A stretch of 64,000 nucleotides of DNA from a virus, in the IMG/VR virus record IMGVR_UViG_3300007513_000009; one strand, given 5' to 3'. Positions 1 to 64,000 of this stretch are shown piece by piece. The notes beneath the pieces were generated by a model, which saw only the letters and a program-made list of their open reading frames with translations, did not search any database and was not told the origin of the DNA. The translations under genes and the position numbers were made by a program. How positions within the stretch are numbered: the stretch's first letter is position 1; every line of letters starts with the position of its first letter.

Positions 1-1142
1 ATAAAGTAGATTTAACTACAAGGTTTACCAAGAATACGGTATTATCTATTCCAATAGTTGCGTCACCGATGGATACCATTTGTGAAGAAGATATGGCAAA
101 GGAAATGATGGATTGGGGTGGAGTTGGTGTCATACATAGGTTTCAGAGTATTAAGGATCAAGCTCGTATGATGAGATCATTACATTATGAATGGGATAAA
201 TACTTTACACCTTTGAGTGGTAATGATAACGAAGAAGAAAGAACTATAGATAAAGAATGGGATGAATGGTATAAGAGTGTAAAACATTGGAATCATCCAC
301 CTACTAAATCAGATTGGAAAGATTTAAAGGATAGATTTTATTGGACGGATTCTTTGATTCGTGATGAAAAGATTTGGTCTAAACGACCACTATGTGCAGC
401 CATAGGAGTTACGGGTGATTATAAAGAGAGAGCTCAGGAGTTAGTTAAGAATGGATGTAATGTATTATTTATAGATATAGCACATGGACACCATTTGTTA
501 TTAAAAAATGTTGTTAAGGAGTTAAAGAATGAATTTGGACGAGATGTTGAAGTCATCGGGGGTTCGATTGCGACACCGGAAGCTGCCAGAGCATTATGTG
601 AATGGGGGGTGGATGGCATTCGAGTCGGCATCGGTAACGGATCATTATGTGAAACGAGAATCAGAACTGGGGTGGGACTTCCTCAGATTACTGTTTTGTC
701 TGATGTGTGTTCCGTTGCTGACAATTATAGTGTTCCTTGCATCGCTGATGGTGGCGTTAGGTATGTGGGTGATGTGGCTAAAGGACTTGGGGCAGGGGCT
801 GATTCGGTTATGCTCGGCTCTATTATTGCTGGGACGAAAGAAACGCCAGGTGAAATTATAAAACAAGGAGAATGGCCTAATGAAAAGCTATACAAGAAAT
901 ATAGAGGAAGTGCTTCTCTCGATAGTAAAGCTGACAGAGGAGAATCTAAAAATGTGGAAGGAAATTCTAAAATCATTCCATATAAAGGTAAAGTCATCCG
1001 CATTATATCTGATATTCGTGATGGTCTTGGCTCATCTTTTTCTTATGTTGGCGCGAGTGATGTATTGGATTTTCAATCGAGGTGCGAATTTGTTAGGGTT
1101 ACATCCGCTGGAACGATAGAAGCAAAACCACATTTACTATGA
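1..1142 (+). CDS. guaB: IMP dehydrogenase / GMP reductase family protein, 5' truncated by the window edge
   Basis: Frame is open upstream of 69 (KVDLTTRFTKNTVLSIPIVASPMDT). Motifs GGVGVIHR, IDIAHGH, GIGNGSLCETR (catalytic Cys), IADGG, YRGSAS, VEG. IMPDH versus GMPR not resolved. Confidence 0.88.
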   Translation, partial: KVDLTTRFTKNTVLSIPIVASPMDTICEEDMAKEMMDWGGVGVIHRFQSIKDQARMMRSLHYEWDKYFTPLSGNDNEEERTIDKEWDEWYKSVKHWNHPPTKSDWKDLKDRFYWTDSLIRDEKIWSKRPLCAAIGVTGDYKERAQELVKNGCNVLFIDIAHGHHLLLKNVVKELKNEFGRDVEVIGGSIATPEAARALCEWGVDGIRVGIGNGSLCETRIRTGVGLPQITVLSDVCSVADNYSVPCIADGGVRYVGDVAKGLGAGADSVMLGSIIAGTKETPGEIIKQGEWPNEKLYKKYRGSASLDSKADRGESKNVEGNSKIIPYKGKVIRIISDIRDGLGSSFSYVGASDVLDFQSRCEFVRVTSAGTIEAKPHLL

Positions 1143-1320
1143 AAAAAAAGACTTAACAGGTTATAATTTGATAATTATAGACAGAACATAGTTGGAGATT
1201 TTTTTATGAAATTTATTATAGACTATTCCACAATACCAAGCGTTACATATACAGACGTTTGCCTGCAATGGGTGACCGATACTTCATATTCAATAGAAGT
1301 AGTATACGGAGATTAAAATA

Positions 1321-1593
1321 ATGGGACAAAAATCATGGCCTGAAGAAAGGTCAGAGATAGCTATATGGCTTTCTGGCTTTTTGGGAACTTATAAAAAATG
1401 GGTTGATAAAATTTTAGACAATGATGATCATGAGGTAACTAAGAATAAAATAATCGATTTGTTGTCAGAGTGGATAGCTAAGTTAGAAGAAGAAAGAACA
1501 AAAATTATGAGAATGTCCGATACATCACCTGAAGAAGAAACAACTTCTGCTAATGTACATGGTGATGATGATTATGCAGTTCCGCAAGATTAA
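1321..1593 (+). CDS. hypothetical protein
   Basis: 90-aa ORF with GGAG upstream. Confidence 0.7.
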   Translation: MGQKSWPEERSEIAIWLSGFLGTYKKWVDKILDNDDHEVTKNKIIDLLSEWIAKLEEERTKIMRMSDTSPEEETTSANVHGDDDYAVPQD

Positions 1594-1680
1594 GATTTCA
1601 CATACAAGATACAAGTAAGGAGGACAGGTTAATGGGTTCTACCTATTCAAAAGAATCTATAACACAATAGGAGTGACGCG

Positions 1681-2457
1681 ATGAATACACTAAAATCAAT
1701 CCTAACTACTATCTTCTTTTTGGGTGGAATTACTTTCGCACAAGAAGAAACTCAAGCACCTGCTTGGGGTGGTGAATTCAGTACTGATATTACTTTTGGT
1801 GATACAGTATCTTTCACTACACCATATACAGGTCTTTCGTATAGTGGTGAAGGGTGGAAACTTACATCGCATCTGTCAGAAGGTGGCGTGAATGTAGAAG
1901 AAGCATATTACAATGTAGATGCTAAAGTTACTTCCGTTACACTTGGACAACAGAGGGTTCCTTTTGGTATTGCCAATCCTTGGCACAGACCATCAGGTAA
2001 TCCATTCGTTAGTGAACCAAGTTCTCAGGCTTATGCCGTTGGACTTGGAGCATCTACCGAATTTGCAGGTGTAGGTATTGCTGGATTTTACGGCGATAAC
2101 CAATCATATTCCATGAGAACATCTTATGGTTTAGCTGGTCATACTGCTGGGGTTTCTATCAATAGTGATGAAGCACGTCTATTGGACGCAAGTGGAACAT
2201 TTTCATATGATTCATTTGGTTCAATTGCATCTTATTTTGAGTATGATCTTAGTGAAGAAACGAGTGGGGACTTATGGTATAGAGCCGTAATCTCGCCGTC
2301 CTTTACTAAAGGTATCACTGCCCTTATAGGATATTCATCTGTTGATGATGAAACCGAAACCATGTATGGTGTCGGTTATCATTATGGCAATTCTTACATT
2401 CGTTCAGAATTGTCCGCAGATGGAGATGTTTCAGTACGAGTAAGTTATACCTTTTAA
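1681..2457 (+). CDS. putative outer-membrane beta-barrel (porin-like) protein
   Basis: Signal peptide (…ITFA-QEE), alternating beta-strand pattern, LGQQRVPFG porin-like segment, C-terminal VSYTF beta-signal; AGGAG RBS. Confidence 0.7.
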   Translation: MNTLKSILTTIFFLGGITFAQEETQAPAWGGEFSTDITFGDTVSFTTPYTGLSYSGEGWKLTSHLSEGGVNVEEAYYNVDAKVTSVTLGQQRVPFGIANPWHRPSGNPFVSEPSSQAYAVGLGASTEFAGVGIAGFYGDNQSYSMRTSYGLAGHTAGVSINSDEARLLDASGTFSYDSFGSIASYFEYDLSEETSGDLWYRAVISPSFTKGITALIGYSSVDDETETMYGVGYHYGNSYIRSELSADGDVSVRVSYTF

Positions 2458-2534
2458 GTAAGGATAATAGGGCGGGAGGCTATAGGCCGTGAGTGTCAAA
2501 ACTTACCCGCCCACTAAAAAAGTGAAAATAAAGC

Positions 2535-2564
2535 TTGACTTATATTGCATTTCTTTGTTATATT
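2535..2564 (+). promoter_or_regulatory. phage early sigma70-like promoter (repeated family)
   Basis: TTGACT-N18-TATATT with A-rich UP element. Related copies have -35 boxes at ~4137, 5302, 13968, 16201, 16470, 22142, 22260, 22460, 22630, 28645, 29419, 32234 and 33809. Confidence 0.8.
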
Positions 2565-2667
2565 TAGGTATGGAAATGATGGTTACACTAACAATGATAT
2601 TTTTGTACTTCTATTTTTTTATGGGGTACGCTGTAATAATTAAAAAAGGAACATATAAGGAAATAAA

Positions 2668-3099
2668 ATGAAAAGGTTATTTTTAATAGTAGGAATGCTA
2701 GTTATTGGTTGTTCAGAAAACCCAATGTATTCTGAATTTGTTGAAGATTGTGAATGTGATTTGAATATTTCAAGCACATTACCATATTCTGATGGGAGTT
2801 ATAAATTAGAGTTTAATGCAGATTTAGCACAAACTTATACGATGTTGGATGCTTCAACTAATTGTGGATGGTCTCAACATCTTTCTTGGCAATCTGATTA
2901 TGAATATAGAATTGAAAATGATTGGGTTAATTTAGTTAATCCATCAAGTATGACAGATGAAAATGGAAATGCTCATGTAATGTTTGCTGCGTGGGAAAAT
3001 TTTATTGACTATACTGTTGCGGTTTATTGTGGATATACTGATGATGATGGACATCATTATATGGATACTTTATATATTGAAATAGTTGATAACGAATAG
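2668..3099 (+). CDS. putative lipoprotein
   Basis: MKRLFLIVGMLVIG-C lipobox-type signal peptide. Confidence 0.65.
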   Translation: MKRLFLIVGMLVIGCSENPMYSEFVEDCECDLNISSTLPYSDGSYKLEFNADLAQTYTMLDASTNCGWSQHLSWQSDYEYRIENDWVNLVNPSSMTDENGNAHVMFAAWENFIDYTVAVYCGYTDDDGHHYMDTLYIEIVDNE

Positions 3100-3109
3100 G
3101 GGATTAGTA

Positions 3110-3349
3110 ATGAAGTATGTTCTTGTTGATAGATTTGATAATATAGTCGATACCAAAGATTTATCATCTGATGTTGGTGTCAAGGGGGCAACAACTTATT
3201 TTGTAAAGAGAAAACAAATTTCATATGAAAATTTTACACAAATATGGAGAGTAATGACAGAAGACAGGTATTATGAAATATCGGAATCTTGTACAAGAAA
3301 ATCATCAGAAGGGGAATTTGGGGATTGGATTGACATAGAAAAATCTTAA
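3110..3349 (+). CDS. hypothetical protein
   Basis: ORF; likely start is the ATG at 3110. Confidence 0.6.
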   Translation: MKYVLVDRFDNIVDTKDLSSDVGVKGATTYFVKRKQISYENFTQIWRVMTEDRYYEISESCTRKSSEGEFGDWIDIEKS

Positions 3350-3476
3350 TAGTTTGTCATTTTGTCATATACTTATAAGTGGTATAGATATTGTATATAT
3401 TATATCGAATACCATCGCCAAATAAATGGGATGGTAAATTAAGTTAGACGAAAGTTAACTACATAGGAGAAATAAA

Positions 3477-3953
3477 ATGACTAAATTAGTTTTTAATCCA
3501 CACGGTATCCCACATTTCGACAGGGATAATTTTTTAACCCCATTTGATAAAATGTTTGACTCAATGATGGAAGCACAATTTCCTGAGATTGAACAACAGG
3601 TTGGTGTCAAACCATATCAAGGTTCAGCATATCCAAAAGTCAATGTATATGAATACGATGATAAAGTTGGTGTAGTTGCTGAGATTCCAGGTCTCGATAA
3701 GAAACAACTCAATGTAGAAGTTGAAGAGGGTGTATTAACCATCTCAGGTGATAAACATGGAGTTTTAGAAGAAGAAGGTGCTAAAGTAATTCGTAGAGAG
3801 TTAAAGGCTTCTTCATTCAGACGTTCTTTCGAACTTGGTGAATTACTTGATGGTGACAATATCAAAGCTAAGTTCATAGATGGGGTATTAACAATAGATA
3901 TTCCGAAGACCGCGCCCGAAAAGCCCAAAAAACACTCAATTAAGATTGGGTGA
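3477..3953 (+). CDS. Hsp20 / alpha-crystallin small heat-shock protein
   Basis: YPKVNVYE…AEIPGLDK…GVLTISG…FRRSFEL…IKAKFIDGVLTIDIPK. Confidence 0.95.
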   Translation: MTKLVFNPHGIPHFDRDNFLTPFDKMFDSMMEAQFPEIEQQVGVKPYQGSAYPKVNVYEYDDKVGVVAEIPGLDKKQLNVEVEEGVLTISGDKHGVLEEEGAKVIRRELKASSFRRSFELGELLDGDNIKAKFIDGVLTIDIPKTAPEKPKKHSIKIG

Positions 3954-4132
3954 AAAAAATCATCCATATAAATGATGATTGTTATATGATACTCGGAGAG
4001 GTGTCAGCCGATACTAAATTGGATAATGATGAATTGAAATCACAATATAGATTGGCTGACACCATTTTAAGAAATGGTAATAAACTTTTTATTTGTTCAA
4101 AAGTAATAGAAGCAGAATTTGAAATGATTTAA
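3950..4132 (+). CDS. hypothetical protein
   Basis: Start overlaps the hsp20 stop (GTGA). Confidence 0.6.
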   Translation: MKKIIHINDDCYMILGEVSADTKLDNDELKSQYRLADTILRNGNKLFICSKVIEAEFEMI

Positions 4133-4182
4133 TGTCTTGACTTATATAGTTATATTTAACTATATTAGAGGATGTTAAGGTT

Positions 4183-4629
4183 GTGAAAAAAATTGATTAT
4201 CCAGAATACACAGAAAAAGGAGTTAGATATATGATGTGCTCATCTCATTATTATATGAAATGCGATTGCGGGGAATATGTTGCTGTAGGTGAAGATGCAG
4301 TTTCAGTAAGATGTTCAACCGATGTTACGAGGTCAATGTTTAGAATGTTTCCTCTTGAAGAACCAAAGGGATACAAACCAACAGGACGACCAGCCGGTTG
4401 GCATTGGATGACAGAGTTTGTAGACAAAGATGGTAATGTATTTCATAAAGGTAAAGAACAACCCAAATTGAAGGGAACTTTGAAACCCACAAAAGTGAAA
4501 GCTAAAAGTAAAAATAAAAGGAAAAGAAGAACTAAGGAACAGATACTTATAGATAGACACAATGAGAAAAAGATGGAAGTGAAAAAAGCAATAAAAGAAA
4601 GAGATGATTATTTAAATCATCGATTGTAA
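4183..4629 (+). CDS. hypothetical basic protein, Cys-rich N-terminus
   Basis: ORF downstream of the promoter at 4137. Confidence 0.65.
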   Translation: MKKIDYPEYTEKGVRYMMCSSHYYMKCDCGEYVAVGEDAVSVRCSTDVTRSMFRMFPLEEPKGYKPTGRPAGWHWMTEFVDKDGNVFHKGKEQPKLKGTLKPTKVKAKSKNKRKRRTKEQILIDRHNEKKMEVKKAIKERDDYLNHRL

Positions 4630-4641
4630 CGGAGAAAGTAG

Positions 4642-5028
4642 GTGGGCAAACAAGTTAAGAAGCATGGATATAGTTGTAAGTTAGTCAGAGTTGTCGATGG
4701 AGATACTGCAGACGCTATGGTTGATTTAGGATTTAATGTGTGGCATAAGGTGAGAATAAGATTTTATGGTGTTGATACTTGGGAAAGTAGAACTCGTAAT
4801 TTAGACGAAAAGAAAAAGGGTTTAGCAGCAAAAGCTTATGTAAAGGACCTTTTAGAAAATTCTGATGATGGTAAATTTTCAATTATATCACATGGTGTTG
4901 GTAAGTATGGTAGAGTTCTTGGTGAGCTGTTTGTTAAAGGACATGATACTTCGGTAAATGAATTATTAAAAGAGAACGGACACGCATATGAGTATCACGG
5001 TGAAAAGAAAAAAGTATTTGGAAGTTAG
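4642..5028 (+). CDS. thermonuclease (SNase-like) family protein
   Basis: RVVDGDT…RIRFYGVDTWES…GKYGRVLG…VNELLKENGHA. Confidence 0.9.
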   Translation: MGKQVKKHGYSCKLVRVVDGDTADAMVDLGFNVWHKVRIRFYGVDTWESRTRNLDEKKKGLAAKAYVKDLLENSDDGKFSIISHGVGKYGRVLGELFVKGHDTSVNELLKENGHAYEYHGEKKKVFGS

Positions 5029-5112
5029 AGATAAATTGTGGGTGGAGGAATTGGTCCACGTAAACCATTGGTTATAGTTGAGAAAGAAATAACAATTATT
5101 GAGGAAATTATA

Positions 5113-5292
5113 ATGAGTAGCATGGAAATATTTATTCAGATGAAAGAACAATGGGATGCGTTTGAAGTCGATCACCATAAGTTCGTAGAGAAAGGTAACA
5201 AAGCCGCTGGTGGTAGAGCAAGAAAATCTATTGGTGAAATCAAAAAGTTAGTTACTGAGTATCGTAAAGCATCTGTAGCAGAATCAAAGTAA
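5113..5292 (+). CDS. histone H1-like (Hc1 family) small basic protein
   Basis: KGNKAAGGRARKSIGEIKKLVTEYRKASV signature; GAGG at 5101 supports the 5113 start. Confidence 0.75.
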   Translation: MSSMEIFIQMKEQWDAFEVDHHKFVEKGNKAAGGRARKSIGEIKKLVTEYRKASVAESK

Positions 5293-5361
5293 AAAAAAAG
5301 CTTGACATTTTGAATAAAAAGTGTTAAGTTAAAATATGGTTATATTTCAAATAAAAAGGTT

Positions 5362-6561
5362 TTGATGGCGTTCAACGATTTTTTTGACGATCCCGATGAG
5401 TTTAATTACGATCGGGAGCGGGATAACTTTATCGATAATATGAATATGTTGAAGGCTATGTCGGTTGAAGAGATTACTTTATATAAAAAGTGGCAAGAGT
5501 TGAACAAAGATGCCTATAAAATGGTAAAGAAGGCAAATAAGTTTTTCAATGTTGGTTATATGTTATGGAGTCCTACAGATATAAACAATAAACAACAGAC
5601 TATTAAAGAGATAGAAGAGTTAGACCCTTATGTGGAATATATTGAGCAGGGAAATGTTAAGTCCACAGATACTTGGGTTTCAGTAAGGAAGTTGATTCAT
5701 AGTATGGAGTTTACTGCTAATCCAGGTAGGAATTTAAAATTCTTTATTAAAGATAGGAATACAGATAAAGTCTTAGGTGTTGTTTGTTTAGGGTCTGATG
5801 TTGTGTCAATTGGTGTTAGAGATAAACATATTGGTTGGACAAAAGAAGATAAGTTGACTGATGGTAAATTGAGGCACACTTCTATTGCTACCACTATATG
5901 TTGTACTCAACCATTAGGTTTTAATTTTTTGGGTGGTAAGTTGGTTGCTGCTATGACAACTAGTTCGGTTATAAGGAATAAATGGGAAGAACTTTATGAT
6001 GAAACTTTAGTAGGCATAACCACTACTGCTCTCTATGGTGTTCATTCAATGTACAATGGCATTCCACATTGGAAAACTCTTGGGGAATCTGTAGGTAGAA
6101 TTTCTTTGAAGCCGGATGATTCAACTTATGAAGTGTGGCATGATTGGTTGAAAGAGAATAAGAGAGATGAGTATTTAGAAAAAACTGTACAAAAAGAGGG
6201 AGTTGCTGGTCCAAGGACTGGGGTGAAGAGTATCATTATTCATATGATGTTTAAGGAATTGGGTATAAGAGCTTCAAATTATGAGCATGGTTTTAAAAGA
6301 GGTGTTTATTATTCAGATATATATGAAAATGGTAAAGAGTTTTTACAGAATGAGATACATGAAGATGAACTTATTATGAAGAAGAAGTTTACTGGTGATG
6401 TTGATTATATAAATAATTGGTGGAAACCTAAGGCTATCAGAAGGTATACTAAGTTATTTGATGAGGGTAGATTAAAACCTGATAGATTATTTTATGCTGA
6501 TGTTGTTGGTAAGACATGGGAACAAACAAAGGCAAAGTATTTAAATGAGGTGGGTAGATAG
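5362..6561 (+). CDS. DUF4338 / DruA-like protein
   Basis: NPGRNLKFFIKD…LGSDV…RDKHIGW…QPLGFNFLGGKLVA…TTTALYG…YNG. Confidence 0.7.
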   Translation: MMAFNDFFDDPDEFNYDRERDNFIDNMNMLKAMSVEEITLYKKWQELNKDAYKMVKKANKFFNVGYMLWSPTDINNKQQTIKEIEELDPYVEYIEQGNVKSTDTWVSVRKLIHSMEFTANPGRNLKFFIKDRNTDKVLGVVCLGSDVVSIGVRDKHIGWTKEDKLTDGKLRHTSIATTICCTQPLGFNFLGGKLVAAMTTSSVIRNKWEELYDETLVGITTTALYGVHSMYNGIPHWKTLGESVGRISLKPDDSTYEVWHDWLKENKRDEYLEKTVQKEGVAGPRTGVKSIIIHMMFKELGIRASNYEHGFKRGVYYSDIYENGKEFLQNEIHEDELIMKKKFTGDVDYINNWWKPKAIRRYTKLFDEGRLKPDRLFYADVVGKTWEQTKAKYLNEVGR

Positions 6562-8159
6562 TGCTAATGTTAAAAAAATCATTTGGTGAAACTTTATACA
6601 CAAGAGATGTAAAGTTTACAAAGAGAGGTAAAGATAGTTTAGGTGCAAGTCATTACACCATTCATACAGCTATAAAAGAGATAGTCAATAACTTTATTGT
6701 TGGTCTGACTTTTTTCCAAAGATATAACAGACTTGTAAAAGGTCAAGTAGTTATTGATACTACAAATATGAAATTATATGTAATAGATGATATGACGGGT
6801 TGGGATGAAACAAGAATGACTGAAGCTATGGATATGGGAGTAAGTCTCCCAACACCTGCTATTATGTCTCGTTATGGAATGGGAATAAAATATTTCATTC
6901 CTTATCTTGGAGAACTTGATGAAATTAGAACTTGTCGTGATGCTGATGTTAAGGATTACTTTTCAATGATAGTCGATGATACTTCTGACTATGTTGGACA
7001 TAGAGTTGTAAAAAGCAATGAACCACTAAAACGATTTAATGTTGAAACTCAAGATTGGGAAAAGTTTGATGGTGTTGGTTCAATGATAACCATTGATTTA
7101 AAGTCGAAACACTTCTTTAAAGATAAACGTATCCCAAAAAATCTTATTGAAAAATTTCAAGATTGTTATAAAAAATATTTAGGTAAAACAATATCACTTG
7201 AAGTGATTTGGTTGAAAGACGATAAAGTTGTATTTCATAAACATTGTCGAAAACATACACCACTAAAATCTGCTGAGAGAGTTGTTTTTGAGAAAGTTAT
7301 TAATCCAGAGACAAATAAACCTTATGAGCATATCGACAAAGCAAGAGTGATAGGGCCTGATGTTTGGGAACTTGATGAAATGTATAAATGTCCTAAGACT
7401 GGTTATATTGTGGACTTACAAATAGGTTTTGTTCCACACCCAAAAAATCTGCTCAAACATTATGAAGAAACTAACGACCCTAAATATTGTCCTGATACTT
7501 ACAAAGATAATATTTACAGATATGGTGGTCAGTTTTGTGGATTGACTTACACTCAAGAAGGCGTCGGAATCTCAGGTGGAGAATTTTCTATGGATAGAAA
7601 AGCTGGTATCTATGGAACTATCGACATAATAAAAGGTATAGAAACTACAAGTGATAAAACTTCGATTGAAAGAACATTAGAACTTGATATCTTTGAAGAC
7701 GAACTTACTGAGTTTCTTCGTAGTAAGAAAATATTAGTTCGTTCCACAGCGACTGCAAATCGTTATGATGAAGATGAGATGGAAGAACAACTAATGGAAA
7801 GATTAAGAGACTCATCTAAACTTAGAGAATATTTGGGTGTTGATGGATACACCTTTGATAATCAATACTCAGGTTGTACAAGTGGTATACCTGATATAGT
7901 TGCTCTTGATGGACTAAAGGTAGAAAAAGTCTTTGAGTTAAAAAAAGAGGGTGGTAAAGACTTACCATCAGCTCATTGGCAAGGTGCTTCATATTGTGTG
8001 GAGTTAGATAAAAAAGAGTTGATTATAGTTGCACAAGACCAAGAACTACCATCAGAACAAAAAATTAAAGTAGACATTTGGAATGCTAAAGGTTGGAACA
8101 TTAGATATGAACAATGGCAAACATTAGTTTCGGAATCAGTATTCCCAAAAGATAAATGA
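6561..8159 (+). CDS. GHKL (MORC-like) ATPase fused to a C-terminal PD-(D/E)XK-like domain
   Basis: AIKEIVNN, DDMTGW and SRYGMGIK GHKL-like boxes; C-terminal IPDIV…VFELKK. Confidence 0.6.
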   Translation: MLMLKKSFGETLYTRDVKFTKRGKDSLGASHYTIHTAIKEIVNNFIVGLTFFQRYNRLVKGQVVIDTTNMKLYVIDDMTGWDETRMTEAMDMGVSLPTPAIMSRYGMGIKYFIPYLGELDEIRTCRDADVKDYFSMIVDDTSDYVGHRVVKSNEPLKRFNVETQDWEKFDGVGSMITIDLKSKHFFKDKRIPKNLIEKFQDCYKKYLGKTISLEVIWLKDDKVVFHKHCRKHTPLKSAERVVFEKVINPETNKPYEHIDKARVIGPDVWELDEMYKCPKTGYIVDLQIGFVPHPKNLLKHYEETNDPKYCPDTYKDNIYRYGGQFCGLTYTQEGVGISGGEFSMDRKAGIYGTIDIIKGIETTSDKTSIERTLELDIFEDELTEFLRSKKILVRSTATANRYDEDEMEEQLMERLRDSSKLREYLGVDGYTFDNQYSGCTSGIPDIVALDGLKVEKVFELKKEGGKDLPSAHWQGASYCVELDKKELIIVAQDQELPSEQKIKVDIWNAKGWNIRYEQWQTLVSESVFPKDK

Positions 8160-8941
8160 AAATATACATTCCAACTTTCAAAAGAGTACATAAACAAATA
8201 ACATTTGTTAATTTACCAAATGATATGCAAAAGAATGTTATTTTAGTAGTACAAGAGCAAGAGAGAGATGAGTATGATTATAATTGTGAATATTTGGTTG
8301 TTCCAAATAATATAGGTATTGCTAAAACAAGAGAATATATTTATAAACACGCTAAAGACTCTAGATTTTGTATGTGTGATGATGATGTTAAATTCATAAG
8401 AAGAAATGCTAAGTATTATGGTAAAGAATCCAATATGGAAAAGTCAAATAGATTGATGACAACCAAAGACTTTAATGATATGTTTTCTTTGTTTAATTCT
8501 TGGATGGATGATGGAGTGCCACAGATAGGTAATAATGTTACTGCATTACCACCATCAGGTAAAGAATATACTGAGTTCACACCATTTAATTCAGTTCATT
8601 GTTTGGATGGGGCTGTATTGGAAAAGGAAGATATAGATCATGAGTTTGTACAGGTGGGTGAGGATTACCATTTGATGTTGGAATTACTTACGAGAGGATA
8701 TAAGATTAGACGAAGTGATGAGTTTGTAATTACTGTAGATGAGGATTATGCGAGTGGGGGGTGTTCCACATTTAGAACTGCAGCATTACAATATGAAGAA
8801 CATATTAAATTAATGGGGAAGTTTCCAGGTTTTGTCTATATGGCGGAGGAACTTTTTATAAATGATAAAAAAATTAGAAATTTTAGATATAGGTTAAAAG
8901 ATGCCTATAAATCTTCAAAATATATGAATGAGTTTTTTTAG
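8156..8941 (+). CDS. GT-A fold glycosyltransferase (phage TAGT/GREB1-like)
   Basis: MKIYIPTFKR start, GIAKTREYI, MCDDD (DxD), GEDYHLMLELLTRGY, SGGCSTFR. Confidence 0.75.
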   Translation: MKIYIPTFKRVHKQITFVNLPNDMQKNVILVVQEQERDEYDYNCEYLVVPNNIGIAKTREYIYKHAKDSRFCMCDDDVKFIRRNAKYYGKESNMEKSNRLMTTKDFNDMFSLFNSWMDDGVPQIGNNVTALPPSGKEYTEFTPFNSVHCLDGAVLEKEDIDHEFVQVGEDYHLMLELLTRGYKIRRSDEFVITVDEDYASGGCSTFRTAALQYEEHIKLMGKFPGFVYMAEELFINDKKIRNFRYRLKDAYKSSKYMNEFF

Positions 8942-8949
8942 AGGATAAT

Positions 8950-10311
8950 ATGATAAGAGATATAAATGATTATTTAGATGATAGATATGAACATGAACAA
9001 TATGATTATAAGATATTGCTTTATGGGAACTATACTTATCGTGATAATTTGGAGGCTGATAGTTTGGTGGAGGTGTTACGGCATGTTCTACCTTATATGA
9101 GTAAACGATGGAATATACACTTCACACTTCTTATACCAGAATTTGTTAAGTCTTTGAATTTTCCAAATGTTGAACAGAGAATGTACACACTACCGACATA
9201 TATCAATACAATGAGACAGCATTTTGATACAAAACAATTTATGTCACATGTTGATTGGAAGAGAAATGATTTTGACATAGTGTATTCACATTTGCCAGAA
9301 CATACACTTCAGATGGCTAATTGCTTATACAATAATTCAAATCTCAAACCTAAATTTATTGGTTATTCACATTGGTTTGAGGTACCTGAAAATGCACCAT
9401 ACGGTGATAGGGCTGGAGTTCATAAGGATTTTCCTGCTAGAGCATTGTACGAAAGTGTGGCTGGTCTACTTATGATGGATGAATGTGGAGTAAATAGTAA
9501 TTGGTTAAAACAGAAAACGATTGAAAATGCAGCTCATCATTGGAATGATAAAGTTATTAATAGATTACATGAGATTATTCAACCACATTATTTGGGTGTA
9601 GATAGAATTAATGTAAGAGATAAGTATGAGGATAAAACAGTAGTGTTCAATCATAGAGGTGCTGGATATACTGGATGGGAATGGTTCGTTAAAGTGGTTG
9701 ATGAAATTTGGGAACAAAGGCAAGATTTTAAAGTCTATACTACATTAACACAAGTAGATAGACCTTGGAATAAAAAAGTTAACTGTGAAACAAGAAATGA
9801 GTATATGGATTTTTTATCTAATGTTAAATTTGGAGTGGGAACATTCCAGACTTATTCTGCTTGGAGTATTTCTACCACAGATGGATTCTCTGTAGGAGTT
9901 CCTTATTTGTTACCGAATAAATTATGTTATCCTGAAATGACGAGTGTGGTAAAAGATCCTTATCCTTTCTTATATGATGATAGAAAAGATTTTAAGAATA
10001 AATTCAATACAATGTTAGATGGTGAGATAGATTACGATACTACTACATTAGCTAAAAATATGATGTGGGAAGAGCGTATATCAAAGTGGTTTAATAATTG
10101 GGATAATGTATTTAACTTAGATGCGGTACGTGAAACTGAAAGCGTATTGAAAATTAGGGATTTCATAGAGAGAAAGAGATTCGTAACTAAAAAAGAAATA
10201 TTGGAATACCTTGGATGGGGTGTTAGAATAGGTTTTAATGGTTATAGGAATGCTCTCAGAAAGTATGATGAAATCAAATTTACAAAACATGGATATGAAT
10301 GGAGAGATTAA
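8950..10311 (+). CDS. GT-B fold glycosyltransferase
   Basis: DFDIVYSHLPEH, VVFNHR, WSISTTDGFSVGVPYLLP…YPEM. Confidence 0.7.
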   Translation: MIRDINDYLDDRYEHEQYDYKILLYGNYTYRDNLEADSLVEVLRHVLPYMSKRWNIHFTLLIPEFVKSLNFPNVEQRMYTLPTYINTMRQHFDTKQFMSHVDWKRNDFDIVYSHLPEHTLQMANCLYNNSNLKPKFIGYSHWFEVPENAPYGDRAGVHKDFPARALYESVAGLLMMDECGVNSNWLKQKTIENAAHHWNDKVINRLHEIIQPHYLGVDRINVRDKYEDKTVVFNHRGAGYTGWEWFVKVVDEIWEQRQDFKVYTTLTQVDRPWNKKVNCETRNEYMDFLSNVKFGVGTFQTYSAWSISTTDGFSVGVPYLLPNKLCYPEMTSVVKDPYPFLYDDRKDFKNKFNTMLDGEIDYDTTTLAKNMMWEERISKWFNNWDNVFNLDAVRETESVLKIRDFIERKRFVTKKEILEYLGWGVRIGFNGYRNALRKYDEIKFTKHGYEWRD

Positions 10312-10464
10312 AATGAACAATTTTATGAAGGCAATGGATACTCTTAAAAGCTGGATAGGAAGTTATGAGAGTTTAGATAATAAAAAAGTGCGGGAGCCCA
10401 AATGGGCACCAGCATCAGAGTTTGGTGCTCGTAAAAAACGTAAATATACAAGGAAAAAGAAGTA

Positions 10465-11061
10465 ATGGTATTAGATAGTTTATTAACAGGAGTAATGTTA
10501 TTCACTTCGTTTGCGGTGAGAACACCAAATGTACAACCAAATCCAGATGATTATGAGGTTAGTATTGGGGTGAGTCATCCTGCGTATTACTTTAATCGTC
10601 AATGGGAGCGAGAACTTGGTGAACCTTATATTGATGATTTGGTTTGGTTGAAGTTAGATGCTAATAATCTTTATTTTAAACCAGAGTATATGGATAAACA
10701 AAGTCAGAAAATTAAGTATATGAAGATGGACTGGCGTAGAACTTGGATTGGTGCTACATGGGGATTTACTACTCGTTCCACTAATGATGCATTGGATGAG
10801 TATGAAACATTTGCTTCAGTTGGTATAAGTAAGAATAAGAAATATAGTAGTGATGTTATAGAAGTTGAAATATCATTTGATGGGTATCTACCACCTGATG
10901 AAAATGGTGAAACATATATTGAGAATTTTGAATACGAAGATAAATTCAGAATATCTTGGAAACTTACAGAAAAAGTTAGGCTCTACAATAGTGGTGAAGT
11001 TGCCAAGCTTAAAGGTAAAGATTATTATAAAGCTAAAATAGGGATAGAAGTATCGTTATGA
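10465..11061 (+). CDS. putative exported beta-strand-rich (beta-barrel-like) protein
   Basis: Hydrophobic N-terminus, alternating strands, C-terminal KAKIGIEVSL. Confidence 0.45.
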   Translation: MVLDSLLTGVMLFTSFAVRTPNVQPNPDDYEVSIGVSHPAYYFNRQWERELGEPYIDDLVWLKLDANNLYFKPEYMDKQSQKIKYMKMDWRRTWIGATWGFTTRSTNDALDEYETFASVGISKNKKYSSDVIEVEISFDGYLPPDENGETYIENFEYEDKFRISWKLTEKVRLYNSGEVAKLKGKDYYKAKIGIEVSL

Positions 11062-11708
11062 GTCAACCCGTAAATGTTATGCAATATCCAGATTATTTAA
11101 ATGAAGGGTTGGGTCTAGTTGAACCTATAAGATTAAGCAACCCATTAGTTTTTAAATCTCATTATGATGGGGATTTAAAACCTATGATGGATGAAGTTGA
11201 TATATTATTTAATCAGATTGAATATGGGAATATAGGTTTAGAGACTGGCAAAGCTAAAAGTACAGTAGACTTGGATAATCAATTACATATTAATCCAAAA
11301 TTTGCAGATTATTTTAAATGGAGTCTACCAAGAATAAAAGATGTTTTATCAATGTGGTCTTATGAAGTTAATGAATCATATGGCGTTGGTTGGGATTTTA
11401 AGAAAACTTGGGCTAATGAGCATTTAAAAGGTGGAGAAACCCTTGAACATCATCATGGGACAACAACTTTAGTTTTAACCATGTACCTAAACAAAGATAA
11501 TAATTCTGGAGATATATGGTTTATGGATCCTGAATTTATGATAAGAGCTAATGAGTATAATTCATTAGCTGCAGTAGGATGGAAAGCAATACCATGTAAG
11601 ATTGGGGATGTCTTTATGTTTCCTGGTTGGTTATTACATAGGTCGGGAATGAACTTTTCTGATAGTAGGAGAGTGGTTTTAACATCAAACATTGAAATAA
11701 TAAGGTAA
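11058..11708 (+). CDS. 2OG-Fe(II) oxygenase-like protein (TIGR02466-like)
   Basis: WANEH…HHH…YL…GDIWF…GDVFMFPGWLLHRS…RVVLTSN. Confidence 0.85.
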   Translation: MSQPVNVMQYPDYLNEGLGLVEPIRLSNPLVFKSHYDGDLKPMMDEVDILFNQIEYGNIGLETGKAKSTVDLDNQLHINPKFADYFKWSLPRIKDVLSMWSYEVNESYGVGWDFKKTWANEHLKGGETLEHHHGTTTLVLTMYLNKDNNSGDIWFMDPEFMIRANEYNSLAAVGWKAIPCKIGDVFMFPGWLLHRSGMNFSDSRRVVLTSNIEIIR

Positions 11709-11712
11709 TAAA

Positions 11713-12456
11713 ATGATAAAAGAATTAACAGCAGAACAACTTGAAAATAATTGGGATAAACTTATTGATTTAATCAATACTACATTTGAAGGCGAGAGAT
11801 TAACAAATATGTTGGAGATGTATGATTATTTTGAAGAACGAATGGCTTTAGCACCTGCCAGTGGTAGAGAACATTATCATAGTGCCTATGCTGGTGGTTA
11901 TGTTGAGCATGTTTTGAATGTTACAGAATTTGCTATTCAATTGGCTGGGGTATGGAAGACAAATGGTGCTACTATAAATTTTACTCATGAAGAATTGGTG
12001 TTTGCTGCTCTACATCATGATTTGGGTAAGGTTGGTGATTTGGGTGAAGATTATTATATTATAAATGATTCAGATTGGCATCGTAAGAACCAAGGGTTAA
12101 TCTATAAACATAATCCTAACTTACAGTATATGACTGTAACTGATAGATCTATTTGGTTATTACAACACTTTAATATCAAAATGACAGATAATGAGTATAT
12201 TGGGTTAAGATTGACAGATGGGCTTTATGAAGAAGCTAATAAAAGTTATTATATAGGTTGGACACCAGAGAGATCATTAAGAACCAATATAGCTTATATA
12301 TTACATCAGGCTGATAGTATGGCGACTCATATTGAATTTGATATGTGGAAAAGGGGTGATTGGAATACACCACCACAAAAACCAAAAGTAAAAGAGGAAG
12401 TTACAGAGAAGTCTAAGAAGGCTAACGAATTATTTAAAGAATTATTTGATGATTGA
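11713..12456 (+). CDS. HD-domain phosphohydrolase
   Basis: APAS…YHSAYAGGYVEHVLNV…ALHHDLGK…LHQAD. Confidence 0.9.
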   Translation: MIKELTAEQLENNWDKLIDLINTTFEGERLTNMLEMYDYFEERMALAPASGREHYHSAYAGGYVEHVLNVTEFAIQLAGVWKTNGATINFTHEELVFAALHHDLGKVGDLGEDYYIINDSDWHRKNQGLIYKHNPNLQYMTVTDRSIWLLQHFNIKMTDNEYIGLRLTDGLYEEANKSYYIGWTPERSLRTNIAYILHQADSMATHIEFDMWKRGDWNTPPQKPKVKEEVTEKSKKANELFKELFDD

Positions 12457-12970
12457 TAAGGATTTAGAGAAAAAAAAATTAAATGCTGAATACAAATATT
12501 TAAAGGCAGAGTTGGAATATCAACAATCAATTTTTGATTCAGCACGAGGTAATTTTGATGATTACTTTAGAGATAAGTTAGATGCGGTGATGACAGGACA
12601 GGCTGCAGAAAAAGCTAAATCTGAAAAACCTAAATTGGAGAGGAAAGAAGAGGTTGATGTCATATATAAAAAGTTAGCACAAAAAGTTCATCCTGATAAA
12701 AAGACTGGGAACCATAAAGATTTCCAAAAATTAAAGGATAATGTTGATAGCTATGATTTGGATGGTTTAATTGATATGGCTCAGAAATATGATATTGATA
12801 TTGAAGAAGAGATAGATGAAATATCTTATTTATCTGTACAGATTCAAATGATAAAAGAACAACTTGATACTATGATGAAATCTCTTGTGTTACAATGGCA
12901 TAATACTTCTGAAGAAAAGAAACCACAACTTGAACAGATGATAATGTTTCAGTTTGGAAAAAAAGTTTAA
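12446..12970 (+). CDS. J-domain (DnaJ-like) protein
   Basis: IYKKLAQKVHPDK. Confidence 0.75.
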   Translation: MMIDKDLEKKKLNAEYKYLKAELEYQQSIFDSARGNFDDYFRDKLDAVMTGQAAEKAKSEKPKLERKEEVDVIYKKLAQKVHPDKKTGNHKDFQKLKDNVDSYDLDGLIDMAQKYDIDIEEEIDEISYLSVQIQMIKEQLDTMMKSLVLQWHNTSEEKKPQLEQMIMFQFGKKV

Positions 12971-13035
12971 TTGTTTTGTATTTTCCGTGGTGGAAAATAT
13001 GATGGTATATGTAATATATTATATTTATTATTGAT

Positions 13036-13287
13036 ATGAACGGACAAGATAAGAAAGATTTAAATGTGATATTAGAAAGAATGGACCAAGCCGATAAGGA
13101 TAGAGATAAGATTCATCAAGACATTAAGTTCATTAAAGAGAATTTATTCAATCCACACAAAGGATTATGGACAGAGACTAAAATGAATTCCCAATTTAGA
13201 GAGAATACCGGTAAGTGGAGAAATGTATTAGGTGCTGGATTTTTTGCTTTATTGATTGATAGGGTATGGAGTTATATTGGTTCTTAA
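13036..13287 (+). CDS. coiled-coil protein with C-terminal hydrophobic segment
   Basis: ORF preceded by the ATATTTAT motif. Confidence 0.6.
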   Translation: MNGQDKKDLNVILERMDQADKDRDKIHQDIKFIKENLFNPHKGLWTETKMNSQFRENTGKWRNVLGAGFFALLIDRVWSYIGS

Positions 13288-13323
13288 TAAAAGTTTTATT
13301 TAAAATAAGTAAAGGGTTATATT

Positions 13324-13605
13324 GTGGCATTTTTTAATAAGAAAAAGAAAAAATCAATTTTACGGGGTGATAGAAGAAATCCTTGTAAAATATACATAAA
13401 TCAATATACTGATCTTGGGTTGGTGAGAAGAGAAACATTCGGTTTTGTGCAAGAAAGAAACAATAAGGCTCAAATGTATTATGTTATGACTGGCAACGAT
13501 GGTGATAAGCTGTGGTATCCATATAGTGATATAGAATTAATTAAAGGTCATTGGACAAATAAAAAAAGAAAAACTGAAGAGGATGATGTGGATGAACAAA
13601 AATAA
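13324..13605 (+). CDS. hypothetical protein
   Basis: ORF track. Confidence 0.55.
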   Translation: MAFFNKKKKKSILRGDRRNPCKIYINQYTDLGLVRRETFGFVQERNNKAQMYYVMTGNDGDKLWYPYSDIELIKGHWTNKKRKTEEDDVDEQK

Positions 13606-13954
13606 TATAGTTGATGTTTTAACTTTTTTTTATTTATTGTTAGCTCTGATAATTCTTTTGGTTTTGGCTCATGGATGTGTTAGTAATTTGACATATAAAG
13701 GTGATACTGTAAGTGGTGTAGTTCGTGTTCCCACAAAGGTAACGAGTTTTCCTTTAAAAGATCATAAAGGTGAGTTACATAAATACAAAGATAACATTGA
13801 TAGTTTTATATTTCCACGAGATAGTAAGAAACTTACTCAATATTGTGCATTTCATTTTGAGTGGGAAGATATTAGAGCGGTTTATAAAAAGGATAAGTAC
13901 GGTGAATGGGGTTATTCGTATATAGTAAAGAAAAATAAAAAAAGTTGGAAGTGA
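13583..13954 (+). CDS. membrane-anchored hypothetical protein
   Basis: N-terminal transmembrane segment ending AHGC. Confidence 0.55.
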   Translation: MMWMNKNNIVDVLTFFYLLLALIILLVLAHGCVSNLTYKGDTVSGVVRVPTKVTSFPLKDHKGELHKYKDNIDSFIFPRDSKKLTQYCAFHFEWEDIRAVYKKDKYGEWGYSYIVKKNKKSWK

Positions 13955-14015
13955 TTTCAAAAAGATCTTGACTTGTATGGTGTTTTGTTGTTAAGTTTAT
14001 GAAAATGAGTTAATA

Positions 14016-14471
14016 ATGAAAAATACAGTTATATTCGATTTGGATGGTACACTTGCCATCATAGATAAAAGACGTGAGTTGTCTCGTAAATTTAATGGTA
14101 AGATTGATTTTAAGATATTACACGATCCGTCTAACATACATTTGGATGAACCAAATGAGCCTGTGATTAAAATGGCACAGATGTTTGCGGAAGATGGTTT
14201 TAATATCTTTATATTTTCAGGTCGTTCAGATAAAACTATGTTTACTACTAAGTCTTGGTTAACTCATAATAAAGTACCATTTCATAAGTTGGTGATGAGA
14301 CCACATAAAACAATGAACTTTATTCCTGATGAAATATTGAAAAGAGATATGTTGGATACTCATGCAGATATTGATGATGTATTTTTAGTGGTAGATGATA
14401 GACAGAAAGTGGTTGATATGTGGAGAAATCTGGGACTTACGGTATTTCAGGTAGCTCCGGGAGACTTTTAA
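14016..14471 (+). CDS. HAD phosphatase resembling the polynucleotide kinase (PseT) 3'-phosphatase domain
   Basis: IFDLDGTLA, FSGR, DDRQKVVDMWRNLGLTVFQVAPGDF. Confidence 0.9.
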   Translation: MKNTVIFDLDGTLAIIDKRRELSRKFNGKIDFKILHDPSNIHLDEPNEPVIKMAQMFAEDGFNIFIFSGRSDKTMFTTKSWLTHNKVPFHKLVMRPHKTMNFIPDEILKRDMLDTHADIDDVFLVVDDRQKVVDMWRNLGLTVFQVAPGDF

Positions 14472-14475
14472 ATAT

Positions 14476-14546
14476 GCGGGTGTTGTATAATGGTATTACC
14501 CCAGCCTTCCAAGCTGGTGATGTCGGTCCGATTCCGACCATCCGCT
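14476..14546 (+). tRNA. tRNA-Gly(TCC), near-canonical
   Basis: Acceptor GCGGGTG/CATCCGC, anticodon arm CCAGC-CTTCCAA-GCTGG, T-arm GTCGG-TCCGATT-CCGAC, U73; no encoded CCA. Confidence 0.93.
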
Positions 14547-14574
14547 CAAAAATATATTTGTATTTAGGATTTTT

Positions 14575-15057
14575 ATGGATGTTTTAGTTCCTGATAGAGA
14601 ATCTATATTGTTACGATTGGGTAGATTGCGTGATTTGTGTGTAGAAACAGAGAGGGATAATCCTACAGATTCTCATTTATTTAGTAATCAATATGTAAAT
14701 GTTGAGGAGATGATAGATGAAGTAAGAGAGATACATACTGGTAGGAAAGCTCTGGATGTGGATAGCGAAAGAAAATTGATGATTGATATTATGAAAAGGG
14801 CAAATAAAATATGGAAGATTAGAAATAAAGTTAAAAATGGTGAAATTAAAGATTTAGATTTATTAGAGGTACATGAAACAGTAGAAGAGTTTTTATCTGA
14901 ACCAGATGTTCAAAAAATAAATGCCATTAAATATTATAGAGAAGTGATGACAACACATTTTGATGAAAAGGTTGGGTTGAAAGAAGCAAAAGATTATGTA
15001 GATGCTGTTCATAATGATATGAAGAATAGGCGGATTGCTAATGAGCCTAGGCTGTAA
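14575..15057 (+). CDS. protein with a C-terminal ribosomal L7/L12-CTD-like domain
   Basis: QKINAIKYYRE…GLKEAKDYVD. Confidence 0.6.
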   Translation: MDVLVPDRESILLRLGRLRDLCVETERDNPTDSHLFSNQYVNVEEMIDEVREIHTGRKALDVDSERKLMIDIMKRANKIWKIRNKVKNGEIKDLDLLEVHETVEEFLSEPDVQKINAIKYYREVMTTHFDEKVGLKEAKDYVDAVHNDMKNRRIANEPRL

Positions 15058-16191
15058 GTGGTACACAACAAAGAGTTAGCCAAGTATTTACGGAAACGGA
15101 TGGAAACACAAGACCAAGTAAATACTATATTTCATTTGATTAAAGTTCCAACCGAATCTGAGTTGGAGTTTTGGATACAACAATTTAAGACAAAAGATTG
15201 TTGCGGACATTCAGAATGGTCGGAAACATTTCAGAGAAATATTTGGATTAAAGATGAAGAAGATTAAATGGACATGGGAAGAGATTTATAAGTTGGGTAG
15301 AAACTCATATGATGCTGGTGTACGAATGGAATGTGAGAGATTAGCAGTTAAGATAGTAAAAGGTATACCATTAATAGAGAATGACATTAGATATTTAAAT
15401 AGAATAAATGATAATATTCTATCCAAAACTACCTAATGGAAATATACTGTGGAGTTGTGATAACTGCGATAACACAGCGGAAGTATCAGCGCCGGATACC
15501 AACGCTGTAGCATTAATATGTATGTGTGATGGTAAGGTTCATCCAGAATGTAACAACGATTGGTATTATAAAGGATTGTATTGGAATAGAATTCCAATGG
15601 AAAATAGAGAAAGATATAGAAAGGATAGGTAACATATGAAGATGGATAGAGCATACTTTAAGGAGAAGCATACAGGGAAGAAAGCGGGGGCACAGATGAC
15701 AAAGTGTTGTAATCAGTCTCGTGATAGGGATATTTTAAATAAGAAGAATCCAGAAGATTGGGAATTGATGGAAGCGTATTGTGAGAAGAGTCTATCACAA
15801 TCTTCAGGAACAGAATCTATTGAAATTGTGTGTTGTAAGAAATGTGGTAGGTTAATGAAGTATGTAAGTATCTTAAGATCGGAATATAGAGCATATGAAT
15901 AAATATTTAAAAAAATTAAGACATTTACAACACACTATGATTCATTGGGCGGAGGAAAATAAGATTCGTAAGAATAAAGGGAAATTCCAAATACCAAATC
16001 GTAAAGATGATATGGAATGGAAAGATGATTTTAAATATGTTAATAAGTTAGAGATGGATTTAAATGATGATATGCCACACCCATCAAGATTAAATAATGA
16101 TGAAATGAAAATGTGTAATGAGTTGTATAGGTTTTATAGTCAAGTATATATACCAAAACGAACATTTATTAAAGATATGTTAAAAAAGTGA
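15058..16191 (+). other. run of five small abutting hypothetical genes (15058-15267, 15254-15436, 15408-15632, 15636-15902, 15895-16191)
   Basis: Overlapping starts and stops; two are Cys-rich. Confidence 0.6.
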
Positions 16192-16255
16192 AAATAAAGC
16201 TTGACTCGTATTGCATTTCTTTTGTATCTTCATATATGAAAAAAAGAGGAAAAAC
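16181..16255 (+). repeat. 75-bp promoter+RBS direct repeat, copy 1
   Basis: Identical to 16450-16524. Confidence 0.95.
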
Positions 16256-16256
16256 G

Positions 16257-16460
16257 ATGGAAAGGCAAATGGATATATTTGATTTACCCTCTGAATGGCA
16301 CGATGTGTTTAACTCAACTCCCACTCCTTATCCTTATAAATATGCAAATAACATATCTTTAGATGCTTATGTAAGAATGATAACCTGTGGTAAGGGATAT
16401 CCAAATGGTAAAATACCATCAGAAGTAGTTGAAAGATATAATAAATGCATAAAAAAGTGA
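16257..16460 (+). CDS. small hypothetical protein between the repeats
   Basis: ATG follows the GAGG RBS of repeat copy 1; the longer 16188 start runs through the promoter. Confidence 0.7.
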   Translation: MERQMDIFDLPSEWHDVFNSTPTPYPYKYANNISLDAYVRMITCGKGYPNGKIPSEVVERYNKCIKK

Positions 16461-16524
16461 AAATAAAGCTTGACTCGTATTGCATTTCTTTTGTATCTTC
16501 ATATATGAAAAAAAGAGGAAAAAC
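16450..16524 (+). repeat. 75-bp promoter+RBS direct repeat, copy 2
   Basis: Identical to 16181-16255; a 46-bp core recurs at 28644-28689. Confidence 0.95.
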
Positions 16525-16530
16525 AATCAA

Positions 16531-18483
16531 ATGAAAAATTACTCCCCATATTCTTCTTTTTGGTTTGATAAAAAAGATACTGACATTGATGAATTGTTAG
16601 GTATTGAAAAGGAAAAACCAAAGAAGAATTATATTCAGATGGCTTCAAATCAAAGGGCTATCGCTAATTTTGTTCGTATCGTAAGTGGTAAGAATATTCC
16701 TGTCAACTATACAACTCGTGGAGATTCTTATACAGATGGGAAAAATGTTACTATTTCAGGTAATGTGAATGAGAAGAGTTTCGACCACATTGTTGGTCTT
16801 GCACTTCATGAAGGTAGTCATATTGCTTTTAGTGATTTTGAGGTTTTGAAGGATGCAATCAGAGGAGTTCCTGATAGTTGGAGTTATGAAGAAGCATCAT
16901 TTTTCAAAAATATGATTAATTTTGTTGAAGATAGAAGAATTGATACTAAGGTATTTAAATCTTCTCCTGGATATAAAGGTTACTACCATAGTCTTTATAA
17001 AAAGTATTTTCAAAATAATGCGATTAAAAAAGGGTTGAAATCAGGTGAGTTTCGTGAGTTGGATATCGAAAGTTATGAATTTCGTATCTTAGGTTTTATG
17101 GTAAAGGAATCAGATTTAGATGCACTACCAAAACTTCGTGAAATCTACAATATGATTGATTTGAGAAATATATCGAGATTAGATGGTAAACAAGATGTTG
17201 TTAATCTTGCTCTTGATATATGTAGTTTGGTTTTTCCAATGATTCCTAAAGGTGAAGGAAATTCTAACGGTTTACCAGAAGATGGTTCAGAAGAGTCAGA
17301 AAGTCCAGAAGGTGATGGTTCTCCTAAAGGTAGTGGTGATGGTACTGAGGTTGATACTGGTGATGCTGAAATGGTTCCTGATGATGGAAACTCTTCTGAT
17401 GAAACCATTGAATATGAAGAACTTAATGAAGCTCAGAAAAAATCACTTCATAAGGCTATTGAAAAAATGAAAGATTTATTGGATGGAAAAGCACCAAAAA
17501 GTAAACTTACTAAAAAAGATGCTCAGATGGTTAATTCGATGGCAAAGAGTGGTGCTGAGTTAGTTGAAGTTGGTGATAAGGGTTCATTAGGTACAACAAA
17601 ATGTGTTGTTATTCCTAATTATACTCAAGATATGATTGATTCAAATGCTTTTGATTTTTGTCAGAAACCTTGGATGTACAATAAAGAGAGTATTTCTGAG
17701 AGTAGATATGGAAAACCTATTTATGAAGGTCTTCGATTAGGAACTGTTTTGGGTAAAAAACTTAAAGTTCGTGGGGAAGAAAGAGATTTGATTTTCACTC
17801 GGCAGGATACAGGAAGGATTGATAAAAGACTTATCTCTGAGTTGGGTTTTGATAATGAAAGAGTATTTTCACAGACTTTTACGGAAAGATATAATAAAGC
17901 TAATCTTCATATTAGTATTGATGGGTCTGGTTCAATGAGTGGTCAGAAGTGGACTGATGCTATCACTTCTACGGTAGCTATTGTAAAGGCTGCTGAAATG
18001 GCTGGAAATATTAGAGTTGTTGTTAGTTTCAGATATACAGATGATAGACATCCTGTTTTGTTGATTGGTTATGATTCTAATAAAGATAAGATAAGTAAAA
18101 TAAAGAAATTGTGGCCATCACTTAGGGTTTGTGGAACAACTCCTGAGTCACTTTGTTATGAAGCTATGATGAAACATTTCTTAAGTCTTTCGAATAGTGA
18201 TGATAATTACTTCATCAATTATTCAGATGGGGCACCTTGGTTTGGTAATGATGATGTACATTATTCTGGTGGGGATGCGATTAGACATTGTAATAAAATG
18301 CTAAAAGTGATTCGTAATAATGGAATCAAAGTATTAAGTTATTTCATTAGTGAAGGTAATTACCATAGTGATTCGGATAGAACAACTTTTAATAAGATGT
18401 ATGGTAAGGATGCAGCTTTCATCAATACTAAAAATATGATGGAAGTAGCCAAAACAATGAATAATATGTTTCTGGCGAAATGA
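16531..18483 (+). CDS. CobT-like protein: HExxH metallopeptidase-like N-domain, acidic linker, C-terminal VWA domain
   Basis: LHEGSH, NFVEDRRI, IDGSGSM (MIDAS), GTTPE, YSDGAP; start reassigned to follow the RBS. Confidence 0.85.
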   Translation: MKNYSPYSSFWFDKKDTDIDELLGIEKEKPKKNYIQMASNQRAIANFVRIVSGKNIPVNYTTRGDSYTDGKNVTISGNVNEKSFDHIVGLALHEGSHIAFSDFEVLKDAIRGVPDSWSYEEASFFKNMINFVEDRRIDTKVFKSSPGYKGYYHSLYKKYFQNNAIKKGLKSGEFRELDIESYEFRILGFMVKESDLDALPKLREIYNMIDLRNISRLDGKQDVVNLALDICSLVFPMIPKGEGNSNGLPEDGSEESESPEGDGSPKGSGDGTEVDTGDAEMVPDDGNSSDETIEYEELNEAQKKSLHKAIEKMKDLLDGKAPKSKLTKKDAQMVNSMAKSGAELVEVGDKGSLGTTKCVVIPNYTQDMIDSNAFDFCQKPWMYNKESISESRYGKPIYEGLRLGTVLGKKLKVRGEERDLIFTRQDTGRIDKRLISELGFDNERVFSQTFTERYNKANLHISIDGSGSMSGQKWTDAITSTVAIVKAAEMAGNIRVVVSFRYTDDRHPVLLIGYDSNKDKISKIKKLWPSLRVCGTTPESLCYEAMMKHFLSLSNSDDNYFINYSDGAPWFGNDDVHYSGGDAIRHCNKMLKVIRNNGIKVLSYFISEGNYHSDSDRTTFNKMYGKDAAFINTKNMMEVAKTMNNMFLAK

Positions 18484-18815
18484 AGAGGCATGTTCCATTA
18501 AAACAAATTTGGGATACATTTAATATAACACCAATGTCTGCGGACGAATTTAAAGCAAGAAGAAAACCACAAGTGAGACATACACATGTAGGTAAATTGA
18601 AGATACTTCAAATGCAGATGGAGAATTGGGCTTGGGATATGAATGAACGAGGATATTATTATTCACAAGATGATAAATTTAAAAATGATTATAAATGGGT
18701 TGAAGATTTGATAGATGATTTGCATGAAAGAGGTAAGAACGGAACTAAATTATCAGAACGGATAATTGCAAATCAAATGTGGAATAGCTATGATGGGAAA
18801 AAGTCTTCTATATGA
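18480..18815 (+). CDS. hypothetical protein
   Basis: ATGA overlap with the upstream gene; resembles 15895-16191 (KL..LQ..M..WA…DD.KDD/ND.K.V..L..DL). Confidence 0.65.
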   Translation: MKRHVPLKQIWDTFNITPMSADEFKARRKPQVRHTHVGKLKILQMQMENWAWDMNERGYYYSQDDKFKNDYKWVEDLIDDLHERGKNGTKLSERIIANQMWNSYDGKKSSI

Positions 18816-19086
18816 GTCAGTTTGAAGAAATTAGTTGTAAGGTGTTGGGAATTATAATTTTTATATTGTTTGTGATTATTTTAGTGAGAATATATTGATA
18901 AAGTGGTTAGTTAAAAAATGGTATAAACATAGTCCAGAATGTCATTGTGGTTGGACTATGAAACCATTTGAAAAATATACTGATAGACATCAATGGAAAT
19001 GTATATGGAAAGATTGTAGCTGGGAAGCATTTGAAGATTCTAATGGCAAATTACATTGGTGGAAAAGGATAAAATGAGGTAATTAA

Positions 19087-19509
19087 ATGATTATACAACG
19101 AATGGAAAAAGTAGCAGGTAAGGTAACGAAAAATTGGCCACCGGTGGGAACTAACTATGTTTATCGATTGGATTGGGATGATTGGAAAGGTCGTAAATAT
19201 TATTATTTTGGAGAAAGTTATAAACCACAACAGAGATTGAAACGACACCAACAGCTGTTAAAACATAAGTGCTTCGGCACTATTAAGATGACTATATTGA
19301 AAACATATAAAGGTCCGGATTGTCATGCTAAGTCTATACATATGGAGAATAAATTGATATGGTCACACCATTGGAATAAAAAAGGTTGGGAGTGGCGTGA
19401 CGGAGATAAAAAGACTGACATTCCACGGATGTATAATAAATGGACATTGACTCATCAAGGTTGGATTAAAAAAAATAAACCGAAGGTGTATGAGGCGTGT
19501 TTCAAATGA
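19087..19509 (+). CDS. GIY-YIG-like nuclease domain protein
   Basis: NYVYRL…YYYFGES…QRLKRH…MENKLI…YN. Confidence 0.55.
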   Translation: MIIQRMEKVAGKVTKNWPPVGTNYVYRLDWDDWKGRKYYYFGESYKPQQRLKRHQQLLKHKCFGTIKMTILKTYKGPDCHAKSIHMENKLIWSHHWNKKGWEWRDGDKKTDIPRMYNKWTLTHQGWIKKNKPKVYEACFK

Positions 19510-19586
19510 GAGAGTGGAGCCAAAATTTGTTGGGGCACTATATATATTAAATCGTTAACTTAAATGGGAAGATATTTATTATTGAA

Positions 19587-19868
19587 ATGGAAAATACACT
19601 AACAAATCCAAAAATAAACACTATTAGATTAGCTACCGTGGTAGATAGATTGATAGAATTGATTGTAGAGGATCCTACTATTGATGAAAGAACAAAAGAT
19701 TCATTAGAATGTATTACGGAAGATTTAGTGGATGTTATCAGTAGAGCTCAGTTGTTTGAACATAATGAAGAAGAATTGGAAGCATTGAGTTTTGAGGAAA
19801 TTAAAGAAATTCATATGATGAAACAAATTATGGATGATTTGATGAATGATAAGATTGGGCAAGCTTAA
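19587..19868 (+). CDS. hypothetical acidic protein
   Basis: ATATTTAT 8 nt upstream. Confidence 0.65.
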   Translation: MENTLTNPKINTIRLATVVDRLIELIVEDPTIDERTKDSLECITEDLVDVISRAQLFEHNEEELEALSFEEIKEIHMMKQIMDDLMNDKIGQA

Positions 19869-19881
19869 CGAATGAAATAAA

Positions 19882-20872
19882 ATGTTTAGTAATGAGTTTT
19901 ACGATGAACATTCATTTCCAAATGAAAATCATTATTTGGTAAATGGGAGTACAATGAATCAACTATTAATTGTTATTATGGGTTTAATTGAAGAGAGGCC
20001 CGAAATAAATGAAAAGTTTTTATTACCATTGGTGGAAAGATTAGTAGAAAGTGAAGAGATGAAAACATCAAGCAATTTGAATGAAATTTTAGATAGATGC
20101 GGATTAACCCTATATAATGGACAAGATGATGAAAGATAAACAAACCCATATAGTTAAGATGGATGATAAACAGGTTGACTTTTTGGTTAAATGTATTGAC
20201 ATAGCACAGGATACACAAAGTATTCATCCGGATTTAACGGAAAGTCAAATTATCAAACAACTAACCAATATATCACAAGCTCATGAAGATGATGAGTTAT
20301 CAGGATATGAATTAAAGTATGAATGAAATACTCAATATATTGATAATTCCAAATTATACACATTGGCACACCATAGTTGGGGTGTTGATTCTGATGGGGT
20401 TGATTGAATTGATAAATCATTGGTGGAACAATAGATTAAAATGAAGAAACCAATGAATTGGATTGAAGGTATGTCGTTGGAGTTAAAGGGAAAGAAAATA
20501 AAGGAAAGAATAAGATATTTAAGAAATGAATTAACTGCCGAGGGGCATTTGGATGGTTGGGTGTTAACAGGGTTAAAAAAAGAATATGAAGAACTTAAAA
20601 GACAAATTAAAATTTAAAAAAACTCTCCAAAGTCATACTCATCCTATAAAACCAAAAATGATTATAAAGAGTAAGTTGGATAAAGAGAAAGAAAGAAGAA
20701 ATCAAAAGATTAATTTGAGAAAAATGTTTGATGGATTGAATGACTTAAAATGAGTGAAGTTGAAGAGGCAAAATTAAGAGAAGAGATGATACTAATGTGG
20801 TGTCGTAATATAGGTAAACCATATATATTGAAAAGAATTTGGAAACGATTTATGGAGTGTATAGATAGATGA
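19882..20872 (+). other. run of small hypothetical genes (19882-20139, 20117-20326, 20319-20444, 20441-20617, 20750-20872)
   Basis: Short, mostly overlapping ORFs; several fall below the ORF-track cutoff. Confidence 0.55.
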
Positions 20873-21099
20873 ATATTCATATTGAATATTGTGGGGAATG
20901 AAATTACAAACCAAGAGCCCTTAGTTTAAGGGAAGAGTTAAAGAGTAAGTTCGATATATTTAGATTTGAAATGATAGAAAGTGTCGGCGGAGTATTTGAA
21001 GTGAAGTTAAACGATCAATTGATTTTTAGTAAGAAGAATTTAAATAGATTTCCCAAAGATAATGAGATAATAGAGATTATCGAAGGAATGGATCAGTAG
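20869..21099 (+). CDS. SelW/SelT/SelH (Rdx) family selenoprotein with in-frame TGA (Sec)
   Basis: MNIHIEYCGE-U-NYKPRALSLREELKSKF…GGVFEVKLNDQLIFSKKNLNRFPKDNEIIEII; TGA at 20899-20901 lies in the CxxU motif; GGAG RBS and ATGA coupling. Confidence 0.9.
20918..20932 (+). promoter_or_regulatory. bacterial SECIS-like hairpin
   Basis: CCCTT-AGTTT-AAGGG; loop begins 21 nt after the TGA, with G at loop position 2. Confidence 0.65.
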
Positions 21100-21359
21100 C
21101 ATAATGGTTATGTTAGCAATACTATTTATACTTTGTTTACTATTTGGATATCTGATTGGTATAGAAAGTGAAAAGTATCCTAAATGAAGCAAGGAGAAAA
21201 AATGAAGGTTATTAAAAAGATAAAGAAGAAAAATATGAAGATTAATAAGATGGGATATGATAGTAGGAATCATTGGTGGTGGGTAACTAAAGGACATAAA
21301 TTATATATTAGAGATGAGAAAGCTAATTGGAATTTAGATAAAAATGGTGGAGAAGGATA

Positions 21360-21569
21360 ATGAAAAAGAATAGCAAATTAGATAAATGTGTAGTATGTGG
21401 AGTGGATACACAATATAGAGTAGATGAACATATTGACTTCCGTATGGGTTATATTGAAGGATGTGGACAATTATGTTTAGATTGTTGGGATAAAATATAC
21501 TATAAACCGTTGATAGACAAATTGACAGAAACAGAAAAACAGAAAAACGGAATTGAGATTACAGTATGA
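21360..21569 (+). CDS. small zinc-finger-like protein
   Basis: CVVC…YIEGCGQLCLDC. Confidence 0.65.
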   Translation: MKKNSKLDKCVVCGVDTQYRVDEHIDFRMGYIEGCGQLCLDCWDKIYYKPLIDKLTETEKQKNGIEITV

Positions 21570-21772
21570 CATTCAAAGAATATAAAGATACATGGTTAAA
21601 AGAGAAGATATTTGTAGATGAGTATGGTAGAGACCACAACTTATCCGATACACCGATGACTATGATGAGTAGAAAAGATGCATATAATAAAAGAAAATTA
21701 TCAAATAAACAGATAAATAAAATATATAGTGATTGGATATTGAAAAACTATATGAAACACGCTGAGGTATAA
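21566..21772 (+). CDS. hypothetical protein
   Basis: ATGA overlap. Confidence 0.6.
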   Translation: MTFKEYKDTWLKEKIFVDEYGRDHNLSDTPMTMMSRKDAYNKRKLSNKQINKIYSDWILKNYMKHAEV

Positions 21773-22695
21773 AGTTATGAAAAAAAATAAATCTAAAGAA
21801 CCATTCCATATAGTGAATCGATATAAAAAGTACACTTCAACGGAAGGTTACTCATTTTGGGCAAAAAATGAAGAAGATGGTAAATTATATCTTCAACATA
21901 TGGGTTGGGGGTCAGATACATTGAAAGAAGTGAGTCCAAAATGATAGACTAAGATATACCTTATAAGAGTGGTACATATTCATTAATCACCACTCTTAAC
22001 CACAATTACCCACCTTATAATACTCTAATCATTACGATTAGGGTATTTTTTATATTATAATATAATCTCAAATATATATTGTCCACACACGCCGTGGTCG
22101 GAAAAAATCCCTAAGTTGAACAATATATGTAGATATAAAGCTTGACTTTATCAATAACTTTATGTATATTTCGTCCCTACCATAAGCTAGAGATTTGGAT
22201 TTAAAACCCAAATACTACGATAAAAGGGCAAAAAAGTTCCAAAATAATTAAAATAAAGCTTGACTTATATAGCTTTTTATGTGTATATTGAGGGGGGTAT
22301 ATATAAAAAAAAAGGTTAATTCATCACTATTGAGACTCGATATCGAGCGTGGTGTATATCTTTATATTGTTATAGTTAGAACTATTGAGATTGAGTCTCA
22401 ATAAGCCGTGGGGGGACTAACTTATGGTGTAATTATTTTAAAAAAAGTGAAGAAAAGTCTTGACTTATATGGTATTTCTTTAGTATATTCATATATGACA
22501 AAAGGAGAAAAAACGATGAACTTAGTGTCTCAAAGCCTGTCTGATTTATCAGATACCATAATGGGTGAAATAGTAGGAAAGGGCGTAAACCTATACGAAA
22601 TTTTTAATCCAATATATTTCAGAAATGTCTTGACTTATATTGCATTTTAGTTGTATTATTAGTTGTTCAAAAAAAGGAAAAAAAGGGAATTTTAA

Positions 22696-23844
22696 ATGAA
22701 TAAAACTATTGTAAAAATTGAGATGAGTGGGAATCGTTATAACGCGTACACTCAAAGTGGGGAGAAAGTCACTTCCCAAATTCTCACATCTACTCGAAAG
22801 TCTGCTTTCAATAAGGGTATGGCTTTGGAAAAAAGGGAAGGTAAAGGTGGAAGGGTTTATTGGTGGAAAGTACCAATGTCTGAATTCGATAATATAAGTA
22901 ATACTTTCGTTACACCACCATCTTCAGAAGTTGAAGTACCTACTGATCATGCTGAAGTGATGAATTTTATTTCTACTTCATATAGATTGAAACCTAAAGG
23001 TTTGGTAATGAGTGAACTTAAATGGAAGTATCTCATTAGGTCAGCCATTAGGGGTAAAAATATTATGATGACAGGGCAAGCTGGATGTGGTAAGACACTC
23101 GCGGCGAAGTCATTAATTAATTCACTCGATCGTCCATCATACTATTTCAATATGGGTGGGACACAAGATCCCCGATCTACTTTAATTGGGAACACTCATT
23201 ATAATAAAGAGAAAGGAACTTTCTTTTCTGAATCACTATTTGTAAAAGCTATTCAAACACCAAACTCTGTAATACTATTAGATGAGTTGACTCGGGCTCA
23301 CCCTGATGCGTGGAACATCTTAATGACAGTTTTGGATAGTGGACAGAGATATTTAAGGTTGGATGAAAAAGATGGAAGTGATACTATTAAGGTCGCAGAT
23401 GGTGTATGTTTCATAGCTACGGCAAACATAGGTAATGAATATACCTCCACAAGACAGTTGGATAAAGCTCTTATGGATAGGTTCACAGTAATCGAAATGG
23501 ACTTACTTAATGAAGAAGAAGAATTTGGATTACTTCGTTATATGTATCCATCAGTAGATGAAGGATTAATAACTGATGTATCTAAAATTGCCTATCTAAC
23601 GAGAAGTGAGTCAGAAAATGAAAATGCTAGAATAGGAAGTGGTATCTCTACTCGGACTTCGGTTGAAATAGTAGGATTACTTTTCGATGGTTTCTCACTT
23701 TTGGAATCCGCAGAAATCACCATCTATCCACAATATGATAATAGTGGTGGGGTAGATAGTGAAAGAACTTTCGTAAAGCAAATTGTTCAGAAATTTGTTA
23801 ATGACGAAAGTGGTGAAGAACTTTTTGATGAGGTAGAAGAATAA
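22696..23844 (+). CDS. MoxR/CbbQ/CobS-family AAA+ ATPase
   Basis: Walker A GQAGCGKT, Walker B ILLDELTR, IATANIG, LDKALMDRF, ISTR. Confidence 0.92.
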   Translation: MNKTIVKIEMSGNRYNAYTQSGEKVTSQILTSTRKSAFNKGMALEKREGKGGRVYWWKVPMSEFDNISNTFVTPPSSEVEVPTDHAEVMNFISTSYRLKPKGLVMSELKWKYLIRSAIRGKNIMMTGQAGCGKTLAAKSLINSLDRPSYYFNMGGTQDPRSTLIGNTHYNKEKGTFFSESLFVKAIQTPNSVILLDELTRAHPDAWNILMTVLDSGQRYLRLDEKDGSDTIKVADGVCFIATANIGNEYTSTRQLDKALMDRFTVIEMDLLNEEEEFGLLRYMYPSVDEGLITDVSKIAYLTRSESENENARIGSGISTRTSVEIVGLLFDGFSLLESAEITIYPQYDNSGGVDSERTFVKQIVQKFVNDESGEELFDEVEE

Positions 23845-23888
23845 GTAGACATTAGTTTACTACGGTAAAATACCAACTACCCATCATC

Positions 23889-24086
23889 GGTGGGGACGGT
23901 TTCCTCCTTTTTCCTTCCCCACCATTTAATTTAAAGGAGACTTCCCCACCAAACCCCTAAGTGACACAATACATTGACTTATGGTTAGTGTATTGTATCG
24001 TCACGCCGACCCTAACCCCAATAACATCATTTACCACATATTTGTGGGTAATTGTCGTGTATAGAGAAGTGTAGTGGGGAATCTTC
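23889..24086 (+). ncRNA. candidate structured intergenic RNA
   Basis: Stems GGTGGGGA/TCCCCACC, TTCCCCAC/GTGGGGAA, GTGAC-ACAATACATTGAC/GTTAGTGTATTGT-GTCAC; no ORF. Confidence 0.5.
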
Positions 24087-24230
24087 ATTTGGTTGTCTGC
24101 AAGCTTGAAGTATCACTTTAACACGCTAAGCCTTCGTGAATAATATTCCTGGTTTTTCTAGCATAGCTTTTATATATTCATTATACTTAATAGTATGAAG
24201 AATAAATTCATTTATCTATAATGTTGAATC

Positions 24231-24265
24231 ACAGTACAAAAGAAAAACTTTTTGTACTGTTCTTT
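24231..24265 (+). terminator. hairpin, possible intrinsic terminator
   Basis: ACAGTACAAAA/TTTTGTACTGT followed by TCTTT. Confidence 0.4.
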
Positions 24266-24352
24266 ATAATTGTTGTAGCCTTATCCTTTATCCTACATAT
24301 ACCATACTATATAGAAGTTTATTAACTATTTATTCTGTATATTTATCTATGT

Positions 24353-24598
24353 ATGGAAGAGTATTTTCTAAAAAATTCTAACTCTAATATTAAGTTTATT
24401 ATCAATATGTTAGGCCTGTTGGGTGCTATTGGTGGTGGTTGGTATAAGTTAGAGAACAGAGTATCTGCGTTGGAACAAGAATTACAACAACAAGATAAAG
24501 TAAAGACTATACAGGCAGAAATTGAATTAATGAAGAGAGACCAACAATTAGAAGAACTGAAGTGGCAATTCAAATTAGACTCTCTGAAGAGGTATTAA
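24353..24598 (+). CDS. single-TM coiled-coil protein
   Basis: FIINMLGLLGAIGGGWY then heptad repeats; ATATTTAT upstream. Confidence 0.65.
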   Translation: MEEYFLKNSNSNIKFIINMLGLLGAIGGGWYKLENRVSALEQELQQQDKVKTIQAEIELMKRDQQLEELKWQFKLDSLKRY

Positions 24599-24601
24599 GA
24601 T

Positions 24602-25273
24602 ATGATTAAGTTAAAAGATTTATTAAATGAAGCTATAACACCAAAGGGTTGGAATCAAAGTAAAAAGTTTATTAAAATCCTTGATAGAGAAACAAAAAAT
24701 CTAAAAAAATATCATAACCAACAAAATGATGAGGATTTTCTAGAAGTTGTAGATTACATGCAATTACAATTAGATATGATAAAAAAGAATATAAGAGAAT
24801 CCGTAAATGAAAAGGTAAATAAATCAGATTTAAAATATCAATTAGATATGTCTTTAGATAATCTTGGTATTGGTACAAAAGCTTTAATCGCTATGAAACC
24901 AAAAGGTAAAGATTTCTTTTTAAAAATGAAAAGTTATATGTATCAAGATAGTATGGGAGATGTATTAAAAGATGCAAATAAAAATTTAAATTCAAAACTA
25001 AAAATAAAAAATTTTAAAAAAACAAGAATGGGTACTGAATTTGTAATTGGTGAATCCGTAAATGAAGGTAAGTTCTCAAAAGAACAAATAGAGATTATGC
25101 GGCACGCATATAGTACTCTAAGTAAAATGAATCCATCTTCACCCACTTATAAGAAATTTGTTAAGTTTTTAGATAAGCTACCAAAAGATGAATTAAAACA
25201 ATTAGCCAATGCTAAAATAAAATTTGTATCTATATTAGCAAAGAATAGACTTAAACCTGTGCAAGAGAGATGA
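24602..25273 (+). CDS. MIKLKDLL-leader protein 1 (putative internal virion protein; may read through to 25324)
   Basis: Shared leader and two internal ESVNE motifs. Confidence 0.75.
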   Translation: MIKLKDLLNEAITPKGWNQSKKFIKILDRETKNLKKYHNQQNDEDFLEVVDYMQLQLDMIKKNIRESVNEKVNKSDLKYQLDMSLDNLGIGTKALIAMKPKGKDFFLKMKSYMYQDSMGDVLKDANKNLNSKLKIKNFKKTRMGTEFVIGESVNEGKFSKEQIEIMRHAYSTLSKMNPSSPTYKKFVKFLDKLPKDELKQLANAKIKFVSILAKNRLKPVQER

Positions 25274-25323
25274 GGACATTCAGAACATCCGGCGGATGAT
25301 GATAGACATAAAGTGAAGAGATA

Positions 25324-25695
25324 ATGATTAAATTAAAAGAGTTATTGATTGAAGCAACAATAGCTTGTGGTGAGTGTCTTTCTTATGTTTGGAAAATGGG
25401 AATTATAAATCAAGATAATAAACAAGCAAATAAGAAGATGAAGATTACCTATGGTACTGTTCAGAATAAACATGTGTCTAATAATAAAAGATATAGGCAT
25501 GCTTGGGTAGAAGATGGCAATTTAGTAAAAGATTGGCAAACGATGGTGATGGGTGGAAGTAAATATGCTAAAAAGGGGTGGCCTAAAAAAGAGTATTATT
25601 CATTTTGGAAACCGAAGGTAGATAAAAAATTTACACCTGCTGAAGTAGCACATAATTGGAAAACTAAAAAAACTATAATGGGTTGGGATTGGTAA
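25324..25695 (+). CDS. MIKLKELL-leader protein 2; possible Cys-His-Asp (transglutaminase/papain-like) domain
   Basis: CGEC…RHAWVE…KDW. Confidence 0.65.
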   Translation: MIKLKELLIEATIACGECLSYVWKMGIINQDNKQANKKMKITYGTVQNKHVSNNKRYRHAWVEDGNLVKDWQTMVMGGSKYAKKGWPKKEYYSFWKPKVDKKFTPAEVAHNWKTKKTIMGWDW

Positions 25696-26015
25696 TGATA
25701 AAATTAAAAGATTTATTAAGAGAGGTTAATATAGGTGATACATATATTAGTTCAGATGGAAAATATGTAAATTTGGTATTTGATAAGTTTATGAAAGGTA
25801 AATGGCGTACAATAGGATTTGATTTGGGACCACGACATTTTATTAGAGATATTGGAACATCACCTGAACATTTACTTGGGATGTATGGTAAGTTAAAAAA
25901 ATTATCTTCATCACAAAAAAATGCAATTAAAAAGATTTTAAAAAATCCTGAAGATATTGATATGGTTAAAAGAGATGGTCAAAATGTAAATAAAGTGTTG
26001 AAGGCACTAAAATGA
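25695..26015 (+). CDS. MIKLKDLL-leader protein 3
   Basis: Start at the TAATG overlap (25695) gives the shared leader. Confidence 0.75.
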   Translation: MIKLKDLLREVNIGDTYISSDGKYVNLVFDKFMKGKWRTIGFDLGPRHFIRDIGTSPEHLLGMYGKLKKLSSSQKNAIKKILKNPEDIDMVKRDGQNVNKVLKALK

Positions 26016-26794
26016 TTAAATTAATAGATTTACTATTTGAACAATGGACTAAAAGGATGGGTAAACCTTTAACCAAGGCAGAGATTACTGCACTTAAAAA
26101 GAAACTAAAAGCACCTTCAGTTCGTAAAGGTCCAAAAAAACAATTGATGCCACCTAATCTTTCCGATAGAGAGAAACATCATATAATCTTTGTAATGTTG
26201 AAAAAGACAAGAGATAAGAATTTGAAAAAGTTTGGTGGTGGTATTCAAAAACATTGGACTAAAATGTCTAAAGCAGAAAAAGAAAAAATAGGTAAATTAG
26301 GTGAGATTGCAGCAAGAATCAAACCAACAAAATTTAAAGATATTTATAACGCATTGCCGATCGATTTAAAAAAAAGAGTTTACAATTTAAAAAAATATGA
26401 TCAAAGAAGGGATGCCCATCCTGAAGGTAATGTATTGAAACATACCATAGCTGTAACTAATAGAGCATTACAAACAGGTGATATAGATTTCGCACTTGCC
26501 GCATTATTTCATGATATAGGTAAAGATGAAACAGCGGCACTTCATCCAAAGAAAGGATTTTGGACACACTATGGGCATGAGCATGTTTCAGCTAAGTTGG
26601 TTAAGAAATATGCTAAGTGGATAAAATCAATGGGTGGTAATGCAGTTGATATTTACTTTATAGTTAAACAACATATGAGAATGAAAGTATTTGATAAGAT
26701 GAAATGGACTAAACAAGAAAAATTAAAGAAATTTAGAGCATATGATAAATTGAAAAAATTCTCAACAACAATGGATAAGGGTGGTAGAAAATGA
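26012..26794 (+). CDS. MIKLIDLL-leader protein 4 with HD domain (CCA-enzyme-associated type)
   Basis: HPEGNVLKHT…AALFHDIGK…HYGHEHVSA…HM. Confidence 0.8.
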   Translation: MIKLIDLLFEQWTKRMGKPLTKAEITALKKKLKAPSVRKGPKKQLMPPNLSDREKHHIIFVMLKKTRDKNLKKFGGGIQKHWTKMSKAEKEKIGKLGEIAARIKPTKFKDIYNALPIDLKKRVYNLKKYDQRRDAHPEGNVLKHTIAVTNRALQTGDIDFALAALFHDIGKDETAALHPKKGFWTHYGHEHVSAKLVKKYAKWIKSMGGNAVDIYFIVKQHMRMKVFDKMKWTKQEKLKKFRAYDKLKKFSTTMDKGGRK

Positions 26795-27063
26795 ATAATA
26801 CTTTAACACTAACATTAAAAAAACAATTTTTTGATGAAATACTAAATGGTACTAAAACAATAGAGTATAGAGATATATCTGACTATTGGACACCACGATT
26901 AGAAAATAAAGACTATAATGTTATTGTATTTAGAAATGGATATAATTCAAATTCACCTACTATGAAAGTAGAATATAAAGAATTGACTATTGATAGGCAA
27001 TCTGTACCCAATAGATATGCGTTAGTATTGGGTGAAGTTTTAGAAACATCTAATATAAATTAA
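26791..27063 (+). CDS. ASCH domain protein
   Basis: LTLKKQFFDEILNGTKTIEYR…YW..RL…FRNGY. Confidence 0.85.
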   Translation: MNNTLTLTLKKQFFDEILNGTKTIEYRDISDYWTPRLENKDYNVIVFRNGYNSNSPTMKVEYKELTIDRQSVPNRYALVLGEVLETSNIN

Positions 27064-27085
27064 TAATTTAAAGGGGGCATATCAC

Positions 27086-27316
27086 ATGGGATTATTTGGG
27101 AACGACTATGAAGAAAGAATGAAATTAATTGAAGAAAAATTAATTCAACTTGAAAAAGATGTAGAAGCTTCATATTCGGAAATTAAAGAAGATATAAAAC
27201 GATTAAAACCAAGTTCTAAATCACCCCAAGATAATACAGAAACAATAACAAATTTGAATCAACGGCTTGAGACAATAGAAAAAAGGTTGATGATAGGAGG
27301 GTGGGCAGCAAAATAA
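27086..27316 (+). CDS. coiled-coil hypothetical protein
   Basis: ORF with upstream GGGG RBS. Confidence 0.6.
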   Translation: MGLFGNDYEERMKLIEEKLIQLEKDVEASYSEIKEDIKRLKPSSKSPQDNTETITNLNQRLETIEKRLMIGGWAAK

Positions 27317-27352
27317 AAAAACCCCATTAAATAATATAATAGGGGTTTTTTT
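27315..27352. terminator. bidirectional intrinsic terminator
   Basis: A7-CCCC-ATTA…TAAT-A-GGGG-T7 between convergent genes. Confidence 0.8.
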
Positions 27353-27364
27353 AGTAGTATTGGA

Positions 27365-27559
27365 TTACTTAGAACCGAATACCTTTGAGAAAAAGCCTTT
27401 CTTCTTTTTCTTTCCTTTTCCAACTTTTTTCTTTTTCTTACTCTTCTTCTTTTTCTTCACTTCTTCCATACCTGCCATATTAAAATCTGCAGCATTAGCA
27501 GTTGGAACAGCACTAAAGAAGATAAATAAAGATAAGATTCCTGTCAATATATTTTTCAT
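27365..27559 (-). CDS. small secreted Lys-rich protein
   Basis: Signal peptide (…ANA-A), poly-Lys tail, GGAG RBS on the minus strand, terminator downstream. Confidence 0.75.
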   Translation of the reverse strand: MKNILTGILSLFIFFSAVPTANAADFNMAGMEEVKKKKKSKKKKKVGKGKKKKKGFFSKVFGSK

Positions 27560-27638
27560 AATTGAACTCCATTAATTAATGTTCTATTTATAAATATAAA
27601 ACACTTGTATTAATAAGTATTATTATGTATATTATGAT

Positions 27639-27890
27639 ATGGTAGATAAGCAACTTATAGAAACATTAAATGATCTAAAGGTGATAGATACATTACCTTC
27701 CGATATAACGATAGCATTACATTCATTTATAACGGCCTGTGAGGGTATGATGGAATATGATTTAGAACATGTTCCTACAGAATATTTTATTGGATTGATT
27801 GAAACTATGGGTAAGTATCCAAAATATAAAGTTATGGCAAATCATTTAGCAACAGTTGTGTTAAAAGATTTGGGTTATTTTGATAAGTGA
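27639..27890 (+). CDS. hypothetical protein
   Basis: Follows a TTGTAT-N17-TATATT promoter; apparently leaderless. Confidence 0.6.
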   Translation: MVDKQLIETLNDLKVIDTLPSDITIALHSFITACEGMMEYDLEHVPTEYFIGLIETMGKYPKYKVMANHLATVVLKDLGYFDK

Positions 27891-27905
27891 TATTAAAATA
27901 CCATT

Positions 27906-28517
27906 ATGAATTATAGAATGTTATATAACCCGGATCATCTGGGAAAACTACTAAAAATAAATATCCCAAATAGTGATGTTGTGGCAAATAATTGTAAATC
28001 ATTTATATTATCTGATGAGGGTAGAGAGATTATAAAAAGACCACATTGGGTAATGAATAATATTCAGTACAATGCTTTTCGATGGCCAGGCCCCTTTGCA
28101 AATTTATATTTTTGGATAAGAACAGAGTTTTTTAAATATGCGAAAGAAATTGATATTGATATGACTATACCATATTATATTCATGGATGGGTTAATATAT
28201 TTGAAAAGGGTGATTTCATTGATTGGCATAATCATATGGATAGATATACACCTAATACATATCATGGTGTATTTTGTGTAAATGCTCCAGAAGATTCATA
28301 TACTCTATATAGAAATGATAAAAATGAAATATATGATGAAGTAAAATCCGAAACAGGGAATTGTCATATAATTTGTGATATGATAACTTATCATAAATCT
28401 ACTGAGAATAAATCGGATGAGCCAAGAATTACATTAGCCTTTGATATAATAACACCATCAGAATATAATGGTACTTGGAAGCATGAAACTGGAAATCAAT
28501 TTATACCATTTATTTGA
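27906..28517 (+). CDS. 2OG-Fe(II) oxygenase-like protein
   Basis: GWVNI…WHNH…YHKS…PRITLAFD. Confidence 0.8.
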   Translation: MNYRMLYNPDHLGKLLKINIPNSDVVANNCKSFILSDEGREIIKRPHWVMNNIQYNAFRWPGPFANLYFWIRTEFFKYAKEIDIDMTIPYYIHGWVNIFEKGDFIDWHNHMDRYTPNTYHGVFCVNAPEDSYTLYRNDKNEIYDEVKSETGNCHIICDMITYHKSTENKSDEPRITLAFDIITPSEYNGTWKHETGNQFIPFI

Positions 28518-28700
28518 TGAGAGATAAATGTGAAAGATGTAAAAGAAAACCAATAGATATAGCTAAAGGTTATACTATTTGTTTTAATTGTTTGATTGAA
28601 TTAGATATCAATCATAAAAATTATAAAAAATATAAAAAAAAGTCTTGACTCGTATTGCATTTCTTTTGTATCTTCATATATGAAAAAAAAGGAAAACACA

Positions 28701-29039
28701 ATGAACTTAAAAGAATATTTGGAAAAAAATAAAGTAGAGTCTACCAATTCTATGGAATGGCTACCAAGTGTTGGTGCTGTTCTTAATACTGAGAATGGTG
28801 ATTTACTACCTGTTAATGAAGATAGTTCTATTGATTTTGACGAAGGTGTAATGAACAATTTAATGGATATGGATATTTCAGATGAATCTGAAGAGTGGTA
28901 TGAATCATTACATCCTGTTGATAAAAAGGTTGTTGATGAAACGATGGATGAATTGGGTTATCAAAGGACTATGGTTATTTTAGGTGTTGCACAAAAAGAA
29001 ACTGATCGTAGATTAACAGATTTAATGGAGGGGTTATAA
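28701..29039 (+). CDS. acidic hypothetical early protein
   Basis: Follows a promoter repeat; resembles 29475-29672 (L.SVG.V.NT..G.L..V..D…W…L.P.D…V). Confidence 0.7.
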   Translation: MNLKEYLEKNKVESTNSMEWLPSVGAVLNTENGDLLPVNEDSSIDFDEGVMNNLMDMDISDESEEWYESLHPVDKKVVDETMDELGYQRTMVILGVAQKETDRRLTDLMEGL

Positions 29040-29040
29040 A

Positions 29041-29364
29041 ATGGGAAATATAGCTGAAACAATAGTGTTTGAAAAATTGAAAGCTGATGAAGAAGAACTT
29101 TGGCGTTATGGACCATTTGATGTTGGTGAAGATGTGTTTGTTGATTCTACTAATTTGTGGAATTCAAATGGGGTGGAGGATAGACTACTTATTCTGAAGG
29201 AATTGAAGAAAGACAGTAAAATTATGAAAAAGATTGGACCCGATCCATATTGGGATGATATTGATCTTGTAGCAGATAATGATGAAGGTGATACTGTTGC
29301 TACACTTCATAGAAATATGACGTTTAAAGCTTTGAAACGAACTATATTAGAGTGGCAACGCTAA
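29041..29364 (+). CDS. hypothetical protein
   Basis: ORF track; GGAGG upstream. Confidence 0.65.
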   Translation: MGNIAETIVFEKLKADEEELWRYGPFDVGEDVFVDSTNLWNSNGVEDRLLILKELKKDSKIMKKIGPDPYWDDIDLVADNDEGDTVATLHRNMTFKALKRTILEWQR

Positions 29365-29474
29365 TATATATATAGAAAATGGAAAGCAAAAATTTCTCAA
29401 GAAACTCTCAAAAAAGTCTTGACTTTTTCATTTATTCTTTGTATATTCACATATGACAAAAAAGGAAAAAACGA

Positions 29475-29672
29475 ATGATTGACTACATAAAAACTCTTGA
29501 TTCAGTAGGGTATGTATTTAACACATCATCAGGAATGCTAATGATGGTTGATGATGATGGAACTTTTAATCCAGATTATCCAATTCACATTTCTAATTTT
29601 AGTGATGTGTGGTTTAATAAATTATCACCCTGGGATTTAGAAACAGTTAACACTTATTTAAGGGGGGTGTAA
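29475..29672 (+). CDS. small early protein, paralog of 28701-29039
   Basis: Own promoter at 29419. Confidence 0.65.
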   Translation: MIDYIKTLDSVGYVFNTSSGMLMMVDDDGTFNPDYPIHISNFSDVWFNKLSPWDLETVNTYLRGV

Positions 29673-30043
29673 TGAATTTGGGTAGTGTATTGGACGAAAG
29701 TTATCCATCAAAATATAAAAATGCGATAGATAATTTACTTGTCGGTATCAATGAAGATTATAGGAATTGGACTTCAAATTGGAGTGACGATCCTACAAAT
29801 TCAAGGAATAAGTTTAAGGATGGCTTATCAGTAAAACCTGGTAGAAAATTTGATAAAGTGTTACATGGTAATTCTGTTTGGGGATTTGTTGCTAAAAAGG
29901 ATGGTGTATTTAAAGGGGAAACCTATGTATGTGGAGATGTATTTAAAGCAGCTAGTTGGGCTGCTCCCGCTAAATGGGTAAGAGGTAGTATCTTTAATAA
30001 GAATACTGATTGGTTTCAATGGACTGGTCCAAACTATTTATAA
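29672..30043 (+). CDS. hypothetical phage protein
   Basis: GRKFDKV…VWGFV…GDVFKAASWAAPAKWVRGSI…WTGPNYL, a pattern I recall from marine myovirus proteins. Confidence 0.7.
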   Translation: MNLGSVLDESYPSKYKNAIDNLLVGINEDYRNWTSNWSDDPTNSRNKFKDGLSVKPGRKFDKVLHGNSVWGFVAKKDGVFKGETYVCGDVFKAASWAAPAKWVRGSIFNKNTDWFQWTGPNYL

Positions 30044-30065
30044 TAATAAAAAAAAGGAGTCAAAA

Positions 30066-30320
30066 ATGACTTACAAAAGTGGAATGAAAATAAAAGTTGA
30101 AGCGGAACCTACTTTAATGAACCCAGAAGATGCCTTAAATGATATGGTAGATGATGGAGTTTCTGTAGAAGATGCTTTGAACTTTATAATAACTGAATCC
30201 ATAGTGGAATCTAAGGTTAATGAGTTGTTGAAAGATAATGATGACTTGTTTGGCGGTGAATTTGAGATATTGGATGATGGTATGGTTGAAGTTGTAATTA
30301 AAAGTTGGGATGATGTATAA
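30066..30320 (+). CDS. acidic hypothetical protein
   Basis: AGGAG RBS. Confidence 0.65.
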   Translation: MTYKSGMKIKVEAEPTLMNPEDALNDMVDDGVSVEDALNFIITESIVESKVNELLKDNDDLFGGEFEILDDGMVEVVIKSWDDV

Positions 30321-30353
30321 ATGTTAGATAAAATATAAAGAAGGAAAAATAAA

Positions 30354-30566
30354 ATGACTTTAAAAGAAATAATAAATTTATTGGAAAATATAGAAGGTTC
30401 ATTAGATGACGCTTTCTATTCTATTCCAGAATATGATTGTAATAGTGATGGAAGGTCTTATGTAGACGGTGCTAGAGATGAATTATACAATCTTAAAGAT
30501 AATATTGAAAAGGCTTTATTTGCTGGTGCTGAATTAGCAGTACAATACGAAGAAACTTTAAATTAA
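30354..30566 (+). CDS. hypothetical protein
   Basis: AAGGA RBS. Confidence 0.6.
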   Translation: MTLKEIINLLENIEGSLDDAFYSIPEYDCNSDGRSYVDGARDELYNLKDNIEKALFAGAELAVQYEETLN

Positions 30567-30572
30567 AAATAT

Positions 30573-31034
30573 ATGCCAAGGATAAGAAAAACTCTTGGGA
30601 AAAAAACACGCAAATTTGATTATCACGAAAATGATTATCGCTATCCACCTAAACCAGATTCCTATTATGATGTAAAGGAAAGAGGTGTATGTAGGTGGTG
30701 TGGTGATGTTATTAATGATGAATATGGTAGAAGAAACAATAGAGCTAGTTGGCATCCTGATTGTAGTGAAAGATATCTTTTTATCTATAATCAAAAGCAT
30801 ATAAAGAAATACATAAAGAAGAGAGATTATTGTGAATGTGCTAATTGTGGTGAGTATGATTCAAAATGGCAATTAGATCACATCAAACCATTATATGAAC
30901 AAAAAGATTTATCAACCAATCAAATAGATTGGAGTTATTGGGAAGAAGGTAATCTACAGACTTTATGTAGAAAATGTCATAAAGAAAAAACTAAAAAAGA
31001 TATGAAACATAAAACAGGAGATAATAATGAATAA
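30573..31034 (+). CDS. HNH endonuclease
   Basis: RDYCECANCG…QLDHIKPL…NLQTLCRKCHKEKT. Confidence 0.9.
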   Translation: MPRIRKTLGKKTRKFDYHENDYRYPPKPDSYYDVKERGVCRWCGDVINDEYGRRNNRASWHPDCSERYLFIYNQKHIKKYIKKRDYCECANCGEYDSKWQLDHIKPLYEQKDLSTNQIDWSYWEEGNLQTLCRKCHKEKTKKDMKHKTGDNNE

Positions 31035-31608
31035 CCCCAGAGCAACTTTTATAATGGGAATACTTACCGCCTTTCTTGCAGTAGTTTTCTATATGGAAAA
31101 TATGTATGAAGTTCCAATAAGAACTGTAGTTCGTAAAATTGATAATCTAATTGAAGTAGAAAAAACCAAACCAAATTTTTTTGAAGATGCTGATATAATC
31201 AATTCATCATTAAATAAATCCAAACTAAAGCATGTATTGATTTATATTTACGCCTTATGTGATGAATATACTGTACCTTATGATCTGGCTAAATCAGTTA
31301 TAATGACCGAATCAAGTTGGAACCACAAAGCAATATCAAAGAGTGGTGCTATTGGATTAATGCAAATAAAACCTGAAACAGCATATGGTGAATTCAAAAC
31401 ACCTAAAGATGATTTATATGACCCATATGTTAATGTAACTGTTGGTATAATGTATCTATCTGATTTATATCATAACTCTGGCGATGATTGGTATTATGCT
31501 TTAACAAGCTATAGTCATGGTCCAACTATTACAAGAACATATAGTTATGCTTATATATCTGACAATTTTTATGTTAATAAGGTTTTAGGTTTATTTTCTA
31601 ATGACTAA
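31027..31608 (+). CDS. SLT-family lytic transglycosylase with N-terminal TM anchor
   Basis: VIMTESSWN, AISKSGAIGLMQI, LYDPYVNV, ALTSY. Confidence 0.9.
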   Translation: MNNPRATFIMGILTAFLAVVFYMENMYEVPIRTVVRKIDNLIEVEKTKPNFFEDADIINSSLNKSKLKHVLIYIYALCDEYTVPYDLAKSVIMTESSWNHKAISKSGAIGLMQIKPETAYGEFKTPKDDLYDPYVNVTVGIMYLSDLYHNSGDDWYYALTSYSHGPTITRTYSYAYISDNFYVNKVLGLFSND

Positions 31609-32215
31609 TAATTTAGTATTCGGTGGAAATCCATGGTTAATTGAAATAAATTTATCTGAAAAAATCACAGATGAATTTAATAAAATATTAACAATAGAAG
31701 CTATTGAAAGTGATACAAAAGAACGAGAATTATTAGATGCTTTTCATTATAATACACGTATGGTTGATACTGAAAATGTTAAGAAATTATATAAAATATT
31801 TAAAGATGAATGTTATGTATGGTTTAGAAATATAGATAAACATTTACCAAGGCCACAAAAAACCTTAGCTTGTTCTTATATATGTACTGGAAAAAGATAT
31901 GATTCTGTTTGGCATAGACACACATCAAAAACTACTATAAATGGAGTTTATTATACGCAAATACCTGATGATAGTGGTACTTTATCTATTATGGATGACG
32001 ATGGTATGGAGAAAAAGTTTTTACCTTTAGAAAAACATTTATATTTAATGCCTGGTTGGTTTTTACATAAACCAAATCCATGTAATGATCCGGATGTTCC
32101 AAGAGTAGCTATAAATTTAGAATTTTTGTGTTTGACAAGACCAATATTAAAAGAAGAAAATTTTGATATAAAAGAATATGAAAATTTTGATGATGGTGCA
32201 TATATTTTATGGTAA
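31601..32215 (+). CDS. 2OG-Fe(II) oxygenase-like protein
   Basis: WHRH…GVYY…LMPGWFLHKP…RVAINLE. Confidence 0.8.
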   Translation: MTNNLVFGGNPWLIEINLSEKITDEFNKILTIEAIESDTKERELLDAFHYNTRMVDTENVKKLYKIFKDECYVWFRNIDKHLPRPQKTLACSYICTGKRYDSVWHRHTSKTTINGVYYTQIPDDSGTLSIMDDDGMEKKFLPLEKHLYLMPGWFLHKPNPCNDPDVPRVAINLEFLCLTRPILKEENFDIKEYENFDDGAYILW

Positions 32216-32233
32216 TAATTAATAAAAAAAGTC

Positions 32234-32263
32234 TTGACTTGTATAGGTAAAAATACTTATATT
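32234..32263 (+). promoter_or_regulatory. sigma70-like promoter driving the ncRNA-tRNA-mom unit
   Basis: TTGACT-N18-TATATT. Confidence 0.75.
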
Positions 32264-32274
32264 ATGATATAAGA

Positions 32275-32910
32275 TTTGGGTTGATTAGGGTATACCTATC
32301 CATACCACTGCTAGTATCGGTACTGCTGATACTTCTGGCATCAACCCATAGATTTTTGACAATTTGGAAATAGGAAGCGCGAAGGCTTGCTACCTTCGTG
32401 TGGGATTGACAGAATAAACTCTTTTCTAGAGAAGGGAGTTATTGTTTAGTAAGTTCGTCTGTGGTAGACTCTATTGCTCGAATGTGAGTGAAAAGAATCA
32501 ATAACAATTGTGAACCGAAAGATTTGTCTTTAAAGAAAAGAAACTACTTTTCTGGCTCATTGTAAGAGCGTGGTGTAAAAGCTGAGATTCTTACTTTATT
32601 ACCTAATAATCCGTGAGTGATGGATAAGGTGAATTGACAGGAGTTGTGTCCACTTCAACGAAGTTAACCACTTTTAGAAGTAACCAATCATAACCGATTG
32701 GGTTGATTGCATGAGTATTAAAATCATTCAAGATCAAAGGCATTTGTGAGATGTCAGGCTCACATCCCTCCTTAATTTCCAAGTATGAAGATTTCATTAA
32801 CAAACTTCGGTCAGCCGTATTAGGGTTGAAATCTTCATAAAGTTTGGGTGGTTTAACCGATTTTTAGTCTCCACTATTTTATGACTTAAAAAACAACCAA
32901 ATCACCCAGA
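32275..32910 (+). ncRNA. large structured non-coding RNA(s), family unidentified
   Basis: No + strand ORF of 60 aa or more; four consecutive stem-closed domains and about ten internal hairpins; G-U pairs favour the + strand. Confidence 0.7.
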
Positions 32911-32915
32911 TATTT

Positions 32916-32987
32916 GCGGTGGAAGTATCAAAGGTGATACACTTCGTTTCCAACGAAGAAGGTGGGGTTCGATTCCCTAACACCGCT
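32916..32987 (+). tRNA. atypical tRNA-Gly(TCC)
   Basis: GCGGTG/CACCGC acceptor, CTTCG-TTTCCAA-CGAAG anticodon arm, TGGGG-TTCGATT-CCCTA T-arm, U73; G7·A66 mismatch, A8, C14. Confidence 0.85.
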
Positions 32988-33018
32988 CAAAATTTGAACG
33001 ATAACCAAATGGTATGGT

Positions 33019-33801
33019 ATGGAAGAAAAATATGTAGATAAATCAAAAGTATATTTGCAACAAATACCCAAGAAGCAAGCTAAGAATATAATTATTGAAA
33101 AACATTATTCTCATAAATCTTCTTCATGTAGATATGCATTAGGAATCTTTTATAAAGATGATTCTCCACATCCATTTTTTGAAAATGAATCTAAAGAAAC
33201 ATTGATAGGTTGTATGACTCTAGGTTTTCCAGTTGGTAGAAGAGTGCTAGGTTCTATCTTTAGTGAAGACATAGGATTAGAGACAACAAATCTATTAGAG
33301 TTAACAAGACTTTATATTGATGATGGTTATGGTAAAAATATAGAATCATTTGTATTGGGTGCTATGTTTAGTTGGTTGAGGTTAAATGCACCAAACATTA
33401 AAGTATTAATATCATATGCAGATCCTGAACAAAATCATACAGGTAAAATTTATCAAGCAACTAATTGGTTATATCAAGGGTGTGGTGAAATACAGATGGC
33501 GCCAACATTCAGTTTGAGATTAACAGAAGATGGGGAATGGATACATAGCAGAACCGTTTATTCTTTATATGGTTCAGCCGCACCCAAAAATTTAATTAAG
33601 AAAATTGGTAAAACATTTTGGTTGAAGAAGGAAGCAGAGAAACATAGGTATCTTTACTTCATCGGAAACAAAAAAGAAAATAGACTATATAAATCAACAC
33701 TAAAACATAAACTATATCCCTATCCTGCCGACACTATAAACACCGCAGAAATTCAAAAAATAGAAGTTGAAGAATCAAGAGAAGTGGATAAATTTATTTA
33801 A
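33019..33801 (+). CDS. Mom-family (GNAT-fold) DNA adenine modification enzyme
   Basis: IIEKHYSH…LIGCMTLG…LELTRLYI…KNIESFV…LISYADPEQNHTGKIYQATNWLYQG…KHRYLY. Confidence 0.82.
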   Translation: MEEKYVDKSKVYLQQIPKKQAKNIIIEKHYSHKSSSCRYALGIFYKDDSPHPFFENESKETLIGCMTLGFPVGRRVLGSIFSEDIGLETTNLLELTRLYIDDGYGKNIESFVLGAMFSWLRLNAPNIKVLISYADPEQNHTGKIYQATNWLYQGCGEIQMAPTFSLRLTEDGEWIHSRTVYSLYGSAAPKNLIKKIGKTFWLKKEAEKHRYLYFIGNKKENRLYKSTLKHKLYPYPADTINTAEIQKIEVEESREVDKFI

Positions 33802-33863
33802 AAAAGTCTTGACTTGTATTGTTTTTTTATGTATATTCACATATGGAAAAAAGGAATAAAACA

Positions 33864-34193
33864 ATGAACTTAAATGAAACAATTTTTGGAACTGCTTACT
33901 TACTTGCAAAAGATGAGTATGTTGATGGTAAACATAGACTCAAAAATATAACTCTTATGGATTATATGAAAGAGTTAAAACTCATCGATCATCCAGGTCC
34001 TGTTGATACTTTGGCTGTAGTTTGGTATGAACATTTTGGTGAAACATACATCACTCAAATTTACGATCATGATACTGGCGAAGTGTATTGGGAAGATCCA
34101 TCTGATGAAGAATGGACGGATGCCGATGATGAAATTACAAACGCCTTACTTATGTATGGTGGTTTAGAAAACACAATAGGTGAGTGTTATTAA
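33864..34193 (+). CDS. acidic hypothetical early protein
   Basis: Follows the promoter at 33809 and an A-rich RBS. Confidence 0.65.
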   Translation: MNLNETIFGTAYLLAKDEYVDGKHRLKNITLMDYMKELKLIDHPGPVDTLAVVWYEHFGETYITQIYDHDTGEVYWEDPSDEEWTDADDEITNALLMYGGLENTIGECY

Positions 34194-34627
34194 TGATTTC
34201 TGCTAGTAAGCGAAAAGATCAATTGTCACATATGTTAAGTGATGATATATATTGGATTAATGATAAAGGATTTAAGTCTGTTATTGTCGATATGCATAAT
34301 CATTTAAAAAAAGGTAGAGTACTCACAGATAAACAAAATGATGTTGTAGTTAAAGCTGTGAAGAAATATGCTAAATATTTTTTTCTAAAAAACGATTCTA
34401 ATTATAAAGAACAGATTGACGTGAATCGACAGAAAGTTTCTAAAATACAGCATATGTTATATCAATGTAATTACACAGCATCTTATGAAATGAGTGCTGA
34501 TGATTTTTTAAAAAGTATTGATGGGTGGTTAAAAAATGGAAATCAATTAACATTGAAGCAAAGAAAAGCTTTAAACAAAATGTATAAAAGATTTAAAAAA
34601 AGGGTTGATAAAAGGCTTGTATCTTAA
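34184..34627 (+). CDS. hypothetical protein with internal duplication
   Basis: F.KS…LKKGRVLTDKQ / FLKSI…LKNGNQLTLKQ. Confidence 0.65.
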   Translation: MLLMISASKRKDQLSHMLSDDIYWINDKGFKSVIVDMHNHLKKGRVLTDKQNDVVVKAVKKYAKYFFLKNDSNYKEQIDVNRQKVSKIQHMLYQCNYTASYEMSADDFLKSIDGWLKNGNQLTLKQRKALNKMYKRFKKRVDKRLVS

Positions 34628-34760
34628 TTAAATATACATTATATTATTATGTGTTGGAAGTGCATATAAAGGTTATCGTTCTCCAAAGAACTTCGGGTTT
34701 GAATTCTTTTCTTCCTTTCTTTTCAAGCCCAAATATTAAAACATAAACGATGAGGATAAA

Positions 34761-35000
34761 ATGGTAAAAGTAAAATTAGACTTATCACAATACGAACTCA
34801 ATGATGATGATTTAAAACAAATGGAATCTATTGATAAAAAAACGATGAAGGATGATCCTAATTATCCAAAGAACAAAAGAGTTAATCTTGAGTATTATGC
34901 TGAAGATGAACTTGATGATCTTGGAGTGGATGATTATTCAGATTGTGATGGTCGTGAAGAAATACAAACTCTTAGCGATTTGGGAATGGACATATATTGA
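34761..35000 (+). CDS. acidic hypothetical protein
   Basis: GAGG RBS. Confidence 0.65.
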   Translation: MVKVKLDLSQYELNDDDLKQMESIDKKTMKDDPNYPKNKRVNLEYYAEDELDDLGVDDYSDCDGREEIQTLSDLGMDIY

Positions 35001-35359
35001 TTTGTTGGGAAACAGGTTTAGATGATGCTGAAGAAGCATTAGATTGGTGTTTGGATACATATGGTTTTTCTAAACACCAAGATGATGTTCCTTGGTTAGA
35101 TTTTAGTGAAGATGATTTAGGTATGATGGGTGAATATAAAGCAGATGATAATTCTTTAATTATATATCCAGATTATATCAATACTTATGATGATTTAATT
35201 GAAACTATAATTCATGAATATCAACACTATTTACAATCACCAACATGGATGGAAAGATATTATAATATGGGTTATAATTATAAAACTCATCCATATGAAG
35301 TGCAAGCCGAAACTATAGCTAAGAGAGATAAAAAAATATGTAGTAAATCATTAAATTAG
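34997..35359 (+). CDS. HExxH zinc metallopeptidase-like protein
   Basis: TIIHEYQHYLQ…HPYEVQA. Confidence 0.75.
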   Translation: MICWETGLDDAEEALDWCLDTYGFSKHQDDVPWLDFSEDDLGMMGEYKADDNSLIIYPDYINTYDDLIETIIHEYQHYLQSPTWMERYYNMGYNYKTHPYEVQAETIAKRDKKICSKSLN

Positions 35360-35370
35360 GATATTTATTT

Positions 35371-35688
35371 ATGATAATGGATCCACCAAATAAAGATATA
35401 AAGATCTTATTAGATTCGGTAATTACGCGTTTAGAAAAAAATGAAAAAGAGAATGAAAAAATCTCTGGATCATTAGTTACTGTTAAAGATGAATTAAAAG
35501 ATATAAATTTAGAACTTGATACTATATTGGGTGAATTAATTGCTAATGATTTACCTATCAAATTAGATGCTATAGAAAAAAGAAAACTTACAGTATTGAA
35601 TCATCTAAATTCTATGGAAAACCAATTAGAGAAAGATGAAGAATTATTTGATATAGAATTTCTAGATACAATAGTTGGTGAGTCTTAA
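35371..35688 (+). CDS. coiled-coil hypothetical protein
   Basis: ATATTTAT upstream. Confidence 0.6.
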   Translation: MIMDPPNKDIKILLDSVITRLEKNEKENEKISGSLVTVKDELKDINLELDTILGELIANDLPIKLDAIEKRKLTVLNHLNSMENQLEKDEELFDIEFLDTIVGES

Positions 35689-35693
35689 ATATT

Positions 35694-36008
35694 TTGTTAC
35701 ATATAATTTTTACAATTATTTTATTTTTATTATGCATAGCATCAACAACAATATTATTTTTTGCCTTGCGCAAAATAAATCAATACGAATCAATAATACT
35801 AAACTTTAATAATAGAGTAGAACATATAAAACAACAATTAAAACTAATAGATGATAAAGGTCATTTTGAAGCCGATGATGAAATCGGTTTCTTTTTTGAT
35901 GAAATAAAATTATTAAGTTCCGATTTAGAAGAACTTTTTGAACCATTGGAAGAGGTTGTTGATGAAAAAAATCCCACCAGTAAAATTAAAAAAGAAAAAG
36001 AAAAGTAG
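35694..36008 (+). CDS. single-TM membrane protein
   Basis: N-terminal transmembrane segment; FEADDEIGFFF motif. Confidence 0.6.
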   Translation: MLHIIFTIILFLLCIASTTILFFALRKINQYESIILNFNNRVEHIKQQLKLIDDKGHFEADDEIGFFFDEIKLLSSDLEELFEPLEEVVDEKNPTSKIKKEKEK

Positions 36009-36693
36009 AATATATTTTGGATTACCTGTACAAGAAGCAATTATAGTATATAACTATTCTACTGATAAACCGTATAAAGATAAAATATATACTGAAATAA
36101 TCCATCCAGCATTTATGAAGTTGGCTGAAAATATAATTAATACATTTAAGTTTAGTTATTTTGATTATGGATTTAGAGATTTACAAGAAGAAGTTGTGTC
36201 TAATTTATTAATAAACATGCATAAGTTTGATGAAACTCGTGGAACGAAAGCTTTTAGTTATTTTTCTATAATAGCAAAAAATTATTTAATCTTAAATAAT
36301 AATGCTAACTATAAAAAATTAAAAACACATGATGATATAAAAACTGTTGTTGATAAAGCTATATGGGATACCGAATTAGATCCTTCTCCAACAAATGAAG
36401 TTTTTGAAAAAACTGTTGAATATTTTGAATATAAATTAGAAGAGTTTTTCCCAAATGAAAATGATAGAAATGTTGCTGAATCAATATTGTATTTGTGTAA
36501 AAATAAAGATAGTATAGATAATTACAATAAAAAAGCTTTATATATAATGATTCGTGAAATGACTGATGTAAAGACATCTAAAATTACACAAATATCAAAT
36601 GTATTCAGATCTATATATCCTAAGATACAAAAAGAAGTTTTATCTAAGGGTCATATAAATGATATATTAGTAGCCACAGGCTCAATTGTGTAA
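35962..36693 (+). CDS. phage RNA polymerase sigma factor (sigma70 region-2-like, probable late sigma)
   Basis: KLAENIIN…DLQEE…KFDETRGTKAFSYFSIIAKN; GAGG supports the 35962 start. Confidence 0.75.
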   Translation: MKKIPPVKLKKKKKSRIYFGLPVQEAIIVYNYSTDKPYKDKIYTEIIHPAFMKLAENIINTFKFSYFDYGFRDLQEEVVSNLLINMHKFDETRGTKAFSYFSIIAKNYLILNNNANYKKLKTHDDIKTVVDKAIWDTELDPSPTNEVFEKTVEYFEYKLEEFFPNENDRNVAESILYLCKNKDSIDNYNKKALYIMIREMTDVKTSKITQISNVFRSIYPKIQKEVLSKGHINDILVATGSIV

Positions 36694-36729
36694 AGTTTTC
36701 TTACATTCTATATTTATTATTAGAATGTT

Positions 36730-37110
36730 ATGGAAAAAGACTTCAACATATTTGACGATATTAATTTCTCTGATTTATCCAAGGAGATATACGAGAATTC
36801 CAAATTAAAGAAAAACCAAATTGAGCTTTTTATTCAAGAGGTACATGGTTATATACAAGGAATAGAAGATATAGCAACTGTTGGTCCAATATTAAAAGAG
36901 TTATTTGAAGTTGGAGTAAAAAATGATGATAATCTTTTAAAGTTAGCAACTATTATTCAGCGTATTATGAATAAAACTAATGAAGTTGATGATATTGAAT
37001 TATTGACAGATAAAGAAAAGGAAGAATTGATGTCTAGTTTGGATGAAGTTGCTGATGAATTAAATAAAAAAATAGATATAAAGGCATCAACTATTAAAAC
37101 GGCTAATTAG
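36730..37110 (+). CDS. hypothetical protein at the head of the structural operon
   Basis: ATATTTAT upstream; helical. Confidence 0.65.
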   Translation: MEKDFNIFDDINFSDLSKEIYENSKLKKNQIELFIQEVHGYIQGIEDIATVGPILKELFEVGVKNDDNLLKLATIIQRIMNKTNEVDDIELLTDKEKEELMSSLDEVADELNKKIDIKASTIKTAN

Positions 37111-37112
37111 TT

Positions 37113-38501
37113 ATGGGTTTACTAAACCGATTTGGAGCGTCTAATCCTGATAATGTTTTTTCTTCTGGTTTAAAATTTAAACTTGGTCATGTTGAAAGGG
37201 TTTTTAATGAAGAAAGTGATTTATCATTTTTTATGAAAAAATATGAAAGAACCTTTTCAGAAGTATCTCAGATAATAGAATTTACACCGTATTCTAACAC
37301 ACATGGACAACCTGGTGCATCCAATAAACAACTTCCTAGGCAAACTAAATTAGCACATCCACTACTTAGAGGTTTTTCTGATTCTATAACTCATGGTGAT
37401 TTGATTTTTTATGTTGTTGTAGAAGGAATAACTTGTTATTTGGGTCCCATAAATACTAGGAACAATCCAAGTAAAGCAGTTGATCATGTGCATATTAATA
37501 CCAAACAAGATGAATTAAAAAATAAAGACGGTTATAATAAACTTGTTCCTGTAATAAAAACTTATAAAGTAAATAAACCAACTAATAAAATATTAGATGA
37601 CCCAAATGATAAATCAATTAATTTTGATGGTTCATTATTAGATTATGAATCTAGAGTTAGTGATGTAGTATTGGAGGGTAGATATAATAATCATATCAGA
37701 ATTGGTAATAGGAATGTAGCACCTTTGATTAGTATTAATAATGGGGTAGGTAATAATCAAACTGGGGATGGTTCATTAATTTTTATGTCTGCATTGGGTG
37801 GTATTGATGATCATTTAGATACTTTAAAAATTAGTAATAGAGATGGAGAAAATAAACTATATAACTTTATTTTATCTTGTGATGATATATCAACACCAGT
37901 TGAAGATTATATGGCAAATTGGGTTATGGGGATGGGTAACGATTCTATTGATGAACAGAATAAATTTAATTATGAATATGGTCCAGTTTTAAGTAGAAAA
38001 ACAGAAGAAGATAGAGAGAATGAAAAATTTCCATCAAAACATCAAATTTTTATTACATCTGAAAGAATAGTTTTTGATGCATATGGAAATGATGGGGATT
38101 TTACATTATCATCACATCGTAATATAAACTTAGGTGCTGGTAATAATTTCACTTTAACAAATAAAGGATTCACAGTTATTCAATCAAAGAATATTTATTT
38201 AGGAGAGGCAAGTAAAGAAAGAACTCAGCCAATGGTGTTGGGTAATGAATTAAATAATTTGCTGAAAGAAATTATGGATATTATGTTAGATGCACATGCT
38301 TTAGTACAGGGTGTTCCAATACGATTGGTAGATTCTAAAGGTAATTTTTTATTTAATAGGATTACACAAGTAATTGATAAATTAAATATAAAAATTGAAA
38401 GGAATTATGATGCTGAAAATAAAATACCAACAACAGATAGAATTAGTGGTCCTGCTTATTTAAGTCATCACCACTTTATAGAACAAAATAGAACAACGTA
38501 G
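37113..38501 (+). CDS. putative baseplate hub/spike protein
   Basis: DVVLEGRYNNHIRIG, QIFITSERIVF, NIYLG…QPMVLGNEL; lies upstream of gp25/gp6-like genes. Confidence 0.55.
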   Translation: MGLLNRFGASNPDNVFSSGLKFKLGHVERVFNEESDLSFFMKKYERTFSEVSQIIEFTPYSNTHGQPGASNKQLPRQTKLAHPLLRGFSDSITHGDLIFYVVVEGITCYLGPINTRNNPSKAVDHVHINTKQDELKNKDGYNKLVPVIKTYKVNKPTNKILDDPNDKSINFDGSLLDYESRVSDVVLEGRYNNHIRIGNRNVAPLISINNGVGNNQTGDGSLIFMSALGGIDDHLDTLKISNRDGENKLYNFILSCDDISTPVEDYMANWVMGMGNDSIDEQNKFNYEYGPVLSRKTEEDRENEKFPSKHQIFITSERIVFDAYGNDGDFTLSSHRNINLGAGNNFTLTNKGFTVIQSKNIYLGEASKERTQPMVLGNELNNLLKEIMDIMLDAHALVQGVPIRLVDSKGNFLFNRITQVIDKLNIKIERNYDAENKIPTTDRISGPAYLSHHHFIEQNRTT

Positions 38502-38510
38502 GAGTTAAAA

Positions 38511-38933
38511 ATGAAGGTTAATATATTCAAGAAATTGATCAGAGAAGTAGTAAGAGAAGAGTTAGATTATGCTATGGGTCGACTTGAAAAAAACATACAA
38601 GAAACTATAGTTAAGAACAAGGTAACCAAGATATATGAAGAGGCGCCTAAAGACGATGTATATTCGAGGTTACAAAAGAAATTGGATACTAATCAATCTG
38701 GAAAAAAAGATACTCGTCCATTGACTAAAAATCAAATTATCAATGGTTTGTTAGAAGAAACTGCTAAAGGTGAAGAATGGAAGTCTATGAATGATGAACC
38801 AGAACCATCTGTAAAAGAAAATAAAGAACTTCCAGATCATCTATCTGAAGCATTTAATAAAGATTATTCTAAAATGTTAGAAGCTGCAGATAAGAAATCA
38901 TTAAATAAAATACCACCACCTGCTGGATCTTAA
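38511..38933 (+). CDS. hypothetical virion-associated protein
   Basis: MKVNIFKKLIREVVREE N-terminus; structural operon context. Confidence 0.6.
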   Translation: MKVNIFKKLIREVVREELDYAMGRLEKNIQETIVKNKVTKIYEEAPKDDVYSRLQKKLDTNQSGKKDTRPLTKNQIINGLLEETAKGEEWKSMNDEPEPSVKENKELPDHLSEAFNKDYSKMLEAADKKSLNKIPPPAGS

Positions 38934-38940
38934 GTGATTT

Positions 38941-39318
38941 ATGAATATAAATAATAAACCAAGCCTTAGGGCAGATTTGTATGACATCTTAGTTGATAAT
39001 TTAGGTGAGGAAAATGTTAATGTTGAGGATGATAATGGTAAGAAACCATTTCAATCTAAAATTGATAAACTTGCTTATGGATTATCCAAAGCAATTACTG
39101 CGTATGTGGCTCGACAAGAGTTTGTGATTACAGAAATGAATGCTCCAGTAATGACGGCTGTTGGTCCCGGTATGGCTAGTTTAAGTAGAGAAGGTAAAGG
39201 TATGACAGCTTCTCCATTAGAACCATTAAATACATATGTAACGAAAGTTAAAGCAGAATTTGTTCAACCAGATGAAATTCAACCAAGTAAAAAATTAGGC
39301 CGTGGGAGACAAATATAA
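38941..39318 (+). CDS. hypothetical protein
   Basis: ORF in the structural operon. Confidence 0.6.
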   Translation: MNINNKPSLRADLYDILVDNLGEENVNVEDDNGKKPFQSKIDKLAYGLSKAITAYVARQEFVITEMNAPVMTAVGPGMASLSREGKGMTASPLEPLNTYVTKVKAEFVQPDEIQPSKKLGRGRQI

Positions 39319-39854
39319 TGGCGATAGTTGACAGAAGAACAAATCAATTAATTGAAGATAAAGATACGCGATTAAGTGTTGGTATTGATTTTCCATTTGC
39401 TAATGTTCCTAATCAAGATGGATATTTTAAAACAACTAAAACTACAATTGATTCAATTAAAAATAATATAAAATTATTATTACAAACAGAACGATATGAA
39501 AGAGTTTTTCAACCAAATCTTGGGATGGATATTAAAAGTATTTTATTTGAACCAATGTCGGAAGATATACAAATTCAAATTGAAAATAATATTGTTGATA
39601 TGATGGAAGTGTGGATGCCCTTTGTTGATATAAAAGATATACAGGTATTTACGAGTGTTAATCAAGTAAATATAAAGTTAGTATTTGATATCAGTAGAGC
39701 GTCATCTTTAACAGCTGGTGTTGAATTTGAAACTGTTGATTTGTTTTTTAACAGAATTGCTGATTCTGAAAGAGGTGTTTCTTTTAGTGGAGGAAGTACA
39801 GGACCGATAGGAGACTTTTCTATCTCAGAAGCATCTTCCAACTTTGAATATTAA
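39318..39854 (+). CDS. baseplate wedge protein, gp25/GPW family
   Basis: IKNNIKLLLQTERYERVFQPNLGMDIKSILFEP…WMPFV. Confidence 0.88.
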   Translation: MAIVDRRTNQLIEDKDTRLSVGIDFPFANVPNQDGYFKTTKTTIDSIKNNIKLLLQTERYERVFQPNLGMDIKSILFEPMSEDIQIQIENNIVDMMEVWMPFVDIKDIQVFTSVNQVNIKLVFDISRASSLTAGVEFETVDLFFNRIADSERGVSFSGGSTGPIGDFSISEASSNFEY

Positions 39855-39868
39855 AATGAGAAATAATT

Positions 39869-41794
39869 ATGCCGTACACACAAGATAACAACTTTCAACC
39901 ATCTAATATCAAATATACTTCTAAAGATTTTACATCTATTAAGGATGATCTGATAAATTATACTAAAGCTTATTTTCCAAATACTTATAGAGATTTTAAT
40001 GAAACATCTCCTGGTATGATGTTGATTGAATTGACAAGTTATGTTGGTGATGTATTGAGTTATTATATTGATTACAATTATAAAGAAAATTTATTAGCAA
40101 CTGCTACAGAAAAACGAAATGTTTTAAATTTAGCAGAATTTTTAGGATACAAACATAATACAGTAACACCATCTACTGTTGAATTAAAAATAACAAAAGA
40201 AGTTAATGCGGATGCGGGTGATACAACTAAACCAATAAAAACTACTACATTATTAGAACCAGGATTTCAAATAAAATCAAATGTAGATAGTGAATTAGTA
40301 TTTGAAACATTAGATTATGTAGATTTTCAAAATACAGGATCTTACCCACAACCAATAATTGAACAATCAGCAGAAGATGGGAATGGTATAGCAACAAAAT
40401 ATAAAATAACGCATACTGTTAATGCTGTTTCTGGAAAAACAAAAACAAAAACTTTTAGTATAACTAATCCTACTAAATTTTTAGAATTAGAGTTGAGTGA
40501 AACTAATGTAATTGAAATTTTAGACATGACGGATAGTTCAGGACAAAAATGGTATGAGGTGGATTATTTAGCACAAGATAAAATATTAAAAGAAACACAT
40601 TATAGTAAAAATGCAAATCAAGATCTACCAACACCTAACTTAGAAGTTGATGTTGCAGTACCATTTACATTAGAGTATATAAAAACAAATAAAAAATTTG
40701 TTAAAAAAATTGATGTAGATACTAACACTACTAAATTACAATTTGGAAATGGGTTGTATAAATATAATGTTTCTGGTTCAGGCGCATCATTTGATTCTAT
40801 AATTCAACAACAAGGAATAAATGTGGCTGGTGTTCCTATGACGACTATTAATGCTGGTATTAGTAATTTAATAAAGAATAATACAATTAATCTTGGTGAA
40901 AGTCCAGCTAATACTATGTTGACTGTAACATATAGAGTTGGGGGTGGACCAAGTGCTAATGTACAGTTTGGTGAAATAACCGAAGTTGTTGATGATAGTG
41001 CTGGTGTTATAGTAACAAATGATTTTCCTGCGGTGGGTGGGACAGATGGATTAACAGTAGATGAGATAAAAGAAAATGCTAAAGCTTTATTTGCATCTCA
41101 ATTACGATGTGTTACCAAAGAAGATTATCAGGCAAGAATTATGACATTACCTGCGAAATTTGGAAATATTGCTAAATGTTATGTTGAGCGTGGGGATGGT
41201 GGACAATCATTGGTGGTAAGAACTTTATCATATAATAAAAATAAACAATTAGTAAAAACACCATTGGTAGTTTTTCAAAATCTACAAAATTATCTTGAAC
41301 AATTCAGAATGATAAATGATAATTTAGATTTTGGGATTGGATTGGCTGGAGGAAATTATTCTGGTCATTGGATAAATTTTGGAGTACAATTTGATGTTAA
41401 TTATGATAGACGATTTGATCCAAGAGAAGTTAAATTAGAAGTAATAGATGTAATAAAAAACTATTTTAGAATTGATAAAATGCAATTTAAACAATCGATT
41501 AATTTAAATGATTTGGAATATAATATAATTGGATTAGATGGTGTTATTGGAATAGCTGAATTAAAATTAGTGCAAACATTTGATGATGGAACGAAATTAT
41601 ATGGTTTGGATCAAAATGGTGAACCAACACCGGACGCTGTTGATGGATATGGTTTTTTATATCCATTTGCGGATGATCAAAATGATACAACTGATGAGGC
41701 TGTTTCAGCCAATAATATATTAAGACCATCTGTAACACCAGCTGTATTTGAAATAAGAAACCCAAATACGGATATTAAGGGTAGGGTGAGATAA
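39869..41794 (+). CDS. baseplate wedge protein, T4 gp6 / baseplate J-like
   Basis: KDFTSIKDDLI…DFNETSPGMMLIE…SYVGDVLSYY…LQFGNG…YRVGGG…QLRCVTKEDY. Confidence 0.88.
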   Translation: MPYTQDNNFQPSNIKYTSKDFTSIKDDLINYTKAYFPNTYRDFNETSPGMMLIELTSYVGDVLSYYIDYNYKENLLATATEKRNVLNLAEFLGYKHNTVTPSTVELKITKEVNADAGDTTKPIKTTTLLEPGFQIKSNVDSELVFETLDYVDFQNTGSYPQPIIEQSAEDGNGIATKYKITHTVNAVSGKTKTKTFSITNPTKFLELELSETNVIEILDMTDSSGQKWYEVDYLAQDKILKETHYSKNANQDLPTPNLEVDVAVPFTLEYIKTNKKFVKKIDVDTNTTKLQFGNGLYKYNVSGSGASFDSIIQQQGINVAGVPMTTINAGISNLIKNNTINLGESPANTMLTVTYRVGGGPSANVQFGEITEVVDDSAGVIVTNDFPAVGGTDGLTVDEIKENAKALFASQLRCVTKEDYQARIMTLPAKFGNIAKCYVERGDGGQSLVVRTLSYNKNKQLVKTPLVVFQNLQNYLEQFRMINDNLDFGIGLAGGNYSGHWINFGVQFDVNYDRRFDPREVKLEVIDVIKNYFRIDKMQFKQSINLNDLEYNIIGLDGVIGIAELKLVQTFDDGTKLYGLDQNGEPTPDAVDGYGFLYPFADDQNDTTDEAVSANNILRPSVTPAVFEIRNPNTDIKGRVR

Positions 41795-41795
41795 C

Positions 41796-42914
41796 ATGCA
41801 TAAATTTTTCTTTGCTACAAAAGACGCAACTATTAATAGTGGTTCACATTTAATCACTGGCGAAACCTTTAAAGATAAGAATACAGGACAGGATGAAGTA
41901 TTAGAAATTAAAAAAGTTTTTTCCAATAGAACATTCAAATATCCAACAAGAGCATTAATACAATTTGATACAAATGAAGTTCAATCTTTTTTAACAGAAA
42001 ATAATATTGCATCAAATCAATATAGTGCATCTATTAGACTTTATGAAACCACTGGCACGAGTGGTTTGTCGGAAACATATAATGTTGCTGCTTATCCATT
42101 AAGTCAAGAGTGGGATGAGGGTGTTGGTAAGGAAGTAGATACCCCAAAAACTACTGAAGGTGTTAGTTGGGAGTATAGACAAAACAAACCTGGGGCTAAC
42201 GAGATAGCTTGGACAAATGCTGGTGGAACACATATTGTTGGTGATGTAGTATCCCAATCTTTTTCATCTGAGTCTCCTGATATTAATATGAATGTCACAT
42301 CGATTGTAAAGGATTGGTTAGATAGTACAAATCCAAATTACGGATTATTGCTTATGCTTTCAGGAAGTACTTTAGAACCAAATAAGACTTATGAAAATGC
42401 AACTGGTAGTTTCGAAGATTTAAAATTCTTTTCAAGACAAACTAATACAATTTATTCACCAAAGTTAGAAATCAAATGGGATGATCATTTACCAGCAACG
42501 GGGGATAATACAGGTAGTTTGATTGCTTTAGATATTAGTGGTAATGTGGAGAATTATTTGTATCCATTACATTCTAGAGAAGCTTATAAAGAAACAGAAA
42601 CAGTTAAGTTTAGGTTTGGTGCTCGCAAACGATATATAGATAAAACATTTAGTACATCTATACAATCCATAAGTGGTAGTTTTATTCCAGAAGGTTCAGG
42701 TTCATATTCTATTATTGATATGGCAACAAATGAATCGGTTGTTCCATTTAGTCCATTTACATCAATGAGTTGTGATACTGTATCAAGTTATTTTAAACAA
42801 GATTTAAATTCATATGAACCAAATAGGTCTTATAAAATATTAATTAAACTATCACATGATGATAATCAAGAAATTATATTTGATGATGGCTTTGAATTTA
42901 TTATAAGGAGTTAA
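41796..42914 (+). CDS. virion structural protein (DNRLRE-like domain)
   Basis: KDATI…NTGQDEVLEI…RALIQFD…WDEG…NVTSIVKDW…NYGLLL…PKLEIKW. Confidence 0.65.
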   Translation: MHKFFFATKDATINSGSHLITGETFKDKNTGQDEVLEIKKVFSNRTFKYPTRALIQFDTNEVQSFLTENNIASNQYSASIRLYETTGTSGLSETYNVAAYPLSQEWDEGVGKEVDTPKTTEGVSWEYRQNKPGANEIAWTNAGGTHIVGDVVSQSFSSESPDINMNVTSIVKDWLDSTNPNYGLLLMLSGSTLEPNKTYENATGSFEDLKFFSRQTNTIYSPKLEIKWDDHLPATGDNTGSLIALDISGNVENYLYPLHSREAYKETETVKFRFGARKRYIDKTFSTSIQSISGSFIPEGSGSYSIIDMATNESVVPFSPFTSMSCDTVSSYFKQDLNSYEPNRSYKILIKLSHDDNQEIIFDDGFEFIIRS

Positions 42915-42915
42915 T

Positions 42916-45900
42916 ATGTCTTATAATTCTGGTTCCAAAAATACATATGGTACTATAAACATTGAGTTACAAAATACTAGTGATTTACAAGAAGATGTTT
43001 CTTATGATTATATAGCACAAAAACAAAATGGGGGCCCATTTAAAGGATATGCTACTGTTAGAAATGATGGAACTAAACTAGTTTTAGTTGATAATTCATT
43101 CACCCTTCCAGATAATCCACCACCATATTCAGATAGATCAGAAATACAAATACAGAATAGTGATACTGGACAACTTGTTTTAAATACATATATAACCGAT
43201 ATAGTTAATCATGGTGAAAAGGAAGTATTTTCTTATGGTTCAAAATCACAAGAAACAATAAATAAATATACAGCTACTCAATTTGATCCAACAAGAGTTG
43301 CTAATGTTGCGGATACACAAACCGATACACAAACCCTTGATTATACTGATGATGGTAGGCCGATAGAAATAAGGCCTGGAGTTTTTCAACATCAAAATGA
43401 TAATTTATTATATTATAAGGATGGGTCAACAATACCTATCCCACCATTAACCGACACATATCAGAGAGGTGGCGAACATACTCAGAAACAACAATGTCAT
43501 GGTTGTCAATTTTTTAATGAAGTTGCTGGATATTGTAGTAAATATAGAGTTGATGCAAGACATCAATATTGGTGTTCTTCATGGGGAGATCCAAAAAGAA
43601 CGGATACTGTTGAGGATTTCCTAACAGGAGATTCAAAGACAACTTATTCTGATCCAAAGTATAGAGATTTAAAAGTAAGAAAAGAAGATGAGGAAAAATG
43701 GAAAAAATATAAAAATAAATTTACTGAAGATACTGGTTCTATAGATACACAACCAACTGGTTCTAGGGATTCGGAAACAGACGACATCGATCCGCCAAAT
43801 ATGGTAGAAGGTTTTGAAGTAGATATAACTCTTTATGATCCATTGGCTACAGACGGTACTGTACAATTACCAGTTTGGTGGTATCCCACCCCTTCTCTGA
43901 CTCATTATGAGTTTGGTATTCAAGTACATATAATTGGTTTAAATCCATCTGGAGACTGGCAAATTAATGAGACAATAACCTATAGTGATAACCATGATAG
44001 TTTTGATATACAAATAAATCAAATAAAAGGAGAATTGGCTGTACCATATCGGATAGTATCGACTTTCGAAGGTAATAGTGTAATTAAAATTGATAGAGAT
44101 TCGGATGGTTTTATTGGTGGAGATGCGCAATTTGAAATTATAGTTAATTTTAATAAAATTTATAATGACTCTTCAACCAATTATCTAGATATATTAGTAA
44201 ATCAAACAGCAACATTTGAAACACCAATAATTTCAATAGAACCAGAATTTATTGATGATGAAGAAGTAGAATATTTCCCAACTGGAAGTGATGGTGCGGC
44301 AATAATACCTGATGAAAAAACTATTAAAAGAATGATTAGAGAAAAAGTTTATGAGGGGATGTATTCGGCTGTAATTACTTCTGATTTAGGACCACACAAT
44401 ATAATGAGTTTCCAACAAACAATAAGAGATGGTGCAATGACTGTTGGAAGAAATGCCGATGATATTTTGATTTATACTAAAAAAGATGGAAATGTTTTAG
44501 GTCAAACTGATGATGAAATTGAAGATATAGTAACTCAGATATATGCCGATGGTGAAGATATATGGGCTAATAGCACAAATATGAGTTATATTCAAAACCA
44601 AATAGAAAATTTCGATATAACTTATTTTACTGATGAATCAGAATATGCGCATAAAATATATAAAGTTCAATATGGTGACGGTGATCCAAAAGTGTATGCA
44701 AAAGCACAAGAAGTAACGAATATGTGGAATTGGATAAATGTACCAAATATACCAAACATAGATTGGATAGAAGATTTTGGAAAAACTATAGATAAAACTA
44801 AAGCATACGAAACATTAGATACTACTATTTATGAACTTTTACCTTATCAAAGAACAAGACAAACTGAGGTTGATGAACTTTTTTCTCAATTGAATTCAAG
44901 TGATATGCTTGGGAATGTTCCTGGATTTGATGGAGATGGTAATATCACAGAAGAACAATTAGCTGAAGATTCTGGTTCGAGAATAAGTGAAAATGAAAGT
45001 TCATCTGCTCCAATAACAAGACTTGATACTCAAACGAATCTAGCAAATACAAATAAAACAATACAAGGATTACGCAATACTTTAAATACATATCTAAAGG
45101 ATGTTGATAATGTTGTTGAAGAAGTAGAAGATGATAGACCTGAATATCAAAATAGAGCTGAGGGATTTTTAAAATTAAGAAAACCAAATCAAGCAATCAT
45201 TATAAGAAATCCTGATGGTGGGGAGTTAGATTTTCAAAAAGACGATTCATATTTAACAGATGGGTTCACTATAACGATGTGGGTTAGGTTTGTTGGGAGA
45301 ACTGGACTTGGTACACTATTTAGTTTTGGGAATCCATATAAAGCAGATGTAGAGAATAGATACGGATTTAGATTAGAAACATTTACTGTAAGTCAAAAGG
45401 ATAGGTATCCTGATTATCCAAATAATGTGGGTACATCACAATGGATAACACCCAATTCTGTAGATAACTGGTCATGGCAGTGGCCAGTCGGTCATGTAAA
45501 TGAAAATGGGGATATGATTGAGACTCCATTTTATTATAGCGATTATGAAAGGTTTGTGAGGCTTGTGGTGTGGGATCATACAGATACAACCCCTTATAAT
45601 ACGGTGTCAAATTTAAACGGAAGCCCAGCTTTAGCAAACGATGATGGTTCTTTTGGAAAACTTTATGATAGCCACTTCGGTACATTGAGAAAAGGTAGAC
45701 AAAGATTATGGGATCCAGGATGGTATGAACCAAATGAAGGAGTGCAAGGGCATGTTGGTAGTGGTATAGGAGATTTGGCTGATGGTAATATAAGAAAAAC
45801 TTCATTACCTGTTTATTTCCCAATAGACGAATATGGAGATCAAGGACAAGGTGGGGCAATGGCTGAATTTGCTTTTAACTATACAAGAATACCAACTGAT

Positions 45901-46188
45901 AATTTAGATGAGTGGTTCTTTATATGTGCAACTTATGATCCAACTGTTGATGAAAAATCCGATTGGCAAAATTATTCATCTGATGGATCTTATCGTTGTA
46001 AAGTAGAAGTAATAAGCAGAAGAGATTTATTAACAGCTAGGGGTTTTAAAGTTGAAGAAATCCAAGCCCCTATGGATCAAGATCAAGCGGACACTACCGA
46101 CTATTACGATTATGCTGGTGATGGTCCACCAGTCGCTTCTTTTAATTATACAATGCAAGCAATAGACGATACTGACTTTTTTGAATAA
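42916..46188 (+). CDS. large virion/tail-associated protein with a LamG-like segment and a 4-Cys motif
   Basis: GFTITMWVRF…EWFFICATYD; structural context. Confidence 0.6.
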   Translation: MSYNSGSKNTYGTINIELQNTSDLQEDVSYDYIAQKQNGGPFKGYATVRNDGTKLVLVDNSFTLPDNPPPYSDRSEIQIQNSDTGQLVLNTYITDIVNHGEKEVFSYGSKSQETINKYTATQFDPTRVANVADTQTDTQTLDYTDDGRPIEIRPGVFQHQNDNLLYYKDGSTIPIPPLTDTYQRGGEHTQKQQCHGCQFFNEVAGYCSKYRVDARHQYWCSSWGDPKRTDTVEDFLTGDSKTTYSDPKYRDLKVRKEDEEKWKKYKNKFTEDTGSIDTQPTGSRDSETDDIDPPNMVEGFEVDITLYDPLATDGTVQLPVWWYPTPSLTHYEFGIQVHIIGLNPSGDWQINETITYSDNHDSFDIQINQIKGELAVPYRIVSTFEGNSVIKIDRDSDGFIGGDAQFEIIVNFNKIYNDSSTNYLDILVNQTATFETPIISIEPEFIDDEEVEYFPTGSDGAAIIPDEKTIKRMIREKVYEGMYSAVITSDLGPHNIMSFQQTIRDGAMTVGRNADDILIYTKKDGNVLGQTDDEIEDIVTQIYADGEDIWANSTNMSYIQNQIENFDITYFTDESEYAHKIYKVQYGDGDPKVYAKAQEVTNMWNWINVPNIPNIDWIEDFGKTIDKTKAYETLDTTIYELLPYQRTRQTEVDELFSQLNSSDMLGNVPGFDGDGNITEEQLAEDSGSRISENESSSAPITRLDTQTNLANTNKTIQGLRNTLNTYLKDVDNVVEEVEDDRPEYQNRAEGFLKLRKPNQAIIIRNPDGGELDFQKDDSYLTDGFTITMWVRFVGRTGLGTLFSFGNPYKADVENRYGFRLETFTVSQKDRYPDYPNNVGTSQWITPNSVDNWSWQWPVGHVNENGDMIETPFYYSDYERFVRLVVWDHTDTTPYNTVSNLNGSPALANDDGSFGKLYDSHFGTLRKGRQRLWDPGWYEPNEGVQGHVGSGIGDLADGNIRKTSLPVYFPIDEYGDQGQGGAMAEFAFNYTRIPTDNLDEWFFICATYDPTVDEKSDWQNYSSDGSYRCKVEVISRRDLLTARGFKVEEIQAPMDQDQADTTDYYDYAGDGPPVASFNYTMQAIDDTDFFE

Positions 46189-46197
46189 GGAATTATT

Positions 46198-46569
46198 ATG
46201 GGTACTACAGGAAATACAGAATATACACCACCAGACTTTGCTGAACCAGAAGTATCAGAAACAATTGATTTTACTGATACATCGACTGGAGCTACAGAAT
46301 GGTTATGGGATTTTGGAGATGGAACAACATCAGTAGAACAAAATCCATCACATACCTATAATGTTGCTGGTGAATATCAAGTCACATTAACAGTTTCGAA
46401 TGAATGGGGGTCTGATACAATAACTCAAACTGTAATAATAGAACAAAGTGAAACGGAAACCGAAGAAGAGACCGAAGAAGAAACCGAAGAAGAAACAGGT
46501 GATGGTAAAAATAAAAAAAAGAAAATATCCTTTAAAGGAGAAACTACAGAAACTGCTGATAACAGATAA
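46198..46569 (+). CDS. PKD domain protein
   Basis: FTDTSTGATEWLWDFGDGTTSVEQNPSHTYNVAGEYQVTLTVSNEWG. Confidence 0.92.
   Translation: MGTTGNTEYTPPDFAEPEVSETIDFTDTSTGATEWLWDFGDGTTSVEQNPSHTYNVAGEYQVTLTVSNEWGSDTITQTVIIEQSETETEEETEEETEEETGDGKNKKKKISFKGETTETADNR
46456..46491 (+). repeat. 12-bp tandem repeat x3 (ETEE)
   Basis: GARACCGAAGAA three times. Confidence 0.85.
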
Positions 46570-46577
46570 GAATAAAG

Positions 46578-49500
46578 ATGTCAAATATAACGATAGATAA
46601 CAAAAATTTACACAACATAACAGAATGGAATTTTCAAACTGTTGGTGTGGCTGAGGTATCTACATCTATTGTAATTCCATATGAAGAACCAATAGATATA
46701 GAAATCAATGGTAATGTTATAGTGGGGGGTGAAAATAGCGCTCCTAATATTTTAATTGTGGATACAGACAACAGTACTAATTTAGATATTTTTACAAACG
46801 GAACTCCACAGGTGAGACCAGGCACACAATGGTACAACGATATGTATTCTGGGATAACATTAACACTAACATCAGATACCATATTAAGTGGATCAGATAC
46901 AAATATATCAGGATCGGTTGTTGATATCGCCGCCAATAGTCTTTATGATGGTGGTAATGAACTTACCATCAATCGAAATATTACTTCTATGCAACTGGAC
47001 AATGTGTTTGACCAAACACCACTTACAATATATGGGACAGGAACAATAGATGTTAATGAGTTTACTTATGGTACAAGTAATAGGCTTATGATTGATGAGC
47101 TGAATTCAACGAATGCTGATACAATATTACAGTTGACAACCGATGTTGAAAATTATTTACTTGAAGGATTAATTGAAGGAAATGAATTTTCAAGATTTTA
47201 TGTACAGGTACATGGTCCATCAGATTTAACTATACCATTAAAGGATCCACCTAGTAATAATATCGTTGGTTATTCTTATATGCAAACGCAAAAACAATTT
47301 TTGCATAATAAATCGTGGGAAGATTTTGCACAATTTACAGGTATACATGGTCTTGGTGTTTTACCCGCAACTTATAATACTGTAACTCTTTCTGGTCAAG
47401 CAGAAGTAATATGGAACGATGATTATGGAATTGGATTTACAATTACTTCTGGGGATACACCTATGTCGATATATGATTTGCCAGTAAATCCGACACCACC
47501 ACAGGACTGGGGAGATTGGACAACGCAAAATTTTCAGATGACAAGGTTCGATGGTGAAATCCAAAGGACAATATATGATTCGACTGGAGGTGGGCCAATA
47601 ACATATGGTGATGATGGTGCGCAGGGGTTTGAGACATTTAGTGTAGTAGGAGATTCTTCATCAGGAGAACCTTTTACAGAACTTTTTCCTCTTGTTATAC
47701 CTTATGATGGGGCAGGAGGAGTTTTTAAAGTCACTACCGAACATCTCAATATGCCAGATAATCCATCTGTAACTGGGGAATATGGTAATAATGCTCCAGT
47801 TGGTGATTTACCTGAAAATCCAAGTTGGGAAGAACCAACACAATTTGTAGATAATAATGGTAATACATGGCAATATGCGTGGTTAACTAATGGGGCGGCT
47901 GGTTATGATGTACCAGAGGGGGAGGAGTGGAATCTGACCACTCCTCCGGTATTCGGGTGGATGTGGGTGACGGGCACTACACCTCCTGGAACATACCCAT
48001 CCGCAGGTCCATGGGATCCGGAATATTTTACTGATTCTGGTGGAAATCTTTGGGGTTATCAATGGCTAACTAATGGGCAATATTATGGGGGTGGTGTTAA
48101 TCCAAATAACATGACAACGCCACCGATGTATGGCTGGGTGTGGATTTCTGGACCAGGAGCAGAAATTGTACGAAGGGCTTGGTTTAGTCCATTCGCAGAT
48201 TCGGACAATAATTCTGAAAATAACTCGTGGTGGGATTATGTTCTTGGAAGCACTTATCATATAGAAATACCTATACCAACATCTATACAAAATGCTTTCC
48301 AATTGGAAAGCCCACAAATTTTTGATGGAGTAGTTAATGAATGGCCAGTACAACCACCAGATACTACAAATCCTTATTGGTTTGAATTAGAATTAACTAC
48401 TGAACAATTAAGCACTTGGGAAAGTCCTTTTAATGGATTCGGGGATTCAGAGAATATTACACAAGTTGGATATAGAATATCAGATTATTCGCCGGCAACC
48501 TATTCTATAGGTTATACTCAAGACATAATAACAGAAACAGTTGAAAGTGTTGAAAGACTAGACCTCACATACTATTCGGAAAACATAGTTTCTACATCTT
48601 TTCATGAAGTTTTTGATGAGGATATTCAATTTAATTTTACAACCACTAAACCAGAAGTTCAGCAAGTGTTGGATTATTATGATATAGTTAGACAGCCATG
48701 GCAGGGTAGAGATTATTTATTCTCAACAACCAATCCTAATATAACAACTCCAGTTATTTATGATAACAGATTTCCTTTAGGAACTTATATTGAAAACAAT
48801 AGAGATTTTTGGGAAAAACAAACTTTTGATGAAATAACATACACATCACAAATGAGTGATGAAAATTTACAATTAGCTGATTCATTGATAACTTCATCCG
48901 AAGCTTACCCATCAGTATATGGTGATGATGTGGACTTTATAATTCCATCAGTACAATCTTTTTCGGTTGACGCATTAGCATTTAAAGTTAAAGATGATAA
49001 ATCCTATCCATTGTGTTTTTATTATGATAAAGATTTACAAAGAGAGGAATATGAAGCAACAACTGAAGGTAAAGTAAGTTTAAAGCTCGTTAAGAGAGAG
49101 CCTGGAAGACCAACAAATACATATTTTAATCCACATATAGATAGACCAGTTTTTGACAGCGATCCGCAAAGTGATGGTGAAAACCCATATTATCCCCCTA
49201 CAGAATTATTTAATGTTGGTGCGAAAGATACAACTTCAGATCCACGAATTATAGGACAGCCGGTGTGGGCCGCGTCAAGTTTATCACCAACCGATGCTCT
49301 TCCTTATATTTATCGGACTGATCTTTGGTCTGGGGCTGAAGGTAGACTGTATTATGCTTGGTTAGCAACTGATCCTGAAGAGTATACTAATGATGAAGAA
49401 CTTTTGTATCATTGGAAATTTATTGGAGAAGGTTGGTTGGTTCCAACAGCATATGAAGTAATGTCTGATCCTACTCAGAATGTTTCTGGAAATGTAGGTG

Positions 49501-50597
49501 TTGAGAATGCAGATTCAATACCTTTAACTGGTCATGGGGCAATTTTTCCACATAATAGTACTGCAAAGGTTACTGTTTCTTTTTCTGGAAGGCAACAATA
49601 TGAAGTATTTGATCGATTATATGTTAATGGGGGATCGTATAACAATATAAATATAAGTGTTTCATCTATGTTTAGTGATGAGTGGGTTGATGAACATAAA
49701 TGGAATGTTCACCCTCAAGTTATGCTTAGTATTGATTGGCAAGATCATGTCCACGATTCAACTGATCCAACAATAGAAATTCCAATTACACAAAATAATT
49801 GGGTAGAGACTGCAGCATATTCTAGATTTAAAATATTTAATATAACTGGCGACACCACCTTTATTGGTCATTGGCTTTACATGGGAGGGGATGATTACGA
49901 TCAAGAAGAAGAGGGTGCTGCATTAACTGTTGATTATACAGCTAATCCACCAGGTTGGGGATTCCCATCTGGACCGGATTATGTGGGTTCTGTAGATGAT
50001 ACGGATGAGTTAGGTGAACCAGTTACTAGTTGGACTTTTAATGTTTTCGGTAGTCCACAACCGGGTGGAGATTTTCAATTAAACCAGTGGGTGGTGGGCA
50101 GCGGCACTACGGCGCAGAATGTAAATTTTCCCAATGGTAATACATCCACCGATGTAGTAGTTGAGGCAAATTCAACGGGGCATATAAATTTAGTAGCTAA
50201 TTATGTTGAGGTTGAACCAACGGTGTACTTTAATATTAATGTTACCTGTGATGGGCAGTGGATTACTGATCCGGATCCTGATGAGTGGTGGGATTATGGA
50301 TATTATAGTGTGATTTATGAGGGAAGTACTTATCATCCTGGATTGATAACATTCCCACCATCCCAATACCATATTAACTTTGATGGTGTTGCTGAGGGTA
50401 ATAGTTTAACTTTATCAACTACTCCAAGAAGAGTTTTAGGAAGTGATCCAATAGAATGGTATAACTTTATGGGTTGGAATGTTGTATCTGGAGCTGGTAA
50501 TTTTGATGATTCGCTATTTGAATCAAATATGCAAACAACAATAATACAAAATGTAACTGGGGATGTAACGTTTAAGGCTATGTACGGGTTGCAGTAA
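46578..50597 (+). CDS. large acidic virion/tail-associated protein
   Basis: 1339-aa beta-rich ORF with an internal Trp-rich duplication. Confidence 0.65.
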   Translation: MSNITIDNKNLHNITEWNFQTVGVAEVSTSIVIPYEEPIDIEINGNVIVGGENSAPNILIVDTDNSTNLDIFTNGTPQVRPGTQWYNDMYSGITLTLTSDTILSGSDTNISGSVVDIAANSLYDGGNELTINRNITSMQLDNVFDQTPLTIYGTGTIDVNEFTYGTSNRLMIDELNSTNADTILQLTTDVENYLLEGLIEGNEFSRFYVQVHGPSDLTIPLKDPPSNNIVGYSYMQTQKQFLHNKSWEDFAQFTGIHGLGVLPATYNTVTLSGQAEVIWNDDYGIGFTITSGDTPMSIYDLPVNPTPPQDWGDWTTQNFQMTRFDGEIQRTIYDSTGGGPITYGDDGAQGFETFSVVGDSSSGEPFTELFPLVIPYDGAGGVFKVTTEHLNMPDNPSVTGEYGNNAPVGDLPENPSWEEPTQFVDNNGNTWQYAWLTNGAAGYDVPEGEEWNLTTPPVFGWMWVTGTTPPGTYPSAGPWDPEYFTDSGGNLWGYQWLTNGQYYGGGVNPNNMTTPPMYGWVWISGPGAEIVRRAWFSPFADSDNNSENNSWWDYVLGSTYHIEIPIPTSIQNAFQLESPQIFDGVVNEWPVQPPDTTNPYWFELELTTEQLSTWESPFNGFGDSENITQVGYRISDYSPATYSIGYTQDIITETVESVERLDLTYYSENIVSTSFHEVFDEDIQFNFTTTKPEVQQVLDYYDIVRQPWQGRDYLFSTTNPNITTPVIYDNRFPLGTYIENNRDFWEKQTFDEITYTSQMSDENLQLADSLITSSEAYPSVYGDDVDFIIPSVQSFSVDALAFKVKDDKSYPLCFYYDKDLQREEYEATTEGKVSLKLVKREPGRPTNTYFNPHIDRPVFDSDPQSDGENPYYPPTELFNVGAKDTTSDPRIIGQPVWAASSLSPTDALPYIYRTDLWSGAEGRLYYAWLATDPEEYTNDEELLYHWKFIGEGWLVPTAYEVMSDPTQNVSGNVGVENADSIPLTGHGAIFPHNSTAKVTVSFSGRQQYEVFDRLYVNGGSYNNINISVSSMFSDEWVDEHKWNVHPQVMLSIDWQDHVHDSTDPTIEIPITQNNWVETAAYSRFKIFNITGDTTFIGHWLYMGGDDYDQEEEGAALTVDYTANPPGWGFPSGPDYVGSVDDTDELGEPVTSWTFNVFGSPQPGGDFQLNQWVVGSGTTAQNVNFPNGNTSTDVVVEANSTGHINLVANYVEVEPTVYFNINVTCDGQWITDPDPDEWWDYGYYSVIYEGSTYHPGLITFPPSQYHINFDGVAEGNSLTLSTTPRRVLGSDPIEWYNFMGWNVVSGAGNFDDSLFESNMQTTIIQNVTGDVTFKAMYGLQ

Positions 50598-50598
50598 G

Positions 50599-51759
50599 AT
50601 GGCATCAGAATTCTATATAACAAATTTGGATTGGGGTGATAATACACCAAAAGATTTTGTAAGTAAACCAAAACTATTATATGATGGGATAGATGTATTT
50701 AATCATGTATATGAAAAACCTGGATTTTATATTATTAATGCTATAATTTTTCTAAAAGAAACAGGTACATCTTGGGGTGGTGAAAAAATAAAGTCGTGGG
50801 AAAAATTTAAATCAAACATAATAGTTAATCAATCAGATGCATATGATTCTCCATTTTTTCAAAATAAAAACTTTGCTATGGTTGGTGGATATAAAGAAAA
50901 CTCAGCATATTTTAAAACAATGTTAATGCTTGCTGGATATAATATGAATAAAGAATTGAAAATACCGATGGTTGAGTTAAAGGAATACAATGAATTTGAT
51001 AAAATAAATATATTGAATACTATTATGAAATTTGATAGTAATCTATATAATATACATTTAGATGATTATACTGATCCTATTTATGATGGAGAAACTTTAA
51101 TACATAATAATTATATATCAAAAAAATATGGTGATATATTAAAAACTACAGGTTTGAATAATGTAGATGTTGGTAGTTGTAAAGTATATAATGGTGTACA
51201 ACCAATGTGGAAGCAGTTGGGTTTTCAAAATGATGATAGTGGCTTCGATTGGAATAATATAATTCCAAAGGAGTGGAGTTGGACTGAGAAAGAAGGAATT
51301 GAATATGATGTCTTTAGAGAACCAATATCAGGCTCTAAGGCTTTGGTTGATGAGTTTAAAGAATATACCATAGATGAATCTGCTACACAAGATTGGGTTA
51401 ATAATAAATGGCCAGCATTACCTAAAATAAATAAAGTTGGTATTTTTATGAATGATACTGGGAGTGATGGTCATTTTGTAAATCAGCCAGATAAAAGATT
51501 TTATGGGAGTAAATTTTCTTGGGATGGTGATGATATAGTAGCACCAATTACAAATCTAAATGAAGTAGATGATGATTTAATTTTAGATATTGATTTTAAT
51601 CAAGATACAGTTGATGATTTGATTGATAGGACATCACAATTTGAAATTATTGGTACTTTTGATTTTATTGTTGGGCTTGATGATACTATAAGAGTTGAGA
51701 AGAAACAAAAAGATAATATTGAGCTGTTAATGAAGAAAAATACTGAACAGGCATTTTAA
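50599..51759 (+). CDS. virion protein with PKD-like N-terminus
   Basis: LDWGD…HVYEKPGFY; ends EQAF. Confidence 0.6.
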   Translation: MASEFYITNLDWGDNTPKDFVSKPKLLYDGIDVFNHVYEKPGFYIINAIIFLKETGTSWGGEKIKSWEKFKSNIIVNQSDAYDSPFFQNKNFAMVGGYKENSAYFKTMLMLAGYNMNKELKIPMVELKEYNEFDKINILNTIMKFDSNLYNIHLDDYTDPIYDGETLIHNNYISKKYGDILKTTGLNNVDVGSCKVYNGVQPMWKQLGFQNDDSGFDWNNIIPKEWSWTEKEGIEYDVFREPISGSKALVDEFKEYTIDESATQDWVNNKWPALPKINKVGIFMNDTGSDGHFVNQPDKRFYGSKFSWDGDDIVAPITNLNEVDDDLILDIDFNQDTVDDLIDRTSQFEIIGTFDFIVGLDDTIRVEKKQKDNIELLMKKNTEQAF

Positions 51760-54700
51760 TGGGATTTATAAAATACGATAATTTCCCAAATCCTGATAAA
51801 CCAGGAATTTATCATGATGTAGATGATAAATTAAATGGGATAGGTTTTGATAATTTGGAAGAATTTAGTTTGGGTAATTGGGAAGATTACAAAAGTAAAA
51901 ATGCACAATATTGGATATCTTTAGGATCTATCCCATTTGGATCTGAAACAAGACAAAATGATATATTAGGTTTACAAAATCCATATCCATATCATCAAAA
52001 TTTGCCATCTTTACCAGAAGTACACGAAGGATTTGGGTTTGATTATAATATGGGTGCTGATTGGTTTAGAGATACATGGATTAAATCTGATACTGAAATG
52101 TTTGCTATAAGTAAAAATAAAATTCATCATTATACAAAGCTGGCTGGTTCTGGTTGGGACTCTTCTAATTTAACTGAAGAATATGCTTTTGATCTGGTTG
52201 AAGAATTTGTTCAAACTGAACTTACCAATTTTCACCACACAAGTCTGTATAGCACTAATCTATTAAAACTTAATACGGTGTGTACTGCTTTTGCTTTTTC
52301 TGATGATGGGAATAAATTATTTTTATTGATAGAAACGATGGAACACTTTCTGAATAATAATATTATGGGGGATGCGGGATATTGGCCTAGACAATGGATA
52401 TTATTGGAAATTCCATTTAATAATTTTAATCCACCGGCTGAGGGGGCAGGTGTGATTACAACTGGTTGGGGTGCTGGTACTTTTTATTTTGGCCCATGGG
52501 GATTAAATACTCAGACTGAGGGGGATTTGTTTCCATGGATGGAAGTTAATGGTGGGGGTGATATTGACTATCCAAGCCCTGGAGCATTTTACTCTTCAGC
52601 TTTACCAAGCAAACCACATAAAATTAAATTTGGGGATAATGGAAATAAACTTTATATATTATGTGGTGGAACAACCGGTTGGGAAGTCACCGACGCAGCA
52701 GGCGGGGCGTATGATGGTGATAGGAAATATGCTTGTAATGCTGATGCTACTATAATACAAATTGATTTACATAATCCATTTGATTTAAATAGAACTGATT
52801 TTGTTGGTAACGGCCCATCTCCAGATTTTTTAGATTATCGCAAAGGTGCTGCTGGTACTCCTGAGAATGAGGGGGGAAATTTAGCCGACCCGAACAATAT
52901 AGGTGAGCATGGATTAGGGCAGATTGGATACGCGGATAGAATGGTGCCTTTTCTACTAGAAAAAGTAGCCCCATCAGTTGTTAATCAACAATTTGATGAT
53001 AGAATTCAGCATGATTTTTATGCATTTCCTGATTGGCATAATGTTTTAAATAGACATTTTCCATTGATGATTTTTGAACAAGATAATGAAATGTTTGATA
53101 ATCCACTTTGGTATTCAACATCAGAAAATTTTCAGACTATCAAAGGTTCTGTTCCGGAAGATGCTTCAGTTGATAACTATCATTTTACATATGAGAGTTA
53201 TACTCAAGGTGATTTTGTAAATGCTAAATTTATTGGAAGAACTCCAGTAGATTTTAATTTTAATGATGATGGATTAACTATTAATGTTCTTTTTGCTTCA
53301 AAATATTCAACAGCTGAGTCTGACAACGGATTAGTTGATGAATTTGGTTTATGTTCATTTAAATTAAAAACTCCTTGGGTTGTTAATTACAATCATAATT
53401 TCGGAGTAAATAGTACTGATAGTATGTATGGGGGTTGGCAGTGGTGGACGGATAAAAATTGGGTATTCACAAAAAGACAAGAAATTTATCAAGAAATTTT
53501 AGATTGGGATAGACCTTATTTAGATATAGCTATGCAAGAAGAAACAATAGGAGGATCTGGTTATTCAACAACAAATTCTCCTATATTAAAATATGATTAT
53601 GCTGGAAATATATCTTATGGTGGTGTATTCCCTCCAGTGATCTCCAGTGATATTAATATACAGGAAAGTGATTTATTATTTGATTTTTATGATGACAAAT
53701 TACAATTATTTGATGTTCATCCTAATTCAAATTTAATTAAAACTTATATGGATCAAAATATAATTGAAGCTAGTAAATTGGGGGGGAATTTAAACTTCCC
53801 TTTTTATAATAGAAAAAATACATATGCAGTAAATCATTCACCTGCAACTTATGTGGTTAATGTAGTAAATGTGGAGGAAGAGCCATTTTTAAATTACAAT
53901 GTAACATCATCATTATATATGAAAACATCATATCCAGTAGAAGTAAATTTAAATGTAGATTTATATATAGATGGTACAGTAGCATCATATCCTAATACTT
54001 TAGCAACAGAAAAAACTTATACAGAACATTTTCCAGGTATTGGTGAATATATACATACATATTTAAACGAAAGTGATTCTACACTCGAGTGTACTTCAAT
54101 GAGCGCACAAGAATGTGTTTATAGATATTATGTGCAAGAATGGGGTGATGAAGAAGAAGTATCTAAAGATATACAATTAGAAGATCATTATTCAGAATTT
54201 TTTATAAGTGGTTCAGAGGGGATTAGTGAGTATGATACTAAAATTTTTGTTTTAAATCAACTTAATAGTAAACCAATACAAGATATATCTAAACATACTT
54301 ATACAACTTCTGGTATAAAAAGAATTAAACTAATAGTATATAGATATACAGCCGATCAGGAATTTTTAGTTGAAATGTCATTATTAACAAAAAATATTAT
54401 AATAAATGATGGAAATATAACAATACAAGATTTTGAAATATTCGGTGGTACAGAGTTTAATTTTTTGCCAGTTAAAGAGAATCAAGCAATAATTGGTGGA
54501 TTGAGTGAAGATTCTAAATATATAATAAGTTCAAAAAAAATAAATGAGTATGATTTATACAGTAGAGATGATTATCTATCAAAAAATTCTACTGATGATT
54601 TTCTAAAAAAATATAATGATGGTATGTTTGGAAAGAATCCTGGCAAAATTGATTTGGGTACTGTGAGAAATTTTAGGGGGGTAAAAAGATTGGGTGATAT

Positions 54701-54983
54701 GACTGGAAGTTTTCATGCCACAGGTAGTGGAGAAGATAATAGTTTGATAACCAATATATTTATAGATAAGACTGATAACTATTTTAAACGAGAGACTTCA
54801 TTGGAATTAAATTCACAAAAAAGAGATTTTATAACCTTGAGTAATACAACAGGAACTAATAAAACTGCAGTTCTGATTGGCGATTATGAATTGGAAAAGA
54901 AAGAAAAAGAAAAACCGATTAGAAAAAAAGGAATTATGAATACACCACAAGTAGAAACAAATATAGATAATCAAGCATTTTAA
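51759..54983 (+). CDS. large virion protein; C-terminal part paralogous to 50599-51759
   Basis: EWGD…HTYTTSGIK…AIIGG…ends NQAF; beta-propeller-like repeats (FSDDGNKL, FGDNGNKL, FNDDGLTI). Confidence 0.6.
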   Translation: MGFIKYDNFPNPDKPGIYHDVDDKLNGIGFDNLEEFSLGNWEDYKSKNAQYWISLGSIPFGSETRQNDILGLQNPYPYHQNLPSLPEVHEGFGFDYNMGADWFRDTWIKSDTEMFAISKNKIHHYTKLAGSGWDSSNLTEEYAFDLVEEFVQTELTNFHHTSLYSTNLLKLNTVCTAFAFSDDGNKLFLLIETMEHFLNNNIMGDAGYWPRQWILLEIPFNNFNPPAEGAGVITTGWGAGTFYFGPWGLNTQTEGDLFPWMEVNGGGDIDYPSPGAFYSSALPSKPHKIKFGDNGNKLYILCGGTTGWEVTDAAGGAYDGDRKYACNADATIIQIDLHNPFDLNRTDFVGNGPSPDFLDYRKGAAGTPENEGGNLADPNNIGEHGLGQIGYADRMVPFLLEKVAPSVVNQQFDDRIQHDFYAFPDWHNVLNRHFPLMIFEQDNEMFDNPLWYSTSENFQTIKGSVPEDASVDNYHFTYESYTQGDFVNAKFIGRTPVDFNFNDDGLTINVLFASKYSTAESDNGLVDEFGLCSFKLKTPWVVNYNHNFGVNSTDSMYGGWQWWTDKNWVFTKRQEIYQEILDWDRPYLDIAMQEETIGGSGYSTTNSPILKYDYAGNISYGGVFPPVISSDINIQESDLLFDFYDDKLQLFDVHPNSNLIKTYMDQNIIEASKLGGNLNFPFYNRKNTYAVNHSPATYVVNVVNVEEEPFLNYNVTSSLYMKTSYPVEVNLNVDLYIDGTVASYPNTLATEKTYTEHFPGIGEYIHTYLNESDSTLECTSMSAQECVYRYYVQEWGDEEEVSKDIQLEDHYSEFFISGSEGISEYDTKIFVLNQLNSKPIQDISKHTYTTSGIKRIKLIVYRYTADQEFLVEMSLLTKNIIINDGNITIQDFEIFGGTEFNFLPVKENQAIIGGLSEDSKYIISSKKINEYDLYSRDDYLSKNSTDDFLKKYNDGMFGKNPGKIDLGTVRNFRGVKRLGDMTGSFHATGSGEDNSLITNIFIDKTDNYFKRETSLELNSQKRDFITLSNTTGTNKTAVLIGDYELEKKEKEKPIRKKGIMNTPQVETNIDNQAF

Positions 54984-57900
54984 TGGATATTAAATACACA
55001 TATAATTCTGATGTTATGTCAGTAATTTCTGGAAGTGAGGCACGCACTTTACCAGTATTTGAACCGGATTTTAAAATAAAGTTATCAGTATATAGTAATG
55101 GAATTTATCGGGATAGTTTTGTATTAGAAGAAGATAAAGATTATTATATTAAAAGAGGGGGAGAAGATGTCATAATATTAAAACCAAATGATAAGCTTGA
55201 TGAGGGTGGATTTTTTCAAGGTGATTATGAATTACAATATGATTTTATACAAAGAATAGAGGTTGCTACATATATTGATGAGGTTTCTTCAACTAGAAAA
55301 GAGATAAGAGTAAGAAGTAAAGACGAGGGCGTTGTATCAAATGAATCATTTATTTCAACTACTTATGCTGTATTACATGATAATGATGGACAGTATAGAT
55401 TCGATGGGTTTATTGAATTACCAGATAATGAATATATACCTATAAATTCATTTGCTGAAGATAGGTTTACACATATATTTCCGGAAGATTATGAAACCGA
55501 AAACTTACAGGGACAACCCAATCCAACTTTAATTTTTAAATTAAATAATCCGTTATCAAATCAAATAGGAAGATTATATCAAGATTTTAAAATTGTAAGA
55601 AAATTTCTACCGACACAAACTCAAGAAATATTTTTAGCTGATGTTGAAAGTTTAGCAATAAGAGCTAAAGCATTAGAAGTAGATGTTAGCGGTGATCCAG
55701 AAGAAACTTTGAATGATGTAGGTTATGAATCTTACGGTACAATTACTGGCTCATTTGGTGGAGGAATAATTGATGATTTTAAAAGAGATAAAAAAGATTT
55801 AAATTTAAATATAGATTATTCTGAATTTAAAAATCATATATATTTCGGATCAGCAGTATCGAAGATAGAAAACTTTAAAGATAAGGCTGTAGAATTAGAA
55901 GGTTTATATAGGAGTTTAACATTTACATTACACCTGAGTAGTAGTGTTGATATAAAAAATAAAAGAAAAAAATTATTTAAAGATATAAAGGAGATTGAAA
56001 GTAATTTTACTTCTTATGAAAGGTTTCTCTATACTGATGGTCAAAATTATTCAACTGCTTCAGCTCCAGGACTTGGTGTTAATTTAGCTGGAAGTAATTT
56101 TGATAATAAGTTTGGATTTGTTACAAGTAGTGTAGATTTTGATGGTTTTGATAAGATACATCATTTTACAAGTTCAAATGCTCCATTACATATGTTTACA
56201 AATATTTATGATGTAGCAGAACCACCATTTTATAATACTAATAATTGGGTTTATTTATCTTTTATATTAAGTGGTGATAGAGCTTCGGATGCAACTTATG
56301 ATTTGATTACTGAAAACTCATCTTCAAATGTAATATATGGTAATGGATCCTTATCTGAATTTACTTATAATAAGAATGTTACTCTACCAGAAGAAGCTGC
56401 TAGTGGTTCTACACTCTTAAATCCAACAGCAACTGGTTCTGAATATAAAAGATATATTATTAAAGCTCAACAAAATTATTGGAGACCAGTAGAAAATAAA
56501 AATATAATTAATATATCCTGGCCTGTTGCTGAACTTAATGAAGATTACGAAATTTTATCGGGCTCAAATGTGATATCTGCATCAATAAGTGGAAGTGTGG
56601 GTGATGGGTTTGCTTATGGTATATTGGATACTTCTGGTCAACATACTCCATATTTTTTTCCAAATCGTGTAGATGAAAAAGGATTGATGAATCCATTCAC
56701 AAAAGTTACTGGTTCTGTATTACCACAAGGAGATTTGTTTCCAATAAGAATTAAAGAAAATGGTAATTATGAAACATATGTGAGTGATGTAAGAGTGACT
56801 TATAAAGATCCAACAAACACTCATCCATTTTCGCCAATTTATAGACCACCATCTGGTAGTTATGCTGGTTCAACTGAATGGAATAGTTGGTATACAGGAA
56901 CATTAAGTTCGGCTTCACTTTATGATAATGATAATATACATTCATTAGTTAATAATTTACCTTCCTTTTTAAGAGAAGATAATCAACATAAAACTCTTCG
57001 TGATTTTGTAAATATGTTAGGGGAAGAATTTGATTTGTTGAGAAATTATATAGACAATTATTTAAATTTTTATAAATTGGGATATAAAAATCCAAATACT
57101 GTTCCAAATAATTTATTGCCAGTTATAGCTGATAGTTCTGGTTGGAAATTAATTTCTTCTATGTCAAGTAGTTTGTCTGATTATATTGAGACAAATAAAA
57201 CAGAAGAAATAGGGTCAAAAAATGCAATAGATGCAACTTGGAAAAAAATATTAAATAATTTAATTTATATTTACAAAACAAAAGGTTCTATAGAATCAAT
57301 AAAATCATTATTAAATATATATGGTTTTAATGCTGATTCTTTTGGATTAAGAGAATATGGTGGTTCTGTACAAGAACATAATCCAACTGTAATTACAAAT
57401 GATGCACAAGATTTACTTGATGGATTAGGGGGAACTACTGGAAGTATTACATTTGTTGAAAGTATAAAACCATTTTCGATGCTAAATGTTAGTTCTGGTT
57501 CTGCGAACTTTGGAAATAATAGATTTGGTGTTGATTGGTTTTGCAGTGGTTCTGAACCAAATGGTTTGGAGTTAGTTTTTAATGCGGAAGAACCGACGAG
57601 TAATGTAACACAATCTTTGATGAGATTAAGTGGTTCTAATAATGATTTGTGGAATATAAATTTAATACCAGAACATAATACTTCTACAACAAAAGGTAAG
57701 ATTCAATTTCGATTGAATAGGACAGCGAATGGAAGTGGTACTACACATTTTAGTATGGAGACACCATTAATAGATAATTTATTTGGGGATAATATCTATA
57801 ATTTAATTTTACAAAGAAATTCTGGAAGTGATTTTGAAGATGGATTCCCATTAAGTCAATCTTATCAGATGTTTGTTGGTAGAAAAGATGATGACGCGAT

Positions 57901-59740
57901 AACCAATTATCACATAGTTAGTATGTCGGTATCTTCATCCATCGGTAATGGTATAAGTAAAGTTATGGCGAAAAGGGCTAATAGGAATTTTAGAAATTCA
58001 GGTAGTATTGCAGCTGATGGTACAAGATCTCAAAATTTATTAATTGGTGAAACTTTAACTGGTTCAATTGCAGAGGTTAGGGGTTGGAGTGGTTATTTAA
58101 GTTCTTCAAAATTTAAACAACATATTTTGAATTATGAAAGTACGGTTAGTAGTCATATAACAGCTTCTTTTTCTGATATAATATATCGTTATAAATTAAA
58201 TGAAGGATATATAAATTCAGATACAAATTCTGATTTAGCATCTTTAACTATTAATGATGCAAATCCTTTAAATGTACAGGATTATACTCATTTACTTACA
58301 ACTCAAGATAATTTAAATTTTAGAACTGTAACTACAGAACAGACTTTTTATGTATTTGTTGTTCGTGGTGTTGGTGATGTTTTAAATAATAATATGATGA
58401 ATCTTTATCCTGAATTATATTCTCAAGGAAGTTTAAATCCATTTTTTGATTCTTTGACACAACCTTATGATGGAACTCCTGGTAGAATTTTTTCAAATAA
58501 TTTTGGTACAAATTTATCATATGTTAATGCAATAGATTCATTAATTTTTAATATGATTCCTGATTTTAGTTTGGAAAATCATATAGGAGATTATGATACA
58601 ACATTATCTGATATTTATAGAGATTTATTATTATTAAGAAAATCATTAATAGGAAATTCACAGATTACTGTAGATGTACAAAGTAATTTAAGTAGCGTAG
58701 AAAATTTTGTTAGTTTAATAGATGTTGATGTTCTTGAAGAACTTATGCCGGCTAATACACAATTAAATTTTTCATATGATATAATGAATGATGTATTGTA
58801 TAGAAATAAATTTAAAAATCCAAAATTACAAACTGAATTAAATCCGAATCAAGTTGTTGGTAGTGCAAGTTTTGCTAAATTAAATATAGAAACATTTCTC
58901 AATAATAATGTAAAAAATGCTATTGTTGATGTAACCGATGAAGAGTTAACACTATCATCTACATTAAATAATAATTATAAAGAAGGAACTGTTTTGGCGG
59001 GAACAGAAGAATTAACTATCAGTTCCACATTAAATGATAAAATTAAATCTGCAGAAATAAAAAGTAATACTATATATTCTCTTTCTTCAGAAACAGTTTC
59101 CATTAAATCGAATGCAGTTTCATTAAATACTGTAGATTTAACAAATTCATATAGAGAGAATGTTTATGATTTAATACCAAGCAATTTCACCAATCTTTTA
59201 TTAGGTTCAAAGAATGAGTTTTATAAAAATCATGGAAAGGGTCCAAATCAAACTTGGTTTAAATCTGCAAATCCTGGAACTGGTAGTACTTATAATACTT
59301 ATCGTTATGAGGATAGATTTACATTTCCAACTATAGGTGATACTGAACTTTATATACCAATAACTGCTAGTAGAACAACAGGAGTTAGACAAAAGAATAA
59401 TAAACATGATGAATTTAAAGATTTTTATAATCGCAATTTTATTGATTCTGGTCAGGGATATAGTTATTTAACTTTATATCAAGAAAATTCTTCAATAGAT
59501 GGGAGAATGGTTGGTAGAACAAGTTACTTTAGTTCTTCTGAGGGTAATATTTATTATCCATCAAATCATTTTATGAACGCAAGAACTAATAAAGATGTTT
59601 TGGTTAATTTAATTTACAAAGGAACTCAACACAATGGAACTAATCCAACAAAAGATCCAATGGGTTTAGATACACAATTTACTTCATCAGCTTATACAAC
59701 AACGGTATCTGGTGAAGGTAGAGCTTTGAAAATAACATAA
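54983..59740 (+). CDS. large baseplate/tail structural protein
   Basis: IDEVSSTRKEIR, IDYSEFKNHIYFGSA, FVNMLGEEFD, NNLIYIYKTKGSIESIKSLLNIYG (P2 gpI-like wedge segment). Confidence 0.65.
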   Translation: MDIKYTYNSDVMSVISGSEARTLPVFEPDFKIKLSVYSNGIYRDSFVLEEDKDYYIKRGGEDVIILKPNDKLDEGGFFQGDYELQYDFIQRIEVATYIDEVSSTRKEIRVRSKDEGVVSNESFISTTYAVLHDNDGQYRFDGFIELPDNEYIPINSFAEDRFTHIFPEDYETENLQGQPNPTLIFKLNNPLSNQIGRLYQDFKIVRKFLPTQTQEIFLADVESLAIRAKALEVDVSGDPEETLNDVGYESYGTITGSFGGGIIDDFKRDKKDLNLNIDYSEFKNHIYFGSAVSKIENFKDKAVELEGLYRSLTFTLHLSSSVDIKNKRKKLFKDIKEIESNFTSYERFLYTDGQNYSTASAPGLGVNLAGSNFDNKFGFVTSSVDFDGFDKIHHFTSSNAPLHMFTNIYDVAEPPFYNTNNWVYLSFILSGDRASDATYDLITENSSSNVIYGNGSLSEFTYNKNVTLPEEAASGSTLLNPTATGSEYKRYIIKAQQNYWRPVENKNIINISWPVAELNEDYEILSGSNVISASISGSVGDGFAYGILDTSGQHTPYFFPNRVDEKGLMNPFTKVTGSVLPQGDLFPIRIKENGNYETYVSDVRVTYKDPTNTHPFSPIYRPPSGSYAGSTEWNSWYTGTLSSASLYDNDNIHSLVNNLPSFLREDNQHKTLRDFVNMLGEEFDLLRNYIDNYLNFYKLGYKNPNTVPNNLLPVIADSSGWKLISSMSSSLSDYIETNKTEEIGSKNAIDATWKKILNNLIYIYKTKGSIESIKSLLNIYGFNADSFGLREYGGSVQEHNPTVITNDAQDLLDGLGGTTGSITFVESIKPFSMLNVSSGSANFGNNRFGVDWFCSGSEPNGLELVFNAEEPTSNVTQSLMRLSGSNNDLWNINLIPEHNTSTTKGKIQFRLNRTANGSGTTHFSMETPLIDNLFGDNIYNLILQRNSGSDFEDGFPLSQSYQMFVGRKDDDAITNYHIVSMSVSSSIGNGISKVMAKRANRNFRNSGSIAADGTRSQNLLIGETLTGSIAEVRGWSGYLSSSKFKQHILNYESTVSSHITASFSDIIYRYKLNEGYINSDTNSDLASLTINDANPLNVQDYTHLLTTQDNLNFRTVTTEQTFYVFVVRGVGDVLNNNMMNLYPELYSQGSLNPFFDSLTQPYDGTPGRIFSNNFGTNLSYVNAIDSLIFNMIPDFSLENHIGDYDTTLSDIYRDLLLLRKSLIGNSQITVDVQSNLSSVENFVSLIDVDVLEELMPANTQLNFSYDIMNDVLYRNKFKNPKLQTELNPNQVVGSASFAKLNIETFLNNNVKNAIVDVTDEELTLSSTLNNNYKEGTVLAGTEELTISSTLNDKIKSAEIKSNTIYSLSSETVSIKSNAVSLNTVDLTNSYRENVYDLIPSNFTNLLLGSKNEFYKNHGKGPNQTWFKSANPGTGSTYNTYRYEDRFTFPTIGDTELYIPITASRTTGVRQKNNKHDEFKDFYNRNFIDSGQGYSYLTLYQENSSIDGRMVGRTSYFSSSEGNIYYPSNHFMNARTNKDVLVNLIYKGTQHNGTNPTKDPMGLDTQFTSSAYTTTVSGEGRALKIT

Positions 59741-59794
59741 TAGATATATAAAACTTTTTTTGGATATATTTATTAACAAACAGGGAAAGATATT

Positions 59795-60433
59795 ATGGGT
59801 TTACTTGATAATGATACAGTAATAGTTGACGCTATTTTAACAAAGGCTGGCAGACGGAAATTAGCAGAAGGTCAGCCAATTGGAATTACACAATTCGCAT
59901 TCGGTGATACTGGAGTGGATTATACTTTATATAATCCAAATCACCCCGATGGTTCTTCTGCTTATGGTTCAGCAATAACTTCATTACCACAAATGGAAGC
60001 TGTACCGCATGAGTTGGTTTTTATGAGATCAAAACTTTGGGGAACTGGACAACGAAATGTACAAACTTATTCATATATAAATTTACAAAATACTACAGAA
60101 ACAATTTCAAAAACAAATGCATCAGGTGGAGAAGGGTTTACAAGTCAACCAATTACTATTGTTGCATCTGTTGTGCCTATAGTACAAAATCCCAGCTATA
60201 CATTTAGAATTTTAGATGCTAGGGGTTTGATAATAAATGATGATTCTACAATAACTTCTCCTTTTGATAGTCCAGATGTTTTTCCTTATCAAGTAAGTGG
60301 TCCGGATTTGACTTTGAATGCTAGGGCTGGAGAAATAACTGCACAGAAAGTAATTGGTGTTGAAGTTCGTAGAGATGGTTCCGCTCCGGCCTTTTGTACT
60401 GTAACTATAGAATCAAATACTTCTAATACTTAA
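59795..60433 (+). CDS. baseplate/tail-fibre attachment-type structural protein
   Basis: MGLLDNDTVIVDAILTKAGRRKLA…ITQFAFGDTGVDY. Confidence 0.6.
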   Translation: MGLLDNDTVIVDAILTKAGRRKLAEGQPIGITQFAFGDTGVDYTLYNPNHPDGSSAYGSAITSLPQMEAVPHELVFMRSKLWGTGQRNVQTYSYINLQNTTETISKTNASGGEGFTSQPITIVASVVPIVQNPSYTFRILDARGLIINDDSTITSPFDSPDVFPYQVSGPDLTLNARAGEITAQKVIGVEVRRDGSAPAFCTVTIESNTSNT

Positions 60434-60448
60434 TGAATAGGAATTGAT

Positions 60449-61519
60449 ATGTTAAAAAGTATAAATCCACAAAATGATGTAGTGATAACTGAAATTACTG
60501 TTACGAATGGTTTTTTTGGAAGTGCTGGTACTGGTACTGTAGCTGCAAATACTATAAAAACTGCTTCTTTATCTGCTACACAAAAAGAATATTATTATAA
60601 TTTACAATATGGTTCCACAGATCATTTTACTGTAGCTTATGGACATATGCGTGGTAGTGGTAGTAATGCTGATGCTGCAAATGAAGTAGGTTCAACAGAG
60701 GCTATATATAAAGGATTTTATAATTTAGTAGAACCATCATCAGATAAATTAAGAGATGGTGCTGGTTGGTTGATAGCTGATGGTACAGATAGTACAAATC
60801 CAGTAACACAATCTGATTGTTATTTTATTGTTGCTGAAAGACTTCAGATGAAAGATAGGTTGAATCCTGGAACTTGGACAATATCATTGAGTGGTTCGAT
60901 AGCAAATGGTACTGGTAAAACTTTAAATTTAACAGATAATAGTGTTAATAATGATCCAGAAGCTCCAGGCTCTCCATTTGGTCCAAGATATTCTGTAAAG
61001 TCTGGTTCTGCTGGTACATTATATGCTTCAGATACTCGTGAATATGGTAAGTTTTATCCTGATGCTGGATTGGTTGTATTGAGTGCAAATGCTCTTTCTT
61101 CTTCGTTGCCAGGTAAACCCGCTTATCAACAAGCAGCTGATCCATTTGCTACTTTTGTTGGGGTTGGGGTAAATCCAGATACTGGAAGTGATGATAATGC
61201 AGCCGATAATGCTGGAAAGTTGGCAGCATGTATGATATCTTCTTCACAGACAATGCGTTCAGAAGAACAGCAATATATTTATGATTATTTTTGTAGAGCT
61301 AGAGCTAATGAATTTAATCTTACTAATAATGTAACATTTTGGAGTGGTTCTCAATATAAAATAAGACATAATGATATGGTAGCAAATCCACAAACATATT
61401 TAAGTGAAGTTGGATTATATGATAATACAGGAGAATTAATGGCAATTGGAAGAATAAGTTCTCCATTGAATAAAAACTTTAGTTCAGAGGCAATCGTTAA
61501 AGTACGATTGACTTATTAA
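60449..61519 (+). CDS. tail-collar/fibre-attachment-like structural protein
   Basis: C-terminal TYLSEVGLYDNTGELMAIGRISSP…VRLTY. Confidence 0.65.
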   Translation: MLKSINPQNDVVITEITVTNGFFGSAGTGTVAANTIKTASLSATQKEYYYNLQYGSTDHFTVAYGHMRGSGSNADAANEVGSTEAIYKGFYNLVEPSSDKLRDGAGWLIADGTDSTNPVTQSDCYFIVAERLQMKDRLNPGTWTISLSGSIANGTGKTLNLTDNSVNNDPEAPGSPFGPRYSVKSGSAGTLYASDTREYGKFYPDAGLVVLSANALSSSLPGKPAYQQAADPFATFVGVGVNPDTGSDDNAADNAGKLAACMISSSQTMRSEEQQYIYDYFCRARANEFNLTNNVTFWSGSQYKIRHNDMVANPQTYLSEVGLYDNTGELMAIGRISSPLNKNFSSEAIVKVRLTY

Positions 61520-61527
61520 GTGATCTT

Positions 61528-62487
61528 ATGCCGGAAGGAAGAAGGCTTTTTACTGAAGGTCAAGTAAACACCTATTTATTTAGAGCTCACAAAACACAAT
61601 CCCTAAGTCAAGCCAATATAACCAGATATCAATTTCTGTCGGCTTCAAATGAACCAATTTCTTCTAGTTATTATAATTTTTCTCGTATAAATTTTTATTT
61701 AAGTGGTTCTGATATAGCACAAACAAATCCTTTATTTAATTCATATCCTACTGTTGGTAATAGATTAGATGGTCAGAATATATATTTAAATAAATTTTAC
61801 GAAACTGGTTCTGTCGGATTTATATCACAATCTTTATTTGGAGATGAAATAAAAAAAGGAAGTTTTATTCTTACTGATAATTCTACTGCAAAAGAAATTA
61901 AGATTGTTGATGATTCAAATGGTAATTTATATTCAACAAATGCTGTAGATTCTAGAAGTGTCGTTGACTCTGCGGACAACGAAACTTGGGCTGGTAATAA
62001 TCCATCATCATCAAAAAATTATGTTGGAAATATATTTTATGATACTGGAGTATTCACAATAACTGAAACAGGATCATGGAGTGGTTCAAGTGATGATACC
62101 AATCCAGGCGGTGTTATAAATTATAGTGAGGTTACTACTGGTAATTATGATGTTCAATTTCAAGGAAGTTTAGATATAAAGACTTATGAATATGTATGTA
62201 GAATTGAACCAAATGATTTTAATAATACTCAAAATATGACTATCTTTAAAGAAAATGGGGGTAGAGGCCCCTTTATCCATCCTGTTACTAGTGAATCTGT
62301 TTATCTTCCCATTCACGGGCAGGGGTCTTTAAAAGATAATTTAACTTCAAGTTATTGGCCTAATTATATTACCGAAGTGGGGTTATATGATGATAATAAT
62401 GAGTTAATGGCACATGCAAGATTATCCCAACCCATACCAAAATCAACACAAATACCTATGCGATTTTTTGTTAGAATGGATTATTAA
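61528..62487 (+). CDS. paralogous tail-collar/fibre-attachment-like protein
   Basis: C-terminal YITEVGLYDDNNELMAHARLSQP…VRMDY. Confidence 0.65.
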   Translation: MPEGRRLFTEGQVNTYLFRAHKTQSLSQANITRYQFLSASNEPISSSYYNFSRINFYLSGSDIAQTNPLFNSYPTVGNRLDGQNIYLNKFYETGSVGFISQSLFGDEIKKGSFILTDNSTAKEIKIVDDSNGNLYSTNAVDSRSVVDSADNETWAGNNPSSSKNYVGNIFYDTGVFTITETGSWSGSSDDTNPGGVINYSEVTTGNYDVQFQGSLDIKTYEYVCRIEPNDFNNTQNMTIFKENGGRGPFIHPVTSESVYLPIHGQGSLKDNLTSSYWPNYITEVGLYDDNNELMAHARLSQPIPKSTQIPMRFFVRMDY

Positions 62488-62535
62488 CTTAAATAAATAA
62501 ATATTTATAGTTATAATGTAATTTTGGAGAGTCAA

Positions 62536-63825
62536 ATGTTAAAGAAAATCATAGTTAGTTTATTATTATATACACCACTATTCAGTCAAAATTTTGTATC
62601 AGACTTTTTTAAGTATTCAACTGCTTATGCTAGCTTCAGTTTAAACTCCCCAAGACATCAAGATGATAGGTTTGCTATTATCGGAGGATTTGTTACTGGT
62701 GATTTAGAAGTTGAAAGAGAAGAAAGAGAATTAGAACCAAATTTTGAAAGATCGTTTGGATTGAGAAAAATCGGTAGATTTAATTATGAACCAAAGAGGG
62801 GTGTTAAGAATGCTGGTGTTGGTGGAACTTGGTATGATGGTTCGGAACAAAATTCTAATAAGAATGCTACAATAGGGCCTGTAAGGGGTTGGGAGTATTC
62901 AATTAAATGGACTCAAGGACGAATATGGGGTGATGACTATATTAATCAAGAATATTGGTTAAGATATATAGGTGATTGGATTGTAGGTAAAGTAGGATAT
63001 ACAGAGCTAGGGTTAGAAGAAGTAGAATATAGGCATGGTGATTTAAGGATAAAGTGGTCACCTAATTTTTTAGATAATAAATTATCCATTAGTGTGGGTG
63101 CTAAACATAGACAACATCCAGTTTATGGTTTTGATGCTATGGTTTTAGATACTACTTGGTATAGAGGTTCTTGGTGGGATTTTGTAGAAAATGCTTTTGG
63201 TTGGGATGATAAAAGGTGGTATGCGGTTGATTCAGCATTTCATTACCATCCAGGAGAATTAGTATATTTTGATCCAGCGTCAGATTCTTGGATTTCTGTT
63301 CCGGGTGATGGTCCTTTCTTTAGTGGTAATGGGGAATTCCTTGGATATGATTATATGTGGTTGAATCCAGATGGTGAGATAGTAGCTTGGACAGATAGAG
63401 AATTTTTCTTATATTATTTTCCAGGTATGTTAGAAGAATATATGGATAGACTTGTAAAAGATTTAGGATATCAGAGGGAAACATCACTTATAATTGGTGT
63501 TGATTATTATCATTATGGGGATAGATGGTGGTTTCATGGTTGGGGAAATTGGATGCCATATCATTACGGACATGACAAATATTCTTATCACAATGCTGCA
63601 CATTATAAAGAGCATTTAGAGAAAGGTATGGAACCACACACGATGATGTATATGGAACCGATGTGGATGGAGTGGAATGATTATGATTTTGGTGCAATTA
63701 TCGGTATGAAGGTGCAGGAGAATCTTGGAGTTTTTGCTGAAGGCAGTTATCTTTATTATTGGGATAAGCCTGCTTATAATTTTAAAGTGGGTTTGAATTA
63801 TCAATTTGTGGGGTTTGAATTTTAA
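62536..63825 (+). CDS. putative outer-membrane beta-barrel protein
   Basis: Signal peptide MLKKIIVSLLLYTPLFS-Q, aromatic strands, C-terminal YNFKVGLNYQF…F; GGAG supports the 62536 start. Confidence 0.65.
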   Translation: MLKKIIVSLLLYTPLFSQNFVSDFFKYSTAYASFSLNSPRHQDDRFAIIGGFVTGDLEVEREERELEPNFERSFGLRKIGRFNYEPKRGVKNAGVGGTWYDGSEQNSNKNATIGPVRGWEYSIKWTQGRIWGDDYINQEYWLRYIGDWIVGKVGYTELGLEEVEYRHGDLRIKWSPNFLDNKLSISVGAKHRQHPVYGFDAMVLDTTWYRGSWWDFVENAFGWDDKRWYAVDSAFHYHPGELVYFDPASDSWISVPGDGPFFSGNGEFLGYDYMWLNPDGEIVAWTDREFFLYYFPGMLEEYMDRLVKDLGYQRETSLIIGVDYYHYGDRWWFHGWGNWMPYHYGHDKYSYHNAAHYKEHLEKGMEPHTMMYMEPMWMEWNDYDFGAIIGMKVQENLGVFAEGSYLYYWDKPAYNFKVGLNYQFVGFEF

Positions 63826-63826
63826 T

Positions 63827-63967
63827 ATGCCAAATAAAAATGCTAAACAAAGAAAATGGAAACGTCAAAAAGCTAATAAGTGGTTAGCAGAAAATGGTCG
63901 AACTGCAAATCAAATTAAAAAAAAGAAACAAAAACAAAAAAATTTATTGAATAAACGAGGATTATAA
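63827..63967 (+). CDS. small basic protein
   Basis: MPNKNAKQRKWKRQKANKWLAENGRTANQ…, read by hand. Confidence 0.5.
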   Translation: MPNKNAKQRKWKRQKANKWLAENGRTANQIKKKKQKQKNLLNKRGL

Positions 63968-64000
63968 TGAATGGGGGTCTTAAAATAGGAAGATTGCTTT

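Follow-up and report, generated by a model that had tools for sequence, protein, structure and literature searches.

A small SelW-like redox protein, in which an in-frame UGA codon is very probably translated as selenocysteine (Sec) by means of the machinery of the host, is encoded by what its gene content identifies as an uncultured marine T4-like phage. The gene lies on the plus strand at positions 20869–21099 of the window, i.e., the whole stretch of 64,000 nucleotides that was analysed, which is itself part of a 131-kb metagenome assembly in IMG/VR (record IMGVR_UViG_3300007513_000009; linear class, ~70% complete). Neither the protein family nor the decoding mechanism is new, both having been familiar from marine bacteria since 2005: SelW-like proteins with a CxxU motif were described from the Sargasso Sea and GOS metagenomes (PMC1088965; PMC2398784), and the SelW contigs were assigned to bacteria in the 2005 study (PMC1088965). 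What is new is the carriage of a SelW-like selenoprotein gene by a phage. A 2021 survey reported that selenoprotein families hold few or no viral sequences (PMC9402790), and the words phage and virus are absent from a 2026 review of prokaryotic selenoproteomes (PMC13188914). The preliminary description of this DNA had stated that selenoproteins are seldom described in phages, and in the literature that we searched, outside which most subscription papers fall, we indeed found no published case of a selenoprotein encoded by a bacteriophage. Viral selenoproteins using the Sec machinery of the host do exist in the form of the glutathione peroxidase homologues of the molluscum contagiosum and fowlpox viruses. 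These eukaryotic viruses, however, rely on a SECIS element in the 3′-UTR, and their proteins belong to a family other than the SelW-like one.

The SelW-like Gene and Its Predicted Fold

The interval 20869–21099 forms a frame of 76 codons that closes with a TAG stop (21097–21099) and contains a single in-frame stop, the TGA at 20899–20901 (codon 11). When this TGA is read through, the translation starts with M-N-I-H-I-E-Y-C-G-E-U-N-Y-K-P-R-A. The frame had been recognised in the preliminary description as a complete Rdx/SelW-like protein, and the profile searches bear this out: PF10262 (Rdx) matches it over its full length (E 2.8e-21; 75.9 bits, cut-off 22.6; positions 1–73 of the 74 in the profile), the NCBIfam equivalog NF041051 (SelT/SelW/SelH family (seleno)protein) scores 100 bits (cut-off 88) and TIGR02174 (CXXU_selWTH) scores 70.2 bits (cut-off 34.2). 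The position that had been proposed for the TGA, the second of the CxxU redox motif, is likewise correct; the motif C-G-E-U spans 20890–20901 on the plus strand, from Cys8 (TGT) to the putative Sec11 (TGA).

The AlphaFold model of the protein (pLDDT 95.2) has the order β1 (residues 2–8), α1 (14–27), β2, β3, β4, α2, and C8-x-x-U11 sits in the loop between strand β1 and helix α1 of this predicted structure. The same β1-α1-β2-β3-β4-α2 fold is found in the Rdx structures of Atu0228 from Agrobacterium (2FA8), P. fluorescens (2OBK), Bordetella (2OJL), Vibrio (2P0G), MIEN1 (2LJK) and mouse SelW (2NPB), with TM-scores of 0.77–0.91; in the Foldseek comparison the first four gave TM-scores of 0.88–0.91 with an rmsd of 1.1–1.4 Å, and mouse SelW a TM-score of 0.77. 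The solved structures likewise have their redox motif in the loop that precedes helix 1. They differ from the phage protein in that most of the solved chains have CxxC instead of CxxU, in a sequence identity of only 24–32%, and in the extensions that the phage protein, a minimal Rdx domain, does not have. A profile of close relatives matches eight solved Rdx-family chains, and in the alignments with human MIEN1 (2LJK) and Agrobacterium Atu0228 (2FA8) the TGA stands opposite the second Cys of CxxC. By profile and by model, then, 20869–21099 is identified as a complete member of the Rdx/SelW-like family with a predicted thioredoxin-like fold.

Direct reading of the sequence shows a 40-aa ORF immediately upstream (20750–20872, plus strand), whose TGA stop overlaps the ATG of the selenoprotein gene (ATGA at 20869–20872). 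This overlap, together with a GGAG located 11 nt 5′ of the ATG, suggests that translation of the SelW-like gene may be coupled to that of the upstream ORF. With translation table 11 only a C-terminal ORF of 42 aa is listed, which starts from an internal ATG (20971–21099, plus strand) and which we consider an annotation artefact; a gene caller would consequently miss the gene, as the preliminary description had already pointed out.

The Hairpin Downstream of the UGA Codon

A bacterial-type SECIS hairpin is present on the plus strand at 20918–20932, with its onset 16 nt past the UGA. Its 6-bp stem is formed by 20918–20923 and 20927–20932 (CCCUUA and UAAGGG) and encloses a GUU loop (20924–20926); numbered from the U of the UGA as 1, nucleotides 20–25 pair with nucleotides 29–34 around this three-base loop. 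A hairpin at SECIS spacing had been predicted at this site, and in this respect the prediction stands. The 5-bp stem with an AGUUU loop by which it had been described, however, leaves the closing A-U pair open and is better replaced by the 6-bp stem with a GUU loop.

The significance of the hairpin derives from the comparison with relatives and not from this single copy, for which the fold gives z = 0.08, a value that is not significant and carries no information for a hairpin of 15 nt in AT-rich DNA. A single fixed register is shared by 85 distinct sequences, taken from phages as well as from many bacterial phyla; in these, 92.9% of the cells are paired and five of the six pairs show double-sided changes (112 cells). 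The covariation score amounts to 0.681, compared with 0.264 ± 0.020 in shuffled alignments, none of which (0/500) reached the observed value, and with the 3′ arm displaced by 1–3 columns it does not exceed 0.27. Pairing is 98.6% in the 12 phage-type sequences alone, where four pairs show double changes. The changes include synonymous third-position swaps in two Leu codons (e.g., CUU...UUA to CUC...UUG), which reveals a constraint on the RNA and not on the peptide alone. The loop reads G-U-U, G-U-C or G-U-G in most sequences.

According to the bSECIS model, the loop measures 3–9 nt with a G in the first two loop positions, the upper stem 4–16 bp and the distance from UGA to loop 16–37 nt, while the minimum free energy is −7.5 kcal/mol or lower (PMC13188914). 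The geometry of the phage hairpin, with its 3-nt GUU loop that has G first, a stem of 6 bp and 22 nt between UGA and loop, falls within these ranges. The free energy of the isolated hairpin is −5.0 kcal/mol, and within 45 nt it is −6.3 kcal/mol; the value of −8.7 kcal/mol in 63 nt, to be compared with the model threshold of −7.5 kcal/mol, is reached only via outer pairs that are not conserved. Like the SECIS element of E. coli fdhF, the phage hairpin is a stem-loop within the coding sequence right after the UGA, with a small apical loop that starts with G-U, but it is considerably smaller and less stable (conserved part, −5 to −6.3 kcal/mol) and lacks a bulged U. The loop G is presumably located 3 nt further from the UGA than it is in fdhF. 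Being so small and yet conserved, this SECIS might be useful as a compact element in experiments on Sec insertion.

Conservation and Decoding of the UGA Codon

More than 150 loci in total carry TGA at the codon-11 position. It is present in all 12 distinct phage and metagenome copies (from IMG/VR and assemblies), in each of the 78 loci that could be read out of the 80 best bacterial relatives, in 72 of the 74 best parsed metagenome loci and in 69 of the 70 matches obtained from 151 sampled genomes of the phylum Marinimicrobia. Relatives at a greater distance have Cys in its place (CGEC in P0057, P0060 and P0073). TGA or Cys at this position, with Cys in the solved relatives, agrees with the earlier statement that bacterial SelW-like proteins contain either CxxU or CxxC. 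The preliminary description had named a sequencing error as one of the findings that would speak against a selenoprotein; this is excluded by two contigs from independent samples with ~94% DNA identity to the window, both of which have the same TGA and an identical hairpin. The codons beyond the TGA are under purifying selection, with dN/dS values (Nei-Gojobori) of 0.06–0.63 for all pairs of nine copies and of 0.06–0.08 for the closest pairs. From this pattern of conservation and from the constraint downstream we infer that UGA codon 11 is read as Sec.

Two other ways in which the UGA might be handled have to be considered. The first, a decoding as Trp, Cys or Gly by a suppressor tRNA or by a host with a recoded genetic code (table 4 or 25), would not be without precedent, since recoded stop codons are known in some phages; moreover, the phage has two tRNA genes, and public gene calls show a W at this position in nearly all of ~55 protein clusters (50–99% identity). 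For all four clusters that were looked up, however, the encoding contigs yield the protein only with TGA = W, so that these W residues are to be regarded as table-4 gene calls on short AT-rich contigs. TGG was absent from every copy read at the DNA level, nearly all of these loci showing TGA, and genuine Trp in homologues, the other finding that had been named as contradicting a selenoprotein, was thus not encountered. The two tRNA genes, the only ones in the whole 131-kb record and also the only matches of an Rfam scan (Rfam does not contain models of bacterial SECIS elements), both encode tRNA-Gly with the anticodon UCC instead of UCA. Genome-wide reassignment of UGA (tables 4 or 25) is not encountered here: TGA terminates nine of the 36 plus-strand ORFs of at least 150 aa in the window, which agrees with the earlier remark that it is an ordinary stop elsewhere, and 17 of the 78 coding-strand ORFs of at least 80 aa. 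One TGA-ended gene is a Pfam-confirmed HSP20 gene with a match running to the last residue, and the ORF directly upstream of the SelW-like gene ends in TGA as well, while reading TGA as sense lengthens the plus-strand ORFs by only ~7%. Furthermore, a CxxC fold with Trp in place of the catalytic Cys/Sec would lose its redox chemistry, and simple suppression would leave the conserved hairpin, with its G-U loop and SECIS spacing, without a function. The same TGA is found in bacterial relatives whose phyla use the standard code and possess SelA, SelB and tRNA-Sec. We therefore consider decoding as one of the standard amino acids highly improbable.

Still less credible is the possibility that the UGA is a real stop, in which case the gene would be a decaying pseudogene or would encode a peptide of 10 residues, with the downstream part untranslated or translated from the ATG at 20971. 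This would agree with the 42-aa ORF as the sole product under table 11, with TGA as terminator of other genes in the window and with the thermodynamic weakness of the hairpin. It does not explain, however, why every diverged copy, even at 44% identity, retains the TGA and the open frame beyond it, or why the codons past the TGA have a dN/dS far below unity. In addition, the residues right behind the TGA (N-Y-x-P-R-A) are conserved but the internal Met of the 42-aa ORF is not, and the covariation of the hairpin is the signature of a Sec signal.

If the UGA is read as Sec, as we prefer, its insertion would follow the established bacterial pathway (SelA, SelB, SelC and SelD, with a SECIS element directly 3′ of the UGA), from which the proposed steps are taken. 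During infection, SelB of the host, carrying Sec-tRNA(Sec), would bind the hairpin 16 nt downstream of codon 11, for which the G-U loop is the expected contact, and the ribosome paused at the UGA would insert Sec instead of terminating, giving rise to a C-x-x-U centre where helix 1 begins. The resulting protein may then cycle between a selenol/thiol and a selenenylsulfide state; it is predicted to be a small cytoplasmic oxidoreductase and would represent an auxiliary redox gene of the phage. The phage would bring only the signal in the mRNA, with SelA, SelB, SelD and tRNA-Sec supplied by the host.

Phage Carriage, Candidate Hosts and Implications

The 131-kb record that contains the gene has genes for a major capsid protein of the T4 type (Gp23; E 2e-76) and for a baseplate wedge subunit, in addition to those for a CobS-like AAA ATPase, an HSP20 and an SNase-like protein. 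The SelW-like gene is located mid-contig with phage genes on both sides, its G+C content of 30% compares with 31.6% for the window, and one strand holds all long ORFs of the window except one. The orthologue lies beside homologues of genes of this phage in nine other IMG/VR contigs, and at least one neighbour homologous to genes of the record was present at 43 of 66 phage-type metagenome loci vs. none of 14 Marinimicrobia-type loci. The alternative that the gene is cellular, on misassembled bacterial DNA or a prophage flank, for which one could invoke that the Rdx/SelW-like family is overwhelmingly bacterial and that the record is a linear, incomplete metagenome assembly, is the least likely of all in view of the capsid and baseplate genes, the flanking genes and matching G+C content, the recurrence of phage neighbours in independent contigs and the separate clustering of the phage copies in the tree. 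The GenBank phage collection gave no match by megablast with 14 kb or by tblastn with the protein, and did not provide a cultured phage relative with the gene.

The bacterial SelW-like selenoproteins resemble the phage protein in family, size, CxxU motif, UGA position, hairpin register and G-U loop. They differ in their cellular carrier, whereas the gene described here resides on a T4-like phage, and the phage copies form a cluster of their own and have at most 59% identity to the Marinimicrobia copies. In a maximum-likelihood tree, which is weakly resolved because it is based on 74 columns, ten phage copies group together (SH-aLRT 88), and their cluster is separate from, and not nested inside, the Marinimicrobia clade (SH-aLRT 95). 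This cluster adjoins a mixed group of copies from Calditrichota, KSB1 and Deferribacterota and two unplaced contigs. The closest cellular group (L116 type) has 64–68% identity and occurs amid ordinary bacterial metabolic genes; its amidohydrolase is 60% identical to that of SAR86 and 63% to that of Marinimicrobia and is not discriminating.

SelA, the SelD AIRS domain, the SelB winged-helix domain and tRNA-Sec were all absent from the 131-kb record, which is ~70% complete. The phage would, therefore, depend on a Sec-competent host, in agreement with the reliance on host SelA/B/C/D that had been postulated from the window, and a productive host would have to be a user of selenocysteine. This requirement does limit the choice of hosts, as had also been suggested. 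Of five Marinimicrobia genomes in which the nearest named bacterial relatives occur, four have SelA and SelB side by side, and all five have a tRNA-Sec above the Rfam threshold. SelA, on the other hand, was found in none of 151 sampled SAR86 genomes, and 135 complete Pelagibacter genomes were reported to be without selC (2026 preprint, 10.64898/2026.04.03.716425). The Sec requirement thus discriminates among abundant AT-rich marine hosts. A single sampled SAR86 genome did contain the SelW-like gene, on a 4.5-kb contig of a MAG to which it was probably mis-binned; with the gene missing from the 150 other genomes and SelA from all 151, SAR86 was rejected as donor or host. Marinimicrobia/SAR406 are the leading candidate for the host. 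No DNA match to positions 59000–64000 of the window was found in the five Marinimicrobia genomes.

A further TGA-bearing redoxin gene occurs in this phage and encodes an AhpC/TSA protein with the motif W-U-P-S-C and a type-IX-secretion sorting domain. Sorting domains of this kind are characteristic of the Bacteroidota-related (FCB) group, which includes Marinimicrobia. We think it reasonably likely that marine T4-like phages of Sec-using bacteria possess a small selenoproteome, here with at least two genes (the SelW-like gene and that of the secreted AhpC/TSA redoxin), that these are the first selenoproteins of bacteriophages, that a considerable part of the “bacterial” selenoprotein family that is most abundant in the ocean is viral, and that the presence of such phage genes provides a built-in marker of host range that excludes Sec-lacking hosts such as SAR11 and SAR86. 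Surveys of selenoproteins in the ocean have taken SelW-like genes as bacterial. The conserved phage-borne clade would add selenium-dependent redox chemistry to the auxiliary functions of marine phages, and their fitness would hinge on the selenium status of the host and on its SelA, SelB, SelC and SelD. For uncultured phages, dependence on Sec would offer a clue to the host range at the level of the sequence. As for the function, the record contains an RNR-like ORF, thyX occurs near the SelW-like gene in relatives, and the glutaredoxin family PF00462 has no match in the ~70% complete record; speculatively, the protein could therefore supply reducing power for the nucleotide metabolism of the phage. 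For a replacement of an absent glutaredoxin by the Rdx protein, these matches provide no more than a hint.

There are also consequences for annotation, as pipelines will either cut the gene to 42 aa or, through table 4, deposit a false Trp at the active site. The former is illustrated by a near-identical contig (P0047/L100), in which the same 42-aa fragment was called by JGI.

Annotation of the Rdx/SelW-like homologues

Dozens of deposited homologues of the selenoprotein gene (window 20869-21099, plus strand; TGA at 20899-20901) carry a false Trp at the selenocysteine (Sec) position (public protein clusters P0002-P0046 and others; loci L003-L008, L099 and L100), because translation table 4 was used for the gene calls on short, AT-rich contigs. 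The Trp at the Sec position of the public homologues is, therefore, an annotation artefact. With a different pipeline, a 42-aa C-terminal fragment (20971-21099) is the sole product called. In two IMG/VR contigs (L009 and L010) the Rdx orthologue also apparently stops at a TGA, where other copies have TAA or TAG, and the table-4 gene call P0015 runs 15 residues past this terminal TGA. Consequently, UGA within one and the same mRNA would be read both as Sec, with the hairpin, and as a stop.

Variation at the redox positions and cellular relatives

Among cellular relatives, those nearest to the phage clade (64-68% identity) are of the C-I-E-U type. They were found in L116:1-5219 and in roughly 20 metagenome loci resembling it, surrounded by ordinary metabolic genes of a marine bacterium (D-serine dehydratase, amidohydrolase, GST). 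One sublineage of the L006/L116-type group, represented by the metagenome contigs L126, L137 and L154, has TCA (Ser) in place of the Sec codon. The motif thus becomes C-M-E-S, or S-M-E-S in L154, which has lost the Cys as well. The remainder of the protein is intact, and the sublineage may either have lost the redox function or be fitted to a cell without Sec. A relative in a Verrucomicrobiales MAG (L038:3001-3225) has TGA at both redox positions and its U-G-V-U motif may represent a double-selenocysteine form. Among the 151 sampled genomes of the SAR86 order only one, a MAG, contains the gene, on a 4.5-kb contig (L082; G156:C44) that was probably mis-binned; SelA was detected in none of the 151.

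Gene order and tRNA genes of the phage

In most related phages an SNase-like gene, 88-95% identical to window 4642-5028, lies directly upstream of the selenoprotein gene, whereas in this phage 16 kb separates the two (4642-5028 and 20869-21099), indicating that the region has been rearranged. Two tRNA-Gly(UCC) genes are present (window 14476-14547 and 32916-32988), neither with a UCA anticodon, and no further tRNAs were found in the 131-kb record.

A candidate second selenoprotein

Outside the window, the same phage possesses another redoxin gene with an in-frame TGA, on the minus strand (positions 153-1310 of L098, i.e., G000:C1:98300-99800). It encodes an AhpC/TSA-Redoxin protein of 385 aa, in which the TGA falls within W-U-P-S-C, and is considered a candidate second selenoprotein of this phage. 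Its C-terminal domain is a Por_Secre_tail (type IX secretion), and a 663-aa RNR-like ORF is located directly upstream of the gene.

What the first reader, a model, noticed from the sequence alone, without database searches (positions are those of the whole stretch)
32275..32910. ~630-nt ornate non-coding RNA transcribed ahead of the tRNA-mom unit
Seen: directly after a promoter, an ORF-free tract folds into four back-to-back closed domains: TGGGTTGAT/ATCAACCCA (32277-32348), TTGGAAAT/ATTTCCAA (32364-32782, enclosing ~400 nt), TATGAAGATTTCA/TGAAATCTTCATA (32784-32839) and TTTGGGTGGTTT/AAATCACCCAGA (32843-32910). The large domain holds many hairpins (CGCGAAGG/CCTTCGTG, AACTCTTTTCT/AGAAGGGAGTT, AGAAAAG/CTTTTCT, GCTC/GAGC, ATCCG/TGGAT, CCAATC/GATTGG, TGTGAG/CTCACA) and an inner GGGAT/ATCCC long-range pair. 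I see no RNase P or tmRNA signatures. Known: large RNAs such as GOLLD and ROOL occur next to phage tRNAs. Inference: a member of such a class or a new one, possibly functionally linked to the tRNA/Mom unit.
Basis: partly seen in the sequence, partly recalled or inferred. Interest (0 to 1): 0.8.

Follow-up and report, generated by a model that had tools for sequence, protein, structure and literature searches.

The report
Two-core manA-type phage RNA gene
The gene-free stretch encodes a real, strongly conserved folded RNA of a marine phage: an enlarged, two-core version of the known "manA" RNA (reported in a 2026 preprint to build RNA-only cages), and here it is made in one piece with a glycine tRNA and the DNA-modifying gene mom.

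Summary
It is not GOLLD, ROOL or a wholly new class. Rfam gives two sub-threshold manA (RF01745) matches: 40.2 bits and 26-29 bits, against a cut-off of 55.2.

I collected over 120 related loci from marine viral contigs. On 52 aligned sequences, 95.9% of cells pair, 77 of 123 pairs show compensatory changes, and two pseudoknots covary.

The topology is nested, not tandem. One outer stem (GGGAU/AUCCC) encloses a first manA-like core. The manA P5 helix is opened, and a second core sits at its tip. Weinberg's 2010 manA alignment already holds members of this group, but only the second core is aligned there.

In 73 of 74 complete loci a conserved 3' hairpin with a T-run ends the unit. In about 40 of 50 relatives the next gene is gp32. 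In this phage and its sister the T-run is missing and tRNA-Gly and mom follow directly.

My best reading is a stand-alone manA-class RNA, freed here by tRNA processing, rather than a switch. Its function is unknown. Transcription could not be tested.

This scan has reported two-core manA-like RNAs in other genomes before.

The parts
32234..32263 (+). Promoter-like site TTGACT-18 nt-TATATT behind an A-tract. The inferred transcript start is near 32270.
   Evidence: Consensus scan. Conserved in sister phage L003/L004. A related A-tract...TTTTGAG...TATAT motif lies upstream of 37 of 52 family RNAs, against 2 of 230 background windows.
32277..32348 (+). 5' hairpin domain (hairpin 1), closed by UGGGUUGAU/AUCAACCCA. 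It lies outside the manA fold.
   Evidence: Minimum-energy fold. About 77% conserved in L003/L004. Other family members carry a shorter, unrelated 5' hairpin at this place.
32364..32371 (+). 5' strand of the closing helix UUGGAAAU. It pairs with 32775-32782. AGGA 32372-75 pairs with UCCU 32769-72.
   Evidence: The helix is kept in relatives with G-C to A-U exchanges, such as UUGAAAAU/AUUUUCAA and UUGGAAU/AUUCCAA.
32377..32401 (+). P0 hairpin (GCGCGAAGG / CCUUCGUGU).
   Evidence: Paired 8 of 8 in the window. 4 of 8 pairs show compensatory changes in 52 sequences. Fully compensated in L003 (ACAGAG/CUCUGU).
32402..32406 (+). 5' strand GGGAU of the outer manA stem. It pairs with AUCCC 32764-32768 and encloses both cores.
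   Evidence: Paired in 100% of 52 sequences. The third pair covaries: 42 G-C and 10 A-U. It corresponds to the outer stem of the Rfam manA model.
32407..32516 (+). Core 1 (D1). It has a P1 hairpin with a GAAUAA internal loop (32409-32445), then a four-way junction closed by GUUC 32453-56 / GAAC 32512-15. The junction hairpins are GUCU/AGAC (loop GUGGU), UUGCUC/GAGUGA and CAAU/AUUG.
   Evidence: Rfam manA match 32380-32563/32596 at 26.4-28.6 bits, E 1e-4 to 9e-7. Helices 4-9 covary. Threaded by hand.
32525..32560 (+). 5' side of the opened P5 helix. P5a is UGUCUUU (32525-31, pairs with 32736-42). P5b is a local hairpin, AGAAAAG/CUUUUCU (32534-53). P5c is GCUCAU (32555-60, pairs with 32711-16).
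   Evidence: The long-range helices P5a and P5c have 6 of 8 and 5 of 7 pairs with compensatory changes. P5b covaries in every member. Window threading.
32562..32708 (+). Core 2 (D2) at the tip of P5. It holds P0' (GUAAGA/UCUUAC 32562-94), P1' (ACC/GGU and AUCCGU/AUGGAU), and a four-way junction closed by AAUUGAC 32632-38 / GUUGAUU 32702-08. The junction hairpins are at 32640-51 (loop GUUGUG), 32652-81 (loop with UUAACCAC) and 32684-701.
   Evidence: Part of the Rfam manA match 32583-32769 at 40.2 bits, E 3e-10 in the whole 131-kb record. Helices 13-23 covary.
32711..32768 (+). 3' side of the fold. It holds P5c 3' (AUGAGU 32711-16), the pseudoknot strand CAUUC 32725-29 (pairs with the P1' loop GAGUG 32615-19), P5a 3' (AAAGGCA 32736-42), the P6 hairpin GUGAG/CUCAC (32746-63) and the outer-stem strand AUCCC (32764-68).
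   Evidence: The pseudoknot forms 6 bp in 40 of 41 distinct relatives and 8 bp in the window, in five covarying versions plus the window's own; mutual-information analysis found it. P6 has 3 of 5 compensated pairs.
32775..32782 (+). 3' strand of the closing helix, AUUUCCAA.
32784..32839 (+). Hairpin 3: a perfect 13-bp stem with a 30-nt loop. It is an insertion peculiar to this phage.
   Evidence: Absent from L003/L004 and all other relatives. Single copy in the phage's own genome. The same element lies just after a tRNA-like gene that I read by eye as tRNA-Cys in two other viral contigs.
32843..32910 (+). Hairpin 4: a conserved 3' module with a 12-bp covarying stem, the conserved loop GAUUUUUAGUCUCCAC...ACUUAAAAA and an inner helix. 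In relatives it is followed by a T-run. Here no T-run follows.
   Evidence: All 8 outer-stem pairs are compensated. More than 120 loci carry the loop word. A T-run follows in 73 of 74 complete loci. The module also occurs alone, with its own promoter-like site.
32916..32988 (+). tRNA-Gly(UCC), starting 5 nt after hairpin 4. I infer that RNase P cleavage at its 5' end sets the 3' end of the non-coding RNA.
   Evidence: ARAGORN and Rfam tRNA at 42.1 bits. Conserved in L003/L004 with a compensated T-stem change. Processing is inferred, not shown.
33019..33801 (+). mom gene (Mom family). It is the neighbour on the same inferred transcript and is not part of the RNA.
   Evidence: Pfam PF25680, E 5.7e-44.

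Best explanation
The tract is a gene for a non-coding RNA of the manA family in an enlarged, two-core form.

Shown:
- One promoter-like site is followed by a 5' hairpin and then a roughly 420-nt closed fold (32364-32782).
- In that fold the manA outer stem GGGAU/AUCCC encloses a first manA core (P1 plus a four-way junction).
- The manA P5 helix is opened. It carries a complete second core (P0', P1', junction) at its tip.
- P6 and a pseudoknot between the second core's P1 loop and the 3' side of P5 complete the fold.
- A separate conserved hairpin module (32843-32910) follows. In relatives it carries a T-run.

Inferred:
- The RNA acts as a molecule of its own, not as a switch for the next gene.
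- In most relatives it ends at hairpin 4 and its T-run, ahead of a separately promoted gp32.
- In this phage the T-run has been lost, so transcription runs on into tRNA-Gly and mom. RNase P cleavage at the tRNA 5' end (5 nt after hairpin 4) would then release the RNA.

Most speculative: like the canonical manA RNAs studied by cryo-EM in a 2026 preprint, it may associate with copies of itself through loop-loop contacts, with the two cores acting as a covalently joined pair. What that does for the phage is unknown.
For: Family identity:
- Two manA matches in the window, at 40.2 and 26.4-28.6 bits, E 3e-10 and 9e-7 in the 131-kb record.
- The sister phage scores 70.8 bits at the same place.
- 46 of 46 relatives tested match manA at 47.9-73.4 bits, and 37 exceed the cut-off. 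Nine also give a second, upstream match at 28-40 bits.

Structure:
- 52-sequence alignment A3: 95.9% of cells paired, against 81.7% shuffled and about 44% with partners slid.
- 77 of 123 pairs are compensated. The covariation score is 0.449 against 0.181, with 0 of 500 shuffles as high.

Nested topology:
- The long-range helices covary: P5a in 6 of 8 pairs, P5c in 5 of 7, and the outer stem shows a G-C to A-U exchange.
- The window threads onto this fold at -111.4 kcal/mol, against -115.7 for the free minimum.
- Two pseudoknots covary.

Not coding: no 3-base periodicity, 0.09x the median against 218x for gp32.

Stand-alone unit:
- A T-run follows hairpin 4 in 73 of 74 loci.
- A promoter-like motif lies upstream of the RNA in 37 of 52 loci. 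A related one lies between hairpin 4 and the next gene in at least 12 of 52. Background is 2 of 230.
- No covarying antiterminator pairing was found: 6.25 within a sequence against 6.19 across sequences, while the stem control gives 8.02 against 5.06.
- Hairpin 4 also occurs without any manA part.
- The downstream genes differ: gp32, a methyltransferase, or tRNA-Gly/mom.

Self-assembly of manA RNAs is reported in bioRxiv 10.64898/2026.07.01.735769.
Against: - No transcript data.
- The window copy scores below the Rfam cut-off and is the most divergent member. MAFFT misplaces several of its helices, so I threaded them by hand.
- The loop-loop pairing P5b/P6 is kept in 33 of 41 relatives but not in the window.
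- The cage evidence is in vitro, from a preprint, on single-core manA RNAs. Nothing here shows that this RNA oligomerises.
- Canonical manA RNAs lie only about 37-59 nt ahead of the next ORF, gp32 most often. That fits a leader role and keeps the cis-regulatory reading alive.
- The fixed position ahead of gp32 in about 40 of 50 relatives could reflect regulation and not only gene order.
- The simple sigma-70 scan does not find strong promoters in the one relative scanned, L072.
Confidence: 0.6

Rival explanations
1. A cis-acting leader or riboswitch. The manA-type fold senses a ligand or protein and controls read-through of hairpin 4 (or translation) into the downstream gene. That gene is gp32 in most relatives and tRNA-Gly/mom here.
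For: Weinberg et al. 2010 rated manA a riboswitch candidate in 5' UTRs. Canonical manA starts right after a promoter and ends 37-59 nt before the next ORF, most often gp32. The two-core RNA keeps its place ahead of gp32 in about 40 of 50 loci, with a terminator-like hairpin between them.
Against: No covarying alternative pairing links the fold to the hairpin-4 stem. Hairpin 4 has an invariant loop, which is unusual for an expression platform. It also occurs with its own promoter-like site and no manA part, still about 155 nt ahead of gp32. A promoter-like motif lies between hairpin 4 and the next gene in at least 12 of 52 loci. The downstream genes differ, and this phage's own gp32 has no such RNA upstream. 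No ligand has been reported in the papers I found since the motif's 2010 description.
Confidence: 0.2
2. The RNA is functionally tied to the tRNA-Gly/Mom unit. For example, it could hold or deliver the tRNA that Mom is said to use, as GOLLD sometimes carries tRNAs in its linker.
For: RNA, tRNA-Gly and mom lie head to tail with no T-run or promoter-like site between them. The layout is conserved in L003/L004. GOLLD and ROOL lie near tRNA islands. Among 120 canonical manA loci, 10 have a same-strand tRNA within a few hundred nt, and together these account for all but one of the 12 tRNAs found in 877 kb.
Against: Only this lineage shows the linkage: 2 of 64 other Mom loci and 2 of 52 RNA loci. 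40 relatives have gp32 instead. No complementarity to the tRNA was noticed, though I did not search for it systematically.
Confidence: 0.08
3. Two independent manA RNAs in tandem, like tandem riboswitch aptamers, each closing on itself.
For: Rfam reports two adjacent matches here and in 11 relatives.
Against: The first copy has no 3' outer-stem strand of its own, and the second has no 5' strand. A single GGGAU/AUCCC stem spans both and covaries. The long-range helices P5a and P5c bracket the second core with 11 compensated pairs. In the Rfam alignments of the second match the P5 stem columns are non-pairing.
Confidence: 0.03
4. A member of GOLLD or ROOL, or a class unrelated to any known family.
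For: Its size, its ornate fold, and its place in a phage beside a tRNA.
Against: No match to GOLLD, ROOL, OLE or any other large RNA even at E = 10. There are significant matches to manA instead, and subgroup members sit in the published manA alignment.
Confidence: 0.02

Closest known systems
manA RNA motif (Rfam RF01745; Weinberg et al. 2010, PMC2864571; cryo-EM preprint bioRxiv 10.64898/2026.07.01.735769)
   Same: Shared features:
- an outer stem of the GGGAG/CUCCC type;
- a P1 hairpin with a GAAUAA / UAAGG internal loop;
- a four-way junction whose first loop is GUGGUG-like;
- a P6 hairpin;
- a place at the 5' end of a transcript in marine phages, most often ahead of gp32.

Covariance-model matches are significant. 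Members of this very subgroup are rows of the 2010 alignment.
   Different: - About 420 nt instead of about 190.
- The P5 hairpin is opened, and a second complete P0-P1-junction core sits at its tip.
- It has an extra side hairpin (P5b) whose loop pairs with the P6 loop in most members, and an extra closing helix.
- A conserved 3' hairpin/terminator module follows.
- Scores are 40-73 bits, against 150-197 for canonical cyanophage copies.
- The published alignment treats the first core as unaligned flank.
- The host phages are not T4-like cyanophages. Their nearest cultured gp32 relatives are a Microcystis phage and Flavobacterium phages.
GOLLD and ROOL RNAs (Nature 2025, PMC12286853)
   Same: Large, ornate, phage-encoded RNAs of unknown function that often lie beside tRNA genes. 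They form RNA-only closed assemblies, as reported for manA.
   Different: No sequence or structure-model match, and the secondary structures are unrelated. The tRNA neighbourhood is a lineage-specific accident here.
Tandem riboswitch aptamers (for example the glycine riboswitch)
   Same: Two homologous folded units in one RNA.
   Different: The units here are nested, one inside a helix of the other, not side by side. No expression platform coupled to them was found.

Membership tests
manA RNA (RF01745) | Covariance-model score at or above the gathering cut-off (55.2 bits) | tested here: not met
   The window scores 40.2 bits (32583-32769) and 26.4-28.6 bits (32380-32563/96), though E is 3e-10 and 9e-7. 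Sister phage: 70.8 bits. 37 of 46 relatives exceed the cut-off. So the subgroup is inside the family, and this copy is a divergent member.
manA RNA (RF01745) | Outer closing stem (GGGAG/CUCCC type) around the whole fold | tested here: met
   GGGAU 32402-06 / AUCCC 32764-68. Paired in 52 of 52 sequences, and the third pair covaries G-C to A-U. It encloses two cores instead of one.
manA RNA (RF01745) | P1 hairpin with a conserved GAAUAA ... UAAGG internal loop | tested here: met
   Core 2 has CUAAUAA ... AUAAGGU (alignment). Core 1 has AGAAUAA ... UUAUUGU, a partial match. Both stems covary in relatives.
manA RNA (RF01745) | Four-way junction with three hairpins, the first loop being GUGGUG-like | tested here: met
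   Present twice. Core 1 has loop GUGGU at 32461-65. Core 2 has loop GUUGUG at 32643-48. Helices 7-9 and 19-23 covary.
manA RNA (RF01745) | P5 as a closed long hairpin, followed by the P6 hairpin | tested here: not met
   P6 is present. P5 is not a hairpin: its two strands (P5a, P5c) lie about 150-200 nt apart and bracket core 2. This is the variant feature.
manA RNA (RF01745) | Pseudoknot (marked 'pseudoknot?' in Weinberg 2010, Figure 2) | tested here: inconclusive
   A covarying 6-bp pseudoknot joins the core-2 P1 loop to the 3' side of P5. I could not see the published figure, so I could not check whether this is the same pseudoknot.
manA RNA (RF01745) | Self-assembly into pentamer-based closed oligomers (2026 preprint) | not testable with these tools
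   Known only, in vitro, for single-core RNAs.
GOLLD / ROOL | Match to the family covariance model | tested here: not met
   No match at E up to 10 in 32150-33050, and none at gathering score in the whole window.
Riboswitch with a terminator expression platform | Alternative pairing between the aptamer and the terminator stem | tested here: not met
   Complementarity of the upstream RNA to the hairpin-4 stem is no better within a sequence than between sequences: 6.25 against 6.19, with a positive control of 8.02 against 5.06. Ligand binding cannot be tested here.

The most novel reading that the evidence does not exclude
The two-core manA RNA is a covalently joined double protomer. During infection it would self-assemble, through the covarying loop-loop contacts, into an RNA-only shell or scaffold with a geometry different from the single-core cages. 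In this phage it would be made as one precursor with the glycine tRNA that serves Mom, so that RNA particle and tRNA supply are produced together.
Probability: 0.12. Interest if true: 0.85.

Novelty: new variant of a known kind. Interest (0 to 1): 0.5.

Why it matters
manA has been an orphan RNA since 2010. A 2026 preprint now reports that it builds RNA-only cages in vitro. Three results here bear on that.

- A large subgroup (over 120 marine viral loci) is really a nested two-core RNA of about 420 nt with two covarying pseudoknots. This corrects how the published alignment reads these sequences. It also gives structural biologists a natural "fused dimer" to test for assembly.
- The RNA behaves as a transcription unit of its own, with promoter-like and terminator-like signals. 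That weighs against the long-standing riboswitch label.
- Both single-core and two-core forms sit most often ahead of gp32, which gives a concrete place to look for function.

This window adds a variant in which a tRNA replaces the terminator.

Tried and rejected
- blastn of the region, of the sister locus and of a typical family member against 50,697 phage records found nothing. The family is not detectable by blastn in cultured phages.
- The two nearest cultured gp32 relatives, Microcystis phage Mel-JY01 and a Flavobacterium immuto phage, have no manA match and only about 110 nt ahead of gp32.
- The tandem-copies reading was rejected by the long-range covariation.
- RNAalifold's GAUU/AAUC helix (helix 11: 84% paired, no compensation) was rejected. 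The local P5b hairpin and pseudoknot 1 fit better.
- The 14-base pattern TGGGATTGNNNGAATAA gave mostly chance hits, about 20 true out of 118.
- MAFFT put several window helices out of register. I threaded them by hand and checked the energy.
- The closing helix is A/U-rich, so its within-sequence versus between-sequence test is weak: 8.2 against 7.6.
- The loop pair GUGGUG/ACCA could not be tested for covariation, because both loops are invariant in the sets I collected.
- The minus-strand 66-aa ORF (32603-32803) was dismissed. It spans the insertion that is unique to this phage, and the aligned core shows no codon periodicity.

Full report
**What is in the window**

Between a 2OG-Fe(II)-oxygenase-like ORF (31601-32215) and tRNA-Gly(UCC) (32916-32988) lies about 700 nt with no + strand ORF above 30 aa. 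A Mom-family gene follows at 33019 (PF25680, E 5.7e-44). A promoter-like TTGACT-18-TATATT sits at 32234-32263.

Its energy is -181.4 kcal/mol, z = -4.87, and the + strand folds better than the - strand.

**Which family**

At gathering thresholds Rfam finds only the two tRNAs of the window. A permissive scan of 32150-33050 gives two adjacent matches to one family, manA (RF01745):
- 32583-32769 at 40.2 bits;
- 32380-32563 at 26.4 bits.

Nothing resembles GOLLD, ROOL, OLE, RNase P or tmRNA. In the whole 131-kb viral record these are the only two manA matches, with E 3.4e-10 and 9.4e-7.

manA was described by Weinberg et al. 2010 as a riboswitch candidate of marine metagenomes and T4-like cyanophages.

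**Homologues**

- Anchoring on Mom gave 64 loci. Only the sister phage (L003/L004, Mom 96% identical) has the same layout.
- blastn recognises just the two ends of the tract there. The full alignment nonetheless shows the same architecture with many compensated helices, and Rfam scores its manA part at 70.8 bits.
- Four further records carry the same long RNA away from Mom.
One used the start of core 1, the other the loop of the 3' hairpin.
- After removing chance hits and duplicates I aligned 19 sequences, then 52 (A2, A3).
- Of 46 relatives tested, all match manA at 47.9-73.4 bits, and 37 exceed the cut-off. Nine also give a second, upstream match.
- Canonical cyanophage-type manA RNAs score 150-197 bits and are single in 49 of 50 contigs.

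**Structure**

RNAalifold on 19 sequences predicts 108 pairs, 67 of them compensated.

| Measure on 52 sequences (123 pairs) | Observed | Control |
|---|---|---|
| Cells paired | 95.9% | 81.7% shuffled; about 44% with partners slid |
| Pairs compensated | 77 of 123 | – |
| Covariation score | 0.449 | 0.181; 0 of 500 shuffles as high |

The topology is nested, not tandem:
- A single outer stem, GGGAU/AUCCC, spans everything. Its third pair switches G-C to A-U in 10 sequences.
- After core 1 come two long-range helices: P5a (6 of 8 pairs compensated) and P5c (5 of 7).
- These two helices bracket a complete second core.
- A local hairpin, P5b, branches off between them and covaries in every member.

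This explains the Rfam output. The "second copy" is core 2 plus the 3' strand of P5, P6 and the outer stem. The "first copy" is P0, the outer-stem 5' strand and core 1.

Mutual-information analysis found two further pairings outside the nested structure:
- Pseudoknot 1 joins the core-2 P1 loop to the 3' side of P5. It forms 6 bp in 40 of 41 distinct sequences, in five covarying versions (the window's own, sixth version forms 8 bp).
- A loop-loop pairing joins P5b to P6. It forms 6-7 bp in 33 of 41 sequences.

**The window copy**

It is the most divergent member, and MAFFT slips several helices by a base or two. Threaded by hand, every family helix forms (114 pairs). The constrained energy is -111.4 kcal/mol, against -115.7 for the unconstrained minimum.

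Pseudoknot 1 is kept: GAGUG 32615-19 pairs with CAUUC 32725-29. The P5b/P6 loop pairing is not kept.

Hairpin 3 (32784-32839) is an insertion found in no relative.

**Not coding**

Column variability of the aligned core has no 3-base periodicity: 0.09x the median power, against 218x for the adjacent gp32 genes.

**Context, and whether it is a switch**

- In 73 of 74 complete loci the 3' hairpin (hairpin 4) is followed by a T-run.
- In 40 of about 50 loci the next gene is gp32, the ssDNA-binding protein (PF08804). It starts about 155-170 nt after the hairpin loop.
- An A-tract...TTTTGAG...TATAT motif precedes the RNA in 37 of 52 loci. A related motif lies between hairpin 4 and the next gene in at least 12 of 52. 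Background is 2 of 230.
- The hairpin-4 stem covaries, but the upstream RNA shows no covarying complement to it. There is therefore no sign of an antiterminator.
- Hairpin 4 also occurs with its own promoter-like site and no manA at all, still ahead of gp32.

These points favour a separate RNA gene. They do not exclude a leader role:
- Canonical manA starts right behind a TTGACA-17-TATAAT promoter and ends only 37-59 nt before the next ORF.
- That ORF is most often gp32, in 15 of 101 loci.

**This phage**

The phage's own gp32 lies elsewhere (G000:105546-106076) and has no such RNA upstream. Here and in the sister phage the hairpin-4 T-run is replaced by ...CCCAGAUAUUU, followed at once by tRNA-Gly and then mom.

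I infer, but have not shown, that the three are co-transcribed and that RNase P cleavage at the tRNA 5' end releases the RNA. The linkage is lineage-specific:
- only 2 of 64 other Mom loci have a tRNA in front;
- only the window and L003 among 52 RNA loci have tRNA-Gly behind.

**What is already known**

- The 2010 manA alignment contains members of this very subgroup, for example JCVI_SCAF_1101668008650/791-191. In those rows core 2 is aligned, core 1 is left as 5' flank, and hairpin 4 and gp32 lie in the 3' flank. The family assignment is therefore old. I found the nested two-core reading in no paper.
- GOLLD and ROOL, which also form cages, lie near phage tRNAs.
- This scan has already followed up "two-core manA-like" RNAs in other genomes. 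First readers have also flagged this same family elsewhere. I reached my reading before seeing those notes, and they agree with it.

**Verdict**

This is a real RNA gene and a new structural variant of a known family. Its function is unknown. A stand-alone, possibly self-associating RNA is the most likely mode of action (about 0.6), and a cis-regulatory leader is the main rival (about 0.2).

Noticed in passing
window 32843-32910; L323, L329, L330, L333, L348, L385 (hairpin alone); L335: The 3' hairpin with the invariant loop GAUUUUUAGUUUCCAC...ACUUAAAAA is a module of its own. In at least six contigs it has its own promoter-like site and T-run, with no manA part, about 155 nt ahead of gp32. 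In L335 the manA closing helix is reduced to a plain hairpin in front of it. It matches no Rfam family. It could be a small RNA, or part of a gp32 operator.
   Followed up: partly
window 32784-32839; L426:9500-9600; L427 (minus strand) around 6380-6440: The hairpin-3 insertion recurs, with wobble-compensated stem changes, in two unrelated viral contigs. There it lies directly after a tRNA-like gene that I read by eye as tRNA-Cys(GCA), and before a terminator. It looks like a small portable RNA element.
   Followed up: partly
L076-L195 (canonical manA loci): The commonest gene behind canonical manA is gp32 (15 of 101 loci, about 37 nt downstream). Transaldolase-like, HAD/phosphomannomutase-like and ThyX-like genes come next. 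Of the 12 tRNA genes found in 877 kb of these loci, all but one lie on the same strand within a few hundred nt of manA.
   Followed up: partly
window 32380-32780 versus L003:1930-2310: Between phages whose Mom proteins are 96% identical and whose tRNA-Gly differs at three positions (a compensated T-stem pair and one in the D-loop), the RNA core has diverged so far that blastn finds only its flanks. Either the core evolves very fast or it has been exchanged by recombination.
   Followed up: no
L375:100-640; L381 (oriented) about 2700-3200: A further, more divergent variant of the RNA lies ahead of hairpin 4 and gp32. It gives only a 25-bit manA match or none, and ends ...CACACCCCC. The family is broader than the set I aligned.
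   Followed up: no
window 32916-32988 and 14476-14547: The window carries two tRNA-Gly(UCC) genes. The one beside mom scores much lower (42 against 60 bits). This belongs to the separate finding on tRNA-Gly/Mom.
   Followed up: no

Follow-up and report, generated by a model that had tools for sequence, protein, structure and literature searches.

The window analyzed here, a stretch of 64,000 nucleotides from a marine phage, carries a gene for tRNA-Gly(UCC) (32916-32988, +) that is followed after 30 nt by a gene for a DNA-modifying enzyme of the Mom family (33019-33801, +), and both members of this tRNA-mom pair look functional. The initial annotation had noticed the pair and had proposed that the phage supplies its own non-proteinogenic tRNA, which would channel glycine into DNA modification; as a glycyl donor the tRNA is plausible, and the strictly non-proteinogenic part of the proposal was not supported. 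Our preferred reading, tentative and at less than an even chance, is of a phage that adds to the Gly-tRNAGly pool of its Mom-fold enzymes by means of a distinct and conserved tRNA lineage, which probably still decodes. An ordinary decoding tRNA explains the arrangement nearly as well, being nearly as likely, and two further explanations, a strictly non-proteinogenic donor and a counter-defence tRNA, are less likely.

The tRNA-mom unit

Two tRNA genes were called by ARAGORN in the window, both tRNA-Gly(UCC) (14476-14547 and 32916-32988), and they are the only tRNAs in the whole virus record, which comprises 131,241 bp and is about 70% complete. The tRNA at 32916 scored 42.1 bits, above the Rfam tRNA gathering score of 29. 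It has U73 and no encoded CCA, and the GlyRS identity set listed in the literature (G1-C72, C2-G71, G3-C70, U73, C35, and C36; PMC7826273) can be read in it completely; on paper, the host GlyRS should be able to charge it. The U8-A14(-A21) tertiary core is absent, with A8, C14, and G21 in its place; C14 pairs with G21 as a fifth pair of the D stem (GUAUC/GAUAC), and a G7.A66 mismatch is present. These deviations, like the identity elements, are as the initial annotation had described them. The remaining architecture is standard, including G18G19, a 7-nt anticodon loop with U33 and A37, and the T-loop UUCGAUU, and the T stem has U49-A65, G50.U64, and G51-C63.

The second copy (14476-14547, +), identified by ARAGORN and Rfam with 59.8 bits against the same gathering score of 29, is of the T4-type phage tRNA-Gly(UCC) (lineage B). 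It had been called a near-canonical tRNA with the same anticodon, which is correct for the anticodon and not quite so for the rest; U8, A14, and A21 are in place, but C55 replaces the universal U55 and U13.U22 is mismatched. Both this type and the mom-adjacent tRNA are UCC isoacceptors encoded by T4-like myophages with AT-rich genomes, whereas in the mom-adjacent tRNA A8 and the 14-21 pair replace the U8-A14-A21 core, so that it forms a separate lineage (lineage A). The two lineages occur together, one copy each, in the genome of the window and in a second genome (G011). In the close relative G001, lineage B is absent from the syntenic site, where homology stops exactly at the tRNA boundary, and the mom-adjacent lineage A is the sole tRNA in 130 kb. 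A gene for a HAD-type phosphatase (14016-14471; protein start M.K.TVIFDLDGTLA) directly precedes the tRNA at 14476, and such a gene also lies near the lineage-A tRNAs of relatives (L100, L102, L105, and L099).

The open reading frame at 33019-33801 (260 codons) matches the Pfam family Mom (PF25680) with an E-value of 5.7e-44 and 150.6 bits against a cut-off of 27.1, in an alignment that covers profile positions 2-200 of 202, and it also matches phrog_1384, 'Mom-like DNA modification protein'. Furthermore, a profile built from this protein and 13 homologues matches the Mom protein of phage Mu (8BV8; E 4e-27), to which the window protein is homologous over its whole length. R97 (ELTR) and S110 (NIES) align to Mu R111 and S124, which are essential (PMC13219725), and are invariant in 14 homologues; the Mu residue numbers in the 8BV8 alignment carry an offset of +9, which was deduced from the S124A substitution present in that structure. 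The helix-turn-helix-like insertion required for activity (Mu ~175-209) is retained, as the alignment with 8BV8 runs undeleted to the C-terminus. The profile searches and the intact catalytic Arg and Ser thus bear out that the protein is Mom, as had been claimed, and together ARAGORN, Rfam, and Pfam agree that a tRNA-Gly(UCC) stands directly upstream of it. By this homology, the enzyme is a predicted Gly-tRNAGly-dependent GNAT that modifies adenine N6 in DNA.

In this context, Mu Mom has been reported to modify adenine N6 of dsDNA with glycine that it takes from Gly-tRNAGly (Silva et al., Nat Commun 2026; PMC13219725), which agrees with the donor that the initial annotation had named. The Mu enzyme accepts all three Escherichia coli tRNAGly isoacceptors and not Gly-tRNAAla (PMC13219725); since the latter is rejected, Mu Mom reads features of tRNAGly near the acceptor end. 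In that work the host pool was treated as Mom's source of glycine, and phage tRNA genes were unmentioned (PMC13219725). Our full-text search returned no literature linking a phage tRNA-Gly to mom. Mu lacks a tRNA gene, its Mom being able to work with every host tRNAGly isoacceptor, whereas the phage of the window has a tRNA-Gly 30 nt upstream of its mom. Moreover, mom of Mu is controlled by Com and C, whereas a leader resembling manA RNA precedes the unit described here, and the group of the window, again unlike Mu, has two to three Mom paralogues per phage. These paralogues fall into three classes (I, ~257 aa; II, ~254 aa; III, ~208 aa) with 27-44% identity between classes, suggesting different sequence contexts or different donors. 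The genome record of the window encodes two Mom paralogues, one of class I (33019-33801) and one of class III that lies outside the window (G000:C1:91651-92256), as well as one protein of the DruA/DUF4338 family, and relatives encode up to three Moms.

Between the tRNA and mom, the 30-nt spacer (32989-33018, +) contains no promoter-like or terminator-like site by consensus scan, in agreement with the earlier reading of this interval. A promoter-like site (TTGACT-18-TATATT; 32234-32263, +) would start a transcript of leader, tRNA, and mom, and the next promoter-like site (33809-33837, +), which consists of the same two hexamers, delimits the unit on its downstream side; such sites (TTGACT-N17/18-TATATT) are consensus matches and no evidence of function by themselves. 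The ORF-free stretch before the tRNA is 650 nt long and includes two tandem domains that resemble manA RNA (32380-32769, +; Rfam RF01745), a riboswitch candidate of marine T4-like phages (PMC2864571). The domains scored 26.4 bits (E 9e-5; 32380-32563) and 40.2 bits (E 7e-9; 32583-32769), below the gathering score of 55.2, and consequently the leader resembles manA RNA and is not fileable as a member of that family. Its middle aligns poorly with that of the closest relative (G001). An HNH endonuclease gene is found near the unit (30573-31034). Searched at the nucleotide level against GenBank phages, the region gave one match only (216 nt, 68% identity, to an uncultured phage) and no close relative.

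Conservation and placement of the tRNA lineage

The closest relatives of the unit (L001 and L002, the latter from G001) encode a Mom that is 96% identical, and the same tRNA occupies the corresponding position in both. Identity to G001 is 89% over the tRNA-mom block, against 77-79% for flanks and surrounding genes, and the upstream flank is strongly diverged between the window and these two loci. Within the tRNA three nucleotides differ, namely one D-loop base and both members of a T-stem pair (G52-C62 to A52-U62), the latter being a compensatory change. By pattern search, tRNAs of this type were recovered from 17 viral contigs, to which a survey of DruA-family genes added more, and these sequences constitute lineage A. 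All members have A8. C14-G21 and G7.A66 characterize sublineage A1, to which the tRNA at 32916 belongs, U14-A21 and G7-C66 characterize sublineage A2, and one diverged member has A14.

In an alignment of 12 sequences, 96.6% of the cells in stems are paired and 16 of the 22 pairs have changed on both sides; the 14-21 pair is U-A in eight sequences and C-G in two, and is unpaired only in the T4-type lineage B. Features that are odd, recurrent, and covarying in this way are heritable and structured, and do not denote decay. Random degeneration across relatives, which the initial annotation had named as a finding that would speak against its proposal, was not seen, with compensatory changes found instead. 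Judged from these substitution patterns, the tRNA at 32916 is under purifying selection. Of the deviations expected to recur, A8 and the extra D-stem pair do so, the pair covarying as C14-G21 or U14-A21, and G7.A66 is confined to sublineage A1. Furthermore, when 76 distinct tRNAs were compared, U8/A14 was present in 57 and A8 in 14, of which 13 were glycine tRNAs, namely those of lineage A and the copy of the Leptolyngbya phage Lbo-JY46. Anticodon-loop positions 32, 34, and 38 vary within lineage A, and C35 and C36 are fixed. Three lineage-A contigs (L126, from G064; L127, from G058; and L153, from another contig) have the anticodon ACC instead of UCC, which is very unusual for a bacterial tRNA-Gly.

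The initial annotation had expected a conserved linkage between tRNA-Gly and mom, which was not borne out across homologues. Among 64 viral loci with Mom homologues, tRNA-Gly was present at mom only in L001 and L002. No tRNA-Gly was found within 3 kb of the 62 other Mom loci (28-67% identity) by ARAGORN, by covariance model R1, or by a Gly-identity descriptor that allowed 55-95 nt in order to catch hidden or shrunken tRNA-Gly genes, and none was found near the Mom-like gene of two cultured phages, Staphylococcus phiSA_BS1 and Polaribacter P12002L. One candidate, at 2805-2953 of L033, was rejected as tRNA-Gly, being a tRNA-Leu-like element with a 68-nt insert that occurs in one contig only. Situated 45 nt before a Mom gene, the element comprises a 7-bp acceptor stem, a D arm, and a perfect T arm, is unmatched in Rfam, and is called tRNA-Leu(UAA) by ARAGORN only if the 68-nt insert is allowed.

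Elsewhere, the lineage stands apart from mom. In three genomes (G051, G052, and G063) a tRNA identical to that of G001 lies ~830 nt upstream of a gp32-like gene, and the orthologous class I Mom (64% identical) lies 13.7 kb from it, in another syntenic slot; homology of this context with the window ends 6-8 nt outside the tRNA. In three loci with this gp32 arrangement (L095, L096, and L109), a copy of the leader (~340 nt, 61% identical) is found between the identical tRNA and gp32, which indicates that the manA-like sequence moves together with the tRNA. Lineage A lies 75-80 kb from the orthologous mom in G005 and G011. Given the synteny with these two genomes, the expected position of mom is off the contig in several large fragments that carry the tRNA and lack mom; such fragments are therefore uninformative, and we rejected them as counter-evidence to co-occurrence.

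Overall, lineage A is placed independently in three settings, ahead of a DruA-like gene, of class I mom, and of gp32. In two of these it directly precedes a gene with a Mom fold, and such genes make up ~2% of genes, a coincidence that we consider suggestive, though post hoc.

Possible roles as glycyl donor or decoding tRNA

According to the preferred donor reading, a transcript initiated at the promoter-like site ~650 nt upstream would run through the manA-like leader and the tRNA at 32916 into mom. The host GlyRS would charge the tRNA and thereby enlarge the Gly-tRNAGly pool, on which the Mom-fold enzymes would draw in order to glycylate adenine N6 in phage DNA, and the modified DNA would be protected against restriction. 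This sequence of events is favored by the catalytic Arg and Ser of the enzyme, the acceptor-end features of the tRNA, the elevated identity of the tRNA-mom block, the compensatory pairs, the placement before DruA-like genes, the ACC variants, the two to three Mom paralogues of these phages, the retention of both lineages in G011 and of lineage A alone in G001, and the fact that the only two tRNAs of the record are both Gly(UCC). Against it stand the 62 unlinked Mom loci and the two cultured phages, the gp32 context, the distance of 75-80 kb in G005 and G011, the sufficiency of host isoacceptors for Mu Mom, the possibly single origin of the DruA-adjacent arrangement, the failure of profile comparison to connect DruA-like proteins with Mom, the tRNAs of Lbo-JY46, and the demand for decoding.

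Alternatively, the tRNA may be an ordinary auxiliary decoder of GGA and GGG in an AT-rich phage, like the tRNA-Gly of T4, and may owe its position at mom to chance shuffling of accessory genes within a variable region, a possibility that we regard as doubtful, and only slightly more so than the donor reading. Its cloverleaf is intact for this role, and across lineage A the decoding elements are conserved, including the 7-nt anticodon loop, U33, A37, G18G19, and the T-loop (UUCGA in the tRNA at 32916). GGA and GGG account for 31% and 12% of glycine codons, respectively, and at 43% together they represent a demand for decoding. The tRNA at 32916 is probably still usable for these codons. Moreover, A8 is also found in an ordinary tRNA complement, as Lbo-JY46 carries an A8/U14 tRNA-Gly and an A8 tRNA-Asp in an array of at least 12 tRNAs, and its complete genome has neither a Mom nor a DruA match; most Mom genes, in turn, have no tRNA nearby. 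The three contexts of the lineage, one of them next to gp32, the abrupt end of homology a few nucleotides from the tRNA, as expected of a small movable unit, and the nearby HNH endonuclease gene also fit shuffling. However, a purely decoding role leaves unexplained why diverged genomes retain a pair of isodecoders that share their anticodon, why two of three placements precede rare Mom-fold genes, why ACC variants exist, and why G001 keeps only the lineage-A copy.

The tRNA could instead serve Mom exclusively, with A8, C14, and G7.A66 barring it from EF-Tu and the ribosome in the manner of the staphylococcal tRNAs used by FemABX enzymes, which seems to us very unlikely. A precedent for a split Gly-tRNAGly pool does exist, in that tRNA-Gly species NP1-NP3 of Staphylococcus aureus are non-proteogenic donors for FmhB, FemA, and FemB (PMC7826273). 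As extra UCC isodecoders that keep GlyRS identity, occur alongside a proteogenic copy, and deviate in the D region, they resemble the tRNA at 32916, and both are associated with a GNAT-fold, aminoacyl-tRNA-dependent transferase (predicted in the phage). The proximity of G7.A66 to the T stem and the redundancy with the tRNA at 14476 are likewise consistent with exclusion from translation. Furthermore, a tRNA-Gly-like gene at 1321-1393 of L172 and L173, which was not called by ARAGORN, has an anticodon loop of only 6 nt and U.U mismatches at 50-64 and 51-63; it forms a tandem with a lineage-A tRNA-Gly immediately before a DruA-like gene and indicates that non-decoding variants exist in that neighborhood. 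The ACC anticodons of three contigs point in the same direction. Nevertheless, the staphylococcal NP tRNAs bind EF-Tu weakly in experiments and have altered D and T loops, whereas the tRNA at 32916 keeps G18G19 and its T-loop. The T-stem pairs that set EF-Tu affinity (49-65, 50-64, and 51-63; PMC7826273) vary freely across lineage A and are not consistently weak, with G51-C63 in this copy, and G7.A66 is replaced by G7-C66 in sublineage A2. Together with the conserved decoding elements and the A8 tRNAs of an ordinary phage array, these observations leave an EF-Tu-avoiding tRNA, as originally proposed, unsupported.

The least probable explanation is a counter-defence tRNA that replaces host tRNA-Gly inactivated or cleaved by host toxins, such as GNAT toxins acetylating Gly-tRNAGly or anticodon nucleases, its odd core making it a poor toxin substrate, for although phage tRNAs do replace targeted host tRNAs, type II GNAT toxins act on charged tRNA (general knowledge and PMC13219725, Fig. 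5), anticodon-loop positions vary within the lineage, and a HAD-type phosphatase gene adjoins the tRNAs in several genomes, the position before Mom-fold genes is left unexplained.

That the glycine of Mom comes from charged tRNA was shown only in 2023-2026, and published work assumes that the host pool is scavenged; according to that work on Mom, a drained host Gly-tRNA pool could hurt translation. If the donor reading is true, the arrangement would be the viral parallel to the way staphylococci divide tRNA-Gly into proteogenic and cell-wall species, and phage tRNA genes would have a role beyond codon supply.

DruA/DUF4338 proteins and the same tRNA lineage

The window itself encodes a protein of the DruA/DUF4338 family (5362-6561, +), which matches PF14236 with 75.4 bits against a cut-off of 27 and for which a structure model and fold searches predict a Mom-like GNAT core; no tRNA is found upstream of it here. 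It is a 67%-identical orthologue of a conserved 397-aa protein whose gene is preceded, at ~55 nt, by all A2 tRNAs. In a survey of 80 viral loci of the family (43-100% identity), a tRNA was directly upstream in 12, at a distance of 25-55 nt, and the DruA proteins of these 12 loci are 57-100% identical. The proximal tRNA is always a tRNA-Gly (UCC or ACC) with A8, and Ala or Cys tRNAs, if any, lie further upstream; because a small cluster of Ala, Cys, and Gly tRNAs is located there, the arrangement may represent a single inherited synteny. More distant DruA-like loci (40-48% identity) have no tRNA upstream.

Among solved structures, the predicted core of the DruA-like protein is most similar to Mu Mom, as indicated by the model and a fold search. 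A relation at the level of sequence was sought and rejected, with an hhalign probability below 2% and an empty profile search against PDB sequences, so that fold comparison is the only link between the two families. A look-up in the Protein Atlas gave a weak GNAT-phage-like lead (score 0.83). The family abounds in large marine phages, with at least 590 viral loci and 3098 proteins at E <1e-5, and its genes occur together with Mom genes in several contigs.

DruA is a protein of type I Druantia defence systems, and the phage proteins of 397-399 aa match PF14236 above the cut-off. They differ from this system in that the other Druantia genes are absent, the predicted core is Mom-like, and a tRNA-Gly directly precedes 12 loci. 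The literature searched reported no function for DruA. In its broadest form, the donor reading would hold that large marine T4-like phages have a private lineage of glycyl-donor tRNAs with A8 and a lengthened D stem, which would serve the Moms of classes I-III as well as DruA/DUF4338 proteins from a donor-enzyme unit headed by a riboswitch-like leader of the manA type, and that DruA is an aminoacyl-tRNA-dependent modifier of nucleic acids, which we consider unlikely as a whole. The structural resemblance modeled for DruA/DUF4338 and Mom, and the occurrence of one tRNA lineage ahead of both, offer a testable idea for the function of a Druantia defence protein.

Two minor observations concern the surroundings of these loci. 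In L120 (from G061), ARAGORN identified a tmRNA-like gene at 218-620, with a tag peptide ending in YAYA, ~900 nt upstream of a lineage-A tRNA. In L145, a GC-rich, ORF-free stretch of 1.3 kb (760-2109) ahead of a distant DruA-like gene includes a perfect hairpin resembling a T arm (957-973), along with further tRNA-like fragments.
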